From contig NW_021828159.1 in NCBI RefSeq assembly GCF_006345805.1, forward strand, positions 1 through 8,958: 8,958 nucleotides of DNA, read 5' to 3'. Source of the stretch: Octopus sinensis. Taxonomy: Eukaryota. Both the position numbers and the translations under genes were made by a program. Under the pieces are notes generated by a model. The model was given only the letters and a program-made list of their open reading frames with translations, was not told the DNA's origin and ran no database searches. Of this stretch, positions 1 through 8,958 are shown one piece after another (positions within the stretch are counted from its first letter, which is position 1; each line of letters opens with the position of its first letter).

Positions 1-318
1 GGACTTATTCTTTGCAAGCCCAGTACTTATTCTATCGTTCTCTTTTGCCGAACCGCTAATGTAACGGGGACATAAACACACCAACATCGGTTGTCAAGCA
101 ATGCTAGGGGGACAAACACAGACACACAAACACATACACATACACACACACATATATATATGTTTCTTTCAGTTTCCGTCTACCAAATCCACTCACAAGG
201 CATTGGTCGGCCCGGGGCTATAGCAGAAGACACTTGCCCAAGATGCCACGCAGTGGGACTGAACCCGGAACCATGTGACTGGGAGGCAAGCTTCTTACCA
301 CACAGCCACTCCTGCACC
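1..318 (-). mobile_element. tRNA-derived SINE, family A, copy 1 (3' end runs off the window)
   Basis: Reverse complement aligns with 5399-5730. It has the tRNA-like head (GGTGCAGGAGTGGCTGTGTGG, B box GGTTCAGTCC), an internal TA/TG microsatellite at about 112-162 and the shared body. Confidence 0.9.
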
Positions 319-347
319 TATAGATATGAAAAGTATATATATATCCT

Positions 348-547
348 CTACTCGTTTACTTCTTTCAGTCCATAGACTGCGGCCATGCTGGAGCTCCGCC
401 TTGAAGAATTTCTTAGTCGAATGGATCGACTCTCGGTACTTACTTTTAAAGGCTGTTACTTATTCTATCGGTCTCTTTTGTCGAATCGCTAATTTACAAG
501 GGCGTAAACACACCAACACCGGTTATCAAGCAGTGGTGGGGAGACAC
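348..547 (-). mobile_element. Diverged 3' half of a family A-related SINE
   Basis: Contains CAGTCcataGACTGCGGCCATGCTGGAGC and TACTTATTCTATCGGTCTCTTTTG, matching 3685-3790. Similarity stops at the internal microsatellite and no head is seen. Confidence 0.8.
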
Positions 548-549
548 CA

Positions 550-648
550 TGTATATAAATGTGTATATAAATGTGTGTGTATATATATGTGTGTATATAT
601 ATATGTGTGTGTGTGTACGCGTGTGTATGTGTCTATGATATATGCGTA

Positions 649-680
<32 letters not shown>

Positions 681-735
681 AATGTGTGTGTGTGTATGAT
701 GTGTGACTGAGTGCATGTACGCATGCGTGTGTATT
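550..735. repeat. Compound (TA)n/(TG)n microsatellite
   Basis: Read directly from the sequence. Confidence 0.9.
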
Positions 736-760
736 GTAAAGAAGTGAAAAAAGTACATAT

Positions 761-816
761 CACTACCGCCACCACCACCACAACCACCACCACCACCGCA
801 ACTACTACCACCACTA
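761..816. repeat. Imperfect (ACC)n trinucleotide repeat
   Basis: accaccacca...actactaccaccact. Confidence 0.85.
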
Positions 817-837
817 TCAGAAACAAAACACACAAAT

Positions 838-987
838 GTGTGTGTGTGTGTGCATGTGTGTGTGAGTGTGTGTATTTATGATGTATATGTGTATATGTAT
901 ATATAAATGTGTGTGTATATACACAGACACAAAAGTTACACACACACACACGCATACACTCCCACGCACACACACATTTATATATAC
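838..987. repeat. (TG)n / (TA)n / (CA)n microsatellite
   Basis: Read directly from the sequence; TG tract then CA tract. Confidence 0.85.
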
Positions 988-991
988 TGAA

Positions 992-1294
992 AGCGCATAG
1001 CTCAGTGGTTAGAGCGACAGGCTCCCATTCGTGAGGTAGTGATTTCATATCCCGGACTGGGCTGAGGGTTGTGTTCTTGAGCAAGACTCTTTATTTTACG
1101 TTGTTCTCGTGCACTCAGCTGTAGAAATGAGTTGCGACGTCACTGGTTCTAAGTTGTATCGGTCTCTTTTCTTTTTCCTTGGATAACATCCGTGACGCGG
1201 AGAGTGGAGGGCTCGGACTTGTGCCTCGGCGGGGAACTTTCTAAGAGCAATGGCATGGTCATTCATGACTGAAGGGGCTCTTTCCCTTTTAACC
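992..1294 (+). mobile_element. tRNA-derived SINE, family B (CORE-like central domain)
   Basis: A box TAGCTCAGTGG at 998-1008 followed by TTAGAGC, and a degenerate B box near 1041-1052. Next comes TTCTTGAGCAAG...CTCAGCTGTAGAAATGAG, which resembles the CORE-SINE core. The 3' boundary is approximate. Confidence 0.75.
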
Positions 1295-1301
1295 TGTATA
1301 T

Positions 1302-1715
1302 ATATATTATATTAAATTAGAGATAAAACCACTATTAGGCAAATCAAACACTGAAATCATAAGCCAATACATAGAAATAAAATACATTAAAAAATATTTA
1401 AAAAAAATATATAAAAAATATAAAATATAAAATATAAAAATCTAATTAAAATATTTAAATTAAAGTTAAAATTAAAAAAATTTATTTAAATTAATAATTT
1501 AAACTATAAATTATATATTATATATATTTTTATTATTATTTTATTTAATTATTTATTTTTATTTTTATATTTTTATTTTTTTTAATTGGTATTTTATATT
1601 TTATATTTTATATCTTTTATATATTTTTTTAATTAATTTTATTTCTATGTATTGGCTTATGATTTTCAGTGTTTGATTTGCCTAAGTGGTTTTATCTTAA
1701 TTTAATATAATATAT
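1302..1715. repeat. Long AT-rich inverted repeat (foldback)
   Basis: 1302-1383 (…GATAAAACCACTATTAGGCAAATCAAACACTGAAATCATAAGCCAATACATAGAAATAAAAT) is the reverse complement of 1636-1715 apart from a few small indels. The interior is A-rich then T-rich. Confidence 0.9.
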
Positions 1716-1738
1716 TATACTATAAAATTAGATTTAAT

Positions 1739-1740
<2 letters not shown>

Positions 1741-1787
<47 letters not shown>

Positions 1788-1805
1788 TATATAGTAATAT
1801 ATATA
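1741..1805. repeat. (TA)n microsatellite
   Basis: Read directly from the sequence. Confidence 0.95.
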
Positions 1806-1994
1806 GGGAGAACTCGCAAAAAAAAAGCAAAAGGCGAAGACGGGTTGTGTAGACAAACAGATATATTAGTTTAACGCTCGGGAAGTGAAAAAGTCTTTAA
1901 CGTTTCAAGCCTACGCTCTTCCACAGAAAGGAACACAGAAAGAAACAAGGAGAGAAAATAATGAATGTGTAGTGACTAGAGATGTATCATGGCG
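1806..1994 (-). mobile_element. Short interspersed repeat, family P, copy 1 (Penelope-like pLTR remnant with hammerhead-like motif)
   Basis: Homologous to 3290-3490 (TATTAGTTTAACGCTCGGGAAGTGA...GCCTACGCTCTTC.ACAGAAAGGAACACAGAAA). Flanked by (TA)n and carries a hammerhead-like motif on the - strand. The Penelope assignment is inference. Confidence 0.65.
1895..1930 (-). ncRNA. Minimal type I hammerhead-like ribozyme, variant core
   Basis: - strand reads CUUU CUGUGGA A GAGC-GUAG-GCUU GAA ACGU U^ AAAG. Stem I is CUUU/AAAG, stem II has 4 bp and stem III is the palindrome ACGU. The core has U instead of A6. Confidence 0.55.
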
Positions 1995-2027
1995 ATATAT
2001 ATATGTATATATATATATATATATATA

Positions 2028-2386
2028 TGTTAATAAAATAGAACATATGCATATATTATAAACAATATATGTACGTACGACCTACCTCTACATGTACATA
2101 TACACGCATATATGTGTACAGGACACCAAAAAGACGTCGAACACATAGAGAGACGAAACACATAGACACAAACAGGAACAAGACAAGCAAAAAAAGGAGA
2201 GATACAGGACAATAAGCACAACGAAGAATCCCCTTCTTCAGTCGCTAAGATTTCATCTACTAAACGTTTCGAAGGATAAAAGCGAGACGTATACTTCGAA
2301 GAAAAATTCCTTCCCGCGAAAAGCAAATCAATTAAAATTCTGAGATCTTTCGCAGAGGGGTAAAAAAAAGCAAGACGGTAACGACA
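2028..2386. repeat. Direct repeat, copy 1
   Basis: Aligns end to end with 2896-3244. Confidence 0.95.
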
Positions 2387-2895
2387 GTACAAACATATAA
2401 ACAGTAAAAAAATATATATATAAACAGTGGAAAAATAATATATAACAGTGAGAGACAGGACAAGGAGAACAAGATAAGAAGGGCTGTTAACGCCAGACGA
2501 AAAAAGTATTGCAAACGCTGGATTATCGTGGAAGGAGAGAGGGAAAATTTGTCGACCAGAGCCTTACAAGGCGGGCGAGAAAAGACAGGATAGCAGTTAC
2601 GACGGAAGTATCGTCGCAGATGGATGACGGGAATGGGGGAGGAGGAGCAAGAGGAAGAGAGAGAAGAAGGGGAATGGTGCGAGGAGACCAGGAAGAATGG
2701 TGAAAGGGAGAGAGAGAATGAAGAATGAGAGAGAGAGAGAAGAGGACAAATTAAGTGAGGGAAAAAAAGACGAAAAAGGGAAGGGGGGGGAGAGAAAGAA
2801 AGAAAGATCAGAGTCGCGTGAGAGTTAATTATCAAGGCTAACTTGATAAACAGAACAATCTTACTTATAGGGTGCGTGCGTTTAGTCGTATAATA

Positions 2896-3244
2896 TGTTA
2901 ATAAAATAGAATATATGCATATATAAACATATATGTACGTACCTACTCTACATGTACAATACACCATATAGTGTACAGTGACACCAAAAAGACGTCGAAC
3001 ACATAGAGAGACGAAACACATAGACACAAACCAAGGAACAGACAAGCAAAAAAAGGAGAGATACAGGACAATAAGCACAACGAAAAATCCCCTTCTTCAG
3101 TCGCTAAATTTCATCTACTAACGTTCGAAGGATAAAAGCGAGACGTATAATTCGAAGAAAAATTCCTTCCCGCGAAAAGCAAATCAATTAAAATTCTGAG
3201 ATCTTTCGCAGAGGGGTAAAAAAAAAAGCAAGACGGTAACGACA
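2896..3244. repeat. Direct repeat, copy 2
   Basis: Aligns end to end with 2028-2386; differences are mostly small indels. Confidence 0.95.
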
Positions 3245-3289
3245 TATATATTATATATATTATATAATATATATATATGTATGTATATA

Positions 3290-3490
3290 GTTGGAATTTA
3301 CAAAAAAACAAAACAAAAAAAACAAACGAACCAAAAGACGGATGTGTAAACAACAAATAGATGTATTAGTTTAACGCTCGGGAAGTGAGAAAGTATTTTA
3401 CATTTCGAGCCTACGCTCTTCAACAGAAAGGAACACAGAAATATACAGAGAAAGAAAATTTTAAAATATGGTTTCGTGGCTAGCAACCAA
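3290..3490 (-). mobile_element. Short interspersed repeat, family P, copy 2
   Basis: Homologous to 1806-1994; the core at 3361-3440 matches 1861-1940 without gaps. Confidence 0.65.
3395..3430 (-). ncRNA. Minimal type I hammerhead-like ribozyme, variant core
   Basis: - strand reads CUUU CUGUUGA A GAGC-GUAG-GCUC GAA AUGU A^ AAAU. Stem II is perfect and the triplet is GUA. Stem III ACGU has become AUGU, consistent with CpG decay. Confidence 0.5.
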
Positions 3491-3661
3491 GCAATCAATC
3501 ATATGTGTTTACACGTCAGTATTAGGAATTTTCAAACAGCACTTTTCGGACCATACATGCTAATGTATATGTTTTCATTCATGTGCGTTAACTACACCAT
3601 TAGAGCACTTTAGCTCTTATTTTTAGCTATGTACATGTTTCCTAATACCCTAGTCACATTT

Positions 3662-4074
3662 TCTCATTTCTCATTTACTTGTTTCAGTCATTTGACTGTG
3701 GCCATGCTGGAGCACCGCCTTTTAGTCGAGCAAATCGACCCCAGGACTTATTCTTTGTAAGCCTAGTACTTATTCTATCGGTCTCTTTTGCCGAACCGCT
3801 AAGTTACGGGGACGTAAGCACACCAGCATCGGTTGTCAAGCGATGTTGGGGGGACAAACACAACACACACACATACACATATATATATATACATATATAT
3901 ACATATATACGACGGGCTTCTTTCAGTTTCCGTCTACCAAATCCACTCACAAGTCTTTGGTTGGCCCGAGGCTATAGTAGAAGACAATTTGCCCAAGGTG
4001 CCACGCAGTGGGACTGAACCCCGGAACCATGTGGTTCGTTAGCAAGCTACTTACCACACAGCCACTCCTACGCC
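3662..4074 (-). mobile_element. tRNA-derived SINE, family A, full-length copy
   Basis: Head GGCGTAGGAGTGGCTGTGTGG at 4074 through to an (AAATGAG)n tail. Probable target-site duplication CATTT at 3657-3661 and 4074-4078. Confidence 0.92.
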
Positions 4075-4234
4075 ATTTAGTAACATTTGTCATTCTTCTT
4101 TTTGGTGAAACATTGCCAACTGCTGTTTAAATTAATTTTATATATACACATTGGCGAATCGTTAAATCAACCAATAAGTTGGATGAGGAAACCATAAATA
4201 ATAATGGCGAAGCGAATCGGAGAAGAGCCAAACA

Positions 4235-4303
4235 ATCGAGTGATCTTAACTGATGAGGCAACGGAAACTGCCGAAACTGATGTCAGTATTAGGAATTCTC
4301 GAT
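4235..4303 (+). ncRNA. Type I hammerhead ribozyme (predicted cleavage GUA^ after 4288)
   Basis: Core CUGAUGA at 4250-4256 and GAAA at 4273-4276. Stem II is GGCA 4257-4260 / UGCC 4269-4272. Stem III is ACUGA-UG-UCAGU 4276-4287, with A4288 as H17. Stem I is UCUUAA 4244-4249 / UUAGGA 4289-4294, continued past an internal loop by AUCGAG 4235-4240 / CUCGAU 4298-4303. Confidence 0.9.
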
Positions 4304-4503
4304 CGGCACCGTTCGGACGATTATCATACCTGTTAGCATAAATGTTTTCATTCATGTGCGTTAACTACAGCATTAGAGCTGTTTAGCTCTTATTTCTAGC
4401 AATGTGGGTGTTTCCAAGACCCTAGTCATACTTGGTGACAATTATAATTGTCCTTTTTGATGAAATATTGCAACTGTTGTCTATATTAATTTTATATATA
4501 CAG

Positions 4504-4660
4504 TGTGTGGTTGTGTGTTAAGTAGCTTGCTAACCAGCCACATGGTTCCGGGTTCAGTCCCACTGCGTGGCACCTTCGGCAAGTGTCTTCTGCTATAACC
4601 TCGGGCCGACCAAAGCCTTGTTAGTGGATTTGGTAGACGGAAACTGAAAGAAGCCCGTTG

Positions 4661-4697
<37 letters not shown>

Positions 4698-4916
4698 GTG
4701 TGTGTCTTTGTGTGTCTGTGTTTGTCCCCCTTGCATTGCTTAACAACCGATGCTGGTGTGTTTAAGTCCCCGTCACTTAACGGTTCGGCAAAAGAGACTG
4801 ATAGAATAAATACTGGGCTTACAAAGAATAAGTCCCGGGGTCGATTTGCTCGACTAAAGGCGGTGCTCCAGCATGGCCGAAGTCAAATGACTGAAACAAG
4901 TAAAAGAGTAAAAGAG
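4504..4916 (+). mobile_element. tRNA-derived SINE, family A, near full-length copy
   Basis: B box GGTTCAGTCC at 4551-4560, internal microsatellite at about 4661-4720 and a (TAAAAGAG)2 tail. Aligns with 5399-5813. Confidence 0.92.
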
Positions 4917-4989
4917 GGTGCAACGGGCAAATTGTCGTTATTATATAATTTTAATTTCGCGCATGTGCCGTGATTGTTTTTGATTTTGT

Positions 4990-5122
4990 GGTCAAACATC
5001 CCTGAAAAAATTCCATCCGAATCCACCCTGTGGTTATTGAGATATCTTATCCACGGACAAAGAGACAAACAAACAAACGCGACTGAAAACAATATCTCCA
5101 CCTTCGCTAATTCGGAGGATTT
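4990..5122 (+). mobile_element. Probable 3' end of a Helentron-associated (HINE/DINE-1-like) element
   Basis: AAATTCCATCCGAATCC...TTGAGATATCTT, then a short (ACAA)n tract, then GAAAACAATA and a subterminal hairpin (CTCC 5096-5099 / GGAG 5114-5117). This order matches HINE 3' ends as I recall them. No 5' end was found. Confidence 0.5.
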
Positions 5123-5190
5123 AAATATAAGGACACAATATCTGTGTCCTTATATTTTCGAAAATATAATGACACAGATAGTGTCGTATA
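5123..5190. repeat. Overlapping palindromes (one ~20-nt motif in alternating orientation)
   Basis: 5123-5137 and 5143-5157 form a perfect 15-bp inverted repeat. 5139-5180 is a 42-bp palindrome with one mismatched pair. Confidence 0.9.
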
Positions 5191-5336
5191 GCCAGCAGGA
5201 AACGACGCTTCCTGGTGCTAAACAACAGAAACATACGTTCCATCCGTGGCAGCCACATTATGTTGGCAAATAGTCTTTACTTTAAACTGCTACTGAAAAT
5301 CTCTCTGAGAAATTTAGAAATAATGTTTCTATAAAT

Positions 5337-5398
5337 GGCGGTGCCCCAGCATGGCCACAGCTCGTGAGCTGAAACTAGCTAAAATAAAATAAAAATAA
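5337..5398 (+). mobile_element. 5'-truncated retroposon 3' end sharing the family A tail
   Basis: GGCGGTGCCCCAGCATGGCCACAGCTCgtGAGCTGAAACTAG followed by (TAAAA)n; parallels 5755-5797. Confidence 0.75.
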
Positions 5399-5562
5399 GC
5401 ACAGGAGTGGCTGTGTGGTAAGTAGCTTGTTTACCAACCACATGGTTCCGGGTTCAGTCCCACTGCTTGACACCTTGGGCAAGTGTCTTCTACTATAGCC
5501 TCGGGCCGACCAAAGCCTTGTGAGTGGATTTGGTAGACGGAAACTGAAAGAAGCCCGTCGTA

Positions 5563-5593
<31 letters not shown>

Positions 5594-5813
5594 GTGTGTG
5601 TTTGTGTGTCTGTGTTTGTCCCCCTAGCATTGCTTGACAACAGATGCTGGTGTGTTTGCGTCCCCGTCACTTAGTGGTTCGGCAAAAGAGACCGATAGAA
5701 TAAGTACTGGGCTTACAAAAGAATAAGTCCCGGGGACGATTTGCTCGACTAAAAGGCGGTGCTCCAGCATGGCCGCAGTCAAATGACTGAAACAAGTAAA
5801 AGTGTAAAAGAGT
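5399..5813 (+). mobile_element. tRNA-derived SINE, family A, full-length copy
   Basis: A box TGGCTGTGTGG at 5408-5418 and B box GGTTCAGTCC at 5451-5460. Also has CORE-like ACCTTGGGCAAGT, an internal microsatellite at about 5561-5618, a 3' hairpin at 5776-5789 and a short repeat tail. Confidence 0.93.
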
Positions 5814-5951
5814 ATATTAGATCAGTGTCTGTGTGTCACTTTGAAAATTATATATTTTCGAACGGGAATTCAGTAACGCCATCTAGCCTAGCAGCTACTC
5901 TGTGCTGATAAAGGACAATAACCCAGAAACTGGTCCACAGATGTTGCTTTA

Positions 5952-6086
5952 TGCGTAACTGGTACTTATTTAATCGACCCCCGACAGGATAAAAGGCTAA
6001 GTCGACCTCGGCGGAATTTGAACTCAGAACGTAGCGACGGGCGTTTTTGCCCACCAGCGTGCTAACGATTCTGCCAGCTCGCCGCC
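5952..6086 (-). mobile_element. tRNA-derived SINE, family C, 5' portion
   Basis: - strand head GGCGGCGAGCTGGCAGAATCGTTAGC and B box GAGTTCAAATTCC (6013-6025), followed by GTCGACTTAGCCTTTTATCCT...AAGTACCAG. Homologous to 6449-6654. Confidence 0.85.
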
Positions 6087-6088
6087 TC

Positions 6089-6131
<43 letters not shown>

Positions 6132-6285
6132 TGATAATAATAATAATGATAAAATAATAATAATTATAATATAATAATATAATAATAATAATAATAATGA
6201 TACTAATAATAATAGTAATAGTAATAATAATAATAATATAATAATAATAATAATAATGATAATAATAATAATAATTATAATAATG

Positions 6286-6358
<73 letters not shown>

Positions 6359-6405
6359 TAATAATGATAATAATAATAATAATAACAATAGTAATAATAA
6401 TAATA

Positions 6406-6445
<40 letters not shown>

Positions 6446-6448
6446 TAA
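6089..6448. repeat. (AAT)n microsatellite
   Basis: About 360 bp of AAT with GAT/AGT variants. Confidence 0.97.
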
Positions 6449-6654
6449 TCCTTTCTACTATATGCAGAAGGCCGGCAATTTTGGGGAAGTGGGGAAGTCG
6501 ATTACGTGGACCCCTGTGATTGACTAGTACTCGCTTTATTGGCCCCGAAAATACGACAGGTGAAGTCGATCATGGCTGAATTTGAACGTAAAGATGGGCG
6601 AAATGGTACTATGCATTTTTTTCGACGCGCTAACATCTCTGCCATCTCGCTACC
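6449..6654 (-). mobile_element. tRNA-derived SINE, family C, diverged copy
   Basis: Shares GCTAAC...CTGCCA.CTCGC, GAATTTGAAC, AAGTCGA and GTACT blocks in the same order as 5952-6086, and extends further 3'. Confidence 0.75.
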
Positions 6655-6655
<1 letters not shown>

Positions 6656-6703
<48 letters not shown>

Positions 6704-6733
6704 CAATTATAATAATGATAATAGTAGTAGTAG

Positions 6734-6764
<31 letters not shown>

Positions 6765-6849
6765 GCTGCTGCTGCTACTACTAATCATAATAATAATGAT
6801 AACAATTATAATAATGATAATAATAGTAGTAGTGGTAGTAGTAGTAGAA

Positions 6850-6895
<46 letters not shown>
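6656..6895. repeat. Compound (AAT)n/(AGT)n/(ACT)n/(GCT)n microsatellite
   Basis: Read directly from the sequence. Confidence 0.95.
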
Positions 6896-6896
<1 letters not shown>

Positions 6897-6944
6897 CAAC
6901 TACAAGAAAAAGATATCTTATTGATTTAACTTGACATTTACGTT

Positions 6945-7045
6945 GAAAACGAAAAAAAATAAAGAAACTAAAAAAATAATAAAATAAACACGACAAAAAG
7001 CAACAACAAGAAATAAAATGGAAGAATAAAATGATATAAAATAAA

Positions 7046-7076
<31 letters not shown>

Positions 7077-7215
7077 TGAAAAGAACCCGCAATCGTCATC
7101 ATACCAAAATATCCAAGATAAATATAAAATAAAAACAAAAACAGCCCCCCCCACCAAAAAAACCCCAAAAAACAAAGAAATTAAAACAACCATTACAAAA
7201 CAATACTAAACAACG
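6945..7215. repeat. A-rich low-complexity tract including (AAAAAT)n
   Basis: Read directly from the sequence. Confidence 0.8.
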
Positions 7216-7247
7216 AACGTTTCACCACTTTTTTGTGCGCTCGTACG

Positions 7248-7254
7248 TATATAT

Positions 7255-7287
<33 letters not shown>

Positions 7288-7300
7288 CTATATATATATA
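7248..7300. repeat. (TA)n microsatellite
   Basis: Read directly from the sequence. Confidence 0.95.
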
Positions 7301-7637
7301 GTATGTATTTATGTGTGTGTTGTGTGTTATCGAAATCATCAAAGGACATTGATAAAGCTAAGGATCATCACGGCGGGGTCCCCCATGTAGATCTATTATG
7401 CTCCTATATATATCGCATAACGAAAAACTTAAAACATCGCTATTTTCTTTCTTCTGCTTGTTCAAGATTTTTTTGTTTTCTCTTTCTCTCTCTCTCCTCC
7501 CGTCCCTCCACCCTCTTTTCCTCCTCTCTCTATTTTCAGTAGCGCCGAGCGCTTTTTTCCGTCCTTTTTTTCGCCTCGTTTTTTTCTTGTTGTCATTTTC
7601 GCCTTTCTCTTTCTATTCATATACTTATACACACGTG

Positions 7638-7696
7638 CATACATACATGCATGCATACATACATACATACATACATACATACATACATACATACAT
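7638..7696. repeat. (CATA)n tetranucleotide repeat
   Basis: Read directly from the sequence. Confidence 0.95.
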
Positions 7697-7741
7697 AAGA
7701 CAAACCCACATATCTAGATTTACATAGGCACATATGCGTGG

Positions 7742-7744
7742 ATG

Positions 7745-7788
<44 letters not shown>

Positions 7789-7933
7789 GTATCTGTATCA
7801 ATCTATATATTTGTATCTATCTACTTGTCTATCTATCTATTTCTTTCTCGCTCTCTCTCTTTATCTGTCTGTCTGTCTCTCTGTTTGTCTCTCTTTCTGT
7901 GTGACCAATTATCTATCTATCTATCTATCTATA

Positions 7934-8016
<83 letters not shown>

Positions 8017-8325
8017 TCACGTGTGTGTCTGTGTATGTAAATCACTATTTATAAATCTATATTTCTCTCTGTCTATGTACATATATGTATATATATATGT
8101 ATATATGTATATGTCTATATGTATATATATATATATATATTATATATAGGTATATGTATATGTATATATGTATATGTATATATATATGTATATATATGTA
8201 ATATATATGTATATGTATATATATATGTATATATAATATATATACATATGTATGTACACACACACACTATTTATGTATATATATATATATATATAATATA
8301 TATATATATGTTATATATATACGTG
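7742..8325. repeat. Compound (TA)n, (TCTA)n/(TCTG)n and (TATATG)n microsatellite block
   Basis: Near-pure (TCTA)n at about 7910-8016 with TA-rich tracts on both sides. Confidence 0.92.
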
Positions 8326-8527
8326 TGTATGGTGTATTCTTTTCGTATTTCGTAAACGTTGAATAACCTAAAATAAATAAAACCGAGATACGAGATAAAA
8401 ATATGTGAAAAAAAAAATGACAAATTGCGGTACGAAAGCGATAAGCAAGAAAAATATAACCGCCATTTTGAAAAAATGCTTTTTTTCTTTATTTTACTTG
8501 TTATTACCACTATACAGTTCATGTCAT

Positions 8528-8958
8528 TGTTTTTCTATCCTCCTTCTTTTTTCCCCCCTCGTGTCTGTCTGTCTGTCGTTGTCCAGTATTTTTCGTTCTT
8601 CTCCATTTTTCCTTCTCTAACGAAAAATATATTCTTCTTACTTTTGTATAAAACTTCACACATTTTTCCTCATTCTTTTTTTTCTTTTCGTTCGTGTTCT
8701 CTTTCTTTCCGCTTTTGTTTTTTTCGTTGTTTGTTTTTTTGTTTGTTTGTATTTCTGGTTTACTGTCTTTCGTTCTTATGAATCTCTTTCTTTCTTTCGC
8801 AAACGTCTTTCATTCTTTCATTCATACTTTGTTTCGTTGTTTCTTTCTTTCATTCACTCATTCTTTCTATAGTTCTTTCTCCCTTTCCCTGTCACCACAA
8901 ATCTCTTTCTCAACACATCCTCCGCTCCTTCTTCGTTTCTTACTGAAGTTCTCTTTTT
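8528..8958. repeat. T/C-rich low-complexity tract
   Basis: Strong pyrimidine skew on the + strand. Confidence 0.7.

What the first reader, a model, noticed from the sequence alone, without database searches (positions are those of the whole stretch)
3513..4502. Hidden ~350-nt tandem repeat carrying the ribozyme: candidate non-LTR retrozyme / circular RNA family
Seen in sequence: removing the SINE at 3662-4074 reveals about 1.6 head-to-tail units of a 350-nt non-coding monomer, with equivalent cleavage sites at 3521 and 4288. The array starts inside stem III, a few nt before the first site. Established: non-LTR retrozymes are short tandem hammerhead repeats of a few hundred nt that give monomer and circular RNAs and are thought to use Penelope-like RT. 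Inference: this locus is a partial multimer copied from such an RNA. The two units have diverged clearly, so the insertion is old, yet the hammerhead is intact. I cannot tell whether this family has been described.
Basis: partly seen in the sequence, partly recalled or inferred. Interest (0 to 1): 0.85.

Follow-up and report, generated by a model that had tools for sequence, protein, structure and literature searches.

The report
Hammerhead-bearing parasite of Penelope retrotransposons
This is one decayed copy of an old, dispersed family of 350-base non-coding repeats that carry a predicted self-cutting hammerhead RNA and were likely copied around the genome by a Penelope-type retrotransposon enzyme; the kind is known from other animals, but two sister families here share a 20-base signal that may be how the enzyme picks them.

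Summary
Observation confirmed. Removing a SINE (3662-4073, CATTT target duplication) leaves about 1.6 head-to-tail units of a 350-nt non-coding monomer, 3513-4502, with one complete type I hammerhead (core 4250, cut after 4288). The upstream 'site' at 3521 has no catalytic core, so this locus cannot release a monomer. The unit is not a local duplication: the genome holds an estimated several thousand fragments, about 82% identical to each other, with no young copies seen. They are dispersed partial tandems (8 of 105 loci with two hammerheads in line, none with three) with Penelope-type insertion marks: inverted 5' arms (39 of 105), two fixed 3' ends, variable 5' ends, microsatellite targets (66 of 105 against 15%). 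No copy examined joins a Penelope ORF, and no partner element was found. Verdict: a new member of the animal non-LTR retrozymes (non-autonomous Penelope-like elements); circular RNA and self-cleavage are untested. Extra result: at least two other hammerhead families in this genome, otherwise dissimilar, share its 20-nt motif (4382-4401) just upstream of a common 3' end, a candidate recognition signal for the mobilising reverse transcriptase.

The parts
3513..3661 (+). 5'-truncated upstream unit, first part: last 9 nt of a hammerhead (end of helix III and cut triplet, no catalytic core), then monomer positions 1-140
   Evidence: alignments
3662..4073 (-). later SINE-like insertion interrupting the first unit; CATTT target duplication at 3657-3661 and 4074-4078; not part of the element
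   Evidence: read depth thousands of times that of the element
4079..4288 (+). rest of the first unit (monomer positions 141-350), ending at the hammerhead cut site
4235..4303 (+). type I hammerhead motif: helix I 4244-4249/4289-4294 (distal 4235-4240/4298-4303), core 4250-4256, helix II 4257-4272, GAAA 4273-4276, near-palindromic helix III 4276-4287, predicted cleavage after 4288
   Evidence: sequence
4289..4502 (+). second, partial unit (positions 1-214), ending at the family's main 3' end (TA-rich); abutted by another SINE copy from 4503
4382..4401 (+). 20-nt motif shared with other hammerhead-bearing short repeat families of this genome; candidate recognition signal for the mobilising protein (inferred)
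3609..3628 (+). same 20-nt motif in the upstream unit, two mismatches

Best explanation
The locus is a dead copy of an old, dispersed, non-coding 350-nt repeat family with a type I hammerhead motif, likely a non-LTR retrozyme mobilised in trans by the reverse transcriptase-endonuclease of a Penelope-like element. Shown: multicopy dispersal, partial-tandem layout, hammerhead structure with compensatory changes, inverted 5' arms, two fixed 3' ends, microsatellite neighbours, no ORF. Inferred: master loci gave multimeric RNA; the hammerhead (probably as a dimer through its palindromic helix III) cut it to monomers that were probably circularised; a Penelope-type protein nicked TA/TG microsatellites, started reverse transcription inside the RNA about 150 or 210 nt downstream of the cut site, ran across the cut junction and stopped at random after 0.2-2 units; priming on both strands of the break gave the head-to-head arms. 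Circle versus uncleaved linear multimer as template is about 55:45. The likeliest partner is a Neptune-type element, because the Neptune copies inspected also end in (TA)n, but none was linked by sequence.
For: Dispersal: 1231 first-look candidates, 40 of 40 scored match; 49 and 70 core-pattern hits, controls 0; 975 exact hits of an internal 20-mer. Structure: 85.7% of cells paired in 124 copies, 50 cells with two-sided change against 22.7 +/- 4.1 shuffled; helix III centre varies in length and letters yet stays self-complementary in 32 of 53 copies with intact arms, 43 with G-U allowed. Penelope-type marks: inverted piece upstream in 39 of 105 loci, downstream in 0; 197 of 294 segments end at positions 140-159 or 190-219 while 5' ends are spread; microsatellite at the 3' end in 66 of 105 against 205 of 1355 random flank positions; no target duplication above control (5 of 184 against 9). 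These match the Penelope signatures in 10.1101/2021.04.23.441226 and the two internal RT start sites and two-strand priming in PMC11167929. Units and arms of one locus share the subfamily in 71 of 73 pairs. Neptune and Poseidon elements are plentiful in the genome.
Against: No RNA evidence and no cleavage assay. No long arrays: 8 of 105 loci have two hammerheads in line, none three, and 60 loci picked with dimer queries reach at most 622 nt, so the rolling-circle step is not shown. The window's hammerhead is predicted to prefer an inactive fold (-21.1 against -16.9 kcal/mol). The count of helix pairs with two-sided change is not above shuffles (9 against 7.7, 147 of 500) and the covariation mostly reflects one subfamily change. 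No autonomous partner shares the unit, its hammerhead or the 20-nt motif among the Penelope loci tested. The two 3' ends are about 60 nt apart, longer than the 30-40 nt tail in print. Circular-fold z-scores are modest (-0.75 to -2.39, 9 units).
Confidence: 0.8

Rival explanations
1. The copies are pseudo-LTR fragments of an autonomous Penelope-like element whose ORF-bearing copies I did not sample or which has decayed; the 350-nt tandem is an internally deleted derivative that spread without any circular RNA, the hammerhead riding along.
For: All insertion marks are Penelope marks. 10.64898/2026.07.22.740005 derives retrozymes from pseudo-LTRs. PMC11167929 found hammerhead cleavage dispensable for insertion in vitro. 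Only top-scoring Penelope families were sampled.
Against: Copies that run past position 214 continue into positions 215-350 and the next hammerhead, not an ORF. Of 105 loci, 9 have Penelope protein hits in their flanks, 2 on the same strand upstream, neither continuous with the unit. The majority sequence has no similarity to the Penelope proteins tested (best E 1.7). The hammerhead lacks the extra nucleotide and minimal helix III of metazoan pseudo-LTR hammerheads (PMC4209133).
Confidence: 0.14
2. A SINE-like element mobilised by a LINE (for example RTE or CR1), the tandem layout being occasional read-through.
For: LINE-driven SINEs are very abundant here; 5' truncation and simple-repeat 3' ends also occur with LINEs (own knowledge).
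Against: Two internal 3' end points within a repeating unit, head-to-head arms that both end at those points, and lack of target duplications fit Penelope-type and not LINE-type copying; no tRNA gene in the window.
Confidence: 0.04
3. A local tandem duplication or satellite with a chance hammerhead-like motif.
For: Rfam score is below the curated threshold.
Against: Copies on most large contigs with unrelated flanks; helices conserved with compensatory changes; no long arrays.
Confidence: 0.02

Closest known systems
Animal non-LTR retrozymes (Cervera and de la Pena 2020, PMC7229834), especially the 350-390 bp mussel repeats
   Same: Non-coding unit of about 350 nt, GC 32-40%, type I hammerhead, head-to-tail copies, thousands of loci, Penelope-like elements in the same genome.
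   Different: Only partial tandems up to about two units were found, not long multimers; helix III is a 12- or 14-nt palindrome rather than a 1-2 bp stem (PMC4209133); family looks extinct; expression as circles untested here.
Non-LTR retrozymes as non-autonomous Penelope-like elements (Li, Clavereau and Pollet, bioRxiv 10.64898/2026.07.22.740005)
   Same: Same reading; most of their families also have few units and many monomers.
   Different: They link retrozymes to Penelope elements by co-occurrence and pseudo-LTR homology in vertebrates; here the link is by insertion marks, and no homologous pseudo-LTR was found. By their criterion (two complete hammerheads in tandem) this locus is inactive.
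Pseudo-LTRs of endonuclease-bearing Penelope-like elements (Neptune, Poseidon; 10.1101/2021.04.23.441226, PMC11167929, PMC4209133)
   Same: Partial tandems, inverted 5'-truncated arm, microsatellite bias, two 3' end points downstream of a type I hammerhead.
   Different: No RT/GIY-YIG ORF; hammerhead is canonical with a long helix III, not the minimal pseudo-LTR form; sequence unrelated to the Neptune and Poseidon ends sampled.

Membership tests
non-LTR retrozyme | type I hammerhead with conserved core and three helices | tested here: met
   core intact in 95 of 125 cores (selected by core similarity)
non-LTR retrozyme | short unit (150-450 bp), GC below 45% | tested here: met
   350 nt; GC 0.32-0.40 in 9 units
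non-LTR retrozyme | non-coding, no RT of its own | tested here: met
   no long ORF in the unit; blastx against sampled Penelope proteins best E 1.7
non-LTR retrozyme | tandem copies, dimers to multimers, at many loci | tested here: met
   partial tandems common; two hammerheads in line at 8 of 105 loci, none with three; met at the low end only
non-LTR retrozyme | active locus: two consecutive complete hammerheads (Li et al.) | tested here: not met
   this locus has one; applies to the locus, not the family
non-LTR retrozyme | Penelope-like elements in the same genome | tested here: met
non-LTR retrozyme | highly self-paired monomer circle | tested here: inconclusive
   z -0.75 to -2.39 on 9 decayed units, 40 shuffles each
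non-LTR retrozyme | self-cleavage | not testable with these tools
   needs in vitro transcription
non-LTR retrozyme | expressed as monomeric linear and circular RNA | not testable with these tools
   no usable RNA run; contigs only
non-LTR retrozyme | no LTR, primer binding site or polypurine tract | not tested
   no LTR layout seen in the maps; PBS and PPT not searched
autonomous Penelope-like element | RT plus GIY-YIG ORF between the repeats | tested here: not met
Penelope-type insertion signature | inverted 5'-truncated copy upstream | tested here: met
   39 of 105 upstream, 0 downstream; 20 of 65 motif-selected loci carry the motif on both strands
Penelope-type insertion signature | microsatellite insertion bias | tested here: met
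   66 of 105 against 205 of 1355
Penelope-type insertion signature | two alternative 3' ends (optional tail) | tested here: met
   73 and 124 of 294 segments; spacing about 60 nt, longer than the 30-40 nt in print

The most novel reading that the evidence does not exclude
This genome holds a clan of at least three, perhaps five, retrozyme families with different hammerheads and otherwise dissimilar units (350, about 476 and about 435 nt) that all keep one 20-nt motif 40-80 nt upstream of a shared 3' end. The motif is the cis signal by which a Penelope-type RT recognises its parasites and sets the start of reverse transcription, which gives the first handle on how animal retrozymes are mobilised.
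Probability: 0.4. Interest if true: 0.65.

Novelty: new member of a known kind. Interest (0 to 1): 0.4.

Why it matters
Retrozymes are thought to borrow Penelope enzymes, but the link rests on co-occurrence and some homology. This family shows the full Penelope insertion footprint on a hammerhead repeat with no ORF, which supports that model from mechanism. The motif shared with two sister families is a concrete, testable candidate for the recognition signal. I found no description of such families from cephalopods in the searches run, but Repbase and Dfam were not available and the supplement of PMC7229834 could not be read. The locus itself is an inactive fossil.

Tried and rejected
Partner search, all negative. 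Monomer against 20 GIY-YIG loci, 20 longer mostly Neptune loci (one 22-nt AT-rich hit), 27 + 27 Poseidon loci; hammerhead model over 65 Penelope loci, best E 0.75; 20-nt motif over 67 Penelope loci, 6 hits at 3-4 mismatches that by their flanks lie in other repeats. A Poseidon ORF facing the element in L051, L094 and L098 is one duplicated chance junction; that family has its own unrelated minimal hammerhead. L010, L191 and L273 have Neptune fragments nearby but not in one continuous unit. Pile-up of 5' ends at the cut site as a trace of in vivo cleavage: 7 of 63 unbiased ends lie at positions 2-6 and the stop rate is mildly raised there, but numbers are small, some ends are ambiguous and wider bins show no spike; not claimed. 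Hard ceiling at two units: rejected, the random stop rate of about 0.05-0.15 per 10 nt explains the rarity of longer copies. Conserved hairpin at the shared motif: 65 of 85 against 226 of 450 with shuffled upstream; weak. Expression: no RNA holder listed; the four runs laid were contigs and uninformative. Core pattern in metagenome contigs: 0. One genome pattern was mis-specified and found nothing. Rfam does not detect the sister-family hammerheads at E 0.01 in 6 loci. A genome-wide count with the RNA model was not possible, so copy number is an estimate.

Full report
1. Observation. 3513-3661 aligns with 4280-4436 at 123 of 146 columns and 4077-4148 with 4432-4502. The intervening SINE-like copy spans 3662-4073 between two CATTT words, so the SINE-free monomer is 350 nt and the array is about 1.6 units. 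One complete type I hammerhead motif lies at 4235-4303; a model built from family copies finds no second one in the window (next E 0.25; the window copy is in the training set). The upstream unit starts at 3513 inside helix III and lacks the core, so the locus cannot cut out a monomer. Rfam alone would miss it (23.4 bits against 48.5).

2. Family. The unit is dispersed: 1231 first-look candidates with 40 of 40 scored matching, 49 and 70 hits of hammerhead core patterns with 0 in reversed controls, and 975 exact hits of an internal 20-mer. Of 90 loci sampled from the first 100 listed 20-mer hits, 69 were assigned to this family (one proved to be a sister family on inspection and four pairs are the same place sampled twice). 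Since 11 of 91 hammerhead-selected copies keep the 20-mer exactly, I estimate several thousand fragments; 16 of 63 unbiased arms reach back to the hammerhead core. Random pairs are 82% identical and 1 of 1153 exceeds 95%; tandem units of one locus are 84% identical (37 pairs). The family looks old and extinct. At least two subfamilies exist.

3. Ribozyme. In 124 aligned copies 85.7% of cells pair; two helix I pairs change on both sides in 16 and 20 copies, and two-sided cells exceed all 500 shuffles, while the number of such pairs does not (9 against 7.7). Copies are related and helix II was part of the search pattern, so this is support, not proof. Helix III is a palindrome of 12 or 14 nt whose centre takes several forms and stays self-complementary in 32 of 53 copies with intact arms; GUA is the cut triplet in 78 of 124. 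PMC4209133 (passages read) describes palindromic helix III as the mark of hammerheads that work as dimers, but with 1-2 bp stems in animals; this one is longer. The window copy is predicted to prefer an inactive fold by about 4 kcal/mol.

4. Insertion anatomy. At 105 hammerhead loci (identical cores removed; a few are segmental duplicates) 39 have an inverted piece upstream and none downstream; 8 have two hammerheads in line and none three. Sixty loci picked with natural dimer queries reach at most 622 nt in one direction. Among 294 segments, 73 end at positions 140-159 and 124 at 190-219, while 5' ends are spread round the unit. A TA, TG or CA microsatellite follows the 3' end in 66 of 105 loci against 205 of 1355 random flank positions. 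Target duplications are not above control. These are the marks described for Penelope-like elements: inverted 5'-truncated arm, microsatellite bias, optional tail (10.1101/2021.04.23.441226, passages), and two internal RT start sites with priming on both strands (PMC11167929, first half of the text read).

5. No ORF, no partner. The genome holds many GIY-YIG elements, including young Neptune-type ORFs of 781 aa with RT and GIY-YIG domains whose inspected copy ends in (TA)n, and an older Poseidon-type family with its own minimal hammerhead. Clade names are my reading of the motifs. None shares the unit or its hammerhead. Nine of 105 family loci have Penelope fragments in their flanks (1.5 kb for 65 loci, about 4 kb for 40); the two on the same strand upstream are not continuous with the unit. 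Only top-scoring families were sampled, so a partner may exist.

6. Mechanism. Most likely master loci gave multimeric RNA, cut by the hammerhead and probably circularised as shown for mussel, coral and axolotl retrozymes (PMC7229834, passages and sections 14 and 17 read; supplement not readable). A Penelope-type protein then nicked microsatellites and copied the RNA from inside the unit. Of 30 unbiased arms that reach position 10, 22 run on past the cut site, so the template was a ligated circle or an uncleaved multimer; the data cannot tell which, because copying stops at random every 100-200 nt. Cleavage, circles and the partner are inferred; dispersal and insertion marks are shown.

7. Shared motif. 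The 20-mer at 4382-4401 also occurs in other short repeats: family B (unit about 476 nt, 331 candidates) and family C (about 435 nt, 277 candidates), each with its own type I hammerhead motif and palindromic helix III, plus single examples of two more (L273, L270). All 30 of 30 B loci and 30 of 30 C loci carry the motif within 4 mismatches (the queries contained it), none next to a Penelope ORF by position. Outside the motif, representative copies align no better than the best of 50 shuffles in most comparisons, with two marginal exceptions. In all three families one cluster of microsatellite junctions lies 40-79 nt from the motif start and a second is family-specific. The motif is only modestly more conserved than the rest of each unit (0.90 against 0.87 in A; 0.92 against 0.89 and 0.87 in B and C). 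It may be a recognition signal for the mobilising protein or a remnant of common descent.

8. Comparison and verdict. The element works like, and on the tested features belongs to, the animal non-LTR retrozymes, which 10.64898/2026.07.22.740005 (parts 1-3 of 5 read, through the discussion; supplements closed) interprets as non-autonomous Penelope-like elements. It is not an autonomous element and not a local duplication. Searches for cephalopod or octopus retrozymes, hammerheads or non-autonomous Penelope elements listed no description of these families; repeat databases were not available. Two earlier scan findings in other genomes report similar Penelope-type tandem repeats without ribozymes (unchecked). 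New member of a known kind; interest 0.4, mainly for the insertion footprint and the shared motif.

Noticed in passing
L212, L208, L381-L410 (family B); L267, L411-L440 (family C): Two further non-coding partial-tandem families (about 476 and 435 nt) with their own type I hammerhead motifs, inverted arms and microsatellite ends, sharing the 20-nt motif of window 4382-4401.
   Followed up: partly
L273 (around 3360-3700) and L270 (around 3380-3560): Single examples of two more hammerhead-bearing units with the same motif; in L273 the unit runs directly into a 5'-truncated Neptune RT fragment on the same strand, possibly a template switch.
   Followed up: partly
window 1756-1959 and 3244-3459, minus strand (about 1895-1930 and 3395-3430): Two copies of another common repeat with a degenerate hammerhead-like core, next to (TA)n; resembles the ends of Neptune copies. 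Fold not above shuffles.
   Followed up: partly
window 2020-2421 and 2889-3278: A 91% identical direct repeat of about 400 nt beside the repeats above; the minus strand holds hammerhead core words in reversed (type II-like) order, with no folding support.
   Followed up: partly
window 1296-1720: AT-rich inverted repeat of about 425 nt, 81% self-complementary, of the head-to-head kind.
   Followed up: no
window 1-314, 339-546, 3662-4073, 4503-4916, about 5396-5812: Five copies or fragments of one very abundant SINE-like family with a central (TA)/(CA) tract.
   Followed up: partly
L161-L164 and other one search hits: Young Neptune-type Penelope family with many intact 781-aa open frames; the 3' end of L161 carries a hammerhead-like motif with an altered core and ends in (TA)n.
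   Followed up: partly
L105-L130, just downstream of the Poseidon-type ORF: The 3' untranslated region holds a tRNA-like segment (A- and B-box-like words by eye) and an (AAT)n tract before the minimal hammerhead; ARAGORN calls no tRNA in 15 of 15 loci.
   Followed up: partly
L227, L292: Head-to-head insertions in which both arms begin within about 5 nt of the hammerhead cut site, as expected if both were copied from cleaved RNA; too few to claim.
   Followed up: partly

Follow-up and report, generated by a model that had tools for sequence, protein, structure and literature searches.

The closest described counterparts of the sequence considered here are the metazoan non-LTR retrozymes, the hammerhead ribozymes in the pseudo-LTRs of Penelope-like elements and the satellite hammerheads of newts and axolotl. 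In the accessible parts of the reports on these systems, cleavage as a dimer through a palindromic helix III is already well established (PMC4209133, PMC6765202), partial tandems and inverted 5' copies are described as the insertion layout of Penelope elements (10.1101/2021.04.23.441226), and the optional tail of these elements, which insert at A+T-rich targets, is placed between two start sites of the reverse transcriptase, or RT (PMC11167929). As far as the available portions of two further sources go, a non-LTR retrozyme is called "active" when two consecutive units have complete ribozymes (Li et al. 2026), and a tertiary contact between helix I and loop II, common but not universal, uses an unpaired U at position 1.7 (PMC11875169). 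Here we describe a locus in 8,958 nucleotides of Octopus sinensis DNA (contig NW_021828159.1; hereafter the window), which we read, with a probability of roughly 0.85, as an old and decayed 1.6-unit copy of a dispersed family that is likely a non-autonomous non-LTR retrozyme mobilised by Penelope enzymes.

In Table 1, we have listed the features of the locus together with related motifs found elsewhere in the genome. An initial annotation had placed a type I hammerhead at 4235-4303, and its letters and coordinates could all be verified, the core being complete. A strict type I descriptor, consisting of the exact core with 6 bp of stem I, 4 bp of stem II and 3 bp of stem III, matches the window at this site alone and has no match in 1000 dinucleotide shuffles of it, and the 69-mer folds with z = -2.96. 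The bases expected of a hammerhead core (C3 U4 G5 A6 N7 G8 A9, G12 A13 A14, the A15.1-U16.1 pair and H17) are present, as are three helices around it with helix I open and a G10.1-C11.1 pair; judged by its letters the sequence is a real and complete hammerhead motif, for which self-cleavage is predicted. The further claim that all three stems close stands for stem III only as 4 bp with a 4-nt loop, and falls for 5 bp around 2 nt in the monomer; ViennaRNA gives stem III 4 bp in the monomer and 12 bp in the dimer, and the predicted minimum-energy fold of the monomer differs from the hammerhead. The Rfam hammerhead models, suggested as a check, did not bear the motif out, with no match reaching its gathering score in a 181-nt region or in the whole window; the best among the Rfam matches listed for the 181-nt search was Hammerhead_3 (RF00008), at 23.4 bits against a gathering score of 48.5 (E 0.0049), which is a type III model set against a type I motif. 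Across the whole window Rfam gave no hammerhead, and its matches were microsatellite-driven miRNA only. Stem I position 1.7 is A4295 and not the U of the usual loop contact, a U comes next, at 1.8, and loop II of the family ends in A.

Table 1. Features of the octopus locus, with related motifs at other loci of the genome
Feature	Position	Strand	Basis or remark
Upstream unit, 5'-truncated, first part	3513..3661	+	starts within stem III
SINE-like repeat within upstream unit	3662..4073	-	5-bp duplication, 3657-3661 and 4074-4078
Upstream unit, rest of 3' part	4074..4146	+	abuts the complete unit head to tail
Complete repeat unit	4147..4500	+	354 bp, 37% G+C; ends at distal preferred 3' end
Optional 3' tail	4447..4500	+	stretch between the family's two preferred 3' ends
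Long extension of stem I	4217..4317	+	two further helices in family; partly decayed
Type I hammerhead ribozyme motif (stems Ia, Ib, II, III, core)	4235..4303	+	descriptor and covariation
Stem Ib	4235-4240/4298-4303	+	letters
Stem I internal loop, 3x3	4241-4243/4295-4297	+	letters
Stem Ia, including one U-G	4244-4249/4289-4294	+	letters
Core CUGAUGA (C3-A9), intact	4250-4256	+	letters; core columns conserved
Stem II and loop	4257..4272	+	pairing arms 4257-4260/4269-4272; 4 bp in window copy
GAA	4273-4275	+	letters
Stem III, self-complementary	4276-4287	+	letters, folding
A17	4288	+	cleavage predicted between 4288 and 4289
Motif of young Penelope family	L135 5845-5880; also L038, L047, L051, L052, L053, L141, L143		
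Unrelated type I hammerheads	L138 7021, 7416; L142 7129, 6629; L034; L143 6006	L138 +, -; L142 +, -; L143 -	

The motif is one of many in the octopus genome. When the unit was searched against the genome, 1,351 first-look candidates came up, and the 40 of these that were scored showed 78-85% identity, and the locus set on which much of what follows is based comprises 104 loci, or 89 distinct ones after the removal of 15 duplicates; in five copies the unit measures 352-358 bp with 34-38% G+C. The core pattern matches the genome 134 times, as compared with once for a control, and these matches revealed two sister subfamilies, B and C, beside subfamily A, which were then sampled with whole-unit queries. 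Core conservation and stem covariation among other copies, which the initial annotation had set as a test, were both found. Non-CpG core columns in subfamily A mismatch at 4.3% against 10.3% for a base-matched background (151 segments), and the core mismatch is 5.4% against 10.1% (P = 0.006) in 90 segments obtained with queries from outside the ribozyme. In the 71 of 81 extracted motifs that form the covariation set (10 with indels were left out), 84% of stem cells pair and 162 double changes are seen against 85 in shuffles, a number reached by none of 500 shuffles; the count of covarying pairs is weak alone (18 against 15.2; 47/500 shuffles), and RNAalifold independently selects stem I.

The comparison between subfamilies covers 29 A, 26 B and 30 C copies, with five rows left out (two near-duplicates and three A/B intermediates). 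Pairs switch on both sides at four positions of stem I and one of stem II: the commonest pair in A, B and C, respectively, is AU, UA and CG at I.2, UA, CG and CG at both I.3 and I.4, CG, CG and UA at I.5, and AU, UA and UA at II.4. In the core no positions vary between the subfamilies other than 7 and 17, which are free, and the arms of stem III differ in 0 of 9 columns against 56 of 231 for background, which is not significant alone. The covariation consists of a few events inherited by many copies. We take the conservation of the core to reflect many source copies that needed a working core, with neutral decay later.

The window locus holds one complete hammerhead motif and one half-site in its 1.6 units. 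The upstream unit starts 9 nt before a second cleavage site (3521/3522), and its half-site at 3513-3520 reads as had been claimed. The repeat that splits this unit, which we take to be a SINE, belongs to a family with at least five copies, in both orientations (1-321, 339-546, 3662-4073, 4507-4916 and 5395-5817), two of which sit within or directly beside the retrozyme copy. A short hairpin at 4147-4166, right after the unit junction or distal 3' end, is kept in subfamilies A, B and C and is, from its sequence, a possible candidate for an enzyme recognition site; at the junction of a young Penelope family (one comparison) a TA run is likewise followed by a hairpin. Pol III A and B boxes had been suspected near 4204 and 4311, and were rejected as conserved neither in the family nor in B and C.

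Elsewhere in the family a head-to-tail junction is present in 31 of the 89 distinct loci, an inverted upstream (5') piece in 37, and one or the other in 57; long tandem arrays were not seen among the 89, and only two of them have two ribozymes. The 3' ends were surveyed in 58 distinct loci (of 74 fetched) that had been selected by core patterns alone. They fall at unit positions 280-310 in 13 loci and at 330-351 in 29, four of which continue into a further unit, while 1 lies between the clusters and 15 are scattered earlier; the two preferred ends are thus about 50 nt apart. When the flanks are viewed directly, most of the clustered 3' ends are followed by TA, CA or TG repeats, and a microsatellite is found at 39 of 54 ends as compared with a background of 13.5%, a comparison that is partly circular in that the unit itself ends in TA repeats. 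At the other side, none of 30 loci retrieved with a downstream query begins at the cleavage site, and several begin 5-30 nt past the cut, within stem I on its 3' strand, a position that enzyme stalling and an edge effect of the query would explain equally well. Four sequencing runs, two guessed to be RNA and two unlabelled, contain many diverged family pieces and no spanning contig; they have no bearing on expression.

The connection to Penelope-like elements and retrozymes drawn in the initial annotation is borne out by the unit size, the G+C content, the partial tandems, the inverted 5' pieces and the two 3' ends. The unit is non-coding, lies within 150-450 bp, is low in G+C and has one type I hammerhead, as in non-LTR retrozymes, and the tandem organisation of that class is found in the form of partial tandems. 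Partial tandem, inverted 5' copy and optional 3' tail all occur in the family, and its two clusters of 3' ends match the tail that the available part of PMC11167929 places between two RT start sites. The genome has potential helpers: 147 of the 150 candidates scored, out of 5,029, are GIY-YIG matches, and intact ORFs of 775-781 aa with RVT_1 plus GIY-YIG are present elsewhere, with small hammerhead-like motifs of their own. The unit has no DNA match to 30 GIY-YIG loci and none above noise to 10 longer Penelope loci; with a layout that is Penelope-like and no matched partner, mobilisation in trans is what the layout suggests.

The life cycle that we propose for such a family would begin with the transcription of tandem copies, whose ribozymes would associate in pairs by way of their palindromic stem III and cleave after GUA. 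The unit-length RNA would be circularised by a host ligase, by analogy with the mussel, coral and axolotl retrozymes, and a Penelope enzyme (RT and GIY-YIG endonuclease) would nick A+T-rich microsatellite DNA. Reverse transcription would start at either of two fixed internal sites, some 160 and 210 nt downstream of the cut, and an RT running round the circle, or along an uncut multimer, would give rise to more than one unit. In the folding model, the 3' arm of stem III might also mask the core of monomer and circle by pairing with it, so that circles would stay closed and cutting would be limited to dimers.

This pairing arises from the sequence of stem III, in which the 5' arm repeats 4249-4255 letter for letter and the 3' arm is thus able to pair with the core, so that the monomer, with stem III arms that repeat the core start, is predicted to lock its own core. 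In ViennaRNA the 3' arm of the monomer pairs with the core at a probability of 0.995 in a continuous 7-bp helix, the locked monomer lies 4.2 kcal/mol below the hammerhead fold, and the dimer reaches its minimum energy as a double hammerhead joined by an intermolecular stem III of 12 bp (-44.6 against twice -20.8). Of the 42 core-intact A copies, 35 have a lock probability above 0.5, as do 5 of 7 B copies and 3 of 7 C copies, and an open core appears in none of five circular unit folds. The perfect palindrome that had been postulated for the ancestor is supported by the aligned segments, of which 67 out of 89 carry C at 4281, with a 14-nt palindrome in 23 and a 12-nt one in 19 of the 42 core-intact A copies. 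The tree suggests that this palindrome in A and the CCGA-capped stem in B and C may be alternative states of one lineage, with intermediates preserved.

It appears doubtful, all the same, that the family worked as a self-locking switch throughout, i.e., that single or circular RNA shuts the core, that dimers free both cores through the palindrome and that the insertion ends record two start sites of a Penelope-helper RT. In favour of the lock, no more than 1% of 300 random palindromes conceal the core to the degree that the natural one does; against it, 10% of 500 have an equally large energy gap. An unrelated natural hammerhead (at locus L138) is also mispredicted, by 6 kcal/mol, the dimers of only 13 of 42 decayed copies fold as double hammerheads, and two natural two-ribozyme loci fold with mixed or non-hammerhead pairings, all under an energy model that ignores Mg2+ and tertiary contacts. 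Because the lock keeps five of the six stem I pairs in register, covariation cannot decide the matter, and given the controls the lock prediction is suggestive only. A rather more credible alternative, if one somewhat short of an even chance, is that the ribozyme of this same family cuts well as a monomer, with the palindrome and the predicted lock as by-products. Its stem III is 4-5 bp long, as compared with 1-2 bp in the dimer-dependent motifs of PMC4209133, and most invertebrate retrozyme hammerheads cut as monomers (PMC7229834), as reported in the accessible sections of both; in addition, stem III of subfamilies B and C is capped by a CCGA loop that is not palindromic, and nearest-neighbour folding undervalues three-way junctions, as the L138 control indicates. 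Against monomer cutting stand the continuity and high probability of the lock helix, its rarity among random palindromes, its recurrence in most core-intact A copies and the maintenance in subfamily A of two different perfect palindromes. Cutting favoured by dimers in some form seems to us about an even bet, and the modelled lock-and-dimer switch itself rather unlikely to be real.

We think it very improbable that each unit is a pseudo-LTR, solo or truncated, belonging to an autonomous Penelope-like element with a coding body that was missed in sampling or has since decayed. The insertion layout and tail are the same as in pseudo-LTRs, and retrozymes are derived from Penelope pseudo-LTRs in published work (10.64898/2026.07.22.740005, in its available part). 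Nevertheless, at the junctions examined the 3' end of one unit joins directly to position 1 of the next with no ORF or coding body between them, the one pair of units 4.3 kb apart (L175) is a local duplication without an ORF, none of the 40 GIY-YIG and Penelope loci compared matches the unit in DNA, and units flanking an RT plus GIY-YIG ORF were not found. ORF fragments at L009, L113 and L115 were considered as a coding body and, read by eye, look like neighbouring insertions not joined to the unit; those at L213 and L263 were judged by their coordinates.

A mobile family of retrozyme type, as we prefer to read these copies, has evidently been decaying for a long time. Divergence from the column majority has a median of 11.4% and a minimum of 6.2% in 102 segments longer than 150 nt, the window copy standing at 10.9%, and CpG columns mismatch at 26%. 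The tree of 69 copies is star-like, with mean branch lengths of 0.109 (terminal) and 0.010 (internal), subfamilies B and C are as old as A, and a search for young copies of the family found none, the best non-self matches being 91-92%. Changes private to the window copy lie in stem II, in the loop of stem III and in distal stem I. C4268 (T in 69 of 79 segments) breaks the fifth pair of a stem II that has 5 bp and a 6-nt loop in the family, T4281 is a CpG decay within the palindrome, the change at 4292 makes a wobble pair, and 4219, 4221, 4222, 4230, 4310 and 4311, in distal stem I, all differ from the column majority. The description of the motif as active or recently active finds no support, given the star phylogeny, the divergence of about 11%, the lack of any young copy, the private changes and the single complete ribozyme; with one complete motif and a half-site, the locus also falls outside the "active" class of Li et al. 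2026. The family looks extinct and the window copy is most likely a fossil, of which, in the folding model, a dimer may yet show slow cleavage in vitro. That it is transcribed and cutting today, or retained for a host function, is the least probable reading of all, for although it combines an intact core with pairing in each of the three stems, as do 19 of 68 motif-spanning segments (the core is intact in 41), its divergence is average for the family, an intact core is unexceptional, its private changes break stems, its upstream partner is truncated and split by a SINE, and no gene is seen in the window.

Other hammerhead-like motifs and repeats occur nearby and in related loci. A minimal motif is present as two decayed copies on the minus strand (3399-3426 and 1899-1926), with 4-bp stems I and II, an extra base after position 9, a 4-nt palindromic stem III and a core U in place of the normally invariant A6. 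Exact matches to this motif number 5,759 in the genome against 0 for a control, GIY-YIG fragments lie near 3 of 8 sampled loci, and the motif is, by sequence, a very abundant family with a variant core. Between its two copies falls a direct repeat of about 400 bp (2020-2421 and 2889-3278, 91% identical) around a purine-rich stretch, which could belong to a further Penelope-type repeat or reflect a duplication in the assembly. At 1296-1720 there is an A+T-rich inverted repeat, some 420 bp long, that is also present beside the Penelope loci L135 and L142. A young two-ORF Penelope family has a frame of 781 aa, which comprises RT and GIY-YIG and contains a CxxC linker, and upstream of it a 479-aa frame without a Pfam match; its hammerhead-like motif is minimal, has U at position 3 and A at position 8, and lies about 90 nt before a TA-rich 3' end. 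Further unrelated type I hammerhead families have palindromic stem III sequences of 6-8 nt, and at L138 a Penelope ORF is preceded by two such hammerheads, one in sense and the other in antisense orientation.

As far as searched, a non-LTR retrozyme is new for cephalopods, and the family would extend the group to Octopus sinensis. A word search finds neither octopus nor cephalopods in the main texts of PMC7229834 and a 2026 preprint, and among the papers listed on octopus hammerheads and cephalopod Penelope ribozymes none was seen to report the family, though supplements, Repbase, Dfam or Lunse et al. 2017 may hold it; among titles and the beginnings of abstracts on inactive conformations with a palindromic helix III, none concerns a stem III that mimics the core. 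By itself the window copy is an ordinary fossil. The insertion ends of the family (two fixed 3' sites, inverted 5' pieces and partial tandems) independently support the proposed movement of retrozymes by Penelope enzymes. If the lock were true, it would explain how a circle that bears a ribozyme avoids re-cutting itself, and would constitute a small natural RNA switch responsive to its own dimerisation.

Measured against the accessible parts of the literature, the family shares with the metazoan non-LTR retrozymes (PMC7229834) one type I hammerhead per unit, the lack of an ORF, head-to-tail copies, a G+C content under 45%, Penelope elements in the same genome and, at about 350 bp, a unit size like that in the mussel Mytilus (350-390 bp), the coral Acropora and the axolotl (Rtz_331/353); the mussel motif, like that in the window, is without the usual loop-contact base. 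It differs from them in its dispersed insertions of 1-2 units where published retrozymes form arrays, in its inverted 5' pieces and two fixed 3' ends, in a stem III of 4-5 bp that repeats the core start, and in that it looks extinct. With the newt and axolotl satellite hammerheads, which are dimer cutters (PMC7229834, same parts), it has in common a palindromic stem III and a predicted double-hammerhead fold; the monomer there fails with a helix III of 1-2 bp, whereas the octopus monomer is predicted to fail through pairing of the 3' arm with the core. In the parts available of the reports on Penelope pseudo-LTR hammerheads (PMC4209133, PMC11167929, 10.1101/2021.04.23.441226), the type I fold, palindromic helix III, partial tandems, inverted 5' copies, optional tail and A+T-rich targets are all shared with the octopus family. 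Unlike pseudo-LTRs, the octopus units flank no ORF, their two 3' ends are about 50 nt apart rather than 30-40, and their ribozyme is of the large canonical form, in which position 9 is followed by 10.1 without an extra base, where the pseudo-LTR kind is a minimal variant.
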